In this document: positions 1 through 64,000 of the stretch, in pieces
Position numbering within the stretch: the stretch's first letter is position 1
How the letters are laid out: each line of letters begins with the position of its first letter
Assembly: GCA_046116545.1 (NCBI GenBank)
Contig: CP175956.1
Location: 641,734-705,733 of the forward strand
Direction of reading: 5' to 3'
DNA length: 64,000 bases
DNA from: Candidatus Moraniibacteriota bacterium
GTDB taxonomy: Bacteria; Patescibacteriota; Minisyncoccia; Moranbacterales; GCA-2747515
Made by a program: the position numbers and the translations under genes
The notes under the pieces: model-generated
What the model was told of the DNA's origin: nothing
The model's database searches: none
What the model saw: only the letters and a program-made list of their open reading frames with translations

Positions 1-58
1 CATAGCATTTATATTCTGGATCAGCTTAATTATTGGAGTAGTCGTATTTTGGCCATTC

Positions 59-463
59 TTGCCGCATATGCCAATAGTTTTAAATTTTTTCTTACGAGAG
101 TATGAATTTGAGTGTAATATTTTGCGCGTGTTGGACATGGCAAGATTTGACACAAAAAGAAAGGATGGTTGGATGGCTCCACTTGAAATTTTGTATGCCG
201 TTGAAAAAATGTCTGGCAGGCAGCCAAGTGTAAGTGCTATTTATGTCACCTTGGGAAAATTGAGGAGAGAGGGTGCTGTTACAAGTAAGAAAGTTCCAGC
301 GGAATACTTAAAGAAGCCTCCAAAAAGAGCTAAAGTCAGCGGTGTCAGCTTGGCCTTCAAATTGGAAAATAATTCTAATTATAAACCTCGCAAGCCAAAG
401 TGGTTGCCAAAAGAGCAAAAGAAAGAAAGTAAGGGCGTGGTTGGCGGAGTTACAGCGCATTAA
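59..463 (+). CDS. hypothetical basic protein, possible winged-helix DNA-binding fold
   Basis: ORF of 134 aa; VTLGKLRREGAV-like segment and lysine-rich tail; start may be the internal M at 145; no family recognised. Confidence 0.3.
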   Translation: MPHMPIVLNFFLREYEFECNILRVLDMARFDTKRKDGWMAPLEILYAVEKMSGRQPSVSAIYVTLGKLRREGAVTSKKVPAEYLKKPPKRAKVSGVSLAFKLENNSNYKPRKPKWLPKEQKKESKGVVGGVTAH

Positions 464-490
464 TTTTTTTAAAGAGATTGGAAGAACTAT

Positions 491-600
491 TCCAGTCTCT
501 TTTTATTTGTCAAAATTTGTTGGCCCTATGGGATGAGGTTCGAACGGTTTTAAATTCAGTTTTGTAGTAGTATTCAAGACGTTTACTTGACAACTATACT
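491..600 (+). repeat. intergenic repeat module copy A (core 517-545 GTTGGCCCTATGGGATGAGGTTCGAAC plus conserved flanks)
   Basis: Near-identical to 1408-1515 and reverse complement of 47980-48090; 24-nt core shared with three further minus-strand copies; weak -35 TTGACA at 587-592. Confidence 0.85.
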
Positions 601-750
601 AAAATATAATAAGATTAAAAATCAAAATAGTTCCTTAAATTTAATGAAGTAGGAGTAAAAATGTAAATATTGTAATAACTCCAGATACATAATATGTAAA
701 GTCCAAATTTTAATGGATAAAAATCAATCAATATACAGGAGGAACATCTA

Positions 751-1335
751 ATGAAAAGACAGTTGACTGAGAAAGAAAAGAAGGTCATCAAAGGCTACAA
801 CCTTTCACCTCAAATTGAGCAAATAGTTTGGGATACTTGGAGCGAAGGCGAAAAACCAGCTGAAATGGGTTTTGTAAAAAAAATGGTTGGACAGCTCATC
901 GGGTTAGGTATCGTCTTTGGTAGTTCCGTGGCACTTTGGGTGAATTACCTCATGCCTGGAATTACCCAAATGCATGGCGTGTTGAATATAGTACGATTCT
1001 TTTTCTGGATAGTTCTTCCGTTAGTTGTGCTAATTTGTATTGTTCAGGTAGTCACGATCAACAAAAATGAGAAAGAGGCATTCAAAAAGTTCGCACTGGA
1101 TAGTTGGCAACAAAAAAGAACCATCATCCACAAAATTAGCAAAATAAATCAAGCTGCTTTGGTAATCGGTTTTATTCTTAATGGTTATTTTGTTTCAGCT
1201 ATGATGACTCTCGTTTGTTTTTTGGCTATATCTTTCATCAAAATTGGTATCAGATCAGATGTTCAAAAAATTATGGACAAAGTTGTCCCGCCGCAAAACG
1301 ACGATATCATCGAAGCGGAATACAGTTCAGTGTAG
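751..1335 (+). CDS. hypothetical integral membrane protein
   Basis: 194 aa, several hydrophobic helices; RBS AGGAGG 8 nt upstream; flanked on both sides by the repeat module. Confidence 0.5.
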   Translation: MKRQLTEKEKKVIKGYNLSPQIEQIVWDTWSEGEKPAEMGFVKKMVGQLIGLGIVFGSSVALWVNYLMPGITQMHGVLNIVRFFFWIVLPLVVLICIVQVVTINKNEKEAFKKFALDSWQQKRTIIHKISKINQAALVIGFILNGYFVSAMMTLVCFLAISFIKIGIRSDVQKIMDKVVPPQNDDIIEAEYSSV

Positions 1336-1407
1336 TAAAAAACTATACGCTCAAAAAGAGCAAATGCCCATTATCTTTTTTTCAGGATAATGGGCTTTTT
1401 TTAATTG

Positions 1408-1515
1408 ACAGATTGATTTTTAATTTGCAAAAATTAGTTGGCCCTATGAGATTAGGTTCGAACGCTTTTAAATTCAGTTTTGAAGTAGAATTTAAGGTTA
1501 TTAGATTGACATTTA
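1408..1515 (+). repeat. intergenic repeat module copy B with embedded promoter-like TTGACA(1506-1511)-17-TAAAGT
   Basis: Aligns along about 110 nt with copies A and C; core at 1434-1463. Confidence 0.85.
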
Positions 1516-1579
1516 GGATGAAATATGATAAAGTTACGTGTCCAAAATGTTTTTTAATTTAATGAAATAGGAGGTAACA

Positions 1580-1897
1580 ATGCAAATACTACAGTGGTTG
1601 CAAATACAAATGTCATTTTTGCAAACGGAATGGTTTTCTGTTGTATATGGATTGGTTGTATTTCTGAATCCATTTGCGATGGTGCCACAATTGATTTCTT
1701 CAGTTCGTGCAAAGCCTGAAGAATTACGGGGTGTTTCCGTAACAATGCTCATTTTGTTTTTAGTAATACAGATAGCTGTTGCACTGGGGGCGATAAAAAA
1801 TGTTGACATGGCCCTTTTTGCATCAATGTCAATAAGTACTGTAGTAACATTTACAGTTATTGTTATTACGATATTTAGACGTAATTTGAAGATGTGA
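1580..1897 (+). CDS. small 3-TM membrane protein, PQ-loop/SemiSWEET-like
   Basis: 105 aa; FAMVPQLISSVRAKPEEL PQ-motif in first helix; size and topology typical of SemiSWEET; RBS GGAGGT upstream. Confidence 0.45.
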   Translation: MQILQWLQIQMSFLQTEWFSVVYGLVVFLNPFAMVPQLISSVRAKPEELRGVSVTMLILFLVIQIAVALGAIKNVDMALFASMSISTVVTFTVIVITIFRRNLKM

Positions 1898-1957
1898 GTG
1901 TTATCTTTTATGTACATTCACAAAATATTAAAATCAGTAAAACGTTTGGAGAAAAAT

Positions 1958-2281
1958 ATGAAAAAACTCATGTTTTTAGTTTGTGCTTTTATGTTTATGG
2001 CAAGTAACTCTTTCGCAATGGAAGCGGGTACGGTACGCATAACAAAGCGAGGTGAAGTCGGTCAATCCACTCAGTTGAGAAATGAAATTGCTACACAGCA
2101 ATATAAAACTTCTCTTACTGAACAGGGTATAACAGGACAGCAACAAGATCATGTTGTGAGACAATGGCAAAAATATCACAATATTTCAACGCCACCTGCG
2201 CAACATCAGCCCAGTAGTAGTGCAGAAATCGGTCAATCTGCCTGGAATCGTTCTAGACAAATGAGAGATCAACAGAATTAA
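1958..2281 (+). CDS. small secreted Gln-rich protein (signal peptide)
   Basis: MKKLMFLVCAFMFMASNSFA signal-like N-terminus; start chosen inside ORF 1898-2281; terminator hairpin at 2316-2350. Confidence 0.4.
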   Translation: MKKLMFLVCAFMFMASNSFAMEAGTVRITKRGEVGQSTQLRNEIATQQYKTSLTEQGITGQQQDHVVRQWQKYHNISTPPAQHQPSSSAEIGQSAWNRSRQMRDQQN

Positions 2282-2315
2282 CAATGCAATAATTTTGCAT
2301 CTGCGGATTCTATAA

Positions 2316-2352
2316 GACAACGAGTGAATTTACTCGTTGTCTTTTTAAATTA
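2316..2352 (+). terminator. rho-independent terminator
   Basis: agacaacgagtgaatttactcgttgtct followed by ttttaaatt. Confidence 0.7.
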
Positions 2353-2593
2353 TCTTTTGCGCAATTACAACATTCTTGGTATTCTTTAGGTAGATAACTT
2401 AGTGTCTATACTTGATTGTAGTAGGGCTTTTCGCAACATTGTCAATACCAATGATATAGCTTATAGCTGATAAAAATAATCATTTCAGATTTTTCAACTC
2501 AGTTGTCGGAGAGTTGTTCAGGTTTAGTTTTTGGCATATCACCAGAAATCATGTCGGTAATGTTAGTCGGTTTAAATTTTAATTGAAAATAAA

Positions 2594-4030
2594 ATGGAAA
2601 TTATTATCAATAGGCAATATGGTAAATTAATTGCAAACCCAAGTACGAAAATAAAGTTCGATAATGTGGGCTATTATTCTGTTGTAGGTTTAAATAATAG
2701 TGGTAAGTCTTCTTTTTTACAATTCATATGTACTATTAAAGGCAATGTATTTTATTTGCCGGTAGAAAGATTGACTTTTGAGCAAAGTAGAAATGCACAA
2801 ATTGTAGATCTTAATCGGTGGATGCCTACTGTAAGAGCACAGATGCGAGGTGGACCAGTTAGTAGTACTCAATTTTTGCATGAAAGCGGAGAAATGGGTA
2901 CTCAGCTTAAAAATTTGATGCAGGCTATGTGGGATGAATTGGGTGATAGAGAAATGATTCGTGGTCAAGTTGCAAAAGATTGCAAAAGTTTACTGGAATC
3001 TGAGCCAGATACTCAAGGAAAAATTATTCAACTAATTGACCAAGATGAGGAGTCTCTTCCTTTTGCTCAGTTTGGATCTGGTTTTCGGGCATTATTACCA
3101 ATAATAATGGCTGTTAATTTAGATACTTATCCTGTGATATTAATTGATGAACCTGAACTTTCACTTGAGCCACGACTTCAAAAAAAAATAAAGAATTATT
3201 TGATAAGGAAGGCTCAAGAAAATAATAAATTAATTATTGTTGCTACACACTCTCATATTTTTCTTAATAAAAAAATTGTGCATATAGTTGGCCCAGAGGA
3301 GGTTAATAATGAAGATTCCTATATTGCAGAGAATATTATAGATATAGATGATAGGGGAGTAGTAACACAAGGTACACTAAAAGAAGATTTACCTGGATTA
3401 GTGTTTAATATGTTAGGTTCAAGTCCTTCAGATATTTTATTGCCAGACTCTATTATTATATGTGAAGGCTCAAGTGATCAAGTTTTTTTAGAAAAAATAC
3501 TTAATCTTAAAAACATTGATAATGTGGGAGTACATTTTGCAAGTGGTTTAGAAAAAATTCCATTAGCAGCTGAAGCAATTAAGCAAATGCTTAAGCCGGT
3601 TGGTGGGTACATGGAGATATATAAGCCAGTAATTTGTGCTTTATTTGATCGACCACAGTCAGACAAAAGAATCTTTATAGATAAAGTAGAGGAGCATATT
3701 GAATCAGATAATGATGGCAGGGTTGTGGTATTGGATAATAATGATTATACAGAACTTGAGTTTTGTTATCCTAAAGATTTAGTTATGAGATTGTGTGGTT
3801 CAGATTTTGATATCAAAAAATGGCTTGAAGATTGGAAGACGGCAAACAATAGGGAGCGGAATGAAGTATCTGTTAATGCAGGAAGTTTGGGTGAAGTAAC
3901 AAAGAGAAAATTTGCTCAAAAAGTATCAGATGAATTAACTAAAGAGCATTTGGAGAAAGCGAATGATGGTTTACAACAAATTATTTTATTGGTTGAGAAA
4001 GCAGAGTCTGTGCAAGAATTTTGGTCTTAG
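2594..4030 (+). CDS. OLD-family ATP-dependent endonuclease (ABC-type ATPase + Toprim), class 1-like
   Basis: Walker A GLNNSGKSS, signature-like FGSGFRALL, Walker B VILIDEPELSLEP, H-loop ATHSH; C-terminal Toprim-like IIICEGSSDQ and VVLDNND. Confidence 0.7.
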   Translation: MEIIINRQYGKLIANPSTKIKFDNVGYYSVVGLNNSGKSSFLQFICTIKGNVFYLPVERLTFEQSRNAQIVDLNRWMPTVRAQMRGGPVSSTQFLHESGEMGTQLKNLMQAMWDELGDREMIRGQVAKDCKSLLESEPDTQGKIIQLIDQDEESLPFAQFGSGFRALLPIIMAVNLDTYPVILIDEPELSLEPRLQKKIKNYLIRKAQENNKLIIVATHSHIFLNKKIVHIVGPEEVNNEDSYIAENIIDIDDRGVVTQGTLKEDLPGLVFNMLGSSPSDILLPDSIIICEGSSDQVFLEKILNLKNIDNVGVHFASGLEKIPLAAEAIKQMLKPVGGYMEIYKPVICALFDRPQSDKRIFIDKVEEHIESDNDGRVVVLDNNDYTELEFCYPKDLVMRLCGSDFDIKKWLEDWKTANNRERNEVSVNAGSLGEVTKRKFAQKVSDELTKEHLEKANDGLQQIILLVEKAESVQEFWS

Positions 4031-4093
4031 AGGACTTAATTATCAGATGGGATAATACAAATAGAATAATAATTAGAAAATAATTATAAAAAT

Positions 4094-4426
4094 ATGAGCG
4101 AATTACCAAAATGTATTAAATGCGGATCTGAGTTTACTTATCTTGATGTGAGTTTGTATGTTTGTCCTGAGTGTGGTCATGAGTGGTCTGGTGATGACGG
4201 GGAGATTGAAGATGAAAGTGTCAAAGATAGTAATGGCAATGTCTTGGTTGATGGTGATACGATTACTGTTATCAAAGATTTGAAAGTAAAAGGCACATCT
4301 CTGGTTGTGAAGGTTGGGACTAAGGTTAAGAATATTCGTCTGGTAGACGGTGATCATGATATTGATTGCAAGATAGATGGGATTGGTCCGATGAAACTGA
4401 AATCTGAGTTTGTGAAGAAGTTGTAA
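4094..4426 (+). CDS. phnA: PhnA/YjdC family zinc-ribbon protein
   Basis: CxxC...CxxC ribbon then [25 protein letters not shown]...[34 protein letters not shown], near-identical in pattern to E. coli YjdC. Confidence 0.85.
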
Positions 4427-4456
4427 AAGGGGGCAGGTTCTTGTTGTATTTTTTGA

Positions 4457-4485
4457 GATTGCTTCGTCGTACCTCCTCGCAAAGA
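4457..4485 (+). repeat. 29-nt exact dispersed repeat gattgcttcgtcgtacctcctcgcaaaga (second copy 62208-62236)
   Basis: Identical 29-mer at two distant intergenic sites. Confidence 0.8.
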
Positions 4486-4557
4486 TAGGTGAAAAATGTA
4501 TTTTACGGGATGACAGGCTTTTTATATTGTTGTTTTTAAAATTTTGCATAATCTTCT

Positions 4558-4584
4558 AGATTCCCGCCTACGCGGGAATGACAA
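4558..4584 (+). repeat. 5'-proximal hairpin element AGATTCCCGC-ctac-GCGGGAATGACAA (family copy 1)
   Basis: 8-bp stem, 4-nt loop, followed by GAATGACAA; 42 nt upstream of the 4626 start; related copies at 47258-47284 and 61964-61990 on the minus strand. Confidence 0.7.
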
Positions 4585-4625
4585 CAGTGTGACAATAAGT
4601 GATTTTGTAATGTTATAATGAAAAT

Positions 4626-5327
4626 ATGCATAGGTTATATGATGAGTTAAAGCAATATTCTTTAGATGATGCTATAGATTTTGAAAAGTCTGATAGGCAG
4701 TTTTTAGCTTTGGAGAAGTTGCATGATAATAAGTTATTTGATGATGTGAATTATTTATTTTTAACTATTGCTAATGCGTTGGTGTGTTACCAGTTGTCAG
4801 GGAAGGGTGAAGATTATTGGGAAGAGTTTGGTGTGGCATTGGAGGGTCAGAGGATTGATGATTTTTCTGATATAGAGATGTTTTTTGAAGATTTTTTACC
4901 AGCATCAAAAAATAATAAAAGATTTGTAAATATAAAATTAAAGAGAATCCAGAAATTAGAGAAGTTTTATAATGAGTTTTTGCAAAATGCTGAAATTTAT
5001 TATGCAGACATGAACAAATTAGTTCATGATTTGTCTAATATCATGAATCAAAAATCAGATGCAAAAACTATTGTTTTTTCTATAAAAATGTTCTCTTATT
5101 CTGCTAGAAATGTTTTTGGGTATTTAGAATATTTTCCTAAAGATATGATGATCCCAATTGATAGCAGATTAGAAAATTTATATAAAAAATATAATACTGA
5201 TATTGATCATATATCAAAAAAAGATATTCAAGAGTTCTATATGAATTTAGCTAAAAAATTAAATATCCAGCCTTTACATTTAGACTCTATCTTATGGGTG
5301 AATTATGATGAATTAATGAATGTATAA
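4626..5327 (+). CDS. putative N-glycosylase/DNA lyase (archaeal-type 8-oxoguanine glycosylase AGOG-like)
   Basis: 233 aa helical protein; resemblance to AGOG/HhH-GPD-like proteins is by overall pattern only. Confidence 0.35.
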   Translation: MHRLYDELKQYSLDDAIDFEKSDRQFLALEKLHDNKLFDDVNYLFLTIANALVCYQLSGKGEDYWEEFGVALEGQRIDDFSDIEMFFEDFLPASKNNKRFVNIKLKRIQKLEKFYNEFLQNAEIYYADMNKLVHDLSNIMNQKSDAKTIVFSIKMFSYSARNVFGYLEYFPKDMMIPIDSRLENLYKKYNTDIDHISKKDIQEFYMNLAKKLNIQPLHLDSILWVNYDELMNV

Positions 5328-5421
5328 ATCATTCTGTTTGTGTTGGACCTCTTGTAAAATACTATGGTAGTATATAGGTATAAAGATACAATTATTATGC
5401 AATAGGGTAGATAATAAATTT

Positions 5422-6216
5422 ATGAAAAAAATCATAGTTGGTATTTTGGCTTTGCTATTAGTCATATATATTGGTGGTTTTTTCTTTTCCTCTTGGGCAC
5501 AAGAATTATTGATTTATCCTAGTCCAAATCGTACCAATGAAAATTGTGAAAGAAAAATTGCAGAAAAAACAGTTGAGCATAATGAAACTACTTTATATCA
5601 TCAGTCTGTAGAGAATGCTGATGAAGTAATAGTTTTTTATCATGGTAATGGAAATATTGTTTGTGATATGGTTTTTGTGGCAGATATTTTTAATGAAAAT
5701 GATATATCATATATTTTCCCAGAGTATACTGGATATAGTGATGATGGTAATAAATCTACACATGAAGGCGTGTTAAAAAACGTACAAGATACAGCTGATT
5801 ATATTGAACAGCAAGATTATGAGCATGTTTATGTGATTGGACAGAGTATTGGGACAGGTGCAGCAGCGTATCATACAACTTTACAAGAAGTTGAGAAACT
5901 CCTTTTGATTTCTCCATTTACTACACTTACAGATGTTATTTATGAAATGGTCCCGTTGTATCCACGGATATTTATTGAAAACTTTTTTGTTGATTTATTT
6001 AATAATAAGTTGAGGTTACAAGATTATAAGGGTGATTTATTAATTATTCATGGTACAAATGATTTAGTTATAGATATTTCTCAAGGATTGGAATTGTTTG
6101 AGTCGACTTCAGCAAGACAAAAGGAATTTCTATCAGCTGAGGGCTTTGGACATGCAAATATTGTTGAGTCAGATGAGATAATAAAAGTCATTAATGATAT
6201 AAGTCAGCAAGAATAA
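5422..6216 (+). CDS. membrane-anchored alpha/beta hydrolase
   Basis: N-terminal TM; HGNGN oxyanion region; GQSIG nucleophile elbow (GxSxG); catalytic His near the C-terminus. Confidence 0.65.
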   Translation: MKKIIVGILALLLVIYIGGFFFSSWAQELLIYPSPNRTNENCERKIAEKTVEHNETTLYHQSVENADEVIVFYHGNGNIVCDMVFVADIFNENDISYIFPEYTGYSDDGNKSTHEGVLKNVQDTADYIEQQDYEHVYVIGQSIGTGAAAYHTTLQEVEKLLLISPFTTLTDVIYEMVPLYPRIFIENFFVDLFNNKLRLQDYKGDLLIIHGTNDLVIDISQGLELFESTSARQKEFLSAEGFGHANIVESDEIIKVINDISQQE

Positions 6217-6278
6217 TTAAGTTGACAATAGACGGTAGATAGCTGATATTTAATAGAGTATTAATTTATAGAATAATT

Positions 6279-7946
6279 ATGAAAAAAATATTTAATAAAG
6301 TTAGTAATTGGGTTGTTGCATATTGGAATAAATTTAATCATGTAGGATTATTTATTGCAATTATTTTTACAGCATATTCACTTACGCCGTCACTTCTCCC
6401 ACGTAGTCCTCTTTTTCAAGGACTTCTTTCTGGTGTTGTATTTGCTATTGGGTATGGCATTGGTTGTTTCATCGTGTATATGTGGCACTATTTGGAATTA
6501 CCAGCATTAAAAAAAGAATGGAGAAAAAATACACATATTGCATTTGCCGTAATTGCTATTGGTGCTATTGTGTATACAAATAGTAATTGGGTTAAATGGC
6601 AAAATTCAATTCTTGAGGTGATGAATCAAGATCTAATATCTACTAATTTTGTGCTAGTCTCAGTTATTCTCATTGGCGGCATTGTGGCAATGATTTTAAT
6701 TGCTATTGGGCGACTTATTTCAAAGGGATTTCATTTTATAATGAAGAAATTTCATCATGTGATACCAAAACGTATTTCACGGTTCATTGGTTTTGTGGTA
6801 GCACTATTTCTTTTTTGGGGAATTGTAAATGGTATATTAATTCAAAATATTTATAATGTTGTTGATACAGTTTCTGCACATATAAATAAATTAACAGATG
6901 ATGGTATAGAGCAACCTACTGACCCAAATAAAACCGGAGGAACGGAATCACTTATAGCATGGGATACTCTTGGGAAAATGGGTCGCAGTTTTGTTGCTAG
7001 TGGACCAACTGCGCAAGATATCAAAGAATTTACAGGTAAAGAAGCACTTGAGCCGATACGTATTTTTGTAGGTATGGAATCTAGAAAGACAGTACAAGAA
7101 CGTGCTGAACTTGCCTTAGAAGAATTAAAGAGAGTAAACGCATTTGATCGAGAAATCCTTGTAATTACTACACCAACTGGAACAGGCTGGATGGATCCTT
7201 ATTCTATGGATACATTGGAATATATACATAATGGAGATACGGCTAATGTTGGAATACAGTATTCATATTTATCAAGTCAGGCAACATTGGTTTTTCATCC
7301 AAAACGAGCTAGTGAAACATCAGAGGCAATGTTTAGTGCTATTTATAATCATTGGAAAACACTTCCAAAAGACAAACGTCCAAAAGTATATTTATTTGGT
7401 GTTAGTTTAGGTTCTTTTGGAGGTGAAAAATCAACAAAGTTACATAAGATTATGCAGGATCCTATCAATGGTGCTTTGTGGGCAGGACCTCCTTTTGTGA
7501 ATGATTTACATAAAGACTTAGTGATTAATAGGAATACAGGGTCGCCATCATGGTTGCCAACATATGAAGATGGTTCATTTGTACGATTTACTTCAAAAGA
7601 AAGTGCATTAGATAATTATAAAAAAGATTGGGGTGATATGCGCATAATATATTTGCAGCATGCAAGTGATCCAATGACAGCTTTTTCGCCAGATTTATTG
7701 TTCAAGAGTCCAGCATGGCTAGAGGGCGAGCGTGGACCAGATGTGTCCCCAATGCTTAATTGGCATCCAATGGTTACTTTTTTTCAAGTAGCATTTGATC
7801 TTATTGTATCAGTATCGGCAGCACCACTTGGGCATGGACATAATTTTTCACCAGAAAGCTATATAGATGGATGGATTGAGATTTCAGATCCAGCTAATTG
7901 GACTGATGACATGACAGTACGACTCAAAGAACTTTTCCTAAAATAA
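6279..7946 (+). CDS. polytopic membrane protein with C-terminal alpha/beta-hydrolase-like domain (Abhydrolase_9-like)
   Basis: Four or more N-terminal TM helices; GVSLGSFGG GxSxG motif; architecture resembles the membrane-bound alpha/beta hydrolase family. Confidence 0.5.
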   Translation: MKKIFNKVSNWVVAYWNKFNHVGLFIAIIFTAYSLTPSLLPRSPLFQGLLSGVVFAIGYGIGCFIVYMWHYLELPALKKEWRKNTHIAFAVIAIGAIVYTNSNWVKWQNSILEVMNQDLISTNFVLVSVILIGGIVAMILIAIGRLISKGFHFIMKKFHHVIPKRISRFIGFVVALFLFWGIVNGILIQNIYNVVDTVSAHINKLTDDGIEQPTDPNKTGGTESLIAWDTLGKMGRSFVASGPTAQDIKEFTGKEALEPIRIFVGMESRKTVQERAELALEELKRVNAFDREILVITTPTGTGWMDPYSMDTLEYIHNGDTANVGIQYSYLSSQATLVFHPKRASETSEAMFSAIYNHWKTLPKDKRPKVYLFGVSLGSFGGEKSTKLHKIMQDPINGALWAGPPFVNDLHKDLVINRNTGSPSWLPTYEDGSFVRFTSKESALDNYKKDWGDMRIIYLQHASDPMTAFSPDLLFKSPAWLEGERGPDVSPMLNWHPMVTFFQVAFDLIVSVSAAPLGHGHNFSPESYIDGWIEISDPANWTDDMTVRLKELFLK

Positions 7947-7953
7947 ATTTAGA

Positions 7954-8214
7954 ATGAATTATTTTGTTTATATTTTGCACTGTTCTGATGATACGTTGTA
8001 TACAGGTATTACGACTGATGTAAGTAGGCGATTGGAAGAGCATAATGGCAAAGTTAAAGGTGCAAAATATACTAAAATGCGCCAACCTGTAAAATTGGTT
8101 TACTCTGCTGAGTTTTTGAATCGGTCTACTGCTAGTATTGAAGAATGTAGGATTAAAAAATTATCTCGTAAGCAAAAAGAATTGTTAATCAATCATAGTG
8201 CATGTATAATTTAA
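7954..8214 (+). CDS. GIY-YIG nuclease domain protein (UPF0213/YhbQ-like)
   Basis: FVYILHCSDDTLYTGITTDVSRRLEEHN matches the GIY-YIG signature. Confidence 0.8.
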   Translation: MNYFVYILHCSDDTLYTGITTDVSRRLEEHNGKVKGAKYTKMRQPVKLVYSAEFLNRSTASIEECRIKKLSRKQKELLINHSACII

Positions 8215-8286
8215 AATAGAGAAATAAACAAAAACTTAAAGTATAAAACCTAGGTAATAAAATTATCATTGAAGATTAGAAATAAT

Positions 8287-8604
8287 ATGATTGAAGTATT
8301 TAGAGCAAAAATTATTGAAGATGAAAAGGAGCGTGAAGCAGCTCTTGAAGTCATTGCAGAACGTGAGAACTATTATGTAGAGCTTTTTGCTAATGATGCA
8401 AGAAAACCAAGGATAACTGTAAAATACGAAGGTGCAAGTCCACTTACAGTACGTATTTTATTTTCTCCGCCTAGTGGTAAAACGGTAGTTGTTAATGAAA
8501 GTGGCTATGGGACTGCTGATTCTGTTACAAAACATGCATTCAAAAAACTTCGTCGTCTAGCAAAAAATCATTTTGTAAAAATGAAAAAACGTCATGGTAG
8601 ATAA
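8287..8604 (+). CDS. hypothetical protein, possibly ribosome hibernation factor-like
   Basis: Start moved to MIEVFRAK; C-terminal GYGTADSVTKHAFKKLRRLAKNHFVKMKKRH loosely resembles HPF/RaiA C-terminal helix; weak. Confidence 0.3.
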   Translation: MIEVFRAKIIEDEKEREAALEVIAERENYYVELFANDARKPRITVKYEGASPLTVRILFSPPSGKTVVVNESGYGTADSVTKHAFKKLRRLAKNHFVKMKKRHGR

Positions 8605-8648
8605 GTGTGTGGTATGATTAAAGTGTAATTACATTAAACAAAAAATAT

Positions 8649-8912
8649 ATGGGATTTTTTAGCAAGGTGACTGATGATGCAGTCGATAAGGCTGCTGACG
8701 CAGCAAAAGATGTAGCAGAAGATAAGATAGATGATACAGTAGAAGCAACTGGAATGGAAGATAATGCAATGGTAGAAGGAGTTGCTGATAAAGCAACAGA
8801 AATGAGTGGTGATGGCGTGGACGCGGCTGCTGACAAAGTAAAAGATATACTTGGAGGTGGCGAAGAGGGTGATACACACACTTGTGAAGGTGACACTTGT
8901 TCTCATGAATAA
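8649..8912 (+). CDS. small acidic CsbD-like/antitoxin-like stress protein
   Basis: 87 aa; repeated KAADAAKDVAEDK motifs typical of CsbD-like proteins. Confidence 0.4.
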   Translation: MGFFSKVTDDAVDKAADAAKDVAEDKIDDTVEATGMEDNAMVEGVADKATEMSGDGVDAAADKVKDILGGGEEGDTHTCEGDTCSHE

Positions 8913-9059
8913 TTGTTGAAATACAAATGAAAAAGGATACAAAATAAATTTTTGTATCCTTTTTATTTTTTTACTCACTTAGTAAAATTTCTTAGATTAT
9001 AAATAAAGAAAGCATAAATTAATGACAAATTCTTATTTTTGTGCTTAAATAGATGAGAT

Positions 9060-9515
9060 ATGAGTACAAATTATTATGATATTTTAGGAGTTGAAAAGAC
9101 AGCATCTGAGAAGGAAATCAAGATGGCTTTTCGTAAACTCGCACACCAACATCATCCAGATAAGGGTGGGGATGAAAGAAAGTTTAAAGAAATAAATGAA
9201 GCTTATCAAACATTATCAAAAGCTGATAAACGCAAACAATACGATACGTTTGGCAGTGCTTCAACGGGTGGTTTTGGTAATGCGGGAGGTTTTGGAGGAG
9301 CCCAAGGTGGATTTAATAACGCAAGTTATACTCAGTATGCAGATATGTTTTCTCGTCGCAATGGCACAGGTGGTAAAATATTTTCTTTCAAAAGTATACC
9401 TGGATGGGCATGGATATTTTTGTTACCAATTATAATAGTTGTGGCAGCGATTGGTCTTATTTTTGTATTTATGTGGATAGTATTTTCCACTTTTAGAGTT
9501 ACAGTTAATAAATAA
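9060..9515 (+). CDS. J-domain (DnaJ-like) membrane protein
   Basis: YYDILGV...HPDK J-domain with HPD motif, Gly/Phe-rich linker, C-terminal TM helix. Confidence 0.8.
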
Positions 9516-9517
9516 AT

Positions 9518-9817
9518 ATGAATGACATTCTTTTATATATAATTATATTTTTTGTAATCATGAATGTGGTTGCTTTTTTGATGATGTGGATTGATAAAGG
9601 TAAGGCGAACAAAAAAGGTGCTAACAGAATTTCAGAGGGCATGCTATTTTTTATGGCAACTTTTTTTGGTAGCGTAGGTGTATATTTGGGAATGTTTACT
9701 TTTAGACACAAAACAAGGAAATGGTATTTTATTGTTGGAATTCCATTTATTATATTACAAAATATTATATTTTTACTTTTTATTCATCAGGTATACTTAG
9801 GCAATATTTTTTTATAA
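9518..9817 (+). CDS. DUF1294 family membrane protein
   Basis: WIDKGKANKKGANRISEGMLFFMATFFGSVGVYLGMFTFRHKT matches the DUF1294 pattern. Confidence 0.7.
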   Translation: MNDILLYIIIFFVIMNVVAFLMMWIDKGKANKKGANRISEGMLFFMATFFGSVGVYLGMFTFRHKTRKWYFIVGIPFIILQNIIFLLFIHQVYLGNIFL

Positions 9818-9821
9818 AAAG

Positions 9822-9858
9822 TAAAAACGATATCATTATTAAATAATATCGTTTTTTT
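9822..9858. terminator. bidirectional rho-independent terminator
   Basis: aaaacgatatcattattaaataatatcgttttttt between convergent genes. Confidence 0.7.
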
Positions 9859-9859
9859 G

Positions 9860-10126
9860 TTAGTCTTGTATGCAATTTATCAGTTGTTTTTTTCTGAAAT
9901 TGCTGGTTGAATTCATGTAATTGAAGAATTCGCCTCTTGCCATATAATATTCAGCAGTGTCCCCAAGCTTATCAGAAACATTCAAGGAACTAGCTGTTAT
10001 TGTTAACATATTGCTATTGAAGCAATTATGGTATTCACAGATGAAAAATAATGCTATGAGTGGTGTCATGTTTTCATCAGTGCTTACTAATATATCAATG
10101 AGTTTTTGTGTGTTTATGTCATCCAT
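9860..10126 (-). CDS. hypothetical protein
   Basis: 88 aa; RBS AGAGGT upstream; last gene of a three-gene minus-strand operon. Confidence 0.4.
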   Translation of the reverse strand: MDDINTQKLIDILVSTDENMTPLIALFFICEYHNCFNSNMLTITASSLNVSDKLGDTAEYYMARGEFFNYMNSTSNFRKKQLINCIQD

Positions 10127-10136
10127 AGATATACCT

Positions 10137-10418
10137 CTAAAATAATAATTTTATTTTTCTCTTTTGAGAAGGCGTAATGGCTGGAAGCCAGAAATCACTA
10201 ACTGCCTCTGTAGTTTGCATATAACCATTTAAATTTTCACCAAGAAGCAAAGTTTGTAATATACGACTTTTGCGTGTAATTAATGCATTTCCTTTGCAAT
10301 TTTTTAATTGTGGATGTTTATCAAAAATATATGATATAACATAAATTTCATCACCACATCTTTGTGTGATAGTTGTAATTTTATTATACAACTCAATAAT
10401 TTGTTTATCAGAAAGCAT
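10137..10418 (-). CDS. hypothetical protein
   Basis: Start at internal MLSDKQ preceded by strong AAGGAGT RBS; 4-bp spacing from upstream gene stop. Confidence 0.45.
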   Translation of the reverse strand: MLSDKQIIELYNKITTITQRCGDEIYVISYIFDKHPQLKNCKGNALITRKSRILQTLLLGENLNGYMQTTEAVSDFWLPAITPSQKRKIKLLF

Positions 10419-10422
10419 ATCA

Positions 10423-10956
10423 TTAACTCCTTCTTTTTCTGAGGTTTTTATGAAGCAGTGTTTGTAGTCCTGTCTTACGATCAATAGGTGAATAACTATG
10501 ACATTTAGAACAATATAGTGCAACAAATTGCACACATTTTTCATCCTGTCGATTCTCATACGCTTTAGGTATCCTGGGAATATGACATTTAGGACAGGTA
10601 TGTGTTTGAGTTTGCATTAACTCAAGTAAAATAGTCACACGTTCTTTTAGTCGCATACGCCATTTACCATACATTGAGATATCCTTCATCTCTATGAGAT
10701 AGGGAGGAGTATCTTTGCCAATAATATTTGATACTATTTTAATTTTTCTACTACTATCCAAATCAAATTTATCATAAGCATTAACATAAAGAGGTAAAGT
10801 GACAATGATAGAAATTCCAATAGAATCAAAATTGTTGTAATAAATAATTTTTTTGGAATGATCCGTTGGTTCAAGTCTTAGAAATTGTCCTCCAAAAAGA
10901 ATAGAAAAGAATTCTTTCATATCAGTATTAAAACTTTCTGGATAAAAAATGCACAT
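10423..10956 (-). CDS. hypothetical protein with C-terminal CxxC...CxxC zinc ribbon
   Basis: 177 aa; CPKCH...CSKCH; RBS AAGGAGT upstream. Confidence 0.45.
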   Translation of the reverse strand: MCIFYPESFNTDMKEFFSILFGGQFLRLEPTDHSKKIIYYNNFDSIGISIIVTLPLYVNAYDKFDLDSSRKIKIVSNIIGKDTPPYLIEMKDISMYGKWRMRLKERVTILLELMQTQTHTCPKCHIPRIPKAYENRQDEKCVQFVALYCSKCHSYSPIDRKTGLQTLLHKNLRKRRS

Positions 10957-11094
10957 TTTTTAATACTCCTTAGCATTGGTTTAATGTTAAATTTTGAAAT
11001 AACTATATAACGTATAAATATATAGGTAATTTTATGAATTGTCAATAATAAAAATGCTTATGATATGTTATATCATAAGCATTAAGAAATATTT

Positions 11095-11472
11095 TTATAA
11101 AGAACGTTTAATGAGGATAATGCCAAAAAGTATAAATGTAATGAGAAATAGAAAAAAATTACAAATGAATACTATTGGTACTAGTTTATCTAATAATGCA
11201 GATAGATTATTTGGTAGAATCAATAAAGATTGATCTAGTAATGCAAGACATGCTGTCATGCCAAGCGATGCTATAGCAATCGTTCCCATTGAAAGTAGTG
11301 TGTTTTTGAATTTTTGAAAGTCAGTTTTTGTGGGTGTTTCCAAAAAAAATGAATTAAAAGATTTTTTTGTTTCAAAAATATATGTATAGAGTGCCTTTGA
11401 AGAAGCAATCAAACATACAATTAATAACAAATCTAGCATAAAATCAACTCCTTTTATATTGTTAGTGAACAT
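11095..11472 (-). CDS. hypothetical membrane protein
   Basis: 125 aa, three hydrophobic segments. Confidence 0.4.
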   Translation of the reverse strand: MFTNNIKGVDFMLDLLLIVCLIASSKALYTYIFETKKSFNSFFLETPTKTDFQKFKNTLLSMGTIAIASLGMTACLALLDQSLLILPNNLSALLDKLVPIVFICNFFLFLITFILFGIILIKRSL

Positions 11473-11563
11473 GTATAAGTCAATATATAATAGATTATCC
11501 TGAGTGAAAAGTCAATATAGAAAAGATGTTTAGTTACTTTAATTTTTGTGGTATACTATATAC

Positions 11564-13639
11564 ATGAAACAAAAACAAAATTATTCACAATTATTTAATC
11601 CGCGTTCAATTGCGGTTATAGGAGCAAGTAGCACGAAGGGAAAGGTTGGAAATATGATAGCGCGTAATATTACATCTCATAAATATGATGGTGATGTGTT
11701 TTTTGTGAATCCTAAAAGAGATAAAATACTTGGTAAAAAGTGTTATAAATCATTAATTGATATAAAACAGTCTGTTGATTGTACCATTGTAGTTGTACCT
11801 GGAAAATTTGTTGAACAAGTTATACGTGAGAGTATAGATGTCTGTAAAAATTTTGTTGTTATATCAGCAGGCTTTGGGGAGACTGGAATGAAGGGTCATA
11901 ATATGGAAATGTCATTGAATGCATTAGCCATGAAAGAAAACATAAATATACTAGGACCAAATTGTTTGGGATTTCTTACGCCATCAATTGGTCTTAATGC
12001 TTCATTTGCAGAGGGGCTTCCTGCAGAGGGAAAGACTGCAGTGATATCTCAATCTGGAGCATTAGCAGTTGCAATTATGGATAAAGCCAGAGAAGAAAAT
12101 ATAGGTTTTTCATCTGTTGTATCAATTGGAAATAAAATGCAAATTGGGGCGGCTGAATTAATAGAGTATTTTAGAAAAGATAAAAATACAGATACGATAG
12201 CATTATATTTAGAAGGAGTTAATCGTGGAACATTATTTCTAGAGGCTATTTCAAATGCAGTTAACGATGGTAAGAAAGTTATAATTCTGAAAGCAGGAGT
12301 AACACAAGAAGCACAAGAAGCGATTGCTCTTCATACGGGCTCTTTAGCTGGTAGTGATGATATATTTAGCGCAGCTTTGAAAAAAGTTGGAGGTGTACGA
12401 GCTAATAGTATGAGTGAGTTTTTTGCACTCATTAGATTTGCTCAGCATTATAAGAGTGATATTGATGGAGTAGCTAATATAGGTATAGTCACAAATGCTG
12501 GTGGTCCTGGAGTTTTGGCAACTGATGTAGTTGCTAGTGTTGAAGGAGTTGAAATGAGTAAATTGGAAAAAAATACGAGGGACATTTTAAAAAAGAAGCT
12601 ACCAGAGGCTGCTTCAGTACATAATCCAGTTGATTTACTTGGAGATGCTACATTAGATAGGTATGAGATTGGTATTAAAAAAATGATTTCTGATAAGTCA
12701 GTAGATGTCATTTTAGTATTGCTGACACCACAAGATCAAACTCCAGTTAAAGAGGTGGCTAAGTTGGTGATAGAATTGCAAGCTAAGACAAAGAAATTGA
12801 TTATAACATCCTTCATAGGAGGAGAACGCGTAAGAGGTGCTATCGAAGAGATGAATGCTGGTGGTGTATTACATTTTATATCTCCACGAGTTGCGTTAAC
12901 TGCTGTATCAGCATTTGTGCGTAAGCGTGATGTTTATAATATTGTAAAAAAGCCTGTTTCCAAAGAGCGGTCTGACAAAGTCAGTAAGATTATAGAAAAT
13001 GCTTCAGGACAGGAATCACTATATTTTCAGGAGTGTGCTGATATTGCAAAAATGTATAATATTCCAATGAGTAAATTTTGGGATGTAACAAATGGTTTGG
13101 ATGCTGAAATGAAAATAAAATATCCATGTGTTGTGAAAGTTGATAATCCAAATGTATTACACAAGACTGATAGAGGTGGAGTGCTATTGCCTATAAATAA
13201 CTTAAAAGAATTAATTGAGGCTAGAGAAATCTTATTAAATAGATTTGAAGAAGATGGTACTAGAGTTATTGCACAGCCAATGCTTAAGATAAAGACAGAA
13301 TTGATCATAGGGTTAAAAAGAGATTCAGTTTTTGGAGTTGTGATTGTAGCTGGATTTGGAGGTATATACACGGAGGTGTTTAATAAAGTAAATTTTTACA
13401 TATCACCATTGACCACGTCAGAAATAAAAAATACTTTACGAAGTGGTGCATTAAGTTTTTTATTTGATGGAACTCGTGGAGAGGAAAGTTATAATTTGAA
13501 TTCTATAGCAGATATCATATACAATATGGCACTTATGGGGAGTGAAAATTCAAAAATCGTAGCGATAGATATAAATCCACTCCTTGTGTATAACGATGAT
13601 AAACCAGACGTAGCGGTTGATTTTAAAATTGTATTGTAA
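11564..13639 (+). CDS. acetate--CoA ligase (ADP-forming), fused alpha/beta domains
   Basis: CoA-binding/succinyl-CoA-synthetase-like N-terminal domains plus C-terminal ATP-grasp; ATG at 11564 preferred over upstream TTG; extended -10 TGgTATACT ends 7 nt before the ATG (possible leaderless). Confidence 0.8.
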   Translation: MKQKQNYSQLFNPRSIAVIGASSTKGKVGNMIARNITSHKYDGDVFFVNPKRDKILGKKCYKSLIDIKQSVDCTIVVVPGKFVEQVIRESIDVCKNFVVISAGFGETGMKGHNMEMSLNALAMKENINILGPNCLGFLTPSIGLNASFAEGLPAEGKTAVISQSGALAVAIMDKAREENIGFSSVVSIGNKMQIGAAELIEYFRKDKNTDTIALYLEGVNRGTLFLEAISNAVNDGKKVIILKAGVTQEAQEAIALHTGSLAGSDDIFSAALKKVGGVRANSMSEFFALIRFAQHYKSDIDGVANIGIVTNAGGPGVLATDVVASVEGVEMSKLEKNTRDILKKKLPEAASVHNPVDLLGDATLDRYEIGIKKMISDKSVDVILVLLTPQDQTPVKEVAKLVIELQAKTKKLIITSFIGGERVRGAIEEMNAGGVLHFISPRVALTAVSAFVRKRDVYNIVKKPVSKERSDKVSKIIENASGQESLYFQECADIAKMYNIPMSKFWDVTNGLDAEMKIKYPCVVKVDNPNVLHKTDRGGVLLPINNLKELIEAREILLNRFEEDGTRVIAQPMLKIKTELIIGLKRDSVFGVVIVAGFGGIYTEVFNKVNFYISPLTTSEIKNTLRSGALSFLFDGTRGEESYNLNSIADIIYNMALMGSENSKIVAIDINPLLVYNDDKPDVAVDFKIVL

Positions 13640-13646
13640 AAAATAT

Positions 13647-14711
13647 ATGACATTACAAAATAAAAGAAACGATTTATTAAACACTGAAGATGCATACGAC
13701 GATAATGCATTAGATTTATTTGATAAATACAGTGTAACAATTGATGAAGATAATCCAGTTGAAATTAATGCTGATTTAAGTATTGAAAATGAATTAGAAG
13801 AGCAAAAGGAGCCGCTAGTACAAGAAGAAGTTATAGTTAAATCGGAAGAATCAATAAACTCTACAAAAAGTGAGATTAATGAAAAAAATGATGACACCGA
13901 ATCAATAAATAATATTTCTGTATCTGAGACTAATGAAGATGAAGCACCTATTCATGCAATAGCGCCCGTTAGAGATAATTATAATTCGGTTTCAAAACAG
14001 TTGGATACACATAATGTAATAGTTACTCAACAAGAAGAATCTGTCTATGAGGCTTCTGCTTCAACTAATGGCGTAAAAACTGAAAAAGAAAAAACTATAA
14101 AAAGGAGTTATACGGGGGATGTTGAGAAGTTTTTGGATAATAATATTCATGTAGATCCTAGTAAAAAAACAATACTTATTGTTGATGATGATATTGATAC
14201 ATTGGAGATGTATGCAGATGTATTTACAAATGCTAATTATAATGTTTTGAGAGCAGCTGATGGATTAGAGGCTATACATGTTCTATCAAATAATATTCCA
14301 CATATTATATTTACTGGAATTGTTATGCCTAGGATGGATGGTTTTGAAATGATGCAAGCATTGAAACAGGATAAACGTACGGAAGGAATTCCTGTTATTA
14401 TTAATTCTCATTTAGGGAGAGATACCGATAAAAAACAAGCTCAGGAGTTGGGTGCAAAAGATTTTATAATAAGAGGATTTACGCAGCCAAAAGAAGTATT
14501 GGAGAGAGTGGGAGCATTACTACTACATAGTGAATATGTAATACATTTTGATTCACAAGATGAAGATATTGTAAGGTTGGCAAATGATTTGGGAACATCA
14601 GACTTTTTACACTGTCCACAAGGTCAGCGAATGGTTTTAAAAATTCATATTGATGATGAGCAAAACTTAACTTTTTCAGCTAGATTTAGTTGTGTGGATG
14701 ATAAAAAATAG
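13647..14711 (+). CDS. response-regulator receiver-domain protein with acidic N-terminal region and unknown C-terminal domain
   Basis: KKTILIVDDDIDTLEMY...VMPRMDGFEMMQALKQ CheY-like receiver with conserved D/D/K positions. Confidence 0.7.
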   Translation: MTLQNKRNDLLNTEDAYDDNALDLFDKYSVTIDEDNPVEINADLSIENELEEQKEPLVQEEVIVKSEESINSTKSEINEKNDDTESINNISVSETNEDEAPIHAIAPVRDNYNSVSKQLDTHNVIVTQQEESVYEASASTNGVKTEKEKTIKRSYTGDVEKFLDNNIHVDPSKKTILIVDDDIDTLEMYADVFTNANYNVLRAADGLEAIHVLSNNIPHIIFTGIVMPRMDGFEMMQALKQDKRTEGIPVIINSHLGRDTDKKQAQELGAKDFIIRGFTQPKEVLERVGALLLHSEYVIHFDSQDEDIVRLANDLGTSDFLHCPQGQRMVLKIHIDDEQNLTFSARFSCVDDKK

Positions 14712-14774
14712 TTGTTTTTTGTAGATGATTGAGTTATTATATATTCAATAATTATTTTTATAGGAGGAGGGTTA

Positions 14775-14996
14775 ATGGAATCAAATAATGTATCATTTGA
14801 AAAGTTTGTTGAGACCGTTGTAAGTATTTTAGATTCGGTTTCTAAGAAAAGAAAAGAACTTAAGGGTGAGAGTGATGAAGAGTTTTTAAAAAGCACATTT
14901 GAAACAATAAAAAAACGTAAGGGCTACGTTGAAATGTCAGATGCTACATTAACAGGTGAAACAATGCGAGCACAGTTGAAGGTGTATGAATGGTAA
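14775..14996 (+). CDS. small hypothetical protein
   Basis: 73 aa; strong RBS AGGAGGAGGG upstream. Confidence 0.4.
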   Translation: MESNNVSFEKFVETVVSILDSVSKKRKELKGESDEEFLKSTFETIKKRKGYVEMSDATLTGETMRAQLKVYEW

Positions 14997-15054
14997 TTAA
15001 CTGGATGGAATATATAAATATCCCATCTTTTTATTTTATGTTACAATAATCAGT

Positions 15055-16752
15055 ATGCAAAAAAAATGGAATGTAAAAAAATACATTAATGATTCTATAG
15101 ATGGAATTGATAATGAAATCATAGAACAATTGTTGTTACAAAAAGACATTACATCAAAAGAAGATGCAATGAATTTTTTTACACCAAATTATGATGAACT
15201 TCATGATGCTTTTTTATTTGAGGATATGGATAAGGTTGTTGAGCGTGTAGAAAAGGCAATTAAAAATCAAGAAATAATAGGAATATTTGGTGACCATGAT
15301 GCTGATGGAGTAAGTAGTGCTACTGTACTTGTTGAGGGATTAGAAAAATTAGGTTTGAATGTAGATGTTTATATACCTAATAAAATTACAGAAGGTCACG
15401 GTATAAATAAAAAGGCTATTGATGAGTTTGTTGCCATTGGAGTCACTTTAATGTTCAGTGTTGATTGCGGAACTTCAAATGTTGATGAAGTTGATTATAC
15501 AAATGAGCAGGGGTTAGATGTTATAATAACGGACCATCATCATGCTCCTGACACTCTACCAAATGCTTATGCAATTATAAATCCACAATTACCTAAATGT
15601 AAGTATCCATTTAAAAATTTATCAGGAACAGCAGTCGCATTTAAAGTTGTGGAAGCACTATTTGATAGGATTGCACCAGAGAAATCTGAACAGTTAAAAT
15701 GGTTACTTGATGTCGTATGTGTAGGAACAATAGCTGATTGCATGCCATTAGTTGGTGAAAATAGGACACTTGTTAAATATGGACTTATAGTTTTATCAAA
15801 AACTCAGAGATTGGGTTATCAGGAGATGTGCAATGTGGGTAATATAGCTATAAATAATGGAAGTATTCCATCAGCAACTACAGTAGCCTTTCAAATTGCT
15901 CCTAGGATTAATGCAGCAGGTAGAATGAGTCATGCAAAGTATGCATTTGAGCTTATGCGTGAAACTGATAAGTCACTAGCAATCAAACAAGCTCAAGAAC
16001 TAGAAAAGCAAAATTTACAAAGACGAGAAATAACAGAATTACTAACAGCCGAGGTAGAACAAATAATAGAAAAGGATCATAAGGATAAGTCTTTTATAGT
16101 AATAGCAGATAGAAATTACCCAGTTGGGATAGTGGGGATAATAGCAGGGAGAGTTGCTCAGAAATATGGTAAACCAACAGGTATTTTTACAAAGTATGAC
16201 AATGAAAGTAGAGGGTCTTTTCGAAGTGTAGAAGGTGTACATATATTAGATGTATTAAATGCATGTAGTGAGCATCTGGGTAAGTTTGGAGGACATGAAC
16301 AAGCAGCTGGAGCAACTATCCAAAATGATAATTTTGATAATTTTAGCATTGCAGCAAATGAGTTTATAGATGAAAATATAGATTTGAAGAAAAATAAGCA
16401 ATGCCTAACTGCAAATTGTGAGATAACATTTAAGGATATTAGTAGAAAATTATCGACAGAATTACAGAAATTTGAACCATTTGGAGAAAGTAATGAGGAG
16501 CCTGTTTTCATGTTACAAAATCTTGTTATAGATGACATAAGAACTGTGGGTAGCGACAAAAAACATCTTAAATTAAAGTTAGCACAAGAAGGCTTTGCAC
16601 AATCTTATGATGCAATAGGTTTTGGAATTGGTAATTTAATCAATGAACTGAATAGGGGTGATTTAGTTGACGTTGTGGTTAATATTCAAGAGAATGAATG
16701 GATGGGTAATGTAAGTGTGCAGTTTAATATTGTAGACATTATGAAAAAGTAG
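15055..16752 (+). CDS. recJ: single-stranded-DNA-specific exonuclease RecJ
   Basis: DHH motifs (GDHDADG, DHHH) and DHHA1 region. Confidence 0.85.
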   Translation: MQKKWNVKKYINDSIDGIDNEIIEQLLLQKDITSKEDAMNFFTPNYDELHDAFLFEDMDKVVERVEKAIKNQEIIGIFGDHDADGVSSATVLVEGLEKLGLNVDVYIPNKITEGHGINKKAIDEFVAIGVTLMFSVDCGTSNVDEVDYTNEQGLDVIITDHHHAPDTLPNAYAIINPQLPKCKYPFKNLSGTAVAFKVVEALFDRIAPEKSEQLKWLLDVVCVGTIADCMPLVGENRTLVKYGLIVLSKTQRLGYQEMCNVGNIAINNGSIPSATTVAFQIAPRINAAGRMSHAKYAFELMRETDKSLAIKQAQELEKQNLQRREITELLTAEVEQIIEKDHKDKSFIVIADRNYPVGIVGIIAGRVAQKYGKPTGIFTKYDNESRGSFRSVEGVHILDVLNACSEHLGKFGGHEQAAGATIQNDNFDNFSIAANEFIDENIDLKKNKQCLTANCEITFKDISRKLSTELQKFEPFGESNEEPVFMLQNLVIDDIRTVGSDKKHLKLKLAQEGFAQSYDAIGFGIGNLINELNRGDLVDVVVNIQENEWMGNVSVQFNIVDIMKK

Positions 16753-16867
16753 AGTTTTAATATTACATACTTTTCAAAAAATATTTGAAAAAGTTTATAT
16801 TTGTGGTACGGTTTAGTATAGTTTTTTAACAATAACAAATTTATAAATTACAAATAGGAGGAATTAA

Positions 16868-17668
16868 TTGATGAAAAAGGTGACAATGGTTGTTTTGGCG
16901 TTGGTGGTTGGATTAATTAATTCAACTGTTGTGCAAGCAAATGCAAAGGATCAATATCATTTTTGGGATGTGGGAGTTGAATTATCAAATATTGTATATA
17001 AAGAGCCTGGTCGCATGAAAGAGAGTGGAGATATGATAGGAATAACTGGTTCTTATGCATATCATAATAATGTGATGATTAAATTTGAAGGCGTTTTCAA
17101 ATATGGACAAGTAGATTATGATGGAAAATTACAAAATGGAACACCAATTACGCTAAATAATATTGATGATTATATTACAGAAATTCGGGGACTAAGTGGT
17201 TACGATTTTCAAGTGGCTACGACGACGATTACTCCATATATAGGATTAGGCTATAGGTATTTAATTGATACTATGGGATCAGTTTTTATGCATGGATATG
17301 ATAGAGAATCAAATTATTTGTATAGTCCTATAGGGTTAACAACTCTTACCAATTTACAAAATGGATGGTCCGTTGGAGTAATATTGGAATATGATGTTTT
17401 TTGGAGAGGAACTCAAAAAAGTTATATGAGTAATCTACAACATGGTTATAATGATATAAAGAAAGATCAACATAGTGGTTATGGACTCAGAGGATCCATT
17501 AAAATTCAAAAATCTCATTTTTTAATTGAACCCTTTATACGTTATTGGAATATTGGAGATTCTGATATATCCATGCTGACTTCTTATGGAAGTCCAATAG
17601 GAAAATGGTTCTTTGAGCCTAATAATAACTCTACAGAAATTGGATTGAGAGTTATTTGGAGGTTTTAG
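16868..17668 (+). CDS. secreted beta-rich protein, MipA/OmpV-like outer-membrane beta-barrel candidate
   Basis: Signal peptide; aromatic/Gly-rich alternating pattern; C-terminal ...GLRVIWRF ending in Phe as in OM beta-barrels. Confidence 0.45.
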   Translation: MMKKVTMVVLALVVGLINSTVVQANAKDQYHFWDVGVELSNIVYKEPGRMKESGDMIGITGSYAYHNNVMIKFEGVFKYGQVDYDGKLQNGTPITLNNIDDYITEIRGLSGYDFQVATTTITPYIGLGYRYLIDTMGSVFMHGYDRESNYLYSPIGLTTLTNLQNGWSVGVILEYDVFWRGTQKSYMSNLQHGYNDIKKDQHSGYGLRGSIKIQKSHFLIEPFIRYWNIGDSDISMLTSYGSPIGKWFFEPNNNSTEIGLRVIWRF

Positions 17669-17815
17669 TTAACAGTTATGCACGCAAGCTCTAACTACAT
17701 ATTATGTAGTTAGAGTTTTATATTTCTTGACTAAAATTTAAATTTAAGGTATTATATAATATTATAGTTTTTTGACAACAACATATTTATCAATTAAAAA
17801 CGTGAGGAGAAAAAA

Positions 17816-18952
17816 GTGAATAAAAGTATACACAAGATCGTGTTAACTGGTCCGCCATGTTCTGGAAAAAGTACAGCTATAAGCAGGGTTGTTGAATTTG
17901 TAAATAGTCTTGGTGTTAGGGCTGTTTCTGCTCCAGAAGCTGCTACAGAATTAAAGATAAATGGAATTACTCCAGAAAATTACAAAGATCCTGCCATGTT
18001 TCAAACTTTTCTTATAGAAAAGCTTTTGTTTAATGAGAGTTTTTTTACGAGAGCTTTACGACATAGTAAGGGTGTTATGGAAAATGGAGGTATTGTAGTT
18101 TGTGACAGAGGTCTTCATGATTGTTTGGCATATTCAGATAAAGAGTCAGTAGAAAGAACTTTGTTCGTACATCATGAGCTGAGTCTTGAAAAAGAAATAA
18201 GTTCAAGATATGCGATGGCTATATTTATGGATGTGGCACCTAAGAAATATTATACGAACCAAAATAATAGTGCTCGAGAAGAAACTTACACGGAGGCACT
18301 TTTACTAGGTTCAAAAACTGCTACTGCCTGGGTTGGACATCCTAACTTAATACTTGTTGGTAATAATTATGATGACTTTGATGGCAAGGTAAATGCTGTT
18401 ATCCAAAATGTTGCTCAGCTGGTAGGTGTGCCAGAGCCGTTAGCTATTGAACGCAAGTATCTTGTTCGCGATAGGCAAAGTATTGTGTTGGAAAAATTTC
18501 TTGAGCGTAAACAAGCGGTGTGTGTTAATATAGTACAGCATTATCTTATCGGCGATGGGGAAGAACGTGTGCGTGCTTGGACTCGTGATAGTGTGACAAC
18601 TTATTTTCATACCAAAAAAAGTAACGAGCCATCTGTCCAGAGAATAAAAACTGAAAAAATTATTTCTCGTGCGAAGTATGAGGAGCTTCTTAGAAGTGCT
18701 GATCCAGAGTGTGCTCCAATTGAAAAAGTTCGACATTACTTTATTGATAATAATCAATATTTTAGGTTAGATACTTTTCCACATAACTCAGGAGCACATT
18801 TGCTAGAAGTACAACCAACAACTGAGCAAGAGCATATAACTTTACCAGATTGTCTAAGTTGCTGTGCTATTGAGGTAACGGATGAGGCTATGTATTACAA
18901 CTATAATATTGCTAGAGAACTAGAAAAACAAAGGAGGTTAGTAAATGAATGA
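17816..18952 (+). CDS. P-loop nucleoside/NMN-kinase-like ATPase fused to CYTH (triphosphate tunnel) domain
   Basis: N-terminal GPPCSGKST Walker A (AAA_28/NadR-kinase-like); C-terminal begins AIERKYLVRD, the CYTH EIERKFLV signature, with downstream acidic/basic tunnel residues. Confidence 0.6.
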   Translation: MNKSIHKIVLTGPPCSGKSTAISRVVEFVNSLGVRAVSAPEAATELKINGITPENYKDPAMFQTFLIEKLLFNESFFTRALRHSKGVMENGGIVVCDRGLHDCLAYSDKESVERTLFVHHELSLEKEISSRYAMAIFMDVAPKKYYTNQNNSAREETYTEALLLGSKTATAWVGHPNLILVGNNYDDFDGKVNAVIQNVAQLVGVPEPLAIERKYLVRDRQSIVLEKFLERKQAVCVNIVQHYLIGDGEERVRAWTRDSVTTYFHTKKSNEPSVQRIKTEKIISRAKYEELLRSADPECAPIEKVRHYFIDNNQYFRLDTFPHNSGAHLLEVQPTTEQEHITLPDCLSCCAIEVTDEAMYYNYNIARELEKQRRLVNE

Positions 18953-19427
18953 GAATGTAACTGTGGGCACAAGACATGCTTTAGATTTATTGGATGTCAG
19001 GTTTATAACAGATGATTTTTCTCCAAATAGCATCAAGACAGATAATGCTATTATGTTTGAAACTGTTATGCCATTTTTTGATGCATTGATAGATCAATAT
19101 TTTATCGAATGTGTAGATGAGGAAGCGCAATTGTACAAAGTGACAAATAGAGGTCGCTTTATAATTTCTATGGATGATGCTGATATTGTTGAAGATGTAA
19201 TTTTGACAGATAATCAGAAAAAAACATTGATCATAATGTCATTGATGGATGGAAAAGTATCTTCTGCAGATAATTCGTTCAATCCTCATCAATTTTGTGA
19301 TTTTGAAGATTTAATTACTAAGAAATTTGTCATGACAGACAGGGATTCTGATAACTGGTATCCATTTGTCTTCTGGCTTTCGAAAAAAGGTGAACAGTTT
19401 GCAAAGAAACATTGTATTATTTTGTGA
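18945..19427 (+). CDS. hypothetical protein translationally coupled to the kinase-CYTH gene
   Basis: ATGAATGAG start overlaps upstream stop by 8 nt; 160 aa; followed by strong terminator. Confidence 0.45.
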   Translation: MNENVTVGTRHALDLLDVRFITDDFSPNSIKTDNAIMFETVMPFFDALIDQYFIECVDEEAQLYKVTNRGRFIISMDDADIVEDVILTDNQKKTLIIMSLMDGKVSSADNSFNPHQFCDFEDLITKKFVMTDRDSDNWYPFVFWLSKKGEQFAKKHCIIL

Positions 19428-19435
19428 AATAATAC

Positions 19436-19480
19436 AAAAACCCCGATCACATAACATGTGGTCGGGGTTTTAAATTTTTT
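19436..19480 (+). terminator. rho-independent terminator
   Basis: aaaaaccccgatcacataacatgtggtcggggttttaaatttttt. Confidence 0.85.
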
Positions 19481-19610
19481 GTATGTTAAGTATAGAAAGG
19501 TACAATATTAATGTGCTTGAGTTTTTAAGTAGATAACGAAAAGTTAATATTGTAGATATAAATTTTTAGTGTTAATATATAAGATATAAATAATAAAATA
19601 AATATAAAAT

Positions 19611-20906
19611 ATGAAGTATAAAAAAAATACAATACTAGTACTTAGTGCAATATTTTGTTTTGCACTTGTTCAAAATGTTAAGGCAGCGACTACAACTTTT
19701 ACAGTAGAACAATTAGAAGCTGCAAACAGCATTGAAAATGCAATTTTATTAGAAGATGGTGATGAGTACAGATATGATGGTGTGCTTACAACAAAGCAAA
19801 ATCCAAAAAGTGAAACATTTTTCAAAATTCCTGTAGCATCTGGAGAAAGATTGGGTTTGCATGGTATTTTTGGTAAAGAAAACTATACACGTCCAGGATT
19901 AACCTTTTTTAGAGTAAATGGTGATCAATTTGCCAAAACAATAAACATGGAAAATGAAGAAAATACAAGTGTTTATTATACAGTTGGTAATGATGTGCAG
20001 GAGAGAGCTTTCTCTGATGATATGATTTATATCAATCTGCATTTTGATAATTTTGCAGGACATAGTGAAAAGGGCTATCAATTTACAGTAGGAATAGATA
20101 ATAAGGGTGACGCAAGAACACAGCTAGATGCAGCTGATGTAGTGGAGGAGGCACTTGTTATCAAAGAAGGTGTATATGAGCAGAACTTTTTGACAGAAGC
20201 TGGAGATACTGCAAACGGAGGTACAAAAATGTATCTTGCAGATGATGATACAGATTGTTACGCAATTGACTTTGATGCTGACAAGATGGTTAAATTTAAA
20301 ATTACGCCAGACAGTGATCTCGGTAACGGTGCAGCTGCATTGAGTTTAATCGTGCGAGATAGCGATAATATAGTAAGGGGAAAAAGTACTTCACGTTCAG
20401 GTGGAGCATTTTTTGTTGATGCAGAGGTGAGTGCTGGAGATACTCTTTATTTTTGTATTACTGATAAGACATACTCATCTTTTTTTGGAACGTATAAGAT
20501 GGATATTAGCAGTACACCAATTGAGAAACAAGATGATAAGGATAATAAAGACGCTATAGTGATGGGTGTTACTAATGATGGTATTAATAAGGAATCTAAT
20601 GAGTTTGTTGATAATACTGTTGATTTAGGAGAGAAAGTTACAAATGGAGTCGAAACTGCTAAAAAAACAGTAAAAATTATTGTTATAGGTATAGTAGGTA
20701 TAGGACTTTTGTTTGTAATTAGCATAATTGCAATCATTGTATATATTGTGAAAAAATCAAAAAAAAGAAAACTTGAGGCAACAACTTCTGTGGCAAATAC
20801 AAGCACACAAGATACCTCTATACAACAAAATGCACCTCAATCAACTCAACAATCAATGGCACAACCTTCACAAAATGATGATCAGAATAATAACATCACA
20901 AATTAG
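19611..20906 (+). CDS. surface/secreted protein with signal peptide, PPC-like beta domains, C-terminal TM anchor and Q/S/T-rich tail
   Basis: N-terminal signal peptide, hydrophobic helix near residue 350, low-complexity polar tail. Confidence 0.5.
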   Translation: MKYKKNTILVLSAIFCFALVQNVKAATTTFTVEQLEAANSIENAILLEDGDEYRYDGVLTTKQNPKSETFFKIPVASGERLGLHGIFGKENYTRPGLTFFRVNGDQFAKTINMENEENTSVYYTVGNDVQERAFSDDMIYINLHFDNFAGHSEKGYQFTVGIDNKGDARTQLDAADVVEEALVIKEGVYEQNFLTEAGDTANGGTKMYLADDDTDCYAIDFDADKMVKFKITPDSDLGNGAAALSLIVRDSDNIVRGKSTSRSGGAFFVDAEVSAGDTLYFCITDKTYSSFFGTYKMDISSTPIEKQDDKDNKDAIVMGVTNDGINKESNEFVDNTVDLGEKVTNGVETAKKTVKIIVIGIVGIGLLFVISIIAIIVYIVKKSKKRKLEATTSVANTSTQDTSIQQNAPQSTQQSMAQPSQNDDQNNNITN

Positions 20907-21009
20907 TACTGCTTTAAGAAACCTCATTGTCTTATTGATGATGAGGTTTTATTGTCTTTAATAATAAAAAAGTATAAAATAGAGTTAATAACATAATTTA
21001 TATATAGAT

Positions 21010-21438
21010 ATGGAAAAAATAATAATTTATACAGATGGTGGTTCACGTGGAAATCCTGGTCCGGCAGGTATTGGTATTTGGATTGAATCACTAAATAAAA
21101 AATATGGGGAGACAATTGGAGATGCTACCAATAATGATGCCGAATATCAAGCTCTCATTTTTGCTTTGAAAAAAACTAAAGCATTATTAGGTAAACAAAA
21201 AGCAAAGCAAGTATCTCTTGAGTGCAGACTAGATAGCGAACTAATTGTGAAGCAATTAAATCATGAATATAAGATATCAAAAGAAAACATGCAAGGTTAT
21301 TTCATAGAAGTATGGAATACAATGCTAGATTTCAATGAAGTTACATTTTTACATGTGCCTAGAGAGCAAAATAAAATTGCTGATGCAATGGTAAACCAAG
21401 CGCTTGATGGGGAATTGGGAGAAGGTGGTTTATTTTAA
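21010..21438 (+). CDS. rnhA: ribonuclease HI
   Basis: IYTDGGSRGNPGPAGIG...NNDAEYQALIFAL...D RNase H catalytic motif pattern. Confidence 0.85.
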   Translation: MEKIIIYTDGGSRGNPGPAGIGIWIESLNKKYGETIGDATNNDAEYQALIFALKKTKALLGKQKAKQVSLECRLDSELIVKQLNHEYKISKENMQGYFIEVWNTMLDFNEVTFLHVPREQNKIADAMVNQALDGELGEGGLF

Positions 21439-21439
21439 T

Positions 21440-21490
21440 AAAAAAATGACTCACTCTCTATTGTAGAAAGTGAGTCAGTGGGTTTTTCAG
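21440..21490. terminator. tandem and bidirectional terminator hairpins
   Basis: tgactcactctctattgtagaaagtgagtca and tttcaggttaattaacctgaaaa between convergent genes. Confidence 0.7.
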
Positions 21491-21491
21491 G

Positions 21492-22244
21492 TTAATTAAC
21501 CTGAAAACGTTCAGTCAATATTTTAAATGACTGTACGTTTTGTTGTTTCTTAGGCAATGCATCAAAAGCAATTGACGCAAAGTATGTTGCTTTGAGTTGC
21601 ATTGTATCCCAAGGTAATCTGTCAAAGTCGACAGTATCACCAATTTTTTGGTAATAAAATTCTGTTAAATCGAATTTTTTTACAACACTTGCTACGGCAG
21701 GGTTTCCACTGTGTAAGCATTTCTCAATAAGACATCTGTTGTTTCGAAGGACAGCTCCAGACAAATAATCTTCTGCAAGAACTTGCGCAAAAATCCTGCG
21801 CACCTTTTCAGACGGTTCAGCCTTGTGGGCCAAGTCATATTCATCAAAAGTATATCCGCAAAACGATACTCTTGGAACTGTTCGCATAAAATATAGATTA
21901 TGATTATATGCCGTTATGTCATCGATGACACAACAGAGAATATCATGCAAAAACCAAAAAGGACGCTCACGAAAGATCATTCTGATAATCTGATAATCCG
22001 AAGAAACTTCCAGTGCTCCATGTTCACCGCATACTTGATCGGTGAATGAATCATAAGGCACATGATTATACTCAAGTGCTTCCTGGATAGTAAACCATAC
22101 ACAACCCCATTCTTTTTTGCAAGATCTGGGAATATGTACTTTATGGCATTTGATTTGGAGATACGTACCACCTCTATTACTGTCATTCAATCGTTGAATT
22201 TCTGTTGTAGGGCTTTGTAGAACCTCTTTTAATGTCATGGACAT
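21492..22244 (-). CDS. hypothetical protein encoded by locally GC-enriched DNA
   Basis: 250 aa; visibly higher GC than its flanks; no family recognised. Confidence 0.45.
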   Translation of the reverse strand: MSMTLKEVLQSPTTEIQRLNDSNRGGTYLQIKCHKVHIPRSCKKEWGCVWFTIQEALEYNHVPYDSFTDQVCGEHGALEVSSDYQIIRMIFRERPFWFLHDILCCVIDDITAYNHNLYFMRTVPRVSFCGYTFDEYDLAHKAEPSEKVRRIFAQVLAEDYLSGAVLRNNRCLIEKCLHSGNPAVASVVKKFDLTEFYYQKIGDTVDFDRLPWDTMQLKATYFASIAFDALPKKQQNVQSFKILTERFQVN

Positions 22245-22427
22245 AATAGTTCCTCCAAGGAGTAATATTTAAGGTGATTTACCTAAATTAATTTTTCAAG
22301 AACAACACAAAAGTATATCACATAATAAGTCATTTGTCAAGATTGCTCATTTATGCGAGATATGCTAAATTTAACTAAATAATCATTTGGTAGAAAGTGA
22401 TTATTTTTATATATAAACGTAATAAAC

Positions 22428-22670
22428 ATGAGTAAAAACAAACGATTTTCTCGGGGAAACCTCATTTTTCTTTTTGTTGCAGCTTTTTTAGCTGGTGCAA
22501 TTGCAAAAAAAGCAATTGGGAATAATATACGTATAGGATTTGATGATCCAAATACTATTATTATGCAGGGAGAACTGTATGATATCGATGAACTTGAGCA
22601 GAAATTGTTAAAAAATGGAATTCCAAAAGAAATGCCAATAGAAGAAGTTATTGAGATAGATATTAAATAA
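22428..22670 (+). CDS. small membrane-anchored protein
   Basis: 80 aa with N-terminal TM helix. Confidence 0.35.
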   Translation: MSKNKRFSRGNLIFLFVAAFLAGAIAKKAIGNNIRIGFDDPNTIIMQGELYDIDELEQKLLKNGIPKEMPIEEVIEIDIK

Positions 22671-22704
22671 TGAAGATAGATTGATTTAATTTTGTAAAAA
22701 GCTT

Positions 22705-23904
22705 ATGTCAAAAAAAAGTAATAAGAAATCGGAGAAGAAGGTGAACAAAGAATCAAAAAAAGATGCCGATGTTAAGAAAAAAGTTAGTAAAAAAGATAAT
22801 AAGAAAAAAACTACTACTATTGAAAAGAAAAAAAAGATTTTAAAAAAGGATGACGAAAAACAATCAAGATGTGACAAGTTGCAAAAGAATAATAAAACAC
22901 TTCTTGCAATAGTTATTCTATTGGCTGGAATTGCAGCTGGTTCATTTTTTGTGGATATCGCACAATTATTTAGCGGTAAAGGATTTTCAGCTCGTGCTTT
23001 GAAAGATGCACAAGTTGTTGAATATGATGGTAATACTTGGGTACGATATGATGATCCAAAAGTTGTTGTTGATGTATTTGATGCTACGGATTGTGAAGAT
23101 TGTGTTACTGATGAGGTATTGGTAAGACTTCGTTCACTTATTCCAACACTAGAAGCTCATAGAATAGATGTGCGAACTGAGGAGGGTAGTCAATATGCGA
23201 GGGAAAATGATATTAAACATATTCCAGCATTTCTTTTTACTGATGACATTATTGATTCTGATTTTTATCAAGGTGCTGCAATTTTATTTAAAGATGCGCC
23301 AAATGATAAATATTACTTTGAGGCAGCAAATGTAGGTGTGCCAATTGGAGAATATCTAGAAACTCCATCAGCTGACAATGGAATAGTTATCGGAAATGAT
23401 GATGCGAAAGTTGATGTTGTGGTATTTACAGATTTTACTTGTGCTATGTGTAAAACCGTAGATCCTATAATTAGTAAAATTCAAGAAGAATTTAAGGATG
23501 ATGTTAAAATTATTGTAAAAACTGTTCCAGATGCGGAACAAAAAAATGCGATGAAATTGGCTAATGCAGCTGTATGTGCAGATGAACAAGATGCTTTTGA
23601 TAAATATGGTGCTATTATATTTAAAAATCAAAAAATCCTGAAGGAGTCAGATGATGTAAATATTACATTGATCAAATATGCAACAAGCTTAAAGTTAGAT
23701 GCAGAAAAATTTGAAGAATGTCTGAACAGCAAAGAAATTGAAGAAAAAGTAAAGGATAATATAACAGAAGCATCAAGATTTGGAATAACAGGAACTCCAA
23801 CATTATTCATAAATGGACAACCACATGTAGGAGTAATAACTTATGAAAACTTAAAAGAACAAATTGAAGCAATTGTGAATCCTGAAGAATCTGTGCAAGA
23901 ATAA
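22705..23904 (+). CDS. membrane-anchored DsbA/BdbD-like thiol:disulfide oxidoreductase with Lys-rich N-terminal tail
   Basis: K-rich disordered N-terminus, TM helix, two thioredoxin-like regions with CEDC and CAMC motifs. Confidence 0.65.
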   Translation: MSKKSNKKSEKKVNKESKKDADVKKKVSKKDNKKKTTTIEKKKKILKKDDEKQSRCDKLQKNNKTLLAIVILLAGIAAGSFFVDIAQLFSGKGFSARALKDAQVVEYDGNTWVRYDDPKVVVDVFDATDCEDCVTDEVLVRLRSLIPTLEAHRIDVRTEEGSQYARENDIKHIPAFLFTDDIIDSDFYQGAAILFKDAPNDKYYFEAANVGVPIGEYLETPSADNGIVIGNDDAKVDVVVFTDFTCAMCKTVDPIISKIQEEFKDDVKIIVKTVPDAEQKNAMKLANAAVCADEQDAFDKYGAIIFKNQKILKESDDVNITLIKYATSLKLDAEKFEECLNSKEIEEKVKDNITEASRFGITGTPTLFINGQPHVGVITYENLKEQIEAIVNPEESVQE

Positions 23905-23928
23905 TAATATTCTGAAATGAAATAATTG

Positions 23929-23966
23929 TAGTGGACGGGCATGCCCGTCCACTACTTTTTTAATTG
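23929..23966 (+). terminator. rho-independent terminator
   Basis: gtagtggacgggcatgcccgtccactac followed by tttttt. Confidence 0.85.
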
Positions 23967-24090
23967 ACTGTCTTTAAAAATGAATGTTATACTACTTTCA
24001 AGTTTTAAATTGGTTGTTTAAAAGTAAAATATATTGTAAAGGGGATAAAATCATGACAGTAGAAACAAAATTTTTTGGAGGAATAATTAA

Positions 24091-24579
24091 ATGAAGAAAA
24101 AGCAGATATCCAATATTATTTATGTAATTGGAGCATTGCTTATTTTGGAATTATTTTTTGATTTCATATTGGGCGTGCAAGTATTTAATATAAAACTGGT
24201 AGATCCCGCAGCTCATGCATTGAACACGATTTTAAGGGGCTTTATTTTTTATTTAGTAGTTCCAATAATAATAGTGTGGAGAATTGCTGTTAATTGGAAG
24301 TATATACATCCATTTTTAATTTGGATACAAATCGGGATGGGTACTACTATTGGCATGGGTATGGCTGGGATAGCATTAGTAATAGGTATGTACGAAGGGA
24401 CTCCAAGCAAATTGAGAGCTATCGCAATATTTTCATTTTTTTTAGTGAATGCTATATTTCTTTTGTCTAATCTTTTATATAGACATGTGAAAAAAGATTA
24501 TGATAATATGCCATCATTCAAAGAGTTGAAAGACTGTCAGGATGCTGGAAAAATAGAGCAGTATCAAGTGAATAATTAA
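24091..24579 (+). CDS. hypothetical polytopic membrane protein
   Basis: 162 aa, 4 hydrophobic helices. Confidence 0.4.
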   Translation: MKKKQISNIIYVIGALLILELFFDFILGVQVFNIKLVDPAAHALNTILRGFIFYLVVPIIIVWRIAVNWKYIHPFLIWIQIGMGTTIGMGMAGIALVIGMYEGTPSKLRAIAIFSFFLVNAIFLLSNLLYRHVKKDYDNMPSFKELKDCQDAGKIEQYQVNN

Positions 24580-24599
24580 TTCAAGGAGAAACAAAAAAA

Positions 24600-24989
24600 A
24601 TGTTACCACCAAAAGAAGGTACTGAAACTCGTACTAAATGTCCTGTAATAGGATGTGAGTCTTTCCTGCTAACAGCTTATAAAACAAAGGTTTTCTACAA
24701 ACAACTTATTCTCAAATGTGATAATTGTGGACATGAAAAAGATGACGATGACTCATTACTACCATTGATTAGCAAGAGTTATGGTAAGTGTCCAATTGAA
24801 ACTGTTGATGTAGATAGATTAGCTGATGAACTCCGTTGCAAGATCTGTAACGATGAAACTACATCTTTTGTTTTCCCTGAAAAAATTGGAAAACAAGAAA
24901 GTATGCATAAATATACTTGTTGTGAGACAATTTCTTGTTATTTTGAATTAGTTAAAAGACTTGAAAATGGCAAATTTAACACAAAATAA
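24600..24989 (+). CDS. Cys-rich protein with multiple zinc-ribbon motifs
   Basis: CPVIGC...CDNCGH...CKIC... pattern. Confidence 0.4.
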   Translation: MLPPKEGTETRTKCPVIGCESFLLTAYKTKVFYKQLILKCDNCGHEKDDDDSLLPLISKSYGKCPIETVDVDRLADELRCKICNDETTSFVFPEKIGKQESMHKYTCCETISCYFELVKRLENGKFNTK

Positions 24990-25017
24990 ATTAAGTACAA
25001 AAGTAGGAGGAGTTATA

Positions 25018-25449
25018 ATGAGTTATACTTTCAAGCGGCTTTCTATCATGCTAGGTTCTATTTGTATCAGTTTGGGTATTGTTTTTTATTTGACGCATAG
25101 TGATGAACCACCCAGAATCATGGAGAGTGGCAAATACACATCTGAACGTTGGTTAAGCTGGTCAGAACATGCTTACTATACGCGAGATGCTGATGGAGAA
25201 ATGTGTGATATTTTGTTATTCAACTATACATTTACTCATAAGCTTTACCATTATTATGATGAAGATTGTGATGGCACTGCAGATTTTGTGGATGATACAA
25301 GACAAGTTACGTTAGAAGATGGCAGTGTAGCTTTGATTGATATAAAAGTGCCACATTATACAGCGGGGCGCACAATCGAGTTTCACAGGATGAACAATGC
25401 ATTTATATCCTTTCGCAGAGAATACGATGCGGTTTTAAAAGGTATATAA
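25018..25449 (+). CDS. membrane-anchored hypothetical protein
   Basis: Start at MSYTFK preceded by AGGAGG RBS; single N-terminal TM; terminator hairpin at 25460-25495. Confidence 0.4.
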   Translation: MSYTFKRLSIMLGSICISLGIVFYLTHSDEPPRIMESGKYTSERWLSWSEHAYYTRDADGEMCDILLFNYTFTHKLYHYYDEDCDGTADFVDDTRQVTLEDGSVALIDIKVPHYTAGRTIEFHRMNNAFISFRREYDAVLKGI

Positions 25450-25529
25450 AAGATAAGGATGAAATTATTATACAATAATTTCATCCTTTTTTATTTGCAT
25501 TTTATTTTTTAGTATGTATAATTGTATTT

Positions 25530-25750
25530 ACAAGTGTCTATGAAGCCGCAACACGGTGGAGATTGAGGAAGAAATCTGTGATTATTTACAGAAATTAGAA
25601 CCTCTCGGTCATTAGTGTCCGTTATCACTCATTAATAAAGTGAATAACTTGGGTTAAGTTATTAATTGCGGTGGTACCGCGGTTTTGTTTAAGAAATCGT
25701 CCGTTAGAAACAAATTAATTTTTGTTTTTGATGAACGATTTTTTTAATTT
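25530..25750 (+). promoter_or_regulatory. T-box riboswitch leader upstream of aspS
   Basis: AATTGCGGTGGTACCGCGG at 25664-25682 matches the T-box consensus AAUUAGGGUGGNACCGCG, including the UGGU bulge; downstream hairpin plus T-run (25694-25748) ends immediately before the aspS start; promoter TTTGCA-17-TATAAT at about 25494-25522. Confidence 0.65.
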
Positions 25751-25768
25751 ATAGTTAAATATAAAATT

Positions 25769-27547
25769 ATGCTTAGAACTCATACGTGTGGGCAATTGTC
25801 CAAAGAAGATGTTGGTAAAAAAGTGACGTTAACTGGTTGGGTAAACCGGCGGCGTGATCATGGTGGCGTGATATTTATTGATTTACGCGATAAATATGGA
25901 CTTACTCAAATTACATTTAATCCTGAACAAAATATTGATGTACATACTTTGGCAGATAAGTTGCGTAGTGAGTGGGTTATACAAGTCATTGGTGAAGTTA
26001 TTGCTCGTCCAAGTGATATGGTGAACAAGAAATTAGATACTGGTGAAATTGAAATAATTGCTAGTGAGCTTGTGATTTTGAACGAATCAGAGACTCCGCC
26101 ATTTGAAATTGCTGATGATGAAAAAACTGCTGAAGCAGGAGAAGGAATTAGATTGAAGTATCGTTACTTGGATTTACGAAGAAAAAAAATTCAAAAACTG
26201 CTTGCTGATAAGGATTTGTTTATACAAGACATGAGAAGTTTCTTCCAAAAAAGAGATTTTCAAGAAGTACAAACTCCAATTCTTGCTAATTCAAGTCCAG
26301 AAGGCGCTCGTGATTGGTTGATTCCATCAAGATTGTATCCAGGCAAATTTTATGCATTACCACAAGCACCACAACAATTTAAACAGCTTTTGATGATAGG
26401 TGGTGTAGATAAGTATTTTCAAATAGCTCCTTGTTTCCGTGATGAAGATCCTCGTATGGATAGACATTTTGGAGAATTTTATCAACTTGATATGGAGATG
26501 AGTTTTGTTGAACAAGAAGATATTTTTGAAATCTTAGAAGAGTTGTGGATTGAGTTAACTGCTGCTCATAGTAATAAAGAGATTATTACTAAAGATTTTC
26601 CAAAGATTCCTTGGAAAGAATCTATGAATAAATATGGTTCTGATAAGCCAGATTTGAGATTTGACTTGGAGATTAAGGATGTTTCAGAGATCGTTGAGAG
26701 TTCTGATTTTGGTGTATTTGCTGGAGCTGTTAAAGATGGAGGCGTTGTGCATGCGCTTAAAATTGATGGAGGTGCAGAATTTTCTAGGAAAAATATTGAT
26801 GACCTAACAGAATTAGCTAAAACAAAAGGAGCTAAAGGACTTGCTTATATTGTAATGAAAGAAGATGGCTCATTGAAATCTCCGATTGTTAAATTTTTGG
26901 GCGATGAAGTATGTGCACAAATTATAAAAACTGTTGATGCTAGTGCTGGTGATATAATATTCTTTGGAGCTGACAAGTGGCGAACTGTATGTGAAAGCTT
27001 GGGAGTAGTAAGAAATGAGTGTGCAACTATGTTAAATCTAAAAGATAATACAAAAGCTTCATATGCTTGGATTGTGGATTTCCCAATGTATGATTATTCT
27101 GAAATTGAAGAAGGTAAAATTGACTTTTCCCATAATCCATTTTCTATGCCACAAGGTGGAATGGAAGCACTTGAAAATGAAGATCCTTTGGATATAGTTG
27201 CGTATCAGTTTGATTTAGTTTTGAATGGATTTGAAATTTCTAGTGGAGCAATAAGAAATCATTCTCCGGAACTTATGTACAAGGCCTTTGAAATAGCTGG
27301 ATATACAAGAGATGATGTAGATAGAGAATTTGGACATATGGTACAAGCATTTAAGTATGGAGCTCCACCACATGGAGGAAGTGCACCTGGAATTGATAGG
27401 GCATTCATGGTTTTGAAAGATTGTAACTCTATTCGTGATATCTACGCATTTCCAAAAGATGGACAGGGACGAGACGCAATGCTCGATTCACCTTCAGAGG
27501 TATCTGACAAACAGTTAGAGGAGTTAAGTATCAAAATAGTTGATTAA
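25769..27547 (+). CDS. aspS: aspartyl-tRNA synthetase
   Basis: 592 aa; class II motifs (FRDE, GGSAPGIDR), OB-fold anticodon-binding N-terminus. Confidence 0.95.
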   Translation: MLRTHTCGQLSKEDVGKKVTLTGWVNRRRDHGGVIFIDLRDKYGLTQITFNPEQNIDVHTLADKLRSEWVIQVIGEVIARPSDMVNKKLDTGEIEIIASELVILNESETPPFEIADDEKTAEAGEGIRLKYRYLDLRRKKIQKLLADKDLFIQDMRSFFQKRDFQEVQTPILANSSPEGARDWLIPSRLYPGKFYALPQAPQQFKQLLMIGGVDKYFQIAPCFRDEDPRMDRHFGEFYQLDMEMSFVEQEDIFEILEELWIELTAAHSNKEIITKDFPKIPWKESMNKYGSDKPDLRFDLEIKDVSEIVESSDFGVFAGAVKDGGVVHALKIDGGAEFSRKNIDDLTELAKTKGAKGLAYIVMKEDGSLKSPIVKFLGDEVCAQIIKTVDASAGDIIFFGADKWRTVCESLGVVRNECATMLNLKDNTKASYAWIVDFPMYDYSEIEEGKIDFSHNPFSMPQGGMEALENEDPLDIVAYQFDLVLNGFEISSGAIRNHSPELMYKAFEIAGYTRDDVDREFGHMVQAFKYGAPPHGGSAPGIDRAFMVLKDCNSIRDIYAFPKDGQGRDAMLDSPSEVSDKQLEELSIKIVD

Positions 27548-27565
27548 ATACGACTAAACACATAA

Positions 27566-27596
27566 TATCATAGATCTTTCAGAAAGATCTATGATA
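27566..27596 (+). terminator. rho-independent terminator
   Basis: catagatctttcagaaagatctatg followed by atattt. Confidence 0.7.
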
Positions 27597-27713
27597 TTTC
27601 TTACTATTGCAAAAATAGAAAAACCGTGATACTATTAAATCTACTGGAGTAATACAGGTTATTGTTGTGTTAAATTACAGTATTTATTTTATTTTCAAAT
27701 TAATTATAAAACT

Positions 27714-27911
27714 ATGGCAGTACCAAAGCAAAGACAGAATTCCTCAAGGCGTGATCGTCGTCGTTCACATAATATTGGGAAAATTAAAGTAGCTACTACA
27801 CAAAAATGTTCTTCTTGTGGAGAGCCAAAATTAGCACATCGTGTATGTGATGAATGTGGAATGTACCGTGGAGTACAATATAAAAAAGTTGTTAAAACAG
27901 TGAATGCGTAA
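27714..27911 (+). CDS. rpmF: 50S ribosomal protein L32
   Basis: MAVPKQRQNSSRRDRRRSH N-terminal signature plus CxxC...C zinc motif. Confidence 0.9.
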   Translation: MAVPKQRQNSSRRDRRRSHNIGKIKVATTQKCSSCGEPKLAHRVCDECGMYRGVQYKKVVKTVNA

Positions 27912-27961
27912 TCATTTTTTGCGTATTTTTGATTTTTTAAAATAAAATTCTATTAAAAATT

Positions 27962-28462
27962 ATGGCTAATCGACATCTACAACGCTCAATTGCAATGCAA
28001 AGTTTATTTGAATGGGATTTTCGTGGTCAAGAAGAAGATAAATTAAATGCAATAATTGTGCATAACTGTGAAGAGTTCGCACCTGGAGCAGATAATTTTT
28101 CTTTTGTAAATAGTCTTGTTTCTGGAACTGTATCAAAGTTAGAAGATGTTGATCCATTGATATCTAAATGTGCTCCAGAATGGCCACTTGATCAGATAGC
28201 TATTGTGGATAGAAATATTTTGAGACTTGGTACATATGAGTTGTTGTTTGGTAATTATGAAGAAACTCCTCCAAAAGTAGCTATAAATGAAGCAATTGAA
28301 TTAGCAAAAACTTATGGTGGTGATAGTAGTGCCAGATTTATTAATGGCGTACTGGGAACTATTTATAAGGAAATGGGAGAACCTATGAAAGATGATGATG
28401 CTGATAAAGCGCGTGAACGTCGTAGTGATGATGTAAAAAAAGAAACAGTTAAAGAAAAATAA
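27962..28462 (+). CDS. nusB: transcription antitermination factor NusB
   Basis: 166 aa all-helical; NusB-like RERALQ..LF pattern; conserved position before rnc. Confidence 0.65.
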
Positions 28463-28543
28463 TCACATAATCAAAGTATATTCAATGTGTTTTTGTATCA
28501 GTTTATGATTTAAACACATTGGCTATCCTTTCTTAAATTTGAG

Positions 28544-29230
28544 ATGGATATAGAAAACTTTTCAAAAGTCTGTGGAGTAACAATAAAAAATAAAGACTAT
28601 TTTATAGAGGCGATGACACATCGTTCTTATTTGAATGAAAATAAAAATCATGGTTTTCCTCATAATGAGCGATTAGAATTCCTGGGAGATGCTGTATTAG
28701 AACTATCTGTTACTAGATATTTATTTGAGAATTTTAATAATCCTGAGGGAGAAATGACTGCATGGAGAGCAGCGCTTGTAAATGGTGAGATGCTTGCTAG
28801 AGTAGCTCGTGAAATAGGTGTTGAGCAGTTTTTGATGATGAGTAAAGGTGAAGCAAAAGATACTGGAAAGGCTAGAAGTTATTTACTGGCTAATTCAATA
28901 GAATCTATCATAGGAGCAGTTTATTTGGATAGTGGCTATGATGCAGCTGACAAATTTATCACAGAAAAAATAATATCACATATAGATGAGATTCTTGAAA
29001 AAAAGTTATACCTTGACGCAAAAAGTTATTTTCAAGAAAAATCACAAGAACATGTAGGAATTACTCCACATTATAAACTTATATCAGAATCTGGACCAGA
29101 TCATGATAGAACTTTCATTGTTGGAGTATATTTAAATAGTGAAAAGATTGCACAGGGAAGTGGCAGAAGTAAACAAGATGCACAGAGAGAGGCTGCAAAA
29201 GCTGGACTTGAGATTAAAAAGTGGGTGTAG
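28544..29230 (+). CDS. rnc: ribonuclease III
   Basis: ERLEFLGDAVLELSVTRYLF RNase III signature plus C-terminal dsRBD. Confidence 0.9.
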   Translation: MDIENFSKVCGVTIKNKDYFIEAMTHRSYLNENKNHGFPHNERLEFLGDAVLELSVTRYLFENFNNPEGEMTAWRAALVNGEMLARVAREIGVEQFLMMSKGEAKDTGKARSYLLANSIESIIGAVYLDSGYDAADKFITEKIISHIDEILEKKLYLDAKSYFQEKSQEHVGITPHYKLISESGPDHDRTFIVGVYLNSEKIAQGSGRSKQDAQREAAKAGLEIKKWV

Positions 29231-29359
29231 AGATTTTTTGCATTTTGACATTTAACTTGAAAAAGCTTATTATAAGAAGGTTGATTAATAATAATCAACT
29301 TTTTGTTTTTTTACATATGTTTTATTAATTATAAATCTTTGATAAAGGAGAAATGACTA

Positions 29360-30289
29360 ATGGACAATTGTTTAGTTGATACCAGCGAAGTAATCGGATT
29401 ACCATGTCTCAGTAAAGGAAAAGTTCGAGATAGCTATGGAATTCCTGGACACCCTGACAAGTTATTACTTGTAGCCTCTGACAGGATATCTGCATATGAT
29501 GTTGTTATGAATGAAGGTGTGCCTGGGAAAGGAGCAGTTTTGACACAGATGTCACTGTTGTGGTTTAATGTTCTGAATGACATCCCAAATCATTTAATTA
29601 CAGCTGATGTTGCTGAATATCCAGAAGCATGTAAGCCTTTTGCTAAATATCTTGAAGGCAGGAGCATGCTTGTTAAAAAACTTGAAATGCTTCCCATCGA
29701 ATGCATTGTGCGAGGTAGAATGACAGGGTCTTATTGGAAAGCATATAAAGAGGCCCCAGTAAAACGCACAGAATCAGAATATGCTTCATCAAAAGAAGTA
29801 TGTGGTTTCTCTTTTGAAACAAATATGCGTGAAAATGCTGTTATAAATCCAGCATTATTTACTCCTAGTACAAAGGCTGAACAGGGATTACACGATGAAA
29901 ACATCTCCCTCGAGAAGATGCGTGAATTACTGGATGAGGGCTTGGCTGATAAGGTAGCGCAAGTGAGTTTGCAACTGTACACAAGGGCAGTTGATTATGC
30001 GAATGAGCGTGGGATTGTTATCGCTGATACAAAATTTGAGCTTGGTATTGATCCTGAGGGTAATTTGTGTCTTGGCGATGAAGTCTTAACTCCTGATTCA
30101 TCAAGATTCTGGCCAAAAGATAAAGTTGAGTTGGACAAAACACCTCCCAGTTTAGATAAGCAGTTCTTACGTGATTATCTCACAGAAACTGATTGGGATA
30201 AGAAATCAAAACCACCGACTATTCCTACGCATATAATTGAACAAACTAGTGCAAAATATCAAGAAGCAATGTTAATGCTTGCACTGTAA
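29360..30289 (+). CDS. purC: phosphoribosylaminoimidazole-succinocarboxamide synthase (SAICAR synthetase), long form
   Basis: GKVRDSY...LLLVASDRISAYD motif typical of PurC. Confidence 0.85.
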   Translation: MDNCLVDTSEVIGLPCLSKGKVRDSYGIPGHPDKLLLVASDRISAYDVVMNEGVPGKGAVLTQMSLLWFNVLNDIPNHLITADVAEYPEACKPFAKYLEGRSMLVKKLEMLPIECIVRGRMTGSYWKAYKEAPVKRTESEYASSKEVCGFSFETNMRENAVINPALFTPSTKAEQGLHDENISLEKMRELLDEGLADKVAQVSLQLYTRAVDYANERGIVIADTKFELGIDPEGNLCLGDEVLTPDSSRFWPKDKVELDKTPPSLDKQFLRDYLTETDWDKKSKPPTIPTHIIEQTSAKYQEAMLMLAL

Positions 30290-30356
30290 TTAATAACATA
30301 TACTAAAATCAAAAAAGACATCTTACAAAATTGTAAGATGTCTTTTAATTCAAATT

Positions 30357-31199
30357 TTATTTTTCTGTAGAATATCCATATTCTTTCCATGCTTTAAAAC
30401 CACCATTAATGGTTTTTGCTCCTGAAATTCCTAAATCATATAATAAGACACTTGATTCAAAACTAGTATCCTCATCAGCTCCATAAATATAAACTTTCTT
30501 TGTACTAGGTATATCGTTACTTAACATTTCTAAATCATCAAAAGGTATATTTATCGAATTTGGTACATGTTCTTTTTCATAATTACCTGATCTACGCGTA
30601 TCAATAATAAATATATTTTTTAATTCTTCTTCATTTTCAAGTAAGGCATTTAAATCTCGGGGTTCTACTAAAGATATTTTACTTTGATTTTCAAAACTTT
30701 TTTCAATAGTAGATTTAATTAGATTAAAATGTTCTTTTTCCCATGCTAATATACCTCCAGATAAATTATAAATAATACTTGAACTGGGTAAATCTCGATA
30801 TAAATCAATCATTGAACTTTCATCGCCAGAGTTACTAATTAGCACAATTGTTTTTGCAATATCTTGATTATCTATAGCAGTAATATGGATGCTTCCTTTT
30901 ATATGTCCTTTAGTAAAGTCATCTTTTGACCTAGTATCTATTACTAACAAATCATCTGAAGAAAATATTTTTTGTTGTAAGTTAAGTGGAGTGATTGTTT
31001 TTATTGTAGCTTCTTTTATATCCTCTAATTCTTGAAATGTTTCTGAAGTCTTTTGGGAGTCTTTTTCTAATTGTTCTATTTCTTGCTTGATAACATCCGA
31101 TTCTTTCTTTATTGAAGTATATTTAGTTACAGTCCATATCAATATAAATATTATTACAAATATGATTGCTATCAATATATTTTTATCTTTTTGTTTCAT
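30357..31199 (-). CDS. membrane-anchored tandem rhodanese-domain protein
   Basis: N-terminal TM and coiled coil, two rhodanese-like segments (LLVIDTRSKDDFTKGHIKGSIHI; IFIIDTRRSGNYEKEHVPNSINIPF). Confidence 0.65.
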   Translation of the reverse strand: MKQKDKNILIAIIFVIIFILIWTVTKYTSIKKESDVIKQEIEQLEKDSQKTSETFQELEDIKEATIKTITPLNLQQKIFSSDDLLVIDTRSKDDFTKGHIKGSIHITAIDNQDIAKTIVLISNSGDESSMIDLYRDLPSSSIIYNLSGGILAWEKEHFNLIKSTIEKSFENQSKISLVEPRDLNALLENEEELKNIFIIDTRRSGNYEKEHVPNSINIPFDDLEMLSNDIPSTKKVYIYGADEDTSFESSVLLYDLGISGAKTINGGFKAWKEYGYSTEK

Positions 31200-31214
31200 T
31201 TATGTAATAGTTAT

Positions 31215-32399
31215 TTATTTTAAAATAGCTCCTTCAAAGGTTTTATGTCCATTTAAGAAGTCATATACTGGCATAACTGTCTTACATTCAGGCTGTACAG
31301 CTTCTACTATAATAGCTCCATCAAATGTTTTTATGCACAGTTGATCATGACCTATAAACACTGTTCCAGCGGTCATTTGTTGTTGTTCTGGAGTCAGTTC
31401 AGTAGAAACTGGATAAATTGCACGTAACTTTATTCGCATCAATTGATTTTCAGTTTCTTCCCAATAACTAAAGATTCCAGGCCAAGGATACATCGCTCTA
31501 TATCTATTATAAATTTCTTCCGTTGTTAAAGTCCATTGAATATGTCCATCTTCTCTATCTATCAATTGACACATGGTTGCCTTTGAATTGTCTTGTGGTG
31601 TTGCGGTTATAGAACCATCTATCAATTTTGGAGCTGTTTTCACAATCAAATCAGCTGCAATTTTTGATAGCCTTGCTAATAATTCATCTGCTTTTTCATG
31701 TTCTTTTATATCAGTTTTTTCTTGTATAATTATATCTCCAGTATCCATTCCTTCATCCATTTTCATTATAGTAACTCCAGTTTCTTTTAATCCAAGCAGT
31801 AAAGCATTCTGAACCGGAGATGCTCCTCGTAATTTTGGAAGAAGGGAAGTGTGCGCATTAAAAACTCCTATTTTTGGAATATCTAAAATTTCTTTTGGCA
31901 AAATTTTGCCATAAGATGCAACCATTATTGCATCAGGGTTTAATTTCTTAATTCTAGTAATGGCAGTAGTATCTAGTTTATTTGGTTGAAATAGGTTTAT
32001 CTCATGCTTTACGGCAATATCTCGAACTGGATTGTCTGCAAGAGTTCTATGTATGCTTGATTTTTTACGTCCGATTTTTTTATCAGGTTGTGTCATTACT
32101 TCAACAATGTTGGCTTCACCATGTTTAAGGATTTCATCTAAGATATGTCCAGCGAATTTACCTGTTCCCATAAATAGTACCTTAGTTGATTCTACATCAT
32201 TGGGATTAACCGTATCTTCGTTAGCATTAATTTGTGTTTGTGCTTCCTCTGATTTTGCAGATGTTACTGTAGCAGTATTTTTTTTAGATTCTGGGTTATC
32301 TTTTTTTTGTGCAACATCTATATGAGACTCCTTTGTTTGGTCGTCTACATCAATATGTTTTGTTTTTGATACTATTTTTATTCCTTCTATTTTATTCAT
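31215..32399 (-). CDS. fmt: methionyl-tRNA formyltransferase, with low-complexity N-terminal extension or mis-set start
   Basis: VLFMGTGKFAGHIL formyltransferase N-domain, HxSLLPxxRG, C-terminal Fmt domain; first 70 aa are polar and low-complexity, so the true start may be a non-ATG codon near 32190. Confidence 0.85.
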   Translation of the reverse strand: MNKIEGIKIVSKTKHIDVDDQTKESHIDVAQKKDNPESKKNTATVTSAKSEEAQTQINANEDTVNPNDVESTKVLFMGTGKFAGHILDEILKHGEANIVEVMTQPDKKIGRKKSSIHRTLADNPVRDIAVKHEINLFQPNKLDTTAITRIKKLNPDAIMVASYGKILPKEILDIPKIGVFNAHTSLLPKLRGASPVQNALLLGLKETGVTIMKMDEGMDTGDIIIQEKTDIKEHEKADELLARLSKIAADLIVKTAPKLIDGSITATPQDNSKATMCQLIDREDGHIQWTLTTEEIYNRYRAMYPWPGIFSYWEETENQLMRIKLRAIYPVSTELTPEQQQMTAGTVFIGHDQLCIKTFDGAIIVEAVQPECKTVMPVYDFLNGHKTFEGAILK

Positions 32400-32403
32400 A
32401 TTA

Positions 32404-32904
32404 TTACGTAATATTTAATGATTCCCTTAATTCTTTTTGTTGCTCAAATCTATCTGTCATAAGTAAACCATTGATGTGATCAATTTCATGCTGACAAACA
32501 ATTGATAAAAAATCACGAGCTTTTAATATACATGGATTTCCATCTCTATCAGTATACTGCACTGTTACTTTTTTATGTCGTATAATTTGTAATTCTTTAC
32601 CAGGCACACTCAGGCAACCTTCTGGAAATATAACCATATCGTCAGATTGATTTGTTATTTTTGGATTTATAAAAACAAATTTATCACCCTCCGCATCAAT
32701 TGTTACTATTTGTTTTGATTCATTTACTTGTGGAGCAGCAAGTCCAACACCTTTTTCTGCGTACATTGTTTCAAACATTTTATCAATTAATGTTTGTGTT
32801 TCTTCACAAACAACATTAGAAATAGCCTCAGCCTGTTGGTTGAGGATAGCGTCTCCAATATGGGTAATATTCAAATTATCACTTTTTTTCTTATGTCTTA
32901 ACAT
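32404..32904 (-). CDS. def: peptide deformylase
   Basis: EGCLSVPG and HEIDHLNG-like QHEIDHINGLL motifs. Confidence 0.9.
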   Translation of the reverse strand: MLRHKKKSDNLNITHIGDAILNQQAEAISNVVCEETQTLIDKMFETMYAEKGVGLAAPQVNESKQIVTIDAEGDKFVFINPKITNQSDDMVIFPEGCLSVPGKELQIIRHKKVTVQYTDRDGNPCILKARDFLSIVCQHEIDHINGLLMTDRFEQQKELRESLNIT

Positions 32905-32982
32905 AAGTATATTATGCTTGATTTATGATAAAAGGTCAAAAAAATATGATATACTATAAATTGTAATTTTAAAGATATATTT

Positions 32983-33408
32983 ATGAGAAATATAAGTAAG
33001 ACTAGACGAAGTAAAAAGGTTAGATTAACAGTTATTATAATACTTCTTATTATTGCTGGCATCATGTTTGTTATGTGGGAAAAAGCCCGTATCGGAGCAC
33101 TGATTGCAATTGTCGCTCTTTTAGCAGCATTGGGCATGGAAGCAACAGAAAATGATTATGATTTGGGCAAGATGATTGAAACAGGCTCATTCAGTGAAGC
33201 AAAGATACAGCGAGATGAAAGTGGAAATCTCATAATAGGCGCTATGTGTAACTCTGGAGATACCCATAATTATAATTGTGCTGATTTTACTACACAAGAA
33301 GAAGCACAATCAGTTTATGAAAAATGTTTAGAAAATGGAAATGATGTACATGGACTTGATGGCAATAATGATGGAGTAGCATGTCAGAGTTTGCCACAAC
33401 GAAAGTGA
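32983..33408 (+). CDS. membrane-anchored Excalibur calcium-binding domain protein
   Basis: C-terminal [17 protein letters not shown]...[12 protein letters not shown] matches the Excalibur motif. Confidence 0.7.
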
Positions 33409-33463
33409 TTGCAAAAAACATAATTGTAAGGTAACGTAAAAGTATTATTAGTAAAGTGAATTT

Positions 33464-34123
33464 ATGCAACAATCATTATCGCAATTTTTTGCAAAAGTAT
33501 ATGGATGGACATTTTTAGGGTTAGTTGTTTCTGGAGTAGCTGCTTTGTGGATTAATTCAATGCCAGGAGTACAGTTAAAGCTATATACAAATGGATGGAT
33601 TATGTTTGGACTAATTATTTTTGAACTGTTTCTTGTAGTATGGCTTGTTGCTAGACTTGATAAAATGTCAGCAGGTATGGCTAATGGATTTTATTTTTTC
33701 TTTGCAGCATTGAATGGTGTCACATTATCTGTAATATTTGTAGCTTATGATATAGGCACTATTGCAATAGCATTTTTTACAGCAGCGGTAATGTTCATTG
33801 TAATGAGTATAATTGGGATGTTTACAAAAGTAGATTTGTCAAAAATGGGTGGAATATTATTAATGGGACTTATTGGTGTAATATTAGCCTCAATTATTAA
33901 TATGTTCATGCAAAGTTCAATATTTGATTTCGTAATATCCATTATTACCGTAATTATATTTACTCTGCTAACAGCTTATGATACACAAAAACTCAAGAAA
34001 TATCATGCACAAGCTGGAGATAATAAAGAGGCAAATAGCAAAGCAGCTCTAATGGGGGCACTTGCACTTTATCTTGATTTTATAAATATGTTCCTAGCCT
34101 TGCTTCGCATTTTCGGACGTTAA
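33464..34123 (+). CDS. Bax inhibitor-1/YccA (TMBIM) family membrane protein
   Basis: 7-TM pattern and typical length with characteristic C-terminal region. Confidence 0.8.
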   Translation: MQQSLSQFFAKVYGWTFLGLVVSGVAALWINSMPGVQLKLYTNGWIMFGLIIFELFLVVWLVARLDKMSAGMANGFYFFFAALNGVTLSVIFVAYDIGTIAIAFFTAAVMFIVMSIIGMFTKVDLSKMGGILLMGLIGVILASIINMFMQSSIFDFVISIITVIIFTLLTAYDTQKLKKYHAQAGDNKEANSKAALMGALALYLDFINMFLALLRIFGR

Positions 34124-34158
34124 AAAATGTGATTTTATAAATAGCATTATTATCATCA

Positions 34159-34192
34159 TAAGAACAGGCCTCGAGCCTGTTCTTATTTTTAT
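34159..34192. terminator. bidirectional terminator
   Basis: ataagaacaggcctcgagcctgttcttat followed by ttttat. Confidence 0.8.
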
Positions 34193-36153
34193 ACAGTATT
34201 TACTGGATCAATATCTATTGTCCATTTTGTATTTTGAGTTACTAAAAAATTAGTTAAAGTTACAGATAATACATCTCCTTTTATTTTTATAATGATTTGT
34301 TTGCGATACTTATTCCTAACTTTATTTACAAGAGGCTGATATGGTTCTGATAAGATTATATTTTTGTCATCTTTACACAACTCAGTTAATTCTACATGTT
34401 TGTCATCAACTATTTTTTCAACTTCTTTTTTTGTAATATCTTGATACATTAATTTTACGAGTTTTATGTATGGAGGGTATTTTAATATTTTGCGCAATCC
34501 TAGTTCATCATCATAAAATTCTTCAAAATTGTATTTACTAGCATATTGTACAGTTGGATCTTCAGGTTGAAATGTTTGAACTATCAATTTACCCTTACCA
34601 ACTCTCATAGCCATTTGAACAATAAATGAAAAAGCTTTTTCATTCACGTCATAACTAGGCATACTCAAAAGATGATCCATATCAATAATGGCACTTACTG
34701 CTATATTGCTACTACTCCATCCTTTTGTGATCATTTGTGAGCCTATAACTATATCAATTTTTCCGTCACTGAAATCTTTGTATAATTTGTTGTGTGCTCC
34801 AGATTTTTTCATTGTTGAGCTATCTGCTATTACAACATTTGCTTTAGGAAAAAGTTTTTTTAATTCTCTTTGAATACGCTGGGTTCCTATGCCTATATGT
34901 TCAATAGGTGCTTTGCAGGATGAACATTTTGCACTAGTTTTTTGAGTATAGTTACAATGTAAACATTTATACTCTCGTGCATCAGTATTTACTAAGGCAC
35001 GAGTACAAGTTGGACATTTTGAAACAGTTCTACATTTTGAACAAACAGAAAAAGCACTTACTCCCTGTCTATTCACAAAAAGGAGGGATTGCTTTTTATC
35101 TTTCAATGCAAATCGCAATCGTGACATCAACTCTCTGGAAAGTGGGGATTTATTTTTATCCCATCTTTCTTTTTTCATATCAATTACTTCGATAGTAGGC
35201 TTATTAGATTTAACAAAAGATATAAATTCCGTGTCAGTTTTTGGATTGTCTTTGTGATAGTAATCCACTGTACGTGGTGTGGCTGATGTAAGTATATGAG
35301 GACAAGTAAATTCTTTTGCTAGAGCTTTCGAAGTGGTCCTAGCATCAAAGAGAGGATTGTGTTCCCATTGTTTGTGACTCATATCATGTGCTTCATCTAC
35401 AACAACTAGTTTTAAATCTTTGAACGGTGCAAAAAGTGCGATTCGAGTTCCTATTATGAGTTTGATTTTGCCTGATTTAATATCACGCCATTTTTTATAA
35501 AATTCACCTTTACCAAGTTTACTATGCATAACAGCAATTTCTTCAGATTTAAAAAAATGATAAATGAAAGCAGTGAAGTAAGGTGTCTGCATAAGTTCAG
35601 GCAGTAAATATAATATCTGACCATCTGTATTTTGAATTATTTTTTGTATAAGTGAAAAAAGAATTGAAAATTTATCAGTTGGATTAGTAATATGTAAAAA
35701 ATATTGTGTGGACTTCTTTGTAGAACACTCTAAAATCTGTGTTATGATTTCTTCTTGTTCAGGAGATGTTACGATTTTCTTTTGTTTTATTTTTTTGTGC
35801 ACAATTGAACCACGCATCTGCACTCGCTTAGGTAAAAAATGTTTCAAAACTACACCGATAGGGGATAGATAATAAGAAGAAATAAATTCAGCAAGCCCTA
35901 GTTGTTCTTCTGTGAGAAAATCCTTTTCAATAACTTTTGAAATTCTCCTTAATTGAAAGTTACTTTCTCTAGGAAAGTCCATAGAACACTTTGTAACAAC
36001 ACCTTCAACTCTACGCCTACCAATAGGCACTTCAACTAAAGTTCCCACAGACAACTCACTTTCATAAATATAAAAAAACGACTGATCTTTAGCCAGTGAT
36101 ATACGAGTGAGCGGAGCAACTGAAATTAAATATTTAGTATCATTTTTTTGCAT
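34189..36153 (-). CDS. priA: primosomal protein N' (replication restart helicase PriA)
   Basis: Walker motifs, DEAH box (VVDEAHD), Cys-rich zinc-binding insertion (CSKC...CPTC...CLHC...CSSC); start set at MQKNDTKYL. Confidence 0.85.
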   Translation of the reverse strand: MQKNDTKYLISVAPLTRISLAKDQSFFYIYESELSVGTLVEVPIGRRRVEGVVTKCSMDFPRESNFQLRRISKVIEKDFLTEEQLGLAEFISSYYLSPIGVVLKHFLPKRVQMRGSIVHKKIKQKKIVTSPEQEEIITQILECSTKKSTQYFLHITNPTDKFSILFSLIQKIIQNTDGQILYLLPELMQTPYFTAFIYHFFKSEEIAVMHSKLGKGEFYKKWRDIKSGKIKLIIGTRIALFAPFKDLKLVVVDEAHDMSHKQWEHNPLFDARTTSKALAKEFTCPHILTSATPRTVDYYHKDNPKTDTEFISFVKSNKPTIEVIDMKKERWDKNKSPLSRELMSRLRFALKDKKQSLLFVNRQGVSAFSVCSKCRTVSKCPTCTRALVNTDAREYKCLHCNYTQKTSAKCSSCKAPIEHIGIGTQRIQRELKKLFPKANVVIADSSTMKKSGAHNKLYKDFSDGKIDIVIGSQMITKGWSSSNIAVSAIIDMDHLLSMPSYDVNEKAFSFIVQMAMRVGKGKLIVQTFQPEDPTVQYASKYNFEEFYDDELGLRKILKYPPYIKLVKLMYQDITKKEVEKIVDDKHVELTELCKDDKNIILSEPYQPLVNKVRNKYRKQIIIKIKGDVLSVTLTNFLVTQNTKWTIDIDPVNTV

Positions 36154-36534
36154 GCATGTATTGTAACATAATAAAAACGCCAGTATCAAATTAATGATCC
36201 TGGCGTGGTACTGGAAGATTTCACCCACATGTCAATGTTTCATTGAGCATTCTTTCTAAATAGAAAGTCTTCTGAACATGTCCGAATATTTATGTCAGTG
36301 TCATCGGATCACCGAGTCTCACTTGAAGCGAAGACTAAACTTACTCTATATCACAGCATGAGCATACCTCCGTTGTCGTAAAGTTTTTTTCATTATAATA
36401 CACTACTATTTCTTAGATATGTTTATTAAACTTTAACATATAATAATAGCATGAAATATTACTATTGTCAAGCGTTGTTTTTTACTTAAAAATAGCGTAG
36501 TATAGTAGTTAATTGATTAGTTTTACTAAAATTT

Positions 36535-37092
36535 ATGCAAAGAAAAGTATTTATCGGAATTGATTTGGATCCACATGTAAAAACCATGCTTGTTAAAGCT
36601 GTTAGTAAATGGCACAACATGCCTATTAAATGGCACAAAGAGGAGAGTCTTCATATTTCACTTATTCCTATTGGATGGGTGAATGAAGATGATGTATTTG
36701 AGATATCAGATGCTATAGAGGCAGTCACAACTGATATGAGTAATTTTGATATAGTATTTAATGAGATAGTTACTATTTCAAAAGATGACTCTAGTAATGC
36801 AAAAGATGCTCAATTAGTTCGTTTAGAAGGAGATGATAGTGATAATATGCGAATGCTGTTTGAAAAACTTGAAGATGAATTAGGTATGCCAGTTATAAAA
36901 AAGAAGCATTTTAAACCATTAGTTACACTTGGGAGAATGCGAGCAAAGAAGTGGCAAGAGCTTGAAGAGTTTCCAAATATTAATGTAGACTTTCCGATGA
37001 CGATGGATGTATTTAACATTACGCTTTTTGAAACTGTTCAAGTTGATGGGAAATGGGTAGTTGAACCAGTTAATGTATTTGAGTTGAAATAA
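36535..37092 (+). CDS. 2H phosphoesterase (LigT-like) family protein, second H-x-T/S motif degenerate
   Basis: LHISLIP first HxS motif; second motif region PLVTLGRM lacks His. Confidence 0.45.
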   Translation: MQRKVFIGIDLDPHVKTMLVKAVSKWHNMPIKWHKEESLHISLIPIGWVNEDDVFEISDAIEAVTTDMSNFDIVFNEIVTISKDDSSNAKDAQLVRLEGDDSDNMRMLFEKLEDELGMPVIKKKHFKPLVTLGRMRAKKWQELEEFPNINVDFPMTMDVFNITLFETVQVDGKWVVEPVNVFELK

Positions 37093-37133
37093 TTTTTTTT
37101 TGATATAATATAAGAGTATACCTTCATGGGCAA

Positions 37134-37165
37134 GGTCCAACCTAGGGTCGACCCTAGGTTGGACC
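37134..37165. promoter_or_regulatory. perfect 32-bp palindrome GGTCCAACCTAGGGTC|GACCCTAGGTTGGACC
   Basis: Exact 16+16 inverted repeat, GC-rich, between TTGATATAATAT promoter-like sequence and the start codon at 37175. Confidence 0.8.
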
Positions 37166-37174
37166 TTTAGTAAA

Positions 37175-37975
37175 ATGACTACAAATTTGCAAACTTACAT
37201 TTTTGGCACACGTATTGACAATCTTTCAAAGAATGAAATTCTGAGTGAAATGAGAGTTTTTTTAAGTAATAAAAAATTACAACACGTTACAACCTTAAAT
37301 CCTGAAATTTTACTTAAAGCACATAAAGATAAGAATTTTCGAGCAGTTCTAAATAAAGCTGAATTAAATGTTGCAGATGGTATTGGTATAAAATTTGCAT
37401 TTTGGCGTTATGGAGAACATCTTAAAGCTAGGTATTCGGGCATTGATTTAATGTGGGATATTTTAGATATTTCAAATGAGCAAAATTTAGGCATTTATCT
37501 AATAGCCAATGAAGATGGCTTAAGTACATGGCAAGAAACAAGAAAAGCTATTCAAAAAAAATATCCAGATTTAAAAATTAATGGAATTGATGTGTGTTGT
37601 CATCCTGAACTTGATTCAGGATCTAATGCAACAAAAAATAATTATACAATAGAAATATTGAATCAAATTCAGGATGACATATGTCAGAATGATATTCTAT
37701 TTGTGAACTTAGGAGCTCCACATCAAGAACTATTAATAAATAGACTAAGGAACTCCAAAAGTACATCTTTGCGGTTAGGTATCGGAGTTGGAGGGTCCTT
37801 TGATTACATTACAGGCAAGGTGCCTAGAGCACCTAAAATAATGCGCTATATTGGCTTTGAGTGGTTATATAGATTATTTAAACAGCCTAATAGATTCAAA
37901 CGCATAATGGATGCTGTTATAGTTTTCCCAATAGTTGTTTTATTTACCAGCGAGGATGGACAAGTGCCTAAATAA
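37175..37975 (+). CDS. WecB/TagA/CpsF family glycosyltransferase
   Basis: IFGTRIDNLSKNEIL...VTTLNPEILLKA...VADGIGI pattern of the WecB/TagA family. Confidence 0.75.
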   Translation: MTTNLQTYIFGTRIDNLSKNEILSEMRVFLSNKKLQHVTTLNPEILLKAHKDKNFRAVLNKAELNVADGIGIKFAFWRYGEHLKARYSGIDLMWDILDISNEQNLGIYLIANEDGLSTWQETRKAIQKKYPDLKINGIDVCCHPELDSGSNATKNNYTIEILNQIQDDICQNDILFVNLGAPHQELLINRLRNSKSTSLRLGIGVGGSFDYITGKVPRAPKIMRYIGFEWLYRLFKQPNRFKRIMDAVIVFPIVVLFTSEDGQVPK

Positions 37976-38054
37976 ATGTTATATTTTGGTGTATTGGTTT
38001 AAATTAAATAAGCAACCTTTGCTTCAATGAAACATTGGTGAAACGAGTAATAAT

Positions 38055-38480
38055 ATGGAGCATTTGAAGAAAAAAAATTATATAAATAATATCATTTCAA
38101 TACCTTTTATTGTACTTTTGATTATACCTTTTGTGTTTTTGGATTTATGTGTAGAAATTTATCATAGAATTTGTTTTCCACTGTACGGAATTAAAATTGT
38201 AAATCGTTCAAAATATATTATATTAGATAGATATAAATTAGATTATTTAACTGGAGTTCAAAAAAGCAACTGCGCTTATTGTGAATACATCAATGGTCTT
38301 TTGAAATATGTAACAGAAATTGGAGCACGTACAGAAAAATATTGGTGTGCTATAAAACATAGTAAAAAAGATGGTGTTTACCCAGATCATCATAAAGATT
38401 TTTTAGAATATGGTGATGTTACTACATTTAGCAAAGAATATAAGCAAGAATTAACAAATTTAGAAAATAAACATGAATAA
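38055..38480 (+). CDS. hypothetical membrane protein
   Basis: 141 aa, one or two TM helices, Cys/His-containing C-terminal region. Confidence 0.4.
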   Translation: MEHLKKKNYINNIISIPFIVLLIIPFVFLDLCVEIYHRICFPLYGIKIVNRSKYIILDRYKLDYLTGVQKSNCAYCEYINGLLKYVTEIGARTEKYWCAIKHSKKDGVYPDHHKDFLEYGDVTTFSKEYKQELTNLENKHE

Positions 38481-39963
38481 TAAAGATGTAAGAGTACGAT
38501 TTGCACCATCACCTACAGGAGAATTGCATATTGGTGCACTAAAAACTGCACTAATGGATTATTTATTTGCTCGCAAAAATGGTGGTGTTTTTGTATTACG
38601 TATTGAAGACACTGATCGTAAACGTCTTGTGGAAGGTGCTGTGGGTCGTTTTATCGAGATGCTTAATTGGTCTGGCATTGAAATTGACGAAGGTGTAACT
38701 GTAGCTGATTCTGGCATTGAAACAGAAATTGGTGATGCGGGTCCATATACGCAATCTAAACGAAAAGAAATTTATAAAACATATATAAACCAACTTCTTG
38801 AAGAAGAAAAAGCATATCATTGTTTTTGTAGTTCGCAAAGGTTACAAGAAATGCGTGAGATGCAGCAAGCACAAAAACTACCTCCAAAATATGACAGAAA
38901 ATGTATGTATTTGTCAGCAAAAGAAGTAACAGAAAGAATTGAATTAGGTGATGAGTATGTGGTAAGGTTTAAAATTCCAGAAGGAAAAACAACTTTTACT
39001 GATGCAGTTTACGGCAAAATTGAGGTAGAGAACGAAACATTGGATGATCAAGTAATTATGAAATCAGATGGATTACCAACATATCATTTGGCAGTTGTTG
39101 TGGATGATTATCTTATGAAAATCTCTCATATTTTCAGAGGTGCAGAGTGGCTTCCAAGTACGCCAAAACATGTTTTGCTTTATCAAGCACTTGGATGGGA
39201 AGAGAATATGCCAGAATTCTGTCATATGACAAACATCCTCAATAAGGACAAAAAGAAACTTTCTAAACGGGAAGGCAGTGTTTCTGTAGCTGATTTCCGC
39301 AGAGAAGGTTATCCTAAAGAAGCGATTATAAACTTTATTGCATTACTTGGATGGAATCCAAAAACTGAACAAGAAATCTTCACAATGGACGAATTAATTG
39401 AACAATTTGATATTGCAAAAATGAACAAGTCTGGTGGTGTGTTTGACTTGGATAGACTTGCATGGATAAGCAAAGAACATATAAAAAAGATGGATGTTGA
39501 TTATATTTATGATAATTCCATAGACTTTTTACAAGAAAAAAACTATTTCAAAGATGCTACTGATGATAAACAATCGGAAGCATATCTTAAAAAACTTATA
39601 ACAGTCGAGCAAGATAGACTTGAGAAATTTACTCAAATTGGACAAGAAAACCAATTCTTTTTTACGGACATTGTAACTAATAAAGAGTTGTTAAAATGGA
39701 AAGATAATTCTTTTGAAGACACAAAGGAAGTTTTAGAAAGAGCACAAGAAGTTTTAACTAAGATTGATGATAGTGATTGGACTCGTGAAAATTTAGAAAA
39801 ATTACTTATGGATGCAGCAGGGGATAAACGTGGAGATTTTCTTTGGCCACTTCGCAGTGCGTTAACAGGAGAAAAAAGATCTCCAAGTCCATTTGATTGC
39901 GCTTGGATATTTGGTAAGGATGAAACAATTAAACGAATTGAAATAGCATTGAAATTATTGTAA
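38473..39963 (+). CDS. gltX: glutamyl-tRNA synthetase
   Basis: RFAPSPTGELHIGALKTAL (HIGH motif) and KLSKR (KMSKS-like). Confidence 0.9.
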   Translation: MNNKDVRVRFAPSPTGELHIGALKTALMDYLFARKNGGVFVLRIEDTDRKRLVEGAVGRFIEMLNWSGIEIDEGVTVADSGIETEIGDAGPYTQSKRKEIYKTYINQLLEEEKAYHCFCSSQRLQEMREMQQAQKLPPKYDRKCMYLSAKEVTERIELGDEYVVRFKIPEGKTTFTDAVYGKIEVENETLDDQVIMKSDGLPTYHLAVVVDDYLMKISHIFRGAEWLPSTPKHVLLYQALGWEENMPEFCHMTNILNKDKKKLSKREGSVSVADFRREGYPKEAIINFIALLGWNPKTEQEIFTMDELIEQFDIAKMNKSGGVFDLDRLAWISKEHIKKMDVDYIYDNSIDFLQEKNYFKDATDDKQSEAYLKKLITVEQDRLEKFTQIGQENQFFFTDIVTNKELLKWKDNSFEDTKEVLERAQEVLTKIDDSDWTRENLEKLLMDAAGDKRGDFLWPLRSALTGEKRSPSPFDCAWIFGKDETIKRIEIALKLL

Positions 39964-39997
39964 TAGTATTTTAATATTTGCAGGGAGGTGAATATAC

Positions 39998-40393
39998 ATG
40001 ATTAAAACAAAATGTATTTTAACAAAACCATGTGTTACTGATGGTACACGTATTTCTGTTATGTCTAGGCATACATTAGTTGATGGTGTCACACCGGACA
40101 TCCGTATTACACAGACATTATATGATATTCATTGTAAGAATCTTGCACCACCAGATATTTTAGTAGGTGCCTTTTATAGAGGTGAGCTATCATTTAAACA
40201 ATATAGCTACGCATATAGAATGTATTTACAGCAAAAAGATTACCGAAAAACTCTGCGTAGTATTGCTAAATATGGACTGGTAGAAGATATTACATTTTTA
40301 TGTATTGAAGACTTACCAGAATATTGTCATCGATTGATTTTGTTGCAGGAATGTTTATGGCAGGAACCTGCTTTACATTACATAATTTCTTGA
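39998..40393 (+). CDS. DUF488 family protein
   Basis: 131 aa; ...DITFLCIEDLPEYCHRLILLQECL C-terminal motif characteristic of DUF488. Confidence 0.5.
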   Translation: MIKTKCILTKPCVTDGTRISVMSRHTLVDGVTPDIRITQTLYDIHCKNLAPPDILVGAFYRGELSFKQYSYAYRMYLQQKDYRKTLRSIAKYGLVEDITFLCIEDLPEYCHRLILLQECLWQEPALHYIIS

Positions 40394-40395
40394 AA

Positions 40396-40432
40396 CTAAA
40401 CTGAGGTTTTTTTAATATAAAATCCTCAGTTT
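40396..40432 (+). terminator. rho-independent terminator
   Basis: aaactgaggttttttt...aaaatcctcagttttt hairpin. Confidence 0.7.
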
Positions 40433-40457
40433 TTATTTGATAAAAAATTACTTCGTT

Positions 40458-40684
40458 TGACAAGGGTATTGCATTATGTTATAAAGTAATTAATATAATT
40501 TTTATAAAGAAGTTATGAAATTTAAAGATTTCAAAAATTATTCAAATAGTAATCTTGGATGTGCGACAGATGTCGTAAAGCCTACTTTTTCTATGCGCTC
40601 AAATATTATTGAGCAAATGGATACTTGTAGCCAAGGTTGTTTTTGTCTAACTTACTTCTATAGAAAATACTTTCTTATTTCATA
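40458..40684 (+). CDS. consensus-promoter-driven small ORF (56 aa, Cys-containing peptide)
   Basis: TTGACA(40458)-17-TATAAA promoter; ORF 40514-40684 MKFKDFKNYSNSNLGCATDVV...CSQGCFCLTYFYRKYFLIS; terminator hairpin at 40717-40745. Confidence 0.35.
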
Positions 40685-40872
40685 GTTCAAAAAGTTAACT
40701 TAATATCAAAAACTATCTCGGCTAGATTACAAGCCGATTTTTTTGTCTTGCAATCTATTGAAAAATATTAGTTTTTTGAAAATTTAATAGAAAAGGAGGA
40801 AATTATATCATGATACGTAGATAGTATTAGATGTCCTTATATTTATTTTAATTTTCCAATGGAGGAAAAAAC

Positions 40873-41412
40873 ATGTTAAAACGTCATAAGATTAATTTAC
40901 GAGCAGTGTCCGTAGAAGATGCCATGGTATTTATTCTTTGGATGAATGATCCTGAAGTAACTAAGTTTCTCGTGCGCTCAAAACCGATAACACTAACAAT
41001 GGAAAAAGAATGGATTGAGAGTGTTGGAAAGTCTGATTCTGAAATAGTTTTTACTATTGAGGCCATTGATGGTAGAAAACCAGTTGTAATTGGTAGCATC
41101 GGACTTCATAAAATCGATTGGCTTAACCGTAGTGCAACATTTGGTATTGTTATTGGTGATAAAAAATACTGGAGCAATGGATATGGCACGGAGGCTGCCG
41201 AGTTACTTATTAAATATGGGTTTAATTCATTGAATTTACATAGAATTGAATCAGCTGCTTATGCATTTAACAAGCGAAGTGTCGCATTACATAAAAAACT
41301 TGGATTTATGGAGGAGGGAATTAGTAGAAAAGCTATTTATAAAAATGGCAAGTATCATGATGTCGCTAATTTTGGCTTTTTACGTAAAGAATATAAAAAG
41401 CTGAACAAATAA
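40873..41412 (+). CDS. GNAT family N-acetyltransferase (RimJ/RimL-like)
   Basis: GNAT motif A region ...WSNGYGTEAAELLIKYGF...; strong RBS GGAGGAAAAAAC. Confidence 0.8.
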   Translation: MLKRHKINLRAVSVEDAMVFILWMNDPEVTKFLVRSKPITLTMEKEWIESVGKSDSEIVFTIEAIDGRKPVVIGSIGLHKIDWLNRSATFGIVIGDKKYWSNGYGTEAAELLIKYGFNSLNLHRIESAAYAFNKRSVALHKKLGFMEEGISRKAIYKNGKYHDVANFGFLRKEYKKLNK

Positions 41413-41528
41413 TTTGTAAGGACAGACCTGTGTGTCTGTCCTTTAAATTTGTATAAACAAAAAGGCGGGTATAAAACCCGCCACTACCATGTTTGTCATC
41501 CTGAACTTAATTTAGTAAATCAGATGTT

Positions 41529-41882
41529 TTAGTTAACCTTCTTGAAGTTTACATTATACATTGGTTCGTATAAGTTATCATATGCATCACGAACCTCAAC
41601 TGTCTCACCATCCATCATAGTTGATAGGGAAATATCAGACATCATTTCTTGTAATGATTTTGATTCTCCTTTAAGTTCATCAAGTTTTTCCCAACGCATT
41701 CCTAGATCTCTTTGTGCGCTTAATTCATGTTGTTTTTTTGTTTCTCTCATAACATTCATCTTTTCAATCAATTCTTGGTATTCAGCATCTTGAGCTAAAA
41801 CATCTTTATATTCTTTGCGAATTTCTTTCATTTCTTTTTTAGTGATTTGAAATTCACTAAAGACTTCTTGTACATCTTTCAT
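41529..41882 (-). CDS. hypothetical coiled-coil protein
   Basis: 117 aa, charged helical. Confidence 0.4.
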   Translation of the reverse strand: MKDVQEVFSEFQITKKEMKEIRKEYKDVLAQDAEYQELIEKMNVMRETKKQHELSAQRDLGMRWEKLDELKGESKSLQEMMSDISLSTMMDGETVEVRDAYDNLYEPMYNVNFKKVN

Positions 41883-43275
41883 ATGTTTTTTTGTTTAATT
41901 ATTTTACGAACACAAAATCTATTATACCATACAATATCACTAAATAATAAACTTCAATTATAAAAACATTAAAGCGTGGGGAAGAGGTCTATAAGATAGT
42001 AGGTGTTGAGTATGTCCTAAATATAAAATAGTTAAAAACATAACTTTGAATCATTTTAGAATACAATGGATACTAGTCTAATACTATAGATATTAAATAT
42101 ATGTGGTATTTTTTTATCAAAATTAAAAGTGTAATAGATAAATATTTTTATGTCGCACAATATTTTAGTATATAAAGTTCATTGGGGAAGAGTTGTATTT
42201 GTAAGTATGCCTTTTATCAATCATTTTTCACTACTAATGCAGTATAAATTTATACTCATATATCATAGGATTCTAAACCATTATTAGTTAACTTTACATA
42301 AACTATAAATCATTTTTATTTTTAAAAAATATTTTATTATTAAGTTTGAATAAAAAATTATAATAAATATTAGCTAAATTAAAATCTAATTCAAAAAGAA
42401 ATGAATATGTATGTACATATGTATTATTTTATAATGTATCTATTTAGTGCTTAATTTGATAATTAGTAGCACTAAATACGCAAGTGACAGATTGACTGGT
42501 GTGTTTGTAAGAAAAAAGTAATACCTATATACCACTAATTTTTTACAAAACGTCTAAGGAGATTTCATGTATACGTTTTGAATAAAAAAGTAATACGTAA
42601 GTACCACTGAAATTGTATATTTTGCAGAGTTAAAAACTAACTAAGTTGTATAAACTCAAATTAACTATTTATAAAACTTCCATAGCATATCTGGGATTAA
42701 AAATTTTATAAATAATTGGATAAAAAACATTTTTAAAATACAAAATAATTTATAAATTATTTAAAATTTAATTTATTAAAATATAGATTTTAAGCTAAAA
42801 TTCATTATTTATCATAAGTAAGATAGTATATAGATCTCCAAAAACTAGAAATATTATATATTTTTGTTTAAAAGGTACTTTTTTGGCTTAAATAAAGGGT
42901 TTTTAATGATGGTATGTCGCATAAGATACATTGTGCGACATAGAATATATCATGAATTCATACCATTTAACCTAGTTCCTTGAATAAATTAGCTTGCTAC
43001 TGATACCTCTAAAAATCGCATTTGACTAACTTTTTAACTTAAAACCATCCATTATACTATTATATACTGGATGGTTTATGTATTTTTATTCTGATTGTTT
43101 ATGCAATCTCTGGGACATTCTTTTTGCTAATCCCATAATTGCAGGACTTAAGGTTCTAATCGAACCATCCGGCATCAGTACTTCAGGTTTTTTAATGCCT
43201 ACAAGTTTACGATTTAATAATCTGCGATGACCTAAGTTTTTTTCGTTATGAAATGCATAACCTCTCCCCTACTTT
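41883..43275. other. 1.4-kb ORF-free AT-rich region with internal direct and inverted repeats
   Basis: No ORF of 60 aa or more on any frame. Direct repeat AAAAAGTAATACSTAWRTACCACT at 42510 and 42587. TGGGGAAGAGKT repeat at 41979 and 42184. ATGTCGCAYAA motif at 42150, 42914 and 42928. Perfect 10-bp inverted repeat at 43043-43079. Confidence 0.6.
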
Positions 43276-43698
43276 TTACAGCATCATTTTAAATACATTA
43301 GTGTCATTTTTTTCGAAACCTTTTTGTTGGTAAAGTTGTATAGCTGCTTTCCTGGCACTATTACTAGTTAATTCTAAGCGACATAACTTCAACTTTTTAG
43401 CTTCTGATATCAAATAATCAATCATTGCACTACCTATCCCCTGTCGCAGATAAGATTTGTCAACAATAACGTCTTCAATAGTACCGACACTGCCTTGACT
43501 GGGAACCAATCGCACAGTAAGTGCACAAAAAGATATGATTTTACCAGAATCTTTTACTACAAAACAAATACAATGATCATCATAAACACATTGCCTCAGA
43601 TAATCTTTGGTAACGCAGTTACGTGTTAATTGCAAAAATAGTTTTTGAACATCTAAAAGGTTATCTTTTACAGCTAACCTTTTAACAATAATATCCAT
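43276..43698 (-). CDS. GNAT family N-acetyltransferase
   Basis: RQGIGSAMIDYLISEAKKLKL...ELTSNSARKAAIQLYQQKGF motif A/B pattern. Confidence 0.75.
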   Translation of the reverse strand: MDIIVKRLAVKDNLLDVQKLFLQLTRNCVTKDYLRQCVYDDHCICFVVKDSGKIISFCALTVRLVPSQGSVGTIEDVIVDKSYLRQGIGSAMIDYLISEAKKLKLCRLELTSNSARKAAIQLYQQKGFEKNDTNVFKMML

Positions 43699-43715
43699 AA
43701 TTCTCCTCCTTAACT

Positions 43716-44417
43716 CTAGTCATTTTTTATAAGAGTTCCTTCAAATTTTCTATTGTATAAGTACGCATCTAAATTTTCCAAATTTGCACCGTTTAATGTA
43801 ACTGCCTCCAAATTCTCTCGTTTGGCATATTCGGCTGCAATAGGATCAAATGGAGCATTCATACCAGGGCTCCATTCAGCTGTATTGATTTCTTGAAATC
43901 TTTCCCAAGACATCTCCTCTATTTTTATAGCATCAGGAAACTTTGCAGGATCCTTATCATAAACATAGTCTATATTTGATAAATTTACAATCTTTTTGAT
44001 ATTTAGGTATCTTGCAAGTAGCACAGTATCATAATCAGTAGAAAAACCAGGACGCCATCCAGCAGCAATCATAATAGGCTGTTCACATTGGAAAAAATCT
44101 TCTAAATCATGTGGATTTGTATTTATACGAGGATGCGCATAGTCACGAAATATTGTACGTATTAAATGTGCATTTAAACGAGTAGCATGTATACCTAACC
44201 AGTCTTTATCTTCATCATTTACATCCGGAGAGATTGCCTCGGCTGCATTTGCATATTGTCGTGCTGTTTTACCTCCACCAGTTATAAAAACAAATCTTTT
44301 ATCATTTTCTTTTACATGTTTTATTATTAATGCACGAAACTCCTTTAAAAAATCTACATTAATATCTTTTGGAGCTATTAAGGATCCACCTAGATTGATA
44401 ATACATGTTTTTTCCAT
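43716..44417 (-). CDS. amino-acid-kinase family protein, UMP kinase-like (archaeal type)
   Basis: IINLGGSLI...FITGGGKTARQY...DWLGIHATRLNAHLI matches the PyrH/AAK motif pattern. Confidence 0.6.
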   Translation of the reverse strand: MEKTCIINLGGSLIAPKDINVDFLKEFRALIIKHVKENDKRFVFITGGGKTARQYANAAEAISPDVNDEDKDWLGIHATRLNAHLIRTIFRDYAHPRINTNPHDLEDFFQCEQPIMIAAGWRPGFSTDYDTVLLARYLNIKKIVNLSNIDYVYDKDPAKFPDAIKIEEMSWERFQEINTAEWSPGMNAPFDPIAAEYAKRENLEAVTLNGANLENLDAYLYNRKFEGTLIKND

Positions 44418-44440
44418 ATGTCTTTTTATTTAATTATTTA

Positions 44441-44845
44441 TTATTTACATGAAGTTGATCTTTTGTAACCTTTTTCAATTGCTTCTGCATCCGATTTGAA
44501 GCATCTTAAATTTTCTTTTGATATCTTTTTTGCATATGAACAGTCTGGTGGATAGTATTTAGCTCCTTTTACACTTCCTACATAAATACAATCTTTTTGC
44601 GTTAGTACAGAGTTCTCACAGATTTCCTTTATTATAACAGGTGCATTAATTGGTTTTTCTACAATAATAGGAGATTGTGTAATTCCAGCTCCTTTTAAGG
44701 TTCCAAATACAAAACTAAGCACAGCTACTACCACAAAACCAATAATTAACAAGATTTGTCTTTCATTCTCTGAAAACCAGTTAACTAGAGATTTTCGTAA
44801 TTTATTTATTTTCAATTGCATTTCTTTCCAACTTAGCATGTTCAT
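44441..44845 (-). CDS. membrane-anchored protein with Ada-type Zn-binding-like domain
   Basis: C-terminal CIYVGSVKGAKYYPPDCSYAKKISKENLRCFKSDAEAIEKGYKRSTSC resembles the Ada metal-binding domain. Confidence 0.45.
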   Translation of the reverse strand: MNMLSWKEMQLKINKLRKSLVNWFSENERQILLIIGFVVVAVLSFVFGTLKGAGITQSPIIVEKPINAPVIIKEICENSVLTQKDCIYVGSVKGAKYYPPDCSYAKKISKENLRCFKSDAEAIEKGYKRSTSCK

Positions 44846-44972
44846 ATAACATAATTAATTATTTATAACACACGTCCATTGACAATATCAAATTCTTTAG
44901 CTATAATATCATAGTATAAAAATTTATGGAAGACTTTGCGGTCTTTCCCTTTAATATATTAACTTTTAAACT

Positions 44973-45251
44973 ATGGCACATCGAAAAGCCGGTGGATCCA
45001 CCAGTCTGGGCCGTGATTCAATATCTAAGCGATTAGGAGTAAAAATCTACGGTTCTCAAAAAGCTCAAATTGGTAGCATCATAGTTCGTCAAAGAGGTAC
45101 AAAAATTCACCCAGGTGAAAATGTAACTCGAGGTGAAGATGATACACTTTTTTCAACAGCAGTTGGAACAGTGAAATTCATGGACAAAAAAGTAAGAGAT
45201 TTCACAGGGAAGTTGAAAACAAGAAAATTTGTTAGCGTAGTAACTGAATAA
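44973..45251 (+). CDS. rpmA: 50S ribosomal protein L27
   Basis: [24 protein letters not shown]...[13 protein letters not shown] signature. Confidence 0.9.
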
Positions 45252-45267
45252 TATAAGTCAGTTCCCT

Positions 45268-45300
45268 TCTAAATTATAAAAAACACTCATTTTATATGAG
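45268..45300 (+). terminator. rho-independent terminator
   Basis: aaaaacactcattttatatgagtgtttttt. Confidence 0.75.
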
Positions 45301-45406
45301 TGTTTTTTATTATAAACAAATTGACATGCTTTATAAATTTGGTATATATTACAATCAATGAAATAGTATTTTAATAATATAATATATTTATAGGAGACTT
45401 ATATAA

Positions 45407-45913
45407 ATGACTGATTACATACCAAAAGAAGCTTTTGTCTTGAAAAGTGGTAAATACGTTGGAACTAGCCTAGACCAATTAATGTTTGTTGATTGTACAC
45501 ATATACTTTATTTACTCAATGTATACAAAGATGATTCTTCACAAAAAAGTCAATTATACAAACATCTAATTTGGCTATCAGAACAAGCAACAACTAGACA
45601 AATCACGGCTATCTGTCCTCATTGCAATGAAAATACAATGAAGTATTTTGCATTAATTTCTGATAGAAAATCTAATTACAAAACAGGATTGAGGCAAACA
45701 TGTTGTGCAAATGACACTTGTCAGAATAAGCTAAAAAAATCTTTATATTTATCTAATGAATATTATTTTAGAATTCTTGCTATGGAATTTGATTCCATGT
45801 TAAATGTTAGACATAAAAAAGCACGAGATGAAATATCCAAATTACTAAAAAGAATATTTGGATTACCAAAAAAATTAACAAGAGAGCTTGCCTTTAATTT
45901 TTTTGCACAATAA
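45407..45913 (+). CDS. Cys-rich hypothetical protein
   Basis: 168 aa; CPHCNEN and CCANDTCQN motifs. Confidence 0.4.
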   Translation: MTDYIPKEAFVLKSGKYVGTSLDQLMFVDCTHILYLLNVYKDDSSQKSQLYKHLIWLSEQATTRQITAICPHCNENTMKYFALISDRKSNYKTGLRQTCCANDTCQNKLKKSLYLSNEYYFRILAMEFDSMLNVRHKKARDEISKLLKRIFGLPKKLTRELAFNFFAQ

Positions 45914-45937
45914 CCGTTGTAAGAACCTCCCATAATA

Positions 45938-45972
45938 AAAGACGCTAGATAATTTTAGCGTCTTTTTAAATT
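45938..45972. terminator. bidirectional terminator
   Basis: aaaagacgctagataattttagcgtcttttt. Confidence 0.8.
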
Positions 45973-45976
45973 GTAA

Positions 45977-47230
45977 TTATTTTTCAATTTGTTTAGATAA
46001 CTTTTGAAATTCTTTATCTTTTTTGCAAATATCAGGATGTACTTGTAATGCCATATCATTAATTCCCAATAATTTCATGTTACTTAAAGTTTTCACTCGT
46101 GATAGAGCAACATAGCCCATACCATATTCAAATGCTTTGCTAAGGTCCATTTCTGCACTATCAAGAGTCATTCCTTGACTCTTATGTACTGTAATGGCCC
46201 ATGCTAGCCTGAGAGGTAACTGAGTAAGTTCTGCAAGTGTCTCACCCTCTTCTTCAATTGACCATTTCTCAGGGAATACTACTATCTCTTCCCCATTAGC
46301 AATTTCTACAATAGGAAATTTATCTTCACTAAAATCAATGACTCTGCCAACAGTACCATTCACATAACCTTCTTCAAAATTATTTCGCACAAACATTACC
46401 AATGCACCTTCCTTTAGAATGAGCTTCTCTGGAGCAAGACAACCCTTCTGTAATGCAGTTATAATCATTTCATTACCATCTGTTGCCATTTGATATGCAA
46501 GTGATGGCGTTTCTAATTTGCTCAATTCACGATTATTTATATTATCTACATCCACGTTATGTGTGAATAATTTTGTAGACTCAGCATTATCATCTTTAAA
46601 CGGATCATCAATTAAATCTTGTAGTAGATTACGAGTTTCATCACCAACTTTTCCATTTCTGATGTCTGATAAAATTTGTACAATATCATCTTCCTCCTGA
46701 CGAAATTGTTCTGTAAGATAACAAGATTTTATTTTTAATTCCTTCCAACTCTGAGATTCAAAAGCAAATTTAACTTTGTCTTCAGTATTTCTAGATATTG
46801 GAGGAAGTTGAAAAAAGTCACCTGAAAGAACCACCTGCATACCACCAAAAGGCTCCCAGCTACCACGAGCAAGTCTAAGAATTTTATTTATCAAATCCAA
46901 CTGATGTGCATGTACCATGGAAACTTCATCAATTATAAGTACATCCGTTTTAGTAAGTCTTTCACGAATAATTGGCTTCTTGAGCATTTGAGTAATATCC
47001 TTATTATCCAAATCATCCTTAATACCCATACCACTCCAAGAATGAATAGTACGTCCACCAATATGAGTTGCTGCAATACCAGTTGAAGCCGTAATAGCAA
47101 CTTTACTTTTATTTTCTTTTAAATAATCAATATATTCATTAAGTAGATAGGTTTTACCACTACCAGCAGCACCAGTAAGAAAAACATTATGACCATCTTT
47201 CAAAATTTCTAAAGCAGTTTTTTGTTTCAT
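45977..47230 (-). CDS. PIF1/RecD-like superfamily-1 DNA helicase
   Basis: LTGAAGSGKT Walker A, ITASTGIAATHIGGRTIHS, VLIIDEVSMV Walker B, TVHKSQGMTLD motif. Confidence 0.8.
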   Translation of the reverse strand: MKQKTALEILKDGHNVFLTGAAGSGKTYLLNEYIDYLKENKSKVAITASTGIAATHIGGRTIHSWSGMGIKDDLDNKDITQMLKKPIIRERLTKTDVLIIDEVSMVHAHQLDLINKILRLARGSWEPFGGMQVVLSGDFFQLPPISRNTEDKVKFAFESQSWKELKIKSCYLTEQFRQEEDDIVQILSDIRNGKVGDETRNLLQDLIDDPFKDDNAESTKLFTHNVDVDNINNRELSKLETPSLAYQMATDGNEMIITALQKGCLAPEKLILKEGALVMFVRNNFEEGYVNGTVGRVIDFSEDKFPIVEIANGEEIVVFPEKWSIEEEGETLAELTQLPLRLAWAITVHKSQGMTLDSAEMDLSKAFEYGMGYVALSRVKTLSNMKLLGINDMALQVHPDICKKDKEFQKLSKQIEK

Positions 47231-47257
47231 TTGATATAACTTATATGTAATTGTATA

Positions 47258-47284
47258 TTGTCATTCCTGCGCAGGCAGGAATCT
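47258..47284 (-). repeat. 5'-proximal hairpin element (family copy 2): AGATTCCTGC-ctgc-GCAGGAATGACAA on the minus strand
   Basis: Same architecture as 4558-4584 with a compensatory C/T:G/A stem change; 27-53 nt upstream of the helicase start codon. Confidence 0.7.
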
Positions 47285-47464
47285 TATACAACAACATCTT
47301 CAATAATTAACCATATAACTATACCACGAATCCAAATCAAAGGTCCATCTCTTCAGTAATTACTATCACGTTCGAATCCTATTGCCCCAACTTTTTTTAA
47401 ACAAACAAAAAACCCACCGAAGCAGATTTTCTGCTGGCAGGTTAATATGAATTGACTACATATC

Positions 47465-47920
47465 CTACAGATTTCCGCAACCAGGACATTTTCCATTGGC
47501 TGACTGCATATGTTCAATCGATCCATGAATTTCACATTCAGGTTCTGATACTTTATTATTTGGTGGTGTATACCGACAAGAGTAATATTCCACAGAAAAT
47601 GGTGGACTTAGTGCCTCAATTTCTTTAATTGCTTGTGCCTCATCATAGAAATCTCCAGCTCTTTGCTTCAACAAAACATCAGCCACTTCTCCATCCTTGG
47701 CAAGATTTCTTGCCTCTTCAGTAAGCTCAACAATAACCTCAGCAGTTGGGTCAACATATTCATCAACTGTTCCATCTTTCTTTTTTTCATAGACAGTAAT
47801 AACAGCATCCGATGACTCAATGGCAATCCCAAAATTAAGGATTGGTAAAATTTTACTCATAAAAAATTTTTCAATTTTACCATTCATCTCAGAACTTCCG
47901 CCCTTCAAAATAACTTTCAT
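47465..47920 (-). CDS. hypothetical protein with C-terminal CPGC zinc-ribbon
   Basis: 151 aa; AGGAGG RBS; transcribed from the promoter embedded in repeat copy C. Confidence 0.4.
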   Translation of the reverse strand: MKVILKGGSSEMNGKIEKFFMSKILPILNFGIAIESSDAVITVYEKKKDGTVDEYVDPTAEVIVELTEEARNLAKDGEVADVLLKQRAGDFYDEAQAIKEIEALSPPFSVEYYSCRYTPPNNKVSEPECEIHGSIEHMQSANGKCPGCGNL

Positions 47921-47979
47921 CAGTTTTTCCTCCTATACTTATTTATTTGACTCGAAATGAGTGTTTGTTAATGTAACTA

Positions 47980-48090
47980 ACAATTATACCTTAAATTCAC
48001 TAATATGTCAATCTCTTCTCAAGACCTTAAATTCTAATTCAAAGCTGAATTCAATACCGTTCGAACTTCGTCCCATAGGGCCAACAAATA
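47980..48090 (-). repeat. intergenic repeat module copy C with embedded consensus promoter (TTGACA 48006-48011, 17-nt spacer, TATAAT 47983-47988, minus strand)
   Basis: Reverse complement aligns along about 110 nt with copies A and B; core at 48040-48087. Confidence 0.85.
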
Positions 48091-48110
48091 AAACATGTCT
48101 TTTGTCAAGG

Positions 48111-48845
48111 TCATTTATAATTTTTTTCAGTAACTAGCAGGCCTGTATCATACATATGATTTTTATCATTTGCCCCATAAACAGATTCTTCTATTAATTC
48201 AAAAGTATCATAATCGACATCAGTCATAATACTATTTCCATAGATAATATTTGTATTGTCTTTATAATAACCATGGCCAATTTTTTCAAATGAATTTGGG
48301 TCTACATTCTCAACAATCTTTTGATAATAAAAAACCTTATCTTTATCTCTTGCGTATCCACAACAAAAAGACACCATCTCGAAAGAAGCATAATCTGCAT
48401 CAACTTCAAGACCTTTATAAAATATCTTTGAAGCATCTTTAGCATAATATCCTTTTAATGCTCTGAATGTCAAAGGATTAGCATTTATCAATATATTATT
48501 GTAATAAACCGTGTCTTTGTCTGCAAAATATCCATAACTACCAATTTCTCGAAATGTTTTTGGATCCAATCCTTCAAATGTTTTCATTGTAAACTTACTT
48601 CCACTCGAATTTACATTGCCTACACAAATTCGATCTTTTAAAATTTTAAATTGAGGGCCTTTTGCTGCTGCCTGAACAGAATAGCAGCGATCAAATATTT
48701 TACCAATAAAATCTCGAGTGCTGTATAAATCGTTTATTGCTTTATGAGGAAGATATTTTAAATTAATAAAAAACAATGTTATTAATAAAAAAATAGCCAA
48801 AAATAAAACAAATAGAACCCAAAATAAATATCTAACTTTTCTCAT
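48111..48845 (-). CDS. DKNYY-repeat family protein with N-terminal TM anchor
   Basis: Repeated DKD(K/T)VYY...NVDP(N/K)SF modules (DKNYY domain). Confidence 0.7.
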   Translation of the reverse strand: MRKVRYLFWVLFVLFLAIFLLITLFFINLKYLPHKAINDLYSTRDFIGKIFDRCYSVQAAAKGPQFKILKDRICVGNVNSSGSKFTMKTFEGLDPKTFREIGSYGYFADKDTVYYNNILINANPLTFRALKGYYAKDASKIFYKGLEVDADYASFEMVSFCCGYARDKDKVFYYQKIVENVDPNSFEKIGHGYYKDNTNIIYGNSIMTDVDYDTFELIEESVYGANDKNHMYDTGLLVTEKNYK

Positions 48846-48877
48846 AAAATAATTATACCAAAAATTGCCAGAATGAA

Positions 48878-49390
48878 CTATTTATTGCAATAAAAGTGTT
48901 CGAACTTCATCCCATAGGGCCAACAATTTTTATTAAAAATCTCTATAGCGGCATAAACAAATATCCGATCTTTTTCCTTTGCAGCTTCCGAGAGAAATTT
49001 GTAAGGCAACTGATGTTGTTGTTCTGCTCTACTCATATTCCTACTTAACCAATCTTCATGTACCAAGTGTGAAACTATTTCTACAAATTTATCATTGAAT
49101 GAACCACTATTATGACTTACTCTCAAAACCTCATCAAAAGCCACCTTGCTTCCATGCCATCTCTCATTTTTCCAATCTAAAGGTAAGTCACTATAACAAA
49201 GATTAGCAAGATCTACCTGATTGGTACCATTTTTTTTAATCCAATTAGAATCAAGTGTTGCCTTTATTCTTGTTCCGTTATTTTTTTCTTTGTATATCAC
49301 CTTAAATTTTTCGTGTACATTATCAGCAACAGTTATAATCAATCTTTCATAATCAGAGTCTTTGTGTTTATTCAAGACTTCCTTACTCAT
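48878..49390 (-). CDS. hypothetical protein (C-terminus encoded by repeat core copy D)
   Basis: 170 aa; last 12 codons ...WPYGMKFEHFYCNK are read through the repeat core. Confidence 0.4.
   Translation of the reverse strand: MSKEVLNKHKDSDYERLIITVADNVHEKFKVIYKEKNNGTRIKATLDSNWIKKNGTNQVDLANLCYSDLPLDWKNERWHGSKVAFDEVLRVSHNSGSFNDKFVEIVSHLVHEDWLSRNMSRAEQQHQLPYKFLSEAAKEKDRIFVYAAIEIFNKNCWPYGMKFEHFYCNK
48898..48926 (-). repeat. repeat core copy D (truncated module), followed by extended -10 TGgTATAAT 6 nt before the ATG of the downstream gene
   Basis: GTTGGCCCTATGGGATGAAGTTCGAAC on the minus strand; TATAAT at 48852-48857 (minus). Confidence 0.8.
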
Positions 49391-49463
49391 GCAACAAAAA
49401 AATAATTTTTACCTATTTAGTATATCAAAACTTGCCCAAAAACACTATCTATTCTAATAAAAC

Positions 49464-49489
49464 CGTTCGAACCTCGTCCCACAGGGCCA
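49464..49489 (-). repeat. repeat core copy E
   Basis: GTGGCCCTGTGGGACGAGGTTCGAAC on the minus strand, 3' of gene 49583-50122. Confidence 0.8.
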
Positions 49490-49582
49490 CTAGTTTTTTG
49501 AAAAATAAAGGGGTTAGAAAATATATTTTTCTAACCCCTGCTATTCTATTGTTCCTATGTTATTTTACAACAATTCTCTATT

Positions 49583-50122
49583 CTATATTTTTCCTGTTAG
49601 GAGGTAGAAGAGTCTTGAGATAAGTTCTCTTGGAATAAATATCCACGCATTTCTCGTCCATATTTGATCTGACAAATGATCATATGGAACTTTTTTAGTG
49701 GCTACAACCAAGGTATCAAGTCCTAACTTTTTAGCTGTCATTACACAACGCCAGCAATGCTGTGGGTGTGCAAGAATAATTGATCTACGCCACCCATTTT
49801 TTTCACAAATATCTTTTGATTGAGCAATCACTTCATAAGTATCAAGATATTTACCTTTTTCCTGATGTTTCCTGACAACTCCCGCCTTTGAAACATCATT
49901 GATACAATCAGCAATTTCCCATTGTAAAATTAATGGTACACAGTATTTTTTATGCACCTCTTTGGCAATATCTGCCAATTCTTCGTTACTTTTACCAGGA
50001 TCATCATTTGGTCGGTTACCAAAAGACTGTCCAATCAATACATCAGCTTTTTTCAAACAATCTTCAGAATCACTGGGCATATGCCACACAAAGAAACATT
50101 CAATCATTTTTTTAATAAACAT
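49583..50122 (-). CDS. DUF218 (YdcF/SanA-like) family protein
   Basis: ...VLIGQSFG... and ILAHPQHCWRC resembling the DUF218 conserved SxYHxxR region; strong RBS AGGAGG. Confidence 0.45.
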   Translation of the reverse strand: MFIKKMIECFFVWHMPSDSEDCLKKADVLIGQSFGNRPNDDPGKSNEELADIAKEVHKKYCVPLILQWEIADCINDVSKAGVVRKHQEKGKYLDTYEVIAQSKDICEKNGWRRSIILAHPQHCWRCVMTAKKLGLDTLVVATKKVPYDHLSDQIWTRNAWIFIPRELISRLFYLLTGKI

Positions 50123-50245
50123 AGCAAGCCTCCTTGATTGTTTATGAAGTTTTTTCTTATGCTATTAAATCAATAATAACTTGAAATATTAACATATTTT
50201 CATGATTTTGTAAAGACTACATGACTTTATTTCCTACATAAAATC

Positions 50246-50272
50246 GTTCGAACCTCCTCCCATAGGACCCAC
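50246..50272 (-). repeat. repeat core copy F
   Basis: GTGGGTCCTATGGGAGGAGGTTCGAAC on the minus strand; preceded by terminator hairpin 50283-50312 of gene 50328-50573. Confidence 0.8.
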
Positions 50273-50327
50273 AAATTTAAAACTGTCTATCTTAATTTTA
50301 AGATAGACAGTTTTTTACATTATTTAC

Positions 50328-50573
50328 TTAAGTATCACTAGTAGATGACTTAGTGCTTCCTATAGCTTTGCTAATTTTAGGATCCTCACCTTTTTTTGAC
50401 GTATAGGCTATATTTATAGTTGCCGTCCATTTCAGAGATTTTTTTCTATCAGTATCTTTTAATAAAATGTTGTGCCATTTTTCTTTTTCATCTTCTTTTC
50501 CATACAAAAAACCTAAATAAAGCATTATGCCAGTAACTATCAGAAAAAAGATTATGCCAATACCTATATACAT
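50328..50573 (-). CDS. small membrane protein
   Basis: 81 aa, N-terminal TM helix. Confidence 0.4.
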   Translation of the reverse strand: MYIGIGIIFFLIVTGIMLYLGFLYGKEDEKEKWHNILLKDTDRKKSLKWTATINIAYTSKKGEDPKISKAIGSTKSSTSDT

Positions 50574-50721
50574 TTATCGCCCCCTACATTAGCTAAAATA
50601 AATTATGGACATGTTAACTAAACAGGATTAAATAATATCAAACATCATATATCTTTGCAACAAAAAATAAATGGTCACATTATTAATGTGACCATTTATT
50701 TAAAGAATAATTCTTTAAAGT

Positions 50722-52359
50722 TTATTTTTTAGCAACTTTTATAAACTCATTGAAAAGTGGATGTGGATTTAATGGTGTTGATTGAAATTCTGGATGAAAT
50801 TGCGTTGCTAGATAGAATGGATGCTTCTCTTTTGGTAATTCTACTATTTCCATTAATATACCATCAGGTGATTTTCCTGAGAATACTAGTCCGGCATCTT
50901 CAATTTGTTGTATGTATTCTGGGTTTACTTCATATCTATGACGATGCCTTTCTAATACTTCTGCTTTTTTATAAGCTTTTCTTGCTATTGTTTTTGGTGC
51001 AATTTTTGCTGTATATGAACCCAACCTCATTGATCCACCAAAATCTTTTTTCTTTAATTTTTCTTTTTGCTCGGGCATTATATCTATCACTAAGTTTTTT
51101 GCTTTACTATCAATTTCTGGTGAAGTTGCCCCCTTTATACCTGCTACATTTCTCGCAAAATCGATAACAGCTATTTGCATACCATAACAAAGTCCAAAAT
51201 ATGGAATCTTATTTTCACGACAATAACCTGCAACATTAATTTTGCCTTCAATCCCACGTGAACCAAATCCACCTGGTACAACTATTCCATCATACTCCTT
51301 TAAATCTTTTAATTTATTTTTGTCATTTTCATACACAGAGCTATCTAACCAAGCTAACTCTGGCTTGCAACCATTTTGATATGAAGCATGTTTTATAGCC
51401 TCTATGACGCTTATATACGCATCTGAGAGTACAAAATCACCTGTTTCAAAGTACTTTCCTACAATTCCAATTTTTACAGTCTTTTTTGCATTATCTATCT
51501 TTTGAGTAAATGTTTCCCAATCTGACATATCTCTCTTGCGAGCTTTAAGTCCTAATTTTTTCAGCACAATATTGCTTAAATTATCCCTTTCAAAATTAAG
51601 GGGTACATGATAGATGCTGTCTACATCAGGAGCACTTATCACACTATTTTTATCAACAGCACAACTCATAGCAATCTTTTCTTTTCTTTTTTCATCCATA
51701 GGAACCTCTGAACGAGCTACGATTATATCTGCTTGTATTCCAGCACTATTAAGTGTACGAGATGCATATTGAGTTGGCTTTGTTTTCATTTCACCAACTT
51801 TACTTGGGAGTGGCACATAACTTACCAATACAAACAAAACATCATTTGGTCGTTTAGTCTTAAGCATTCTAGCAGCTTCCAAGAACAATAGACTTTGATA
51901 TTCCCCAATTGTTCCACCAATCTCTGTAATAATTACTTCAGCATCTTCTTTTTTCCCAGCTTTTTCAATTCTGCTTATAATTTCAAGTGGAATATGAGGT
52001 ACTACCTCTACACATTTGCCGTTGTATCCACCTGCACGTTCTCGCTCGATAACTGACTGATATACACGACCTGTAGTCATATAATTTGAACTTGGTAGAG
52101 TTATATCAAGAAATCTTTCATAATTTCCCATATCCTGATCTGTTTCATCTCCATCAGCAAGTACAAAAACCTCACCATGTTCAGTAGGATTCATAGTCCC
52201 AGCATCTACATTGATATAAGGATCAACCTTTAATGCCGTTACAGAAAAACCTCGCGACTGCATAAGTTTAGCAATAGAAGATGTTGTAATACCTTTTCCA
52301 ACTCCGCTCATAACTCCCCCAACTACAAATATGTACTTCTTATTCTTCTTTTTTGCCAT
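50722..52359 (-). CDS. pyrG: CTP synthase
   Basis: N-terminal synthetase domain (GGVMSGVGKG) and C-terminal glutamine amidotransferase (GLCYGMQ, H...E). Confidence 0.95.
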   Translation of the reverse strand: MAKKKNKKYIFVVGGVMSGVGKGITTSSIAKLMQSRGFSVTALKVDPYINVDAGTMNPTEHGEVFVLADGDETDQDMGNYERFLDITLPSSNYMTTGRVYQSVIERERAGGYNGKCVEVVPHIPLEIISRIEKAGKKEDAEVIITEIGGTIGEYQSLLFLEAARMLKTKRPNDVLFVLVSYVPLPSKVGEMKTKPTQYASRTLNSAGIQADIIVARSEVPMDEKRKEKIAMSCAVDKNSVISAPDVDSIYHVPLNFERDNLSNIVLKKLGLKARKRDMSDWETFTQKIDNAKKTVKIGIVGKYFETGDFVLSDAYISVIEAIKHASYQNGCKPELAWLDSSVYENDKNKLKDLKEYDGIVVPGGFGSRGIEGKINVAGYCRENKIPYFGLCYGMQIAVIDFARNVAGIKGATSPEIDSKAKNLVIDIMPEQKEKLKKKDFGGSMRLGSYTAKIAPKTIARKAYKKAEVLERHRHRYEVNPEYIQQIEDAGLVFSGKSPDGILMEIVELPKEKHPFYLATQFHPEFQSTPLNPHPLFNEFIKVAKK

Positions 52360-52458
52360 AGTTTTTTGATTAATTATATTTATAAAGATAAAGAGCCACC
52401 TCCCCTTAGAAGAAGCAACTCTTTGCCATATTTGTTGCTAATTTAAATGTAAACTTTC

Positions 52459-52902
52459 TTAGCCAGCTACTACCGTAACTATTACACCAGCTTTCACACC
52501 ACTATCATAATCTATTTTTATCTCTACTGTAGTTAATTCTTTTATTGGAGCATCGAGTAACACATTTTTTTCATCAATTTCAACTCCATGTTCAGATGTT
52601 ATTGCATCTGCAATATCCTTTTTTGTAACAGAACCAAATAATTTATCTCCTTTTGCCTTTGATATAATTGTTACTTTTTTCTTATCAATTTTTGCTGCGT
52701 CTTTTTTTATTTGCTCAATTTTTTCAGCATCTTCTTTTTCATCTTGAGCATTCTTTCTATCTAACTCAGCAATTGATTCTTTTGTTGCTGGTTTTGCTAT
52801 TCCACGAGGAATCAGACTATTAAACGCAAAACCATCCGATGCATTTACTATAGCACCCTTCTTCCCCAACTTCTTATCATCTTGTAGTAATATTACTTTC
52901 AT
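52459..52902 (-). CDS. rplI: 50S ribosomal protein L9
   Basis: MKVILLQDDKKLGKKGAIVNASDGFAFNSLIPRGIA signature; start set at MKVILL. Confidence 0.85.
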   Translation of the reverse strand: MKVILLQDDKKLGKKGAIVNASDGFAFNSLIPRGIAKPATKESIAELDRKNAQDEKEDAEKIEQIKKDAAKIDKKKVTIISKAKGDKLFGSVTKKDIADAITSEHGVEIDEKNVLLDAPIKELTTVEIKIDYDSGVKAGVIVTVVAG

Positions 52903-52912
52903 ACTTTTGAAA

Positions 52913-53590
52913 TTATACATTAGTTAAATTGTTGACGCAAGATTCTTTATGAAATGAATGAACCATTGTAAAATACGCAGTCAATGCCTTGAAAAAATCA
53001 ATATCATTTTCTGCTTCTTCACTATACGGCAAAACAACACAAGTACGCAAGTTTTTGTCTTCAACCTCAGAATAAACAAAGAGTAAATCCTTGTGCCTAT
53101 ATGTATGTGAATTTACTTCTTTACAAAATAATTTATCTGGTAAATGCTTAAATCTCGCATCTGCTCCAACTTTATGATACGATTCTTGTCGTTTAATATC
53201 AATGAATCTCATACAAAAATGGTCCGTATACGGTAATAAATTCATGGCACTTCTTACAGCCTCTTTGCAATCAGCATTTTCATCCAAATGAGATAAATCA
53301 GAAAAAATTTCATACATTATATCGGTTCTGCGATTTGCTTGACCTATATACGAATATGATTCCGATAAATCTTTTTGCGATCGAACCACAGATCTCTGCA
53401 ACTTTATCTTATCTTTTATTGTCTCAAATACTTGATAATCTCTAAGTCGATACAAACCGAAGCTAATGATTCCCGCAAATAATAAAATTACGGCTTCTGT
53501 TTCATCTTCTGTAAAGATCCACCAAGAATCATTTATGATAAAAGGTGTTGCTACCATCACTATAAATACCGTCAGATAAATAAAAAACAT
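52913..53590 (-). CDS. hypothetical membrane protein
   Basis: 225 aa, two N-terminal TM helices; no family recognised. Confidence 0.4.
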   Translation of the reverse strand: MFFIYLTVFIVMVATPFIINDSWWIFTEDETEAVILLFAGIISFGLYRLRDYQVFETIKDKIKLQRSVVRSQKDLSESYSYIGQANRRTDIMYEIFSDLSHLDENADCKEAVRSAMNLLPYTDHFCMRFIDIKRQESYHKVGADARFKHLPDKLFCKEVNSHTYRHKDLLFVYSEVEDKNLRTCVVLPYSEEAENDIDFFKALTAYFTMVHSFHKESCVNNLTNV

Positions 53591-53596
53591 ATAAAT

Positions 53597-54460
53597 TTAT
53601 TTAATAGTTGCAATATACTCTCTTAACTTATCTTTTACTTCTGGATGTTTTAATCCCATTTGGATAGTTGCTTGCAAAAACCCAAATTTATCACCACAAT
53701 CATATCTTTGTCCTTCTACTTCATGACCATACATTTTTTTATTATCCTCTAGCATTCTTACAAATGCATTTGCCAATCTAATTTCTCCTTTATCGTTCAC
53801 AGATTCTTCCAACTTTTCAAATACTTCTGGTGTAATAATATATTTACCCACAGCTACAAGATTTGATGGAGCATCTTCTGTTTTGGGTTTTTCTACAAAT
53901 TCTTTTATTTCACAAGTACGTCCATCTATATTTATAGGATCCACAACACCAAAGCGATGTACATCCTCTTTTTCTACCTGACAAAGTGCAACAACCGGAT
54001 CACCTTTTTCTTCATGAACATCCATCAACTGTTTAATAGCAGGAATTTCCCCATCTATCAAATCATCACCAAACAAAACTGCTACAGATTCCCCTGGATG
54101 CACTAAATGCCTTGCACACAATATCGCATGACCATCCCCTAACGGCTCAGGTTGCCTTACATAAGAAAACTTTGCTAATTTTGCAACTTTTCTTACTTCT
54201 TCTAAAGCTTCTTTTTTATCTTTCTCAACAAGAGTTTTCTCAAGTTCAAAAGATACATCAAAATGATCTTCAATAGCTCGTTTACCACGACCTGTTACGA
54301 ATATAATTTCTTCAATACCAGATGCTACTGCCTCCTCAACTAAATACTGAATGACTGGTTTATCAACAACAGGAAGCATCTCCTTTGGCTGTGCTTTTGT
54401 TGCAGGTAAAAAACGGGTTCCAAACCCAGCTACTGGTAAAATTGCTTTTTTTATTTTCAT
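53597..54460 (-). CDS. galU: UTP--glucose-1-phosphate uridylyltransferase
   Basis: KKAILPVAGFGTRFLPATKAQPKEMLPVVDKPVIQY signature. Confidence 0.85.
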   Translation of the reverse strand: MKIKKAILPVAGFGTRFLPATKAQPKEMLPVVDKPVIQYLVEEAVASGIEEIIFVTGRGKRAIEDHFDVSFELEKTLVEKDKKEALEEVRKVAKLAKFSYVRQPEPLGDGHAILCARHLVHPGESVAVLFGDDLIDGEIPAIKQLMDVHEEKGDPVVALCQVEKEDVHRFGVVDPINIDGRTCEIKEFVEKPKTEDAPSNLVAVGKYIITPEVFEKLEESVNDKGEIRLANAFVRMLEDNKKMYGHEVEGQRYDCGDKFGFLQATIQMGLKHPEVKDKLREYIATIK

Positions 54461-54558
54461 ACGTTATATACTCATTTAATTTAACTACATCCTTATTGTA
54501 TAAGAAAAAAGACGGTTTTGTAAAGCACAAAACCGTCTTGTATAAAGTTACTTAGAAA

Positions 54559-55374
54559 TTAATAACAAAGCACTTTATGGAAATCAAAGTTCTCATATGG
54601 AGCAAATTGATTTATAGCATCTACTAAAGGAGTATGAAAATTCTGCAATAAAGTATTATCCCTAACAATATCAGTTGCTCTTGCATATGATTTGTGTGTT
54701 CCTGCATCCATCCACACACTATCCTCAGCTAATTGCGTAACACTTAGTTGATTATCCCTAAGATACGCGTTATGTACTTCTGTAATCTCAAGTTCTCCAC
54801 GCTTAGATGCTGTAAGAGTCATTGCAATTTCTGTTACATTAGCATCAAATGTGTATAAACCCGGTATGACAAAATCACTGATCCATTGCAAAGGTTTTTC
54901 AATAATGTCTAGCACATCACCATTATTGTCAAGAATCACAACTCCAAACCTATTTGGATGTAATGATTTTTTCGCAAGAATATGACCACCTCCTTTAAAA
55001 TTCTTTATCACTTTTGTAATTGTAGGAATATCACCAAAAATATTATCTCCTAAAATTAAAGTCACATCATCAGTGCCTATAAATCCTCTGCAAATAATAA
55101 AAGCTTCTGGAATACCTAAAGGCTCTTCTTGAACCTGCCAAGAGATATCAACATCTATGAATCGTAACATTGGATCAAGCAATGTCATGAATTCACCTGC
55201 ATGTGCCGAAGAAACAACTATTGCTATTTCTTTAATCCCAGCACTTAGTAAAGTGTTTAGTGGGTAAAATATCATAGGCAAACCCGCAATTGGCAGCATT
55301 TGCTTAGATTTCTTCCTTGTAAGTGGATATAATCTTTTTCCACTTCCTCCTGCTAAAATAATTCCTTTCATCAA
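54559..55374 (-). CDS. sugar-phosphate nucleotidyltransferase, RmlA/RfbA-like short form (paralog 1)
   Basis: GIILAGGSGKRLYPLT motif; about 50% identical in pattern to the neighbouring gene. Confidence 0.7.
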   Translation of the reverse strand: MMKGIILAGGSGKRLYPLTRKKSKQMLPIAGLPMIFYPLNTLLSAGIKEIAIVVSSAHAGEFMTLLDPMLRFIDVDISWQVQEEPLGIPEAFIICRGFIGTDDVTLILGDNIFGDIPTITKVIKNFKGGGHILAKKSLHPNRFGVVILDNNGDVLDIIEKPLQWISDFVIPGLYTFDANVTEIAMTLTASKRGELEITEVHNAYLRDNQLSVTQLAEDSVWMDAGTHKSYARATDIVRDNTLLQNFHTPLVDAINQFAPYENFDFHKVLCY

Positions 55375-55466
55375 TTAGTCTCCTTGTATATTTTTAAAAT
55401 ACATCTTACCTCAAAGAACAGTATTATACACTTTAGTATAAAAAAAATTTTATAGCAAGAAACTAA

Positions 55467-56300
55467 TTAGGCTATATCTTTACATGCAAGAAGTTGTGCC
55501 TTCCCTATTGCTTTATTACGAGTAAAACCTTTTTCTAACGCATCTACTACTATTGGATCAAAGTCATCCATGAACTTATTGTCAGCAGCAAAATTATCCA
55601 CTTCGCGCAAAGATTCTTTTGTACCAGCATCAAACCATGCTCCATTTAACTTACTTAACTGTAAGTTTCCTTTTTCTAAATAATGATTATGCAAATCAAC
55701 AATTTCAAGCTCACCTCGTTCAGAAGCTTTTAAATCTCTAGAAATTTCTACAACCTCATTGTCATAGATATACGCACCTGTAACTGCCAAATTACTATCA
55801 GGATTCTCTGGCTTTTCAACTATATTAGTTACAACATTATTATCATCAACTGTCGCTACACCAAATCGTTCAGGATCTTGAACTTCCTTTGCAAATACAT
55901 GACCGCCATCCTCAAAACCTTTTATAGCAGTAACTATTGTATCTGTATCTTGAAAAATATTATCTCCAAGAATTAAAGTTACATTATCATTTCCTATAAA
56001 TGGAGCCCCGATTGTAAATGCTTCCGGAAGCCCTGCTGGAACTTCTTGAATTCCAGATAAAATGTTTATTCCATGTGGTCTAAACAACGGCTCCAACATA
56101 TTCATAAACTTTCCACTATGTTCTGGAGATACAATCACTAAAATATCAGTAATTCCAGCCTTAATAAGAACATTTAATGGATGAAATACCATAGGAACTC
56201 CACCAACTGGCAACATCTGTTTGGATGTTTGTGCAGTAAGTGGCCACAAGCGTGATCCAGTTCCTCCTGCTAATATTATTCCTTTCATTTTTTTCTTCAT
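55467..56300 (-). CDS. sugar-phosphate nucleotidyltransferase, RmlA/RfbA-like short form (paralog 2)
   Basis: GIILAGGTGSRLWPLT motif; tandem paralog. Confidence 0.7.
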   Translation of the reverse strand: MKKKMKGIILAGGTGSRLWPLTAQTSKQMLPVGGVPMVFHPLNVLIKAGITDILVIVSPEHSGKFMNMLEPLFRPHGINILSGIQEVPAGLPEAFTIGAPFIGNDNVTLILGDNIFQDTDTIVTAIKGFEDGGHVFAKEVQDPERFGVATVDDNNVVTNIVEKPENPDSNLAVTGAYIYDNEVVEISRDLKASERGELEIVDLHNHYLEKGNLQLSKLNGAWFDAGTKESLREVDNFAADNKFMDDFDPIVVDALEKGFTRNKAIGKAQLLACKDIA

Positions 56301-56319
56301 ATATTTTGATTTTTACGAC

Positions 56320-57555
56320 TTATTTATACAATGGAAATTTTTTACAAAGTGTTAATACTTCTTTTCGTATTTTCTTTAATTCCTTTGCATTATCAATATT
56401 ATCACAAACATCATTCATCCAACCAGCAATAAGTAACATTTCTTCTTCCTCCATTCCACGGGTTGTTACAGCAGGGACACCTAATCTTACGCCGGATGGA
56501 TCAAATGGACTTCTTTCATCATCTGGTATCATATTTTTATTAAGTGTCATCCCAGCAATATCCAAAGCCGTTTCAACTTGTTTTCCTGTGAGATTTTTAT
56601 TCTTAATAGTATCAATAAGCATCATATGATTTTCAGTCTTACCAAAGCAAATATGAAATCCATAACCTTGCAATGCCTCCTGTAAAACTTTTGCATTTTC
56701 CACAACTTGCTTAGCATATATTTTGAAAGATGGCTTCAATGCTTCTCCAAAAGAAACGGCTTTTGCTGCAATATTATTCATGTGAGGACCTCCTTGGAAT
56801 CCTGGAAATGTCGCCTTATCAATTGCGGCTGCATATTTTTTCTTACAAAGAATCATACCTCCCCTAGGACCTCTCAAAGTTTTGTGAGTTGTTGTAGTTA
56901 CAACATCACAATACTTAACAGGATTTGCTAATACTCCACCAGCTACAAGTCCAGCAATATGCGCCATATCCATCATCAAAATTGCATCAACTTCATTTGC
57001 AATTTTTCTAAACTTCGCATAAGAAAGATTTCTAGAATAAGAACTAAATCCAGCAAGTATCATTTTTGGTTTATGCTTTTTTGCCATCTTCAACAATTCA
57101 TCATAATCTATTGTTCCATCTTCTTTTGTTTTATATCTAACAAAATTATATATTTGAGCAGAAAGAGTCACAGGATGACCATGAGTAAGATGTCCACCAT
57201 GACCAAGATCCATGCCAAGTACAGTATCTCCTGGTTCAAGCAAAGCACTATAAACTATCATATTTGCAGGAGCACCAGAGTGAGGTTGAACATTTACATG
57301 AGCAGCACCAAAAAGCTTCTTTGCTCTATCGATTGCTAATTGCTCTACTTCATCTGTAAATTCTTGTCCACCATAATATCTCTTTCCTGGATAGCCTTCT
57401 GAGTATTTATTTGTCATCACGCTTCCAAGTGCTTCCAAAACAGCCTCCGAAACATAGTTTTCAGATGCAATTAATTCCAATCCTTCTTCTTGTCTTTTTA
57501 ATTCTCCTTTGATAGTTTTATAAACCTGTTTATCAGCTTTTTGTAAATTTTTCAT
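56320..57555 (-). CDS. glyA: serine hydroxymethyltransferase
   Basis: SHMT PLP-site region ([14 protein letters not shown]); start at [13 protein letters not shown]. Confidence 0.95.
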
Positions 57556-57718
57556 TTCAAAAATCATTAATATCATTACGACAATATTGTAACATAAATA
57601 CTAGATTACCACACTCAAACACTTGATTTTTTAGAAAATATAATGTAATATTTCCAGTTAATGCAGTGATTTATAAAATAGCATTATTATATAGCAATTT
57701 AACAACACGAGGTGAATT

Positions 57719-58366
57719 ATGAAGATCAGCAAACAACGAATGGTGTTTTTAGAATTTATATGTAAAGTAGTTGGAATAAAAGCACCTACTACTACTAGCT
57801 ACATAGGTAGCTTTTGTATAACGTTTAATTCAACACCCGAAGAATTACAAGAATTTAGTTCGTCTATTGAATATTGTGTACCTGTACCATGGTTAGATGT
57901 ATTATTTCCCAAAATGAACTCAGATCAATTTGAAAAATATGATATATTAACTTCAGCAATTTGCTCACCGTTAAGAGATCCTATTTTTTACACGGGAATT
58001 GACCAAACTACTGCAAGTAGACCTGACTATGGAGGTCCTCGCAGTGATCCTAACTACAGAGCTCCTTATAAAAGGAAAATCTCTCCTATTGAGACAGTCT
58101 CAAAGAAAGTACTTAAAGTTGTGGGCAAACCGCCAAAATCAGAAGTAAATCTTACACAGAAAAGACTGGATGATCTCATACAAATGGCTATTAATCTATC
58201 TGAAAAAGATGGAATGGTTAATAGATATTTATTCAAAAAAGTTTTAGGTAATATGATTCCAAATACTTACGCTATACGTACATCTCCATTAAAAACAACA
58301 CTCGTAAATAAAAGCGACTCTACAAAAACAGAATTTCCCTTTAAAGAAAGAGTGAAATTCACATAA
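57719..58366 (+). CDS. hypothetical protein
   Basis: 215 aa; RBS GAGGTG; bidirectional terminator at 58370-58420. Confidence 0.4.
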   Translation: MKISKQRMVFLEFICKVVGIKAPTTTSYIGSFCITFNSTPEELQEFSSSIEYCVPVPWLDVLFPKMNSDQFEKYDILTSAICSPLRDPIFYTGIDQTTASRPDYGGPRSDPNYRAPYKRKISPIETVSKKVLKVVGKPPKSEVNLTQKRLDDLIQMAINLSEKDGMVNRYLFKKVLGNMIPNTYAIRTSPLKTTLVNKSDSTKTEFPFKERVKFT

Positions 58367-58423
58367 CCAAAAAACCACAATTATCAAAATTGATAAATGT
58401 GGTTTTATTTTTTGTCACCAAAT

Positions 58424-60883
58424 TTACTTTCTCACCTCAACATCAATTTCTTTTTCAAGAGAACCTATTATGTTTTCTATTTTCTCATCAACATTTTTGG
58501 ATTTCAAAGTTTTCTCATTATCTCCAAAAATTATATGAAATGCCATGGAACGCTCACCAGTTTCTTTATTTGTGTATAGATCAAACAAATCAACATCTTT
58601 TACGAGTTCACCTCCAGCATCATATATGATTCTCTCTACATCACCAACACAAACTCTATCCCCTACCATCATAGATAAATCTCTAGATACAAAAGGGAAC
58701 TTGGCAAGTGGTTCAAAGAAGTTTTCTGATTTCGTTTCAGCTAGCATCACATCAACATTCAACTCACAAACAACTGCACGAGTTTTCTTAAGTCCAAAAT
58801 ATTTACTTGCTTTTTTATCAGTCTCACCCATCCAACCTATCACTTTACCACTTTGCATTTTTATCATCGCTCGTCTTGAAGGATGCAAATTTGGCAAATG
58901 TTCTTTATTTTCATCAAACTCACTATCAAAATAATAATCACCGATATTAATTCTATCAAATAATGTTTCCAACATACCCTTCATTTCAAAGAATTGTGTT
59001 CCGTCATTATCTTTAGAAGCAACGACAGCACCTAAAACAAGTTTTTCATCAGGCAACACAGCGTCAACTGGATCATAAATACGACCAATTTCAAATATTT
59101 GCACTCTATCAAAATAACTAAAGTTCTTTTTTGTAAAATTTAACAAATTTGGCATAAGTGACCTACGCATGATAGCTTGCTCTGGATTCATAGGATTCAT
59201 AAGCGTTATATGATTTTCATCATTCAGTCCTACAGCACGAGCATCATCAAATCCATAAAATGAATAGCTCTTCACTTCATCAAATCCTCCATATACAAAA
59301 ACATCTTTCAATGTTCTTTCAAAGAATCTCTGCTCATTTCTAACAGGTGTCTGTACAGATTCTTTAAGTGGTTTTGATTCTATTTTATCATAACCATACA
59401 TTCTTCCAATTTCTTCTATCAAGTCCTCCTGAGTTTGCAAATCAATCCTTATTGTTGGAATTGTACATATCAATACTTCCCCCTCTCCCTCTGGGAGAGG
59501 GTTGGGGTGAGGGCCATCACATTCAACATTAAGTCTTTCTAAAATACTTTTCATCTCATCAGCTGCTATATCAACACCCAACATTTTAATGACTTTTTTT
59601 GTGTCTAAATTCACACTCCATTTCTCAACTGGCTCAGGATATACATCTGTTACACCTGCCACTGTACCACCTGCCAATTCAATAAATAATTCCACTGCCT
59701 TAGTAGCTGCGATACTTGCTAAATTTGGATCAATGTTTCGTTCAAACCTATAAGCCGCATCTGTTTGCAAGTTATACTTACGTTGAGTTAATCGTACAGA
59801 ACTAGAATCAAAGGAAGCAGCTTCAAGTATGATGTCTTTTGTATCACATGAAATTGCACTACTAAGTCCACCCATAACACCCGCTAACGCAATAGCATCG
59901 CCTTCTCCTGTATTTTCGCCATCAGTTATAACTATATCAGCACTATTTAATTCCACTTCCTGATTATCTAATAACATTATCTTTTCTCCATCACGAGCCT
60001 GTCGTACTTCTATTTTTTTAATATTAGCTGCATCGAAAGCATGTAATGGTTGACCGGTCTCAAGCATTACATAATTTGTAATATCAACAATATTGTTTTT
60101 GGGAGTAATGTCAGAAGACTGCAATCGAGCTTTCATCCAATCAGGCGACTCTTTGATTTCAATATCATCAATCTTTACACCAATATATCTATTACATTTA
60201 GGAGTATCTATAGACACATTCAAAACCCCCTCTCCCTCTGGGAGAGGGCTGGGGTGAGGGCTTTGTTCAGCAGTGTCTTCAAGTGCTTGCATTTCATTAG
60301 CAACACCTGTATAACTCAAACAATCATGTCCACGATTTGGTAAGATATCCAAATCAATTATACTGTCATTCAACTTTACGTACTTAGCAAATTCTTCTCC
60401 AACAGGAGCATCAATAGGCAAAACTATAATGCCATCATGCTCATTACCAATTCCCAATTCATCCTCCGCACAAATCATCCCATTTGATTCTACTCCACGA
60501 ATCTCATTTTTTTTAATTTCAAAAACTTCTGGATCATGTGTAGGAGTTTTTATTATTGGTCGTATTCTTGCACCCACAAGTGCAACAGGAACCTTCTGTC
60601 CAACTTCCAAATTTGGCGCACCACAAACAATCTGTAAACTTCCTCTCCCTTTGGGAGAGGATTGAGGTGAGGGGTCCACATTCACAGTAGCAACGCTAAG
60701 CCTATCAGCATCAGGATGTTTTTCCTTTGTCATCACCTCACCAATAACAACATTATCCAAACCATCAGATAAATCCTCAACACCTTCAACCTCAAAACTA
60801 TGAGCCATAAATAACTCAGCCATTTCATCAACATTCTTTTTTGTCCCACTCAATTCCTTGAGCCAATTGTAACTAAATTTCAT
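58424..60883 (-). CDS. pheT: phenylalanyl-tRNA synthetase beta subunit carrying three in-frame GC-rich palindromic insertions
   Basis: 819 aa; tRNA-binding, B3/B4, B5 and FDX-ACB domains recognisable; insertions at 59478-59515, 60225-60262 and 60641-60678. Confidence 0.9.
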   Translation of the reverse strand: MKFSYNWLKELSGTKKNVDEMAELFMAHSFEVEGVEDLSDGLDNVVIGEVMTKEKHPDADRLSVATVNVDPSPQSSPKGRGSLQIVCGAPNLEVGQKVPVALVGARIRPIIKTPTHDPEVFEIKKNEIRGVESNGMICAEDELGIGNEHDGIIVLPIDAPVGEEFAKYVKLNDSIIDLDILPNRGHDCLSYTGVANEMQALEDTAEQSPHPSPLPEGEGVLNVSIDTPKCNRYIGVKIDDIEIKESPDWMKARLQSSDITPKNNIVDITNYVMLETGQPLHAFDAANIKKIEVRQARDGEKIMLLDNQEVELNSADIVITDGENTGEGDAIALAGVMGGLSSAISCDTKDIILEAASFDSSSVRLTQRKYNLQTDAAYRFERNIDPNLASIAATKAVELFIELAGGTVAGVTDVYPEPVEKWSVNLDTKKVIKMLGVDIAADEMKSILERLNVECDGPHPNPLPEGEGEVLICTIPTIRIDLQTQEDLIEEIGRMYGYDKIESKPLKESVQTPVRNEQRFFERTLKDVFVYGGFDEVKSYSFYGFDDARAVGLNDENHITLMNPMNPEQAIMRRSLMPNLLNFTKKNFSYFDRVQIFEIGRIYDPVDAVLPDEKLVLGAVVASKDNDGTQFFEMKGMLETLFDRINIGDYYFDSEFDENKEHLPNLHPSRRAMIKMQSGKVIGWMGETDKKASKYFGLKKTRAVVCELNVDVMLAETKSENFFEPLAKFPFVSRDLSMMVGDRVCVGDVERIIYDAGGELVKDVDLFDLYTNKETGERSMAFHIIFGDNEKTLKSKNVDEKIENIIGSLEKEIDVEVRK
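59478..59515. repeat. GC-rich palindromic element copy (CCCCCTCTCCCTCTGGGAGAGGGTTGGGGTGAGGGCC) inside pheT
   Basis: Encodes ...GPHPNPLPEGEGEVL... in frame. Confidence 0.8.
60225..60262. repeat. GC-rich palindromic element copy inside pheT
   Basis: AAAACCCCCTCTCCCTCTGGGAGAGGGCTGGGGTGAGGGC; encodes ...SPHPSPLPEGEGVL... Confidence 0.8.
60641..60678. repeat. GC-rich palindromic element copy (diverged) inside pheT
   Basis: CTTCCTCTCCCTTTGGGAGAGGATTGAGGTGAGGGGTCC; encodes ...DPSPQSSPKGRGSLQ... Confidence 0.7.
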
Positions 60884-60901
60884 ATATATTTTTAAAAAAG
60901 A

Positions 60902-61936
60902 TTAAAACTGTTTCGTAAACCGTACATCACCTCCATGAAACAATCGTATATCATTAATCTTGTATTTCATCATTGCAAGTCGCTCCAATCCAAATCCCCA
61001 AGCAAATCCTTGATATTCACCTCTATCATAACCAGCTGCTTCAAATACATTTTGATGTACCATTCCTGCTCCACCCACTTCTATCCATCCTGTGCGTGAA
61101 CATGTAGAGCATCCAGCACCTCCACAGTTTGTACATGATATATCAAATTCAAATCCTGGTTCTACAAATGGGAAATAACTTGGTCGCAGTCTTGCCTTAA
61201 TTTCTTGTCCAAAAAACTCTGAGAAAAATGTCTCTGCAATATATAGAAAATTTGATACACTCACATCTTCACCAACAACCAATGCTTCAAATTGATGAAA
61301 AGTGTGTTCATGTGACGCGTCTGTTGCCTCATTACGGAAAACTCTCCCAGGTACAATCATTCTAAAGGGTGGTTTATGTTTTTCCATGTACCTTACCTGT
61401 ACACCTGAAGTCTGAGTACGCATTACTGTACCAGTTCCTTTCTTACGACCTTCCTCACGTGAAATCCAAAAAGTATCCTGCATATCTCGTCCAGGATGAT
61501 CATCTGGCATATTTATAGCATCAAAGTTATATGACTCACTCTCCAAGTCAGGTCCGTCAGCAATATCAAATCCCATTGATGTAAAAATATTTTCAATATC
61601 TCTTTGTACAATACTCAAAGGATGTAAATGCCCATGAGCATGTTTCGATCCAGGAGCAGATACATCTATCCACTCTTTTTTCTCATCAATAACACTCTCT
61701 AGTGTCATTTTTTTGTCATCTATCAAATGTTGTATTTCTTTTTTAGTTTCATTTGCCAATGGTCCGATTTCCTTTTTTTCTTCTACAGATAAGTCTTTCA
61801 ATCCTTTTAAAATCTCGTTAAAAGCACTCTTCTTACCTAGATAAGAAATTCTAATATCCTCGATAGCATCTAAAGTATCAGCACTTGAAATCTGCTCCAC
61901 AGCATTGTCTTTAATTTGTTGAATTTGTTCTTTCAT
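60902..61936 (-). CDS. pheS: phenylalanyl-tRNA synthetase alpha subunit
   Basis: Class II motifs (FRNE, GFAWGFGLERL), HPxRDMQD region. Confidence 0.95.
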   Translation of the reverse strand: MKEQIQQIKDNAVEQISSADTLDAIEDIRISYLGKKSAFNEILKGLKDLSVEEKKEIGPLANETKKEIQHLIDDKKMTLESVIDEKKEWIDVSAPGSKHAHGHLHPLSIVQRDIENIFTSMGFDIADGPDLESESYNFDAINMPDDHPGRDMQDTFWISREEGRKKGTGTVMRTQTSGVQVRYMEKHKPPFRMIVPGRVFRNEATDASHEHTFHQFEALVVGEDVSVSNFLYIAETFFSEFFGQEIKARLRPSYFPFVEPGFEFDISCTNCGGAGCSTCSRTGWIEVGGAGMVHQNVFEAAGYDRGEYQGFAWGFGLERLAMMKYKINDIRLFHGGDVRFTKQF

Positions 61937-61963
61937 AAAAAAATATTACCTATTGTCATTCTG

Positions 61964-62036
61964 AATTTATTTCAGAATCTAGGTTTAAGTTAATCTCATA
62001 GTAAATTTGAGATCCTGAGATAAATTCAGGATGACA
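61964..62036. repeat. inverted repeat upstream of pheS containing hairpin-GAATGACAA family copy 3 (61964-61990) and partner TTCAGGATGACA (62025-62036)
   Basis: TGTCATTCTGAATTTATTTCAGAATCT ... TAAATTCAGGATGACA nested inverted repeats immediately 5' of the pheS start. Confidence 0.7.
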
Positions 62037-62136
62037 TTTACTATATTAGCATACCACAAGAAAAAATAAAGGTTCTACTATTTATTTTTACAAAGCCATT
62101 TAACCGATCACACACTTCAAATAAGTTTCCAATGGT

Positions 62137-62236
62137 CTTTGCGAGCAGACGTGATATTTTGTGTATTTTGCGAAGCAATCTCTACAAATTTATTAGCACA
62201 CTTTCAAGATTGCTTCGTCGTACCTCCTCGCAAAGA
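62137..62236. repeat. nested inverted-repeat structure (outer TCTTTGCGAG/CTCGCAAAGA, inner GCGAAGCAATC/GATTGCTTCG) containing the 29-nt dispersed repeat
   Basis: Two concentric 10-bp stems; 3' arm identical to 4457-4485. Confidence 0.7.
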
Positions 62237-62359
62237 CGTTACTTTTGAATATTTTCTTACAACCACTCTTTAAGGTGTGAGAAATTACAAAGTTTTTATT
62301 GATTTCGCTAACATTTCGTGCTATTCTAGTTCAATCAAATAAAGTTCATTTAAAATGAG

Positions 62360-62536
62360 GTACTCGTAAATGAAAAGATTTACACCATACAGGAATAAAC
62401 TCAGATTCCCACAATTATGGGCAAATTATAAAGATGACTTTAATTCTTTCTTTGACCATACGGGACATATGAATACAAATGGCCATCGTGCATACGATAG
62501 ACTGAAACAAAAACGACGTATGAGAATGTGTTATAA
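62360..62536 (+). CDS. tiny basic ORF (58 aa)
   Basis: MKRFTPYRNKLRFPQLWANYKDDF...KRRMRMCYKKS; GAGG RBS; below the ORF-track threshold. Confidence 0.3.
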
Positions 62537-62560
62537 AAAATCATAAGGAGGTATCATTAT

Positions 62561-62740
62561 ATGTTTTCATTCTTAGAAGATGTAGCTGGTATATTTATTT
62601 TTTTAATAATGTGCATAGCATTTGGACTTGCAACAATTATAGAGACACTACATTTCTTTTGGAAAAGTTTTTTCACTAATCTTAGAATTATTAGAGAAAA
62701 TGCACGCACTGACAGCAATATACATCCTACATTATAAGGA
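62561..62740 (+). CDS. tiny membrane ORF (59 aa)
   Basis: Strong RBS AAGGAGGT 8 nt upstream; one TM helix. Confidence 0.4.
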
Positions 62741-62748
62741 GTTTAAAA

Positions 62749-62877
62749 ATGACACTACCTGTTGAAGTTTTTGTTTTACTTGGAATTGTAGCTGGAACAC
62801 TTCTCGTGAAGTCTTTCAAAACTTTTTGCAAAATTGCAAAAAAAAATAGATGCAAAAAAAAAGTACAAGGCACATAA
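62749..62877 (+). CDS. tiny membrane ORF (42 aa)
   Basis: RBS AAGGAG upstream; TM helix then Lys-rich tail. Confidence 0.3.
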   Translation: MTLPVEVFVLLGIVAGTLLVKSFKTFCKIAKKNRCKKKVQGT

Positions 62878-63211
62878 CCTAAGTACAAGCATTGTTTTTT
62901 CTTACATTTGCTTTTCACTTGGATTATTCTACATTTCTGTATTTATCTGCAATCAGTTTTTTACACTAATGTTTATATTGACATTCGCGTGTTTACACTT
63001 CAACCATTTTGTTGATGATTGTACAGCAAGTGCTCAAAAATCCATAACAAATTAACCTCTCCCCATTTTAAGGGGGAGATGTCCATAGGACAGAGGGGGT
63101 TTTTGTAAAATAAAGTTTATTGTTATAGTTCTAACCCCTCCGCCTTACAGACACCTACTCTTCAAAAGGGATGAGGTTTGAAACAATGACATAATTAGCA
63201 ATTCAATTATT

Positions 63212-63250
63212 GAAACTCAAAAGCTCCACGGAAATCCGCGGAGCTTTTAA
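63212..63250. terminator. bidirectional terminator
   Basis: aaaagctccacggaaatccgcggagctttt flanked by T-runs on both strands. Confidence 0.8.
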
Positions 63251-63283
63251 ATTTGTCATAACTTATTTTCGATTAAATTATCA

Positions 63284-64000
63284 CTATAGTGATAATTTAA
63301 TGAAAAACTTTTTACCAACTTTCAAAACTTTCCCATCGTCCTTAGCTTGAAGTAAATATTTTACATCTGTAATTTTTTCTTTATTTATAGAGACACCCCC
63401 TTGTTCAACTTTCCTTCGAGCATCTCCTTTGCTAGTCGCACCCTCAACCGTAACAAGTAATTCCAGTATATTAATCCCCTCTTGTGAGTTAAAAATTTTA
63501 ACATCATCTGGGATTTCTTTTTTTGAGAAAGTATTTATAAAATAATCTTGTGCTTCTTGCGCTTTTTCTTCACCATGGAAAAGTTTTGTGATCTCAAAAG
63601 CTAATTTTATTTTTGCATCACGAGGATTTTCCATTTGTGTCATTTCTTCAATTTCTCCCAAAGTCAGTCTGGTACATCCCAATGCTAATGGCTTTATCAT
63701 ACCATCTGATTGAGACATGACCGCACCAAATAAATCACTTGATTCTAAATTTAAAAATATACCTGTACCATTTGATTTGGACATTAATTGTCCAGTAATT
63801 TCATCAGCAATTAAATTATTAGCAATAACAAACTTCTCTTTCCCTGTTGTTTTTTGTAATAATGTCCTTCCTGCTAATGCATTAAAGATCTGATCAGTAC
63901 CACACATTTCAACATCAACATCTAATGCAACACTATCGTATCCCTGCATCAGTGGATATAGAAACTCATGTAAATAAATTGGCTTACCGTCTTTCAACCT
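63284..64000 (-). CDS. tyrS: tyrosyl-tRNA synthetase, C-terminal portion (gene continues beyond window end)
   Basis: [16 protein letters not shown]-like LMSKSNG, C-terminal S4 domain [18 protein letters not shown]. Confidence 0.8.

Follow-up and report, generated by a model that had tools for sequence, protein, structure and literature searches.

A repeat related to the 3' end of tRNA-Gln(CTG) separates single-gene units in variable arrays of Candidatus Moraniibacteriota: a candidate attachment site

The window, that is, the whole 64-kb stretch of DNA analysed here from a member of Candidatus Moraniibacteriota, an uncultured ultra-small CPR bacterium, carries two runs of small genes punctuated by copies of one short element. 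The right-hand array (47370-50573) is read from the minus strand and has its edge beside pyrG, where an 81-aa membrane protein gene (50328..50573) with its own promoter, no site upstream and a hairpin at 50281-50312 precedes site copy 1 (50238..50279, core 50246-50269). This site separates it from a weakly DUF218-like gene of 179 aa (49583..50122), equipped with a promoter-like TTTACA-17-TAATAT at 50214-50186 and an intrinsic terminator consisting of a 13-bp stem and a T run (49509..49539). Site copy 2 (49456..49499, core 49465-49488) is followed by a 170-aa gene (48878..49390) with an extended -10, TGATATACT, at 49419-49427. This open reading frame runs through site copy 3 (48889..48931, core 48898-48921), which therefore encodes its C-terminal residues (CWPYGMKFEH in the core). 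Next comes a DKNYY-family gene of 244 aa with an N-terminal membrane segment (48111..48845; extended -10 TGGTATAAT at 48852-48860), then site copy 4 (48050..48090, core 48059-48082), a flank of the type termed variant A below (48027-48053), gene g151 (47465..47920, 151 aa, C-terminal Cys cluster) and the recurrent terminator T1, CCAGCAGAAAATCTGCTTCGGTGGG plus a T run (47413..47437). The terminal site of the array is a tRNA-Gln(CTG) 3' fragment on the plus strand, GTTCGAATCCTATTGCCCCAAC (47370..47391), which starts at G53 in the T-loop and includes the 3' end; its T-loop side is joined to the promoter region of a PIF1-like helicase gene.

The gene labels given in an earlier note on this DNA held for the DKNYY protein (Pfam, E=1.2e-33), whereas the DUF218-like assignment is weak (20 bits, below the 27.6-bit cut-off; E=6.7e-4) and the remaining genes have no Pfam match. 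The note had also placed a distinct promoter after each copy. Judged from the sequence, each unit does have a sigma-70-like promoter with conserved hexamers at 17-nt spacing, and most have a terminator; the promoter of g151 matches the consensus at 12/12 positions (TTGACA-17-TATAAT at 48011-47983), and those of the other units are weaker or extended -10 matches. ECF-sigma or sigma-54 promoters do not fit the spacing. The description of the units as small accessory genes needs qualification, since g151 has 89 homologues across Parcubacteria-type bacteria.

The left-hand array extends beyond the window. Contig L017 equals window positions 1-379 at 100% identity and carries two copies of the element upstream, so that this array has four sites. 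The third (511..554, plus strand, core 522-545) has a variant A flank and a promoter, TTGACA-17-TAAGAT, at 587-615, and precedes a plus-strand gene for a 194-aa membrane protein without Pfam match (751..1335). A further plus-strand site (1429..1472, core 1440-1463), again with a variant A flank and with a promoter at 1506-1534, precedes two genes encoding small membrane or secreted proteins (1580-1897, 1958-2281); a terminator comes after them at 2315-2342.

The six window copies of the 24-nt core GGYCCTRTGRGANKARGTTCGAAC described previously were all recovered by a pattern search allowing up to three mismatches (0 expected). The core was absent from all 100 dinucleotide-preserving shuffles of the window, and a profile search revealed no further strong copy there. 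The palindrome GTTCGAAC, one of two in the core, occurs in the window in these six copies only (0.35 expected). All six are intergenic and on the same strand as the flanking genes, and across 18 sequences 49/49 copies are intergenic with a single orientation per locus; the core is thus placed non-randomly with respect to genes, as the earlier note had supposed. Searches of phage and plasmid collections gave no element match, a single viral-contig match being a chance hit inside a coding region. Matches in high-GC metagenome sequences (L009, L012, L013, L016 and L022) lie in coding or unrelated contexts and were dismissed, because chance matches to 18 specified bases are expected when so large a collection is searched. 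A DNA uptake sequence would be more frequent and less clustered than this element.

The modules share one order: a terminator, a short A/T-rich spacer ending in GTTGG, the core ending in GTTCGAAC, and a promoter. The conserved block, GTT-core-nnTTTT, measures ~41 nt and is thus longer than the core. Among 45 copies the core averages 90% pairwise identity; the figure falls to 50-59% over the neighbouring 12-24 nt and to 30-37% beyond, so that conservation tapers gradually into the flanks and the element has no sharp ends. Two promoter-bearing right-flank variants, A (GAATTC-N12-GAATTT) and B, and two terminators of about 50 nt, T1 and T2, each recur before unrelated genes in several genomes. 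By eye, the variable core positions (13, 14 and 16) showed no correlation with the A or B flank. Neither an inverted repeat spanning the site nor a stable hairpin was found. For the core by itself and for the whole module on either strand, predicted fold energies were no better than those of shuffles (z +1.1 to -1.3), and the consensus fold of 13 variant-A copies had no covariation term; the RNA folding of the element raised by the earlier note thus yielded no signal. No Rfam family matched the element at the gathering threshold on the window and 17 loci, or at a relaxed threshold on 47300-50700, the only matches in these searches being terminator hairpins and real tRNAs.

The earlier note had overlooked the relation of the element to the tRNA-Gln(CTG) 3' end and its flank, and the anchoring of arrays at that gene. 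In reverse complement, the element resembles the tRNA 3' end from the T-loop onward, reading GTTCGAAC-CTCAT-CCCATAGGGCCAAC followed by the sequence found downstream of a real tRNA-Gln gene. The sequence before the sites (terminators T1/T2 and AAAATTNGTTGG) is likewise the same as that after tRNA-Gln, and in relatives T1 precedes element-type sites as well as tRNA-Gln. The similarity is partial: the abundant core shares only GTTCGAA, CCAAC and the downstream flank with tRNA-Gln, is 5 nt longer than its 3' end and differs in the centre, and no tRNA with a 3' end equal to the core (GTTCGAACCTCATCCCATAGGGCCA) was found. A tRNA-Sec-like 8/5 reading of the core reverse complement is considered a coincidence, as there is no matching 5' half and variants break the CCA.

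Among the relatives compared (Candidatus Moraniibacteriota contigs, all from metagenome assemblies), five (L001, L003, L005, L015 and L031) contain an intact tRNA-Gln(CTG) with the array lying 3' of it and the sites arranged as direct repeats relative to the tRNA, and g151 adjoins tRNA-Gln(CTG) in relatives. L031 probably comes from the source species, given that its FtsX is also encoded on the contig carrying the 151-aa protein of the window. The window itself retains the 3' fragment only, and ARAGORN detected neither a tRNA nor a tmRNA in it. Taken alone, the fragment matches a tRNA-Gln profile weakly (E=6); the syntenic copy in L002 agrees with it at 21/22 nt and covers profile positions 51-73 (E=0.008). 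A fragment that starts exactly in the T-loop and is joined to unrelated DNA is present in the window and in L002, with a decayed form in L008; integrases acting on tRNA genes classically leave such a break. An alternative reading of 47370-47391 as a tmRNA 5' end (GGGGCAATAGGATTCGAAC) was rejected, the stretch being the reverse complement of the tRNA-Gln 3' end, syntenic with L002, with no room before the helicase gene.

The distant relative L029 has, beside tRNA-Gln, a 906-bp unit with one gene, flanked by a 44-nt direct repeat whose first 19 nt are identical and begin in the last 5 nt of the tRNA; at the distal end there is a core-like GTTCCAACATCGTCCCACAG. The neighbouring genes of L029 are on opposite strands, and the site there is oriented with the tRNA, independently of these genes. 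In L019 it runs against, or is independent of, the adjacent genes.

The units between sites are single genes of 0.4-1 kb, and their content and order vary between relatives, again as previously suggested. Cassette content differs between the window and L008 at the locus from the PIF1 helicase to pyrG, and the cassettes downstream of ftsX, between it and tRNA-Gln, all differ in L003, L005, L025, L028/L035, L031 and L034; L028 packs 11 intact sites into 12.4 kb. Zinc-ribbon, DUF218-like and 194-aa cassettes recur from site to site in other arrays. The 194-aa unit, taken from core to core (513-1474), is found in L028 (10986-11896) at 85.6% identity with the flanking cassettes outside the alignment, and the DUF218-like cassette lies in the L005 array between ftsX and tRNA-Gln (88.8% identity over 774 nt). 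The L005 orthologue of site copy 1 has a decayed core with the gene conserved and the downstream promoter still about 95% conserved, which indicates that the core is dispensable for expression.

Homology between relatives breaks inside the element. L015 and L025 share about 690 nt at 100% identity, from GTTCGAAC through the promoter, g151 and the terminator to ...AAAATAGTTGG; beyond this point L015 continues into the tRNA-Gln body and L025 into an element core and a further cassette, and the left flanks are unrelated too. Since the identical unit spans GTTCGAAC to the next GTTGG, the core is tied at least as closely to the promoter that follows it as to the gene upstream of it, the partner given in the earlier note. 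The two junctions sit differently: one maps at or within GTTCGAAC, the other inside GTTGG, so that a single crossover point offers no clean explanation. L003 and L023 are ~97% identical as far as GTTCGAACAC and unrelated after it. Repeats can cause mis-joins in metagenome assemblies; yet both arrangements recur in independent, more divergent genomes.

The reading that best suits these observations taken together is that the copies of the element are attachment-type recombination sites that bound promoter-bearing single-gene cassettes in hypervariable arrays anchored at tRNA-Gln, an interpretation to which we give an even chance. The module would then be related to an attachment region at the tRNA-Gln(CTG) 3' end and would delimit independently transcribed cassettes in this lineage of Candidatus Moraniibacteriota (CPR/Patescibacteria), with small promoter-gene-terminator units being inserted, deleted and moved through recombination within the site. 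The tRNA-Gln 3' end would serve as the primary chromosomal site, and new units would consequently pile up beside the tRNA with one site copy per junction. The core may be the protein-binding part, and the recombinase would be encoded elsewhere. The window holds two such arrays, and the one at 47-50 kb terminates next to the PIF1-helicase gene in a tRNA-Gln 3' fragment that has been displaced. The cassette-array reading of the earlier note is thereby borne out for the array and the variation of its units; as to mechanism, we infer that exchange is site-specific and enzyme-catalysed, and the exact point of strand crossing is likewise deduced.

In agreement with the earlier note, no integrase or recombinase was found in the 64-kb window, nor within about 10 kb of any array examined in relatives. 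This applies to Pfam scans of 59 open reading frames from the window and the other loci, including the array genes and 30 other window ORFs, and to precomputed Pfam labels of the genes around arrays in relatives; no integrase gene or remnant lies inside any array examined. Large serine recombinases were encountered only near the g151 homologue of L030, a locus without the element. Core sites of tyrosine recombinases typically have inverted binding arms around a 6-8 bp spacer, and the site described here has none.

The lack of a recombinase near the arrays is also what would be expected if the element were a conserved boundary module between transcription units, serving insulation or co-regulation through a regulator or nucleoid protein on the core, with shuffling as a by-product of homologous recombination, for instance after DNA uptake, and no dedicated recombinase. 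We regard this explanation as less likely than attachment-type sites but as a serious rival, and much of the architecture agrees with it: the element always lies between a terminator and a promoter, its two palindromes are of a kind frequent in protein-binding sites, and cores that stay ~90% identical between diverged flanks fit selection on a binding site. The recurrence of the flank variants and terminators before unrelated genes supports a boundary role and also supplies enough homology for RecA-type exchange, and homology-driven exchange predicts junctions at two places in shared sequence, as in L015/L025; most junctions, however, offer only about 41 nt of homology. An operator or activator site would be expected to keep a fixed promoter position and a matching orientation, whereas the distance from core to -35 varies (8, 14 and ~41 nt in measured copies) and the site is uncoupled from adjacent genes in L029 and L019. 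The decayed core of L005 beside a conserved promoter and gene points the same way. A boundary function further leaves unexplained why site and flank mirror tRNA-Gln, why arrays end at this tRNA and why the tRNA breaks exactly in the T-loop, where 7-8 nt are shared.

A non-autonomous mobile repeat (MITE-, REP- or Correia-like) that lands in intergenic regions with promoter or terminator activity while the genes stay put would account for a multi-copy, lineage-restricted, intergenic element with subfamilies, and would fit the class of 'putative mobile promoters' (PMC3488235). Such a repeat is nonetheless very improbable here, as the element has no terminal inverted repeats, target-site duplications or stable hairpin and fades gradually into its flanks; its copies cluster in arrays and, within a locus, all point strictly the same way, entire gene units reappear between sites in other surroundings, and the relation to tRNA-Gln would go unaccounted for. 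Action at the RNA level, be it as a signal in the 3' UTR or for processing, as a handle resembling tRNA or as a small RNA transcribed from either strand, is the most remote of the readings: the T-loop-like GGTTCGAA and the co-orientation with window genes are suggestive, a C-to-T change at core position 3 would keep a G-U pair on the sense strand only, and flank variant A has a weak AU-rich hairpin with a few compensatory changes, but Rfam, ARAGORN and the folding comparisons returned nothing in its favour, and the core, which comes after intrinsic terminators and before the next promoter, should be poorly transcribed.

CPR/Patescibacteria combine very small genomes with an epibiotic way of life and few mobile elements that can be recognised, and the acquisition and turnover of their accessory genes are poorly understood. 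Returning to attachment-type sites, it is possible, and we propose it tentatively, that some of these bacteria have a previously undescribed integron-like gene-capture system, in which cassettes carry a roughly 100-nt attachment module with its 24-nt core and a recombinase presumed to be encoded in trans inserts them beside tRNA-Gln(CTG) or into resident sites. If so, a short searchable sequence bounding exchangeable single-gene units and tied to one tRNA would offer a handle on CPR gene turnover, allowing hypervariable loci to be located in metagenome-assembled genomes and a 'cassette' gene pool to be defined. The cassette genes found here encode mostly small membrane, secreted or unknown proteins, and a trans-encoded capture system would be a source of strain-level variability of small surface and accessory genes in reduced genomes. 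It would also point to a recombination activity that can be searched for, and perhaps to a genetic tool for a group that is hard to manipulate. Should homologous recombination be responsible instead, the arrays would still be a clear case of promoter-plus-terminator units shuffled in a streamlined genome.

A close parallel is with integron cassette arrays, among them sedentary chromosomal integrons and attC clusters that lack an integrase, which likewise consist of co-oriented, mostly small genes of unknown function with one recombination-type site between each; close relatives differ in which cassettes they carry and in what order, and a given cassette turns up in more than one array. Integron cassettes are promoterless and depend on a common promoter, and the tyrosine recombinase IntI is encoded with adjacent attI and Pc, whereas no IntI integrase, attI or Pc promoter lies near the arrays described here, each cassette comes with a promoter, and usually also a terminator, of its own, and the array is anchored at a tRNA gene. 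The attC site is a structure-conserved imperfect palindrome of 57-141 nt, with inverse core RYYYAAC and core GTTRRRY, that folds as single-stranded DNA. The present site is instead ~41 nt of conserved sequence without hairpin potential; as read from the letters, the attC boxes are absent and GTTGGCC and GTTCGAAC are not inverse copies, which upholds the earlier statement that the element is not an attC site. The pdif/Xer-dependent modules of Acinetobacter plasmids are similar in being small, in having short conserved recombination sites and in not encoding the recombinase. Their sites have the dif 11-6-11 organisation and are inversely oriented around the modules; the site studied here is unrelated to dif in sequence, forms direct repeats and is chromosomal and tRNA-linked.

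Putative mobile promoters comprise near-identical promoter-bearing intergenic sequences before unrelated genes, within and between genomes (Matus-Garcia et al., PMC3488235). They constitute a descriptive class without a mechanism, whereas the element analysed here also has a terminator-side part, a tRNA-related core and cassette junctions. Genomic islands of the Islander type (PMC4383910), which are tRNA-anchored, built by serial integration and provided with partial tRNA repeats, and the tRNA-anchored islands remodelled by tycheposons in Prochlorococcus (bioRxiv 10.1101/2020.12.28.424599) resemble our arrays in several respects: a hypervariable region lies 3' of a specific tRNA, there are direct repeats with a likeness, in our arrays a partial one, to the tRNA 3' end, the more recent insertions adjoin the tRNA, the island contains or ends in displaced tRNA fragments, and the genome of the host is a streamlined one. 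The units in our arrays differ in being single genes without integrase or replication modules, and many intact sites per array are possible with no integrase remnants; moreover, what is repeated is a conserved 24-nt core, which has only the T-loop heptamer, the final nucleotides and the flank downstream in common with the tRNA. An intact tRNA at one end, as expected of such islands, is present in L001, L003, L005, L015 and L031 and in the distant L029.

The 24-nt core that the earlier note described between genes was recovered six times in the window, each copy with at most two mismatches to that consensus, and never in 100 shuffles; its embedded palindrome, GTTCGAAC, occurs in the window only in these six copies. 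All six are intergenic and oriented like the genes that flank them, the earlier note having given a constant orientation relative to the upstream gene: 522 and 1440 on the plus strand, in the left-hand array at the 5' end, and 48059, 48898, 49465 and 50246 on the minus strand, in the array between a PIF1-like helicase gene and pyrG. L017, one of the contigs from other assemblies compared with the window (L001–L035), is 100% identical to positions 1–379 and supplies two further copies, so that the left-hand array has four sites. Alignment of the copies extended the conserved block beyond the core, to GTT-GGCCCTATGGGAnGArGTTCGAAC-nnTTTT. Pairs of copies (45 copies, 18 sequences) are on average 90% identical in the core and 50–59% in the adjacent 12–24 nt, and no more alike than background farther out. 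An intrinsic terminator with a T run usually lies 5' of the block, and one of a few recurring, promoter-bearing flanks lies 3' of it, among them variant A (GAATTC-N12-GAATTC, then TTGACA-17-TAnnnT) and variant B (TTATTGCAATAAAT, then an extended -10); terminator, core and flank together are referred to here as the module.

The opposite strand of the site reads GTTCGAAC-CTCAT-CCCATAGGGCCAAC-AAATTTTG, where a T-loop (G53-TTCGAAC) leads into sequence that finishes like a tRNA 3' end, the likeness ending within the T-loop. Intact tRNA-Gln(CTG) terminates the array in five related contigs (L001, L003, L005, L015 and L031), with its 3' end toward the array and the sites as direct repeats relative to it. 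The sequence preceding the sites is also that found behind the tRNA gene, namely two recurrent terminators, T1 (CCAGCAGAAAATCTGCTTCGGTGGG) and T2 (AAAAGCAATTCACTCAAATGAGAGAATTGC), and AAAATTnGTTGG; beyond GTTGG it continues either as the tRNA's own GCTGGTAGGA-TTCGAAC-CTACG... or as the element's CCCTATGGGAyGArG-TTCGAAC-GGTTTT. The helicase–pyrG array of the window terminates at 47370–47391 in GTTCGAATCCTATTGCCCCAAC, a tRNA-Gln 3' fragment from G53 fused to the promoter region of the helicase gene. By itself this fragment is a weak profile match (E=6); the syntenic copy in L002 matches 21/22 nt of it and aligns to tRNA-Gln profile positions 51–73 at E=0.008, and L008 carries a decayed version. 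The fragment and the element cores are the sole tRNA-related sequences in the 64-kb window, in which ARAGORN called neither a tRNA nor a tmRNA gene and no RNA family passed the Rfam gathering threshold. L031, with an intact tRNA-Gln and its own array, is probably from the source species, because its FtsX protein is also on record on the 1.29-Mb contig, annotated Candidatus Moraniibacteriota, that carries the window's 151-aa protein (gene g151, 47465–47920, minus strand); if so, the window fragment is an extra, displaced copy.

Comparison among relatives, proposed in the earlier note as a check for presence or absence of individual gene-plus-repeat units, revealed different cassettes at the same loci. 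A stretch of about 690 nt that spans promoter, g151 and terminator T2, from GTTCGAAC to ...AAAATAGTTGG, is shared by L015 and L025 at 100% identity; beyond it L015 enters tRNA-Gln, and L025 an element core followed by a variant-A promoter and a different gene. The opposite flanks are unrelated, and the two cores differ at variable positions 14 and 16. Similarly, L003 and L023 are about 97% identical over the 3' end of a pentapeptide-repeat gene and the core to GTTCGAACAC, and unrelated beyond. The cassette of the window's 194-aa gene (751–1335, plus strand; 513–1474 from core to core) recurs at 85.6% in L028, the alignment stopping before the neighbouring cassettes, that of the DUF218-like gene (49583–50122, minus strand) recurs in L005 within an ftsX to tRNA-Gln array, and one MAG has two copies of a zinc-ribbon cassette, whose homology extends from one core as far as the following GTTGG. 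The helicase–pyrG interval holds five small genes in the window versus three different genes and one site in L008. Downstream of prfB-ftsE-ftsX, cassettes differ in every genome examined (L003, L005, L025, L028/L035, L031 and L034). L028/L035 carries 11 or more sites and roughly 17 genes there, and L031 and L034 have a conserved far flank of tRNA-Gln, HD_4, PycTM and TruB; two relatives with 69–80% FtsX identity have no array at this locus. Informative alignment ends lie within 45 nt of a core in 31/154 cases, versus 3.7% of bases, an enrichment that is due in part to the fast divergence of intergenic DNA, and the high-identity pairs are the stronger evidence. All relatives compared are metagenome assemblies, in which repeats can produce mis-joins; the key arrangements were each seen again in independent, more divergent genomes.

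The distant relative L029, an 831-kb Parcubacteria-type contig, shows the arrangement most clearly. Behind its tRNA-Gln(CTG) comes a unit of 906 bp whose single gene runs on the opposite strand. A direct repeat of 44 nt bounds this unit; the first 19 nt of the repeat are identical and start in the last 5 nt of the tRNA (CCAAGCTAGTCAAATAATT), and a core-like GTTCCAACATCGTCCCACAG sits immediately internal to the distal repeat. Next to it is an 885-bp unit, which carries the g151 homologue on the other strand and ends in the same 75-nt module. Site orientation is thus fixed relative to the tRNA and genes within the units point either way, a pattern that would be expected of attachment-site repeats and not of a promoter or terminator element. 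A related core in L019 (41% GC) also lies between two genes on the opposite strand.

The best-supported proposal, which we rate at roughly even odds, is that the module is an attachment-type recombination site bounding exchangeable units. Promoter–gene–terminator units would then be inserted, deleted and exchanged at the sites, so building up and altering the arrays. The primary site would be the tRNA-Gln 3' end; in a circular cassette, the terminator-side and promoter-side flanks, both conserved, would form the two arms of the site, and the core would be its protein-binding part. No integrase or other recombinase was found in the window, in agreement with the earlier note's statement on integrase, or near any array in the array genes and gene tables of relatives; the core has no inverted arms of classical tyrosine-recombinase sites, and the two junctions of the identical L015/L025 unit fall in different parts of the site. 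A less likely but serious rival is that the modules are conserved boundaries shuffled by ordinary homologous recombination, which the repeated 50-nt terminators would permit; at the T-loop breakpoint of the tRNA fragment only 7–8 nt are common to both partners, which favours an enzyme-catalysed or microhomology event.

A role in expression is addressed by core to -35 spacing, which varies by copy (8, 14 or about 41 nt) and argues against a position-dependent activator site, and by L005, where a decayed core precedes a DUF218-like gene that, like its promoter, is still about 90–95% conserved; the core is therefore dispensable for expression. Little weight falls on a MITE-like reading, as the element lacks terminal inverted repeats and target duplications, or on an RNA one, since the folding raised in the earlier note gave no signal (no better than shuffled sequence on either strand, a consensus fold without covariation support, and no Rfam family even at relaxed thresholds). 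The phage and plasmid collections gave no match.

Among known systems, the array works like an integron array, so that the likeness first proposed holds for behaviour and not for membership: there is no IntI, attI or Pc, cassettes carry their own promoters, and attC structure is absent, as are attC-type inverse cores, consistent with the initial view that the element is not a canonical attC. The arrays also resemble tRNA-anchored islands formed by serial integration, in which each insertion is set off from the next by a partial tRNA copy (Islander, PMC4383910; tycheposon-remodelled islands, bioRxiv 10.1101/2020.12.28.424599), but a unit here consists of a single gene and lacks an integrase, and what repeats is a conserved core related, not identical, to the tRNA end.

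Cassette genes are mostly small and without a Pfam match; several encode signal peptides, lipoboxes or membrane segments, and others DKNYY, NUDIX, rhomboid, pentapeptide-repeat or zinc-ribbon proteins or an ECF sigma factor. The earlier description as small accessory genes does not suit all of them, since g151 has 89 homologues. When one genome per species was scanned with a degenerate pattern, the core turned up almost exclusively in Candidatus Moraniibacteriota MAGs (CPR/Patescibacteria), often several times per contig; a metagenome scan contributed further low-GC contigs that carry arrays, along with a few high-GC matches that are unrelated and due to chance. No account of such arrays in CPR bacteria emerged from full-text literature searches.

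A longer core relative with its own conserved flanks, GTTGGC(G/T)GGyCCTGTGGGACGAkGTTCGAAC(r)GAAATTGGwAA, occurs in L011 (1320–1370; contig 54% GC), between a terminator and a TGGTATAAT promoter near tRNA-Trp, and in L019 (6805–6850; 41% GC), which suggests that the site family extends beyond Moraniibacteriota. Some sites (L008 3770–3830; L028 8915–8940 and 10550–10575) are preceded by an extra motif, TTCGAAC/TTCGATG-ATTG-TCCTATCAGTTGG, which resembles the 3' part of a further tRNA-Gln-like sequence, in sense orientation and directly adjoining the core; these may be compound or rearranged sites. A 170-aa ORF (48878–49390, minus strand) reads through site copy 3, which encodes its C-terminal residues (CWPYGMKFEH in the core), and joining of the site to this gene may have replaced its original 3' end. 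In L030 (400–13100 of a 1.09-Mb contig), a g151 homologue lies between two large serine recombinase genes, near a phage CRI-type replication gene, a restriction-modification pair and a small terminase, in what looks like an integrated element; neither the element core nor tRNA-Gln is present in this region.

Directly after the left-hand array lies an AAA_21/AAA_15 ATPase gene (2594–4030, plus strand), AbiEii-like and of a type typical of defence systems, and a few kb past it a stand-alone GIY-YIG nuclease-domain gene of 86 aa (7954–8214, plus strand). A very AT-rich 1.4-kb stretch without an ORF of at least 60 aa (41882–43276) is probably the replication terminus region, because GC skew turns from positive to negative at about 40–44 kb and gene orientation converges there; it separates the two arrays, each of which runs in the direction of replication and of the genes, and L002 has about 1.75 kb of extra genes and one element copy inserted beside its equivalent. 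Finally, a 34-nt stretch at 62206–62239, within a 900-nt ORF-free gap (61936–62834), is 94% identical to L002 7528–7561, just upstream of the helicase gene, and looks like another short dispersed repeat.

Follow-up and report, generated by a model that had tools for sequence, protein, structure and literature searches.

Tandem genomic islands located at tRNA genes and flanked by displaced 3' fragments of these genes (hereinafter tRNA islands: Islander-type islands, T-loop/3'-end sublocations, cis-mobilisable accretion, and the tycheposons of Prochlorococcus, bioRxiv 10.1101/2020.12.28.424599) are the closest known counterpart of the repeats described here. Integron arrays, too, are built of co-oriented single-ORF units split by a repeated site; their cassette content at the same locus varies among relatives, and some of them have no adjacent recombinase. 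A further object of comparison is provided by short modular intergenic repeats, such as the Correia elements of Neisseria and the BOX elements of pneumococcus, which may contain functional promoter hexamers.

The repeat family considered in this study comes from a 64-kb stretch of DNA (64,000 nucleotides, hereinafter the window) of a Candidatus Moraniibacteriota bacterium, an uncultured CPR bacterium. Its arrays share with the tRNA islands direct repeats that are co-oriented with a tRNA on its 3' side, similarity that extends from the T-loop into the downstream flank of the tRNA, with pseudo-fragments matching at up to 22 out of 22 positions, and variable content between conserved flanking genes. 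They differ from the tRNA islands in that the unit is a single small gene (0.4–1.5 kb) and not a multi-kb island, no integrase is seen in or near the arrays, the core of the repeat has a consensus of its own (17/22 to the tRNA, plus a 5-nt insert), arrays are also located far from any tRNA gene, and the junction is followed by a conserved linker bearing a putative promoter. In comparison with the integrons, to which the arrays are similar in the features listed above, there are neither the R'' (RYYYAAC) and R' (GTTRRRY) boxes nor the imperfect palindrome of attC, the fold of the core is negligible, it is the sequence of the site, not its structure, that is conserved, the cassettes have promoter-like sites and terminators of their own, and no IntI has been found. 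The likeness to the Correia and BOX elements, that is, a short modular intergenic repeat with possible promoter hexamers, is accompanied by differences as well, as the repeat has no terminal inverted repeats, is low-copy, forms tandem arrays, and appears to be derived from a tRNA 3' end. Thus, with no integrase, a repeat that is not identical to the tRNA, no attC structure, and promoters of their own, the arrays belong neither to the tRNA islands nor to the integrons. A literature search yielded no match to the exact core sequences and nothing relevant on Patescibacteria in combination with integrons or attC. The consensus sequences of dif/Xer, sigma54, ECF, LexA-type, and integron attC sites, compared by eye, did not match the repeat.

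Organization of the repeat and distribution of its copies

The repeat has a semi-conserved pre-core of about 20 nt (TTTATTTGTCAAAATTTG; family form, TTTATTTGYCAAAATTWG), which is followed by a 28-nt core with the consensus TTGGCCCTATGGGAYGARGTTCGAACNN, then TTTTA, and by a linker. The long-type linker, TTTTRAATTCAGTTTTGGAGTAGAATTYAAG, contains the inverted repeat TTRAATTC-N12-GAATTYAA and leads to TTGACA at position +40, whereas the short-type linker is the palindrome TTTATTGCAATAAA, with a TG-extended −10 box approximately 38–40 nt after the core and no −35 box; a few other linker forms are found besides these two. In most cases, a copy comes after the terminator of the upstream co-directional gene and is followed by a candidate promoter. 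The distance from the upstream terminator to the core is about 11–23 nt in most copies (longer in copy B), while the distances from the core to the −35 box are 6, 12, 29, 40, 42, 45, and approximately 72 nt.

The window contains six copies, denoted A to F (Table 1), and not five, as implied by the original prediction, from which copy F was missing. Ten copies were found in the covered region of the source genome, i.e., about 78 kb of the 1.286-Mb assembly (the proteins of the window ±10 kb), where they form two arrays within approximately 78 kb. Four of them lie just to the left of the window start (source contig JGI Ga0675941_000552); the left array comprises six copies, the first one being situated directly after the stop codon of recQ. 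No further cores are present up to 7 kb past the right end of the window. Some details of the individual copies are of note: past the promoter of copy A there is a dead start (ATG-TAA near 650) that shows homology to the copy B leader, and the 170-aa ORF upstream of copy D reads through the core of this copy.

About 30 distinct copies were identified in other Candidatus Moraniibacteriota assemblies. According to scans of public genomes and metagenomes, the core occurs almost only in Moraniibacteriota, and its copies are few and clustered, with one to six exact core matches per species-representative assembly; one fragmented assembly has at least ten copies on four contigs. Metagenome assemblies of CPR bacteria tend to fragment at such repeats. 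The core pattern had no matches in viral contigs.

Table 1. Coordinates of the repeat copies and associated features in the window (columns: feature, position, strand, remarks).
Feature	Position	Strand	Remarks
Core, copy A	520..547	+	Pre-core motif ATTTGTCAAAATTTG at 505-519
Promoter, copy A: TTGACA 587-592, 17 nt, TAAGAT 610-615	587..615	+	
Core, copy B	1438..1465	+	
Promoter, copy B: TTGACA 1506-1511, 17 nt, TAAAGT 1529-1534	1506..1534	+	
105-aa membrane protein gene	1580-1897	+	Downstream of the copy B promoter
Extended −10 box TGGTATACT	11549..11557	+	6-nt gap to ATG 11564 (acs-like gene); leaderless geometry; unrelated to the repeat
tRNA-Gln 3'-end pseudo-fragment GTTGGGGCAATAGGATTCGAAC	47370..47391	-	18/22 to the reverse complement of tRNA-Gln
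Terminator hairpin CCTGCCAGCAGAAAATCTGCTTCGGTGGG with T run	47413..47441	-	After the 151-aa gene
151-aa gene (cassette C)	47465..47920	-	Conserved Parcubacteria hypothetical; 89 homologues; no Pfam family
Shine-Dalgarno sequence AGGAGG	47929..47934	-	
−10 hexamer TATAAT, promoter C	47983..47988	-	17-nt spacer; TATAnT invariant in orthologues; predicted transcription start ~47976
−35 hexamer TTGACA, promoter C	48006..48011	-	Invariant upstream of orthologues
Long-type linker, copy C	48012..48056	-	Inverted repeat TTGAATTC-N12-GAATTTAA; 5 extra nt before the −35 hexamer
Core, copy C: TTGGCCCTATGGGACGAAGTTCGAACGG	48057..48084	-	
DKNYY gene, cassette D	48111-48845	-	Downstream of the TGGTATAAT box
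Extended −10 box TGGTATAAT, cassette D	48852..48860	-	6 nt before ATG 48845; leaderless geometry
Core, copy D	48896..48923	-	Followed by the short-type linker TTTTATTGCAATAAATAG
Extended −10 box TGATATACT, cassette E	49419..49427	-	170-aa gene 48878-49390
Core, copy E	49463..49490	-	Preceded by terminator 49509-49539
179-aa gene of cassette F	49583-50122	-	
Promoter, cassette F: TTTACA-17-TAATAT, TG-extended	50186..50214	-	Conserved in L006
Core, copy F	50244..50271	-	First putative junction of the right array; missed by the original prediction

Promoters following the repeat copies

The starting point of this analysis was the claim that a perfect TTGACA-17-TATAAT promoter (promoter C), situated inside copy C at 48011–47983 and reading out of it, is followed by AGGAGG and by the ATG at 47920. 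The positions of all these elements proved to be exact: on the minus strand, which reads ...gagaagagaTTGACAtattagtgaatttaaggTATAATtgttag... across the promoter, the hexamers match the consensus at 12 out of 12 positions and are followed by AGGAGG (47934–47929) and the start codon (47920–47918). Since the G+C content of the window is 32%, the chance level of such matches had to be checked, and it was estimated from 100 first-order Markov simulations of the window. Two 12/12 matches are observed in the 64-kb window, whereas the simulations gave 0.15 on average and never more than one, and there are nine matches of at least 11/12, against the expected 4.6 ± 2.0. Seven out of these nine sit upstream of a co-oriented gene, and so do both 12/12 matches, the second of which (44879–44907) precedes the gene of ribosomal protein L27. 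The source organism clearly appears to use canonical promoters, and promoter C is a strong candidate among them; like canonical sigma70 promoters, it has consensus hexamers, the 17-nt spacer, and the standard place before the Shine-Dalgarno sequence and ATG, and it shows no sequence difference from them.

Comparison of orthologous loci (designated below by L numbers) allows us to ascribe this promoter. In four orthologous upstream regions, two of them without the repeat, the pattern ATTGACA-16/17-TATAnT is retained, with ATTGACA and TATAnT being invariant. In particular, no core precedes the 151-aa gene orthologues of L026 and L028, yet these carry ATTGACA-17-TATAGT/TATATT at the equivalent place; in addition, the leader motif ACAAAYACTCATTT of this gene is common to L013, L026, and the window. 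As orthologues that have no repeat keep the same promoter, promoter C belongs to the 151-aa gene, and its assignment as a housekeeping-sigma promoter inherited together with the gene, with a predicted leader of about 55 nt containing a Shine-Dalgarno sequence, is well supported by these alignments. Its proposed position inside the repeat has to be revised: copy C ceases to be similar to copies A and B at 48017, which leaves 5 nt to the −35 hexamer, and the distance from the core to this hexamer is 45 nt rather than 40 nt, hence the hexamers are adjacent to the repeat. Judging by these data, promoter C is an ordinary promoter, which was not delivered by the repeat that happens to be located upstream.

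The situation is different for the long-type copies as a class. Copies A and B share the suggested architecture (TTGACA-17-TAAGAT and TTGACA-17-TAAAGT, respectively), and TTGACA is located exactly 40 nt from the core in eight out of nine complete long-type copies, as against 45 nt in copy C. A TAnnnT box is found 17 nt past TTGACA in the long-type copies, and the ORFs that come after them are unrelated, numbering at least six and belonging to at least four genomes. A constant region including a putative promoter would therefore be a fair description of the long-type class. Thus, the original prediction that the repeat delivers a promoter to the gene downstream was partly right, as eight out of nine complete long-type copies have TTGACA at 40 nt before unrelated ORFs; it has some merit for this class and fails for copy C, where the same promoter is kept in orthologues without the repeat. 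The fixed 40-nt linker and −35 box before unrelated ORFs would fit a promoter-bearing unit, or a regulatory constraint, as well as the cassette junctions considered below.

At the short-type copies, the TG-extended −10 boxes foreseen at copies D and E are indeed present (TGGTATAAT and TGATATACT), and in copy D a gap of 6 nt separates the box (48860–48852) from the ATG at 48845, again as foreseen. The similar box upstream of the acs-like gene (TGGTATACT) was also found, with a gap of 6 nt to the ATG at 11564 and not 7 nt, as originally counted. Neither gene has a Shine-Dalgarno sequence, and both share the pattern TGnTATAmT ending 6 nt before the ATG, from which transcription is expected to start on the A of the ATG. 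The geometry proposed for leaderless transcripts of the copy D gene and the acs-like gene is thereby confirmed at the sequence level, and such transcripts are predicted for both. The same geometry recurs at 4626 and 15055, and a recognisable Shine-Dalgarno sequence is present in only about 20 out of 67 genes of the window.

Similarity of the core to the tRNA-Gln 3' end

The core and about 20 nt upstream of it are similar, in reverse complement, to the tRNA-Gln(CTG) 3' end and the downstream flank of this gene, the similarity starting from the T-loop. In the sense reading, the tRNA gene ends with ...GGTTCGAATCCTACCAGCCCAAC and continues into the flank as aatttttgacaaattaaaaag, followed by a hairpin; in the module, taken as the reverse complement, CGTTCGAACCTCATCCCATAGGGCCAAC is continued by aaattttgacaaataaaaag, also followed by a hairpin. 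The alignment of the core, GTTGG-CCCTATGGGAT-GAGGT-TCGAAC, with tRNA-Gln, GTTGG-GCTGGTAGGAT-----TCGAAC, gives 17 matches in 22 positions and a 5-nt insert, and the downstream flank of the tRNA is shared as well. Such a match with an insert shows that the core is not simply a displaced tRNA fragment. An intermediate form, core-like and without the 5-nt insert, is found in L010. The pre-core motif, searched with at most four mismatches in 211 kb, gave 14 matches, of which eight are located before cores, three before tRNA-Gln, and three look random.

The genomic context points in the same direction. In four independent loci, L001, L003, L006, and L013, arrays adjoin a convergent tRNA-Gln(CTG) on its 3' side, and the repeats are co-oriented with it; the hairpin family of the terminator that follows the 151-aa gene also precedes tRNA-Gln in L001 and L006. 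The only tRNAs present in the fetched loci are Gln, Thr, and Gly. The window itself contains no tRNA gene according to ARAGORN. Its right array ends, after the 151-aa gene, with the terminator, the pre-core, and the pseudo-fragment GTTGGGGCAATAGGATTCGAAC (47391–47370), in this order, the latter closing the array immediately upstream of the PIF1 promoter. Pseudo-fragments of tRNA-Gln score 22/22 in L033, 21/22 in L002, 19/22 in L009, and 18/22 in the window, and the sites in L002 and L033, as well as the intermediate form of L010, are orthologous to position 47391 of the window. The left array has no recognisable terminal tRNA-like remnant. From this similarity we infer that the repeat consists mainly of a junction resembling the tRNA-Gln 3' end, and not of a promoter.

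The similarity to a tRNA also raises the question of whether the module is, or encodes, a structured RNA (tRNA-like, a leader element, or a small RNA). Its reverse complement indeed contains a T-loop-like TTCGAAC and a GCCA, and a hairpin of 8 bp may be formed by the long linker, but the copies lie between a terminator and a promoter, and the T-loop-like sequence has no T-stem partner, so that we find an RNA function barely credible. The searches for an RNA element gave the following results. Rfam 15 produced no matches at the gathering threshold in the whole window, and only noise at E ≤ 10 over 47850–50400. RNAalifold on 11 long-type copies yielded −4 kcal/mol, with no covariation and an unfavourable covariation term; the only variable pair of the linker hairpin is A-U in three copies, G-C in two, G-U in two, and A-C in four, which was rejected as a compensatory change.

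Variable content of the arrays and the proposed cassette junctions

The gap between pyrG and PIF1, where the right array is situated, is variable among relatives. In L032, pyrG directly adjoins PIF1 (80% identical) with nothing in between; in L034, the gap holds one 54-aa ORF; in L010, three different small genes and one core; and in the window, an 81-aa gene and cassettes F, E, D, and C, i.e., five small genes. L002 is colinear with the window at 39.5–47.4 kb, apart from 1.8 kb of additional DNA within the terminus gap, which has a full core at one end and a partial one (TTGGTGGGATG...) at the other. Conversely, the same cassette may be found in another place: cassette F, from the core to the pre-core, is a 757-nt block with 90% identity in a different context in L006. 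These comparisons of occupied and empty sites are between species; at such evolutionary distances, gene order can be scrambled without site-specific recombination. A circular form, a within-species pair of empty and occupied sites, or a target duplication was not seen in the data examined.

The core itself may be lost while the rest of the unit is retained. The core of the L006 orthologue of cassette F has decayed to 18/26, the remainder being 90% identical, and in L003 an inserted GC-rich hairpin of 45 nt interrupts the core ahead of an otherwise 90% identical gene. Moreover, one copy (L029 4625) faces a convergent gene and has no promoter. These observations bear on two alternatives. According to the first one, which is that of the original prediction, the repeat is an approximately 110-nt, possibly mobile element that supplies an outward sigma70 promoter to any downstream gene and would thus be akin to promoter-bearing miniature repeats such as the Correia elements. 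It is consistent with the constant position of TTGACA in eight out of nine complete long-type copies and of TAnnnT 17 nt further on, the spacers being different, and with the palindrome and the TG-extended −10 box at about 38–40 nt from the core shared by the short-type copies. On the other hand, promoter C, whose distance from the core is 45 and not 40 nt, has orthologues among promoters without the repeat, the promoter stays where the core has decayed or been interrupted, a co-oriented gene is lacking at one copy, the repeat search and the alignments revealed neither terminal inverted repeats nor target duplications, the copies are few and clustered and not dispersed, and neither the similarity to tRNA-Gln nor the structure of the array ends is explained. 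Hence, we regard a promoter-supplying element as unlikely.

According to the second alternative, the core is the operator or activator site of a DNA-binding regulator of a regulon of small accessory genes, with the palindromic linkers as further sites. The centre of the short-type palindrome lies about 42 nt before the predicted start, at the position of a class II activator. Strong conservation of the 28-nt sequence across assemblies that differ in G+C content, including L019, the constant orientation of the core relative to the downstream gene, and the absence of a −35 hexamer from the short-type promoters speak for a regulator, although identity over 28 nt is far above that usual for operator sites. 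Further, the core is 6 to approximately 72 nt from the −35 box, the terminator-to-core distance being comparatively steady; the core is destroyed, with the promoter and the gene intact, in two out of four orthologous comparisons; the downstream genes have no common functional theme; and a regulator leaves both the relation to tRNA-Gln and the insertion polymorphism unexplained. The decayed and split cores, the copy at a convergent gene, and the variable core-to-−35 distance thus argue against an operator or UP-like role, and we consider it quite improbable.

As the window holds the maximum of the GC skew and the switch of gene orientation, a Ter-like role should be considered too, the copies being polar replication-fork barriers and the two arrays forming a fork trap around the likely terminus. 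The cumulative GC skew peak and the orientation switch are at about 41.5–43.3 kb, the left array has the plus and the right array the minus orientation, and the copy that L002 has within the terminus gap is directed to the point of convergence. However, the orientation of the copies is fully confounded with gene direction, each small gene has one copy, accompanied by promoter modules, the close relatives L032 and L034 lack whole arrays, other arrays adjoin tRNA-Gln after ftsX, and no Tus- or RTP-like protein has been identified; a fork trap seems very improbable.

The remaining explanation, to which we assign a probability of about 0.5, is that the repeats are att-like junctions of inserted single-gene cassettes. 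The repeat upstream of promoter C would be a junction sequence acting at the DNA level, related to the 3' end of tRNA-Gln(CTG) and its flank, and each copy would mark the boundary between two successive small transcription units, within which the order is core, linker, promoter, ORF, terminator, pre-core. The arrays would mark insertion hotspots, namely, the pyrG/PIF1 gap, the site after recQ, and the one between ftsX and tRNA-Gln. Small circular or donor-borne cassettes may be inserted serially by site-specific recombination at a tRNA-Gln-3'-end-like site, each insertion leaving one additional copy of the junction, with the recombinase presumably encoded elsewhere in the genome and acting in trans; the conserved long and short linkers could then be arm sequences of the site that also carry the cassette promoter. 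The layout of the arrays is as expected from serial insertion: their content is variable, the first copy has no pre-core (L029 4135, directly after the stop codon of recQ, and L002 2129), and the last cassette ends in the pre-core and a tRNA-like remnant.

The proteins encoded by the cassettes mostly belong to no Pfam family. Pfam searches revealed no integrase or recombinase domain between approximately −7 and +71 kb relative to the window, and no recombinase beside the arrays in the other loci examined or among the cassette proteins tested. It is the lack of a recombinase, together with the distinct core, no remnant at the left array, no circle, no match in viral contigs, and comparisons made between species, that keeps the estimate for the cassette junctions at the above value. 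A tentative and rather doubtful extension of the same reading is an integron-like platform of Moraniibacteriota, with a recombinase acting in trans, a tRNA-Gln-derived site of about 45 nt, two promoter arms, and the terminus region as one of a few hotspots.

Promoter C has little weight in itself; it illustrates that this CPR bacterium relies on sigma70 promoters of the textbook kind and, probably, on some leaderless mRNAs. Of more use is the repeat, which gives a moderately interesting lead on the insertion of gene cassettes in CPR bacteria, whose genomes are tiny and about whose gene acquisition little is known. If the junction reading is true, one-gene units at sites that are empty in relatives would represent a concrete, testable route of gene gain, and the junction would serve as a sequence tag for variable regions in CPR metagenome assemblies.

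Genes and start signals at the promoters

The sequence 3′ of the promoter of repeat copy A (window ~616-700) repeats the leader of copy B along with B's Shine-Dalgarno sequence and start codon, but with a TAA directly behind this ATG. This stretch is a degenerate second copy of the 5′ end of the membrane protein gene at 1580, served by promoter B; the real gene downstream of promoter A begins at 751 and has its own Shine-Dalgarno sequence. In the right array, the leader of the 151-aa gene behind the perfect promoter of copy C carries a motif, ACAAACACTCATTTCGAGT (47945-47975, minus strand), which can form a small hairpin and is conserved in two comparison loci from other assemblies (L013 and L026), and may be a regulatory leader. 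The 170-aa ORF of the same array (48878-49390, minus strand) lacks a terminator, and its reading frame continues across copy D's pre-core and core (48878-48930), so that the repeat encodes its final residues.

Elsewhere in the window, a second perfect promoter is found (see the table below). Genes at 4626 and 15055 have no Shine-Dalgarno sequence ahead of them, and in both a TG-extended -10 box (TGTTATAAT and TGTTACAAT, respectively) ends 6-7 nt before the ATG; a recognisable Shine-Dalgarno sequence is present in only ~20 of the 67 window genes.

Features of the window and its left flank
Feature	Position	Strand	Remarks
36-nt GC-rich palindromic repeat CCCCCTCTCCCTCTGGGAGAGGGTTGGGGTGAGGGC, three copies	59479-59514, 60226-60261, 60639-60674		in frame within pheT
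Further GC-rich repeat AAGATTGCTTCGTCGTACCTCCTCGCAAAGA	4451-4485, 62202-62236		also upstream of PIF1 in comparison loci L002, L033
Second perfect TTGACA-17-TATAAT	44879-44907	+	upstream of ribosomal protein L27 gene (44973-45251)
AT-rich non-coding gap	41882-43276		1.4 kb
Two 43-nt direct repeats	42503-42545, 42575-42617		inside terminus-region gap
343-aa reverse transcriptase (RVT_1) and RecQ helicase	905-4130 of L029, a source contig of the same genome (about 3.3-6.5 kb left of window start)		directly upstream of left array
AAA_15/AAA_21 ATPase	2594-4030		after left array

GC-rich hairpin elements

Each palindromic repeat in pheT inserts ~12 residues (GPHPNPLPEGEGE, SPHPSPLPEGEGV, and DPSPQSSPKGRGS), and these repeats look like the in-frame palindromic elements of Rickettsia. 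In the window, the leader of PIF1, the gene beyond the right array, holds a hairpin, GATTCCTGCCTGCGCAGGAATGAC (about 47255-47280), related to the further GC-rich repeat, and in the comparison locus L003 a 45-nt GC-rich hairpin, GCCCGCCTGCAACGCTTGTGCATATGCACTGCGGGCAGGGGGC, splits one core copy (6240-6300). The AT-rich genome appears to take insertions of small GC-rich hairpin elements.

Genomic setting and range of the core

The AT-rich gap is likely the replication terminus; the cumulative GC skew reaches its maximum there, gene orientation switches from plus to minus, and the direct repeats are also kept in L002 (3205-3296). The surroundings of the left array, with the reverse transcriptase, RecQ helicase and ATPase, look like a defence-island neighbourhood. 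The comparison contig L019, of clearly higher G+C, bears the core at 640-690 (GGCCTTATGGGACGAGGTTCGAC) and 1215-1250 (GACCCTATGGGACGAAGTTCGAAC), in both cases immediately 3′ of terminators, and hence the core element is not limited to low-GC Moraniibacteriota.

Follow-up and report, generated by a model that had tools for sequence, protein, structure and literature searches.

The closest described counterpart of the repeats considered in this work is the bacterial element called BoxC, PIT or TM_ECO (intrastrand triplex motif), on which Bachellier et al. in the 1990s and Hoyne and Maher in 2000 have reportedly published. To our knowledge, the element has been known for some thirty years with neither an established function nor a recognized means of spread, and, unlike REP with its RAYT transposase, it has no mobilizing gene that we know of. 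Another precedent is provided by yeast mitochondria, whose GC clusters and byp elements are GC-rich palindromic mini-elements that have spread into coding sequences of a genome very rich in AT; these are organellar, and some of them are bypassed by the ribosome. The published TM_ECO pattern reads CCCTCNCCC-N3-6-GGGNGAGGG-N3-GGGNGAGGG, with one mismatched triplet allowed and a length of 34-37 nt (Holder et al. 2015, PMC4666352). The same study reported TM_ECO in 262 proteobacterial genomes and placed all the BoxC copies of E. coli K-12 (23/23) in intergenic DNA; the triplex was demonstrated in vitro for the E. coli sequence (CD/NMR, isolated strand), and no stable triplex was seen in duplex DNA or in vivo (PMC4666352).

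Several further families of bacterial repeats have to be considered in this context. The Rickettsia palindromic elements (RPE families 1-10) are about 105-150 bp long, occur in the genus Rickettsia and give rise to protein segments of 35-50 aa (Ogata et al. 2000, 2002; PMC10969869, PMC3184786). A GTAG or CGTC tag marks the REP/REPIN sequences, which are species-specific, lie essentially outside genes and are accompanied by a cognate RAYT transposase (PMC3733652). ERIC, BRE, BOX and RUP are repeats of about 100-170 bp, restricted to particular genera or classes (PMC3184786).

The window, by which we mean the whole 64-kb stretch of DNA analyzed here, contains three copies of a short GC-rich element, all of them in one gene, pheT, and within 1.2 kb of each other. 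The features needed in the following are these:

58424..60883, minus strand: pheT, phenylalanine--tRNA ligase beta subunit, 819 aa, which houses all three copies.
PheT domains (aa): tRNA_bind 45-163; B3_4 229-405; B5 424-498; tRNA_synthFbeta 505-710; FDX-ACB 728-818.
59479..59514, motif orientation plus: copy 1, at site 3, encoding GPHPNPLPEGEG (aa 457-468) in a loop of the B5 domain.
60226..60261, motif orientation plus: copy 2, at site 2, encoding SPHPSPLPEGEG (aa 208-219) in the linker between tRNA_bind and B3_4.
60639..60674, motif orientation plus: copy 3, at site 1, encoding DPSPQSSPKGRGS (aa 70-82) in a beta-hairpin loop of the tRNA_bind (OB-fold) domain.
60902..61936, minus strand: pheS, alpha subunit, the upstream partner (Pfam tRNA-synt_2d and Phe_tRNA-synt_N), given for context only.

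A Pfam search found all five expected domains in PheT, whose closest homologs (71% identity) come from Moranbacteria/Patescibacteria and whose best match in the PDB is 6p8t_A (E = 1e-121). The GC content of the copies amounts to 72% at site 3, 75% at site 2 and 58% at site 1, compared to 34.8% for pheT minus the elements and 32.4% for the window. The 19-nt hairpin core has three matches in the window, with 0.00 expected from 100 shuffles. An nhmmer profile of the element recovered no further copy, not even a degenerate one, elsewhere in the 64 kb, and none in pheS; Rfam searches (the 58-64 kb region with a cut-off of E ≤ 1, the entire 64 kb with gathering thresholds) returned noise-level matches only, and no tRNA in the 64-kb window. 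The coordinates of the copies, obtained with a repeat finder and a pattern search, fall within 1-4 nt of 59478-59515, 60225-60262 and 60641-60678, where the first-pass annotation had placed three in-frame GC-rich copies; their presence is confirmed, as are the Pro/Gly/Glu-rich peptides that it had ascribed to them. On the other hand, the two sites that it had listed as half-site relatives of the element (43258-43270 and 63054-63081) share only an 8-11-nt (AA)CCTCTCCC(C) string, lack the other two arms and were not recovered by the nhmmer profile, and we have rejected them. The 63054 site possesses an unrelated branched hairpin of its own.

Judged by their sequence, the pheT repeats are not lineage-specific, but represent the long-known BoxC/PIT/TM_ECO element. 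A regular expression written from the published pattern matches exactly at 59481-59513 (site 3) and 60228-60260 (site 2), and the copy at site 1 (60641-60673) differs from this pattern by three substitutions, all in one compensated triplet, where C·G*G has become T·A*A. The latter copy falls in a variant subfamily, TCCTCTCCC / GGGAGAGGA / AGGTGAGGG, that carries the T·A*A triplet. Sites 2 and 3 are identical in 35/36 positions, while site 1 agrees with either of them in 29-30/36. When a 42-nt query (window 59476-59517) was used in blastn, 5400 of 5426 E. coli genomes were matched in unannotated intergenic DNA, at a median of 15 places each and with a best match of 94.7% over 38 nt; comparison by eye with E. 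coli copy no. 1 from Table 1 of PMC4666352 gives 31/34 identical positions. The family was recognized only via a text search of the DNA blocks, and we found no published literature on the inserted peptides or on palindromic in-frame elements of the CPR.

The element is 34-36 nt long and is composed of three blocks: one rich in C, the complementary one rich in G, and another G-rich one, GGGTGAGGG, that is able to add a third strand to the hairpin. Each copy does have the hairpin pointed out in the first-pass annotation, with a predicted GC stem of 8-9 bp and about -16 to -21 kcal/mol, but the third block makes the element a three-block triplex motif rather than a plain hairpin. In the copies at sites 2 and 3 all nine positions yield, in silico, allowed purine-motif triplets (C·G*G, T·A*A, T·A*T). 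The 297 distinct copies collected over all loci include 35 G-to-A changes in block 2. For 21 of these, both other blocks have a compensating change at the mirror position; block 3 differs at the same-index position in only 1/35. The pheT element thus shares with BoxC/PIT/TM_ECO the three-block pattern, the length and the compensated triplet variation, and, like BoxC, it comes without an associated transposase, terminal inverted repeats (TIR) or target-site duplications (TSD). However, unlike BoxC of E. coli, the pheT copies do not form inverted pairs of type A and type B, and they reside in frame in an essential gene, in a CPR/Patescibacteria genome of 32% GC.

The pheT genes of related bacteria contain additional copies, both at these loops and at a fourth one, which show repeated insertion, decay and renewal. 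At site 1, the same 32 nt are found in L121 and L125, identical to the window in 32/32 positions, with the three pheT genes being only 73% identical at the nucleotide level; a canonical copy at the exact site 1 junction is recorded for L127 and for P0046 (53% identical). At site 2, relatives contain AT-decayed versions in the same place, some of which keep the peptide PNPLPEG. In four of them (P0001, P0004, P0005 and P0023) the hairpin is lost from the DNA and the PNPLPEG core survives, the differences being synonymous in at least 6 cases and non-synonymous in 0. At the fourth loop, P0003 has a pristine copy and P0002, which is 90% identical to it, a remnant, while at site 2 the copy is near-intact in P0002 and decayed in P0003. 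In general, old copies in relatives decay towards AT-rich codons, and in most close relatives sites 1 and 3 are empty and the DNA of site 2 is decaying, with or without retention of the peptide. In other Moranbacteria, as a separate observation, the PheT loops in question contain unrelated repeat peptides or even domains of 200 aa.

We propose, with a probability of roughly 75%, that the copies are a tolerated selfish or neutral BoxC repeat translated into the surface loops of PheT of a CPR bacterium. According to this scenario, BoxC copies would have entered, or would have been renewed in, pheT of a Moranbacteria-like CPR lineage at positions encoding surface loops of non-catalytic modules, and their translation would have produced Pro/Gly/Glu-rich loop extensions that PheRS tolerates and that, for the enzyme, are most likely harmless. 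The copies would then be passengers rather than functional parts, the pristine ones being presumably young, and the 35/36 identity between sites 2 and 3 suggests recent copying or gene conversion inside pheT. Neither a mobilizing enzyme nor a target-site duplication nor a donor copy was identified in the window, which covers about 6% of a typical CPR genome.

Purely random selfish spread does not predict the clustering of copies in pheT. With uniform placement, the probability of finding the three copies of the 64 kb in a single gene is about 6e-5, and of 5 independent events in the relatives, 4 likewise fall in this gene (P about 0.007). The over-representation of PheT may reflect loops that are unusually permissive, together with existing copies that seed nearby ones. 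Metagenomes, AT-rich contigs included, contain a majority of intergenic and few coding copies, even though the scan was biased to AT-rich third codon positions and aimed at coding copies of the CPR; the coding location is therefore exceptional and needs explaining. Nonetheless, exact-pattern copies also lie inside Pfam-verified genes of other phyla, so that the intergenic location is not general for the BoxC family. In-frame copies in other genes, a search for which had been suggested by the first-pass annotation, were thus found in other organisms (in YgiQ, LysS, Tex, ribosomal protein S7 and Fic), with no additional one in the 64-kb window; only Pfam-verified cases were counted, since long open frames in GC-rich taxa are often spurious.

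The strong enrichment in pheT, seen in the window as well as in the relatives, is also what would be expected if the copies were functional nucleic-acid elements kept by selection on DNA or RNA structure, an explanation that we consider unlikely. Among the conceivable roles are those of a triplex or hairpin tuning replication or transcription through pheST, of a hairpin in the mRNA, and of an SD-like GGGAGAGG setting the pace of ribosomes between PheT domains. Such selection could act on the nucleotide sequence itself at site 1, whose 32 nt are unchanged across lineages in which about 40% of the other synonymous sites have changed; it would agree with the persistence of pristine copies in spite of the mutation bias that erodes copies elsewhere, and the compensation across three blocks in the 297 copies suggests that the structure as such is constrained. 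The C-rich strand is the sense strand in every pheT copy of the window and the relatives (the site 1 copy, for instance, has the motif on the plus strand, with its C-rich complement as the pheT sense strand); this bias is only suggestive, with about 5 independent events and with both orientations present in genes of other phyla. However, the empty sites 1 and 3 and the decaying site 2 of most close relatives argue that the structure is dispensable for pheT in this clade. The identity at site 1 can be explained without selection, as the variant subfamily occurs also at unrelated loci (L026, L119, L134, L187 and L277) and the similarity of pheT genes is mosaic along the gene, suggesting recombination; for the same reasons we do not accept the shared variant as proof of vertical inheritance under nucleotide selection. 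The hairpin energies are ordinary when compared to composition-matched (dinucleotide) shuffles (z from -0.3 to -2.5), and with z-scores this weak we have dropped hairpin stability as a sign of function. In E. coli, tests in vivo revealed no effect on promoter, terminator or polymerase (PMC4666352).

It is tempting to go one step further and to regard the repeat as a homing element, although we find this improbable. The triplex would be the unit recognized by a phylum-spanning copying machinery, and the element, travelling between hosts on plasmids and phages, would re-seed the same PheT loops again and again in this CPR clade; not only the peptide but the nucleotide sequence would be kept, for a role of the structure at pheST, and old copies would turn into constrained linker peptides by domestication.

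Returning to the tolerated BoxC repeat, it is very improbable that the element is instead a new, lineage-specific MITE-like palindromic repeat unrelated to known families, the more so as it has turned up in many phyla (at least 120 stretches), in 353 plasmid records and in no fewer than 120 viral contigs of IMG/VR. The copies do form GC-rich islands in an AT-rich genome and, as RPEs do, lie in frame in a housekeeping gene. However, the exact match to the published pattern and the identity of up to 95% to E. coli copies rule out a lineage-restricted family. Moreover, the hallmarks of a MITE are missing: no direct duplication is seen in the sense-strand flanks (GATGG..GAAGT, CAAAG..GTTTT and GTGGA..AGTTT), no terminal inverted repeats flank the copies, and the sole inverted repeat is the internal 9-bp stem. 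Of the analogy to RPEs and MITEs drawn in the first-pass annotation, what holds is the RPE-like behavior, as both are palindromic selfish repeats, in frame in housekeeping genes of a reduced AT-rich genome, translated and tolerated by the fold. By length and host, the description of RPEs sets the pheT element apart: it has 34-36 nt, encodes 11-12 aa, contains a GC-rich triplex motif and is shared across phyla, so the resemblance is one of behavior only. With REP/REPIN (20-40 nt) it has in common that it is short, GC-rich, palindromic and multi-copy, but it differs in having a third block and in being nearly invariant across phyla, and none of the copies bears a GTAG or CGTC tag: they start with CCCTC / CCTCTCCC and end with GGTGAGGG. 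ERIC, BRE, BOX and RUP likewise are small repeats with open frames that are found inside protein genes or fused to them, but the pheT element has another sequence, is smaller and is not restricted to a taxon.

Pro/Gly-rich loops are common in proteins, and one may ask whether the three segments are just ancestral or convergent low-complexity loops of PheT. The answer depends on the site. Sites 1 and 3 are clear insertions, in the tRNA_bind and B5 domains, respectively. The former adds 9 codons to the G-x-E-E loop of most orthologs and is aligned to an 8-residue gap in 6p8t_A; the latter is missing in 120/120 homologs retrieved, adds 8-9 codons and is aligned to gaps in 6p8t_A. Taken together, the two segments are absent from nearly all of the 120 homologs and from the solved PheRS structures. 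Site 2 is not a clean lineage-specific insertion, as relatives have decayed versions of it and the linker is equally long in distant orthologs and in solved structures, including 6p8t_A, with zero net gain in length. The view of the segments as lineage-specific insertions therefore stands for sites 1 and 3 and not for site 2. Their location in surface loops, also proposed in the first-pass annotation, is borne out for all three by the alignments with orthologs and with 6p8t_A and by the AlphaFold model (mean pLDDT 87), in which every insert is coil with lowered confidence: site 1 within coil 69-82 (pLDDT < 50 at 73-80), site 2 within coil 203-221, and site 3 within coil 457-469 between strands 454-456 and 470-475 (block pLDDT 79 and 66). 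Protein-level convergence cannot yield DNA segments that share 29-35/36 nt with one another and with a repeat of thousands of genomes, which leaves the ancestral-loop explanation with very little plausibility.

Elements that sit in coding regions need not end up in the protein. Bypass is known from T4 gene 60 and from the byp elements in the mitochondria of yeast, and the stable predicted hairpin in each copy, together with a sub-threshold Rfam match to a frameshift element at 59468-59519, might suggest that the inserts are bypassed, frameshifted or processed out of the RNA. We find this hardly credible. The Rfam match (21 bits vs a gathering score of 40, E = 0.6) is at noise level, and the peptides DPSPQSSPKGRGS, SPHPSPLPEGEG and GPHPNPLPEGEG are read on the minus strand, all in frame and with no stop codons. 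The length of the element is a multiple of three and 5/6 of its reading frames are open, which argues that the copies are simply translated. The retention of PNPLPEG through synonymous change in the decayed copies of relatives, which evolve as coding sequence, indicates that the site 2 copy is translated, with constraint at the peptide level in these relatives. The pheT element thus resembles the yeast GC clusters and byp in invading AT-rich coding DNA, but its sequence is unrelated, and the evidence from pheT favors plain translation.

Finally, the window is probably metagenome-assembled and the co-occurring bacteria are rich in the element, but an assembly or binning artefact, e.g. chimeric reads from a GC-rich organism, can be practically dismissed, as the copies are short, in frame and contiguous with AT-rich pheT codons on either side, and independent NCBI, ENA and JGI assemblies have equivalent copies at identical codon positions.

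The pheT copies, with the comparable ones in LysS, ribosomal protein S7, Tex and other genes elsewhere, extend the range of hosts as well as the genomic niche known for BoxC, which had previously been regarded as strictly intergenic and, as TM_ECO, had been catalogued in proteobacteria. They explain odd Pro/Gly-rich peptides in predicted proteins, such as PHPNPLPEGEG, PSPQPSPKGRG and PLPLGEGWGEG, and they call for caution on the part of annotators and structure modelers, as such Pro/Gly-rich loops are repeat-derived. The PheT series, with four loops in pristine, decayed, deleted and re-inserted states, together with the triple compensation, provides material for studies of copying and of selection on the triplex. 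If the repeat were indeed re-seeded in these loops by a homing process, the filled, empty and decayed sites of pheT could reveal how BoxC moves.

All three copies of the repeat lie within pheT, the essential gene of the phenylalanyl-tRNA synthetase beta subunit, where they are read as short peptides on the coding strand.

Features of the pheST locus (window positions; aa, PheT residues)
58424-60883, minus strand: pheT, 819 aa, all five PheT domains
aa 45-163: tRNA_bind domain
aa 229-405: B3_4 domain
aa 424-498: B5 domain
aa 505-710: catalytic-like module
aa 728-818: FDX-ACB domain
60902-61936: pheS, directly upstream of pheT
59479-59514: copy 1, site 3 (aa 457-468), peptide GPHPNPLPEGEG
60226-60261: copy 2, site 2 (aa 208-219), peptide SPHPSPLPEGEG
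60639-60674: copy 3, site 1 (aa 70-82), peptide DPSPQSSPKGRGS

A repeat finder delineated these copies as a single 36-nt family, and the first-pass annotation had described their sequences accurately, with deviations of a few bases at most. Copies 1 and 2 agree at 35 of 36 positions, while copy 3 matches either of them at 29-30; their GC contents (72%, 75% and 58%, respectively) compare with 32.4% for the window. Each keeps the reading frame and is predicted to form a GC hairpin of 8-9 bp, whose 19-nt core occurs three times versus 0.00 expected from 100 dinucleotide-preserving shuffles. An nhmmer profile of the element detects no further copies in the 64 kb, degenerate ones included. The two sites previously taken for half-site relatives (43258 and 63054) have only CCTCTCCC(C) in common with it; the other blocks are missing from both, neither is detected by the profile, and the second belongs to a different, branched hairpin. 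The first (43257-43271, AACCTCTCCCC) reads on the minus strand as GGGGAGAGGTT directly followed by ATG, just downstream of the minus-strand ORF 43276-43698; it resembles a strong Shine-Dalgarno sequence with a start codon, yet the ORF comprises only 8 codons. The best homologs of this PheT are 71% identical to it, the named ones coming from Moranbacteria, Parcubacteria or Patescibacteria, and the host is a CPR bacterium.

A full-text literature search with the sequence blocks identified the family as BoxC, also called PIT or TM_ECO, defined as 5'-CCCTCNCCC N3-6 GGGNGAGGG N3 GGGNGAGGG and tabulated in 23 copies in E. coli K-12 (Holder et al. 2015, PMC4666352). The published pattern fits copies 1 and 2 without a mismatch, and copy 3 departs from it by three substitutions. 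A 42-nt query from the window matches 5400 of 5426 complete E. coli genomes, at a median of 15 places per genome, with up to 94.7% identity over 38 nt and always in unannotated DNA. A scan of many taxa found the exact motif in at least 120 stretches, among the matches listed in Pseudomonas, Enterobacter, Acidobacteriota, Planctomycetota, Verrucomicrobiota, Chloroflexota, Myxococcota, Omnitrophota and others. It is also present on 353 plasmid records in PLSDB, conjugative plasmids among them, on at least 120 IMG/VR contigs and on two Campylobacter phages, A18a (MG065686.1, 13636-13669) and A11a (MG065691.1, 160454-160487), both of which are isolate genomes from an AT-rich host; no link with mobile replicons was reported in 2015 (PMC4666352). 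The element thus ranks among the most widely distributed small repeats known, and because its exact pattern occurs in E. coli, many phyla, plasmids, phages and viral contigs, the idea of a lineage-specific repeat had to be abandoned.

Among the described properties of the family, the window element differs solely with respect to intergenic location. The definition does not include this property, which was observed in E. coli and does not hold in other phyla either. Rickettsia palindromic elements and other ORF-fused repeats (PMC10969869, PMC3184786) are alike in behaviour but differ in length, host and sequence class, so that the earlier comparison with the former holds for behaviour and not for family membership. 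Since the window copies have no GTAG/CGTC tag, terminal inverted repeats or target-site duplications, the element is neither a REP/REPIN nor a classical MITE.

The hairpin noted at first is real but incomplete, as a third block, GGGTGAGGG, also belongs to the unit. Pooling of 297 distinct motif copies from all fetched loci yielded 35 cases of G to A in block 2, a tally made in silico that counts sequences rather than independent events. In 17 of the 35, block 1 has T at the Watson-Crick partner and block 3 has A at the mirror position; in four others the same T is accompanied by T in block 3. The Watson-Crick pair is compensated without block 3 in only one case, and the same-index position of block 3 is changed in only one of the 35. 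The triplets of the purine triplex motif are C·G*G, T·A*A and T·A*T, and therefore the variation is compensated in three strands. Mirror-position compensation would be the expectation for a purine-motif triplex, not for a plain hairpin with a direct repeat, and this supports the idea that the conserved entity may be the three-block structure or some factor recognising it. Copy 3 (TCCTCTCCC / GGGAGAGGA / AGGTGAGGG) is one compensated triplet variant, and its subfamily also occurs at unrelated loci (L026, L119, L134, L187 and L277). According to published work, the motif forms no stable triplex in duplex DNA (PMC4666352).

The concentration in pheT, which makes up 3.8% of the window, has a probability of ~6e-5 by chance; in eight relatives (92 kb), four of five independent events fall in pheT, 20% of that DNA (P ~0.007), the remaining one being an intergenic copy upstream of pheS in the relative L127. 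The main rival to mere tolerance is a functional role of the copies at the pheST locus; in published tests the motif neither acted as a promoter or terminator nor blocked polymerase in vivo (PMC4666352). Two explanations fit the data: an unusually high tolerance of the PheT loops for insertions, as many other types of insert occupy the same loops, and the seeding of neighbouring copies by existing ones through conversion or template switching. The pheS-pheT junction itself varies among relatives, with a bAvd / 23S_rRNA_IVP-family gene (L121, 1173-1544), an unannotated 130-aa gene (L125, 3461-3853) or a NUDIX gene (L127, 9441-9944) between the two, and a Fic gene immediately upstream of pheT in L122 (400-1446).

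The insertion sites were compared in a protein alignment of 120 homologs and a codon alignment of the nine genes with fetched DNA. At site 1, two OB-fold strands of tRNA_bind are joined in most orthologs by a turn of four residues, G-x-E-E, which is extended to 13 residues in the window and in the homologs P0002 and P0003. Because P0046 is only 53% identical and nevertheless carries a canonical copy whose left junction (V-N-V|E-P-S-P) coincides exactly, the alignment argues for an independent event at a probable hot spot. The same turn accommodates unrelated repeat peptides in other Moranbacteria (tandem IPLNPPLQKGEA; SQTDADETQTN). Different inserts in this loop are seen in P0033, P0038, P0041, P0043 and P0045, and P0045 (L369) has another GC-rich palindrome among its PheT loop inserts. 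The site 3 insert, which adds 8-9 codons to the B5 domain, is found only in the window among all homologs, and this loop holds insertions of ~200-aa domains in P0028, P0029, P0039 and P0041; such domains match PF10706 or PF06821. At site 2, in the linker before B3_4, relatives have a segment of equal length; the linker of distant orthologs and of solved structures is just as long but unrelated. The copy that P0002 bears there is nearly intact but differs in subtype and frame, and in P0003 both DNA and peptide are decayed. At a fourth loop (around window aa 110), P0003 has a pristine copy, P0010 has one with two mismatches, and in P0002 a remnant persists. In a phmmer search of the PDB, the protein aligns over its full length with the beta chains of bacterial PheRS, leaving gaps at sites 1 and 3 and at the fourth loop. 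In an AlphaFold model (58 sequences, mean pLDDT 87.3) the inserts are coil between regular elements, at 69-82 (site 1; pLDDT <50 at 73-80), 203-221 (site 2) and 457-469 (site 3; block pLDDT 79 and 66), and all three lie outside both the B3/4 editing core and the catalytic-like module.

Five of the six reading frames of the consensus are open, with TGA in only one, G-rich, frame. In P0001, P0004, P0005 and P0023 site 2 has AT-rich codons and has lost the hairpin, yet the PNPLPEG core is intact, with at least six synonymous and no non-synonymous differences. Since its divergence is synonymous only, the segment shows, as judged from codon comparison, evolution as coding sequence under purifying selection. 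Removal of the inserts by bypass, splicing or frameshifting is therefore unlikely, the frame being kept in all copies and the sole hint, an Antizyme_FSE match at 21 bits against a threshold of 40, being noise.

P0002 and P0003, which are 90% identical, each have a good copy where that of the other is decayed or deleted, and the window copies at sites 2 and 3 are one base apart. The window gene uses identical codons for only 52-61% of the amino acids it shares with any relative; with synonymous sites so heavily changed, the pristine copies must be young or renewed. We propose that elements would repeatedly insert, or be converted, at a few permissive PheT loops, after which they would undergo AT-biased decay and occasional deletion, the peptide sometimes becoming fixed. 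Similarity of pheT to different relatives shifts along the gene, which suggests recombination. The 32 nt at site 1 that are identical in the window, L121 and L125, in genes 73% identical overall (0.73^32 ~4e-5), were rejected as proof of nucleotide-level selection, given the widespread subfamily and this mosaic similarity. The turnover fits the published association of the motif with local genomic variability (PMC4666352).

Coding insertion is not special to this genome, and in-frame copies are present in Pfam-verified genes of other organisms. Exact-pattern copies occur in a Polaromonas YgiQ radical-SAM protein (with the same peptide as at site 2), in LysS between the anticodon and catalytic domains, in Tex, and in a metagenomic Fic protein and ribosomal protein S7. 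The latter (L262, 5207-5878, contig Ga0265316_10003472; Pfam E = 8e-51) has a ~57-aa insertion relative to the profile, containing the in-frame triplex-motif peptide NPHPGPLPEGEG. Coding location is a minority state: among 160 copies on 120 contigs (GC 0.25-0.7) from a scan of metagenomes that favoured AT-rich third codon positions, most have stops within 30 codons on one or both sides, also on the lowest-GC contigs.

The window contains other repeats as well, including a second family of ~31 nt (AAWACCGTTCGAACYTCGTCCCAYAGGGCCA), possibly an element of this genome with terminator-like or REP-like character.

Copies of the ~31-nt family (the first four each just 3' of consecutive minus-strand ORFs)
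48053-48083: copy
48892-48922: copy
49459-49489: copy
50240-50270: copy
500-578: 79-nt repeat with reverse-complement copy
1418-1496: 79-nt repeat with reverse-complement copy

A 35-nt repeat (GATTGCTTCGTCGTACCTCCTCGCAAAGA) occurs at 4451-4485 and 62202-62236, 94% identical and 58 kb apart, the latter copy in a non-coding stretch upstream of pheS. This stretch (61937-63283), between a tyrS fragment (63284-63997, minus strand) and the pheS start, spans 1.35 kb with no ORF >73 aa and no Rfam match; it includes a branched hairpin ending in a T-run (63047-63105), and the corresponding spacer in the relative L123 is ~0.4 kb.

We conclude, with a probability of roughly three in four, that the pheT elements are copies of a known triplex-motif repeat that spans phyla, and that these copies are tolerated and translated, reside in permissive PheT loops and are subject to ongoing birth and decay. 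The original interpretation is correct as to behaviour and mistaken as to identity and novelty. Four points appear to be new relative to the searchable literature: the occurrence in a CPR host, the in-frame location inside essential translation genes, the recurrence of copies at the same loops and the variation compensated three ways.
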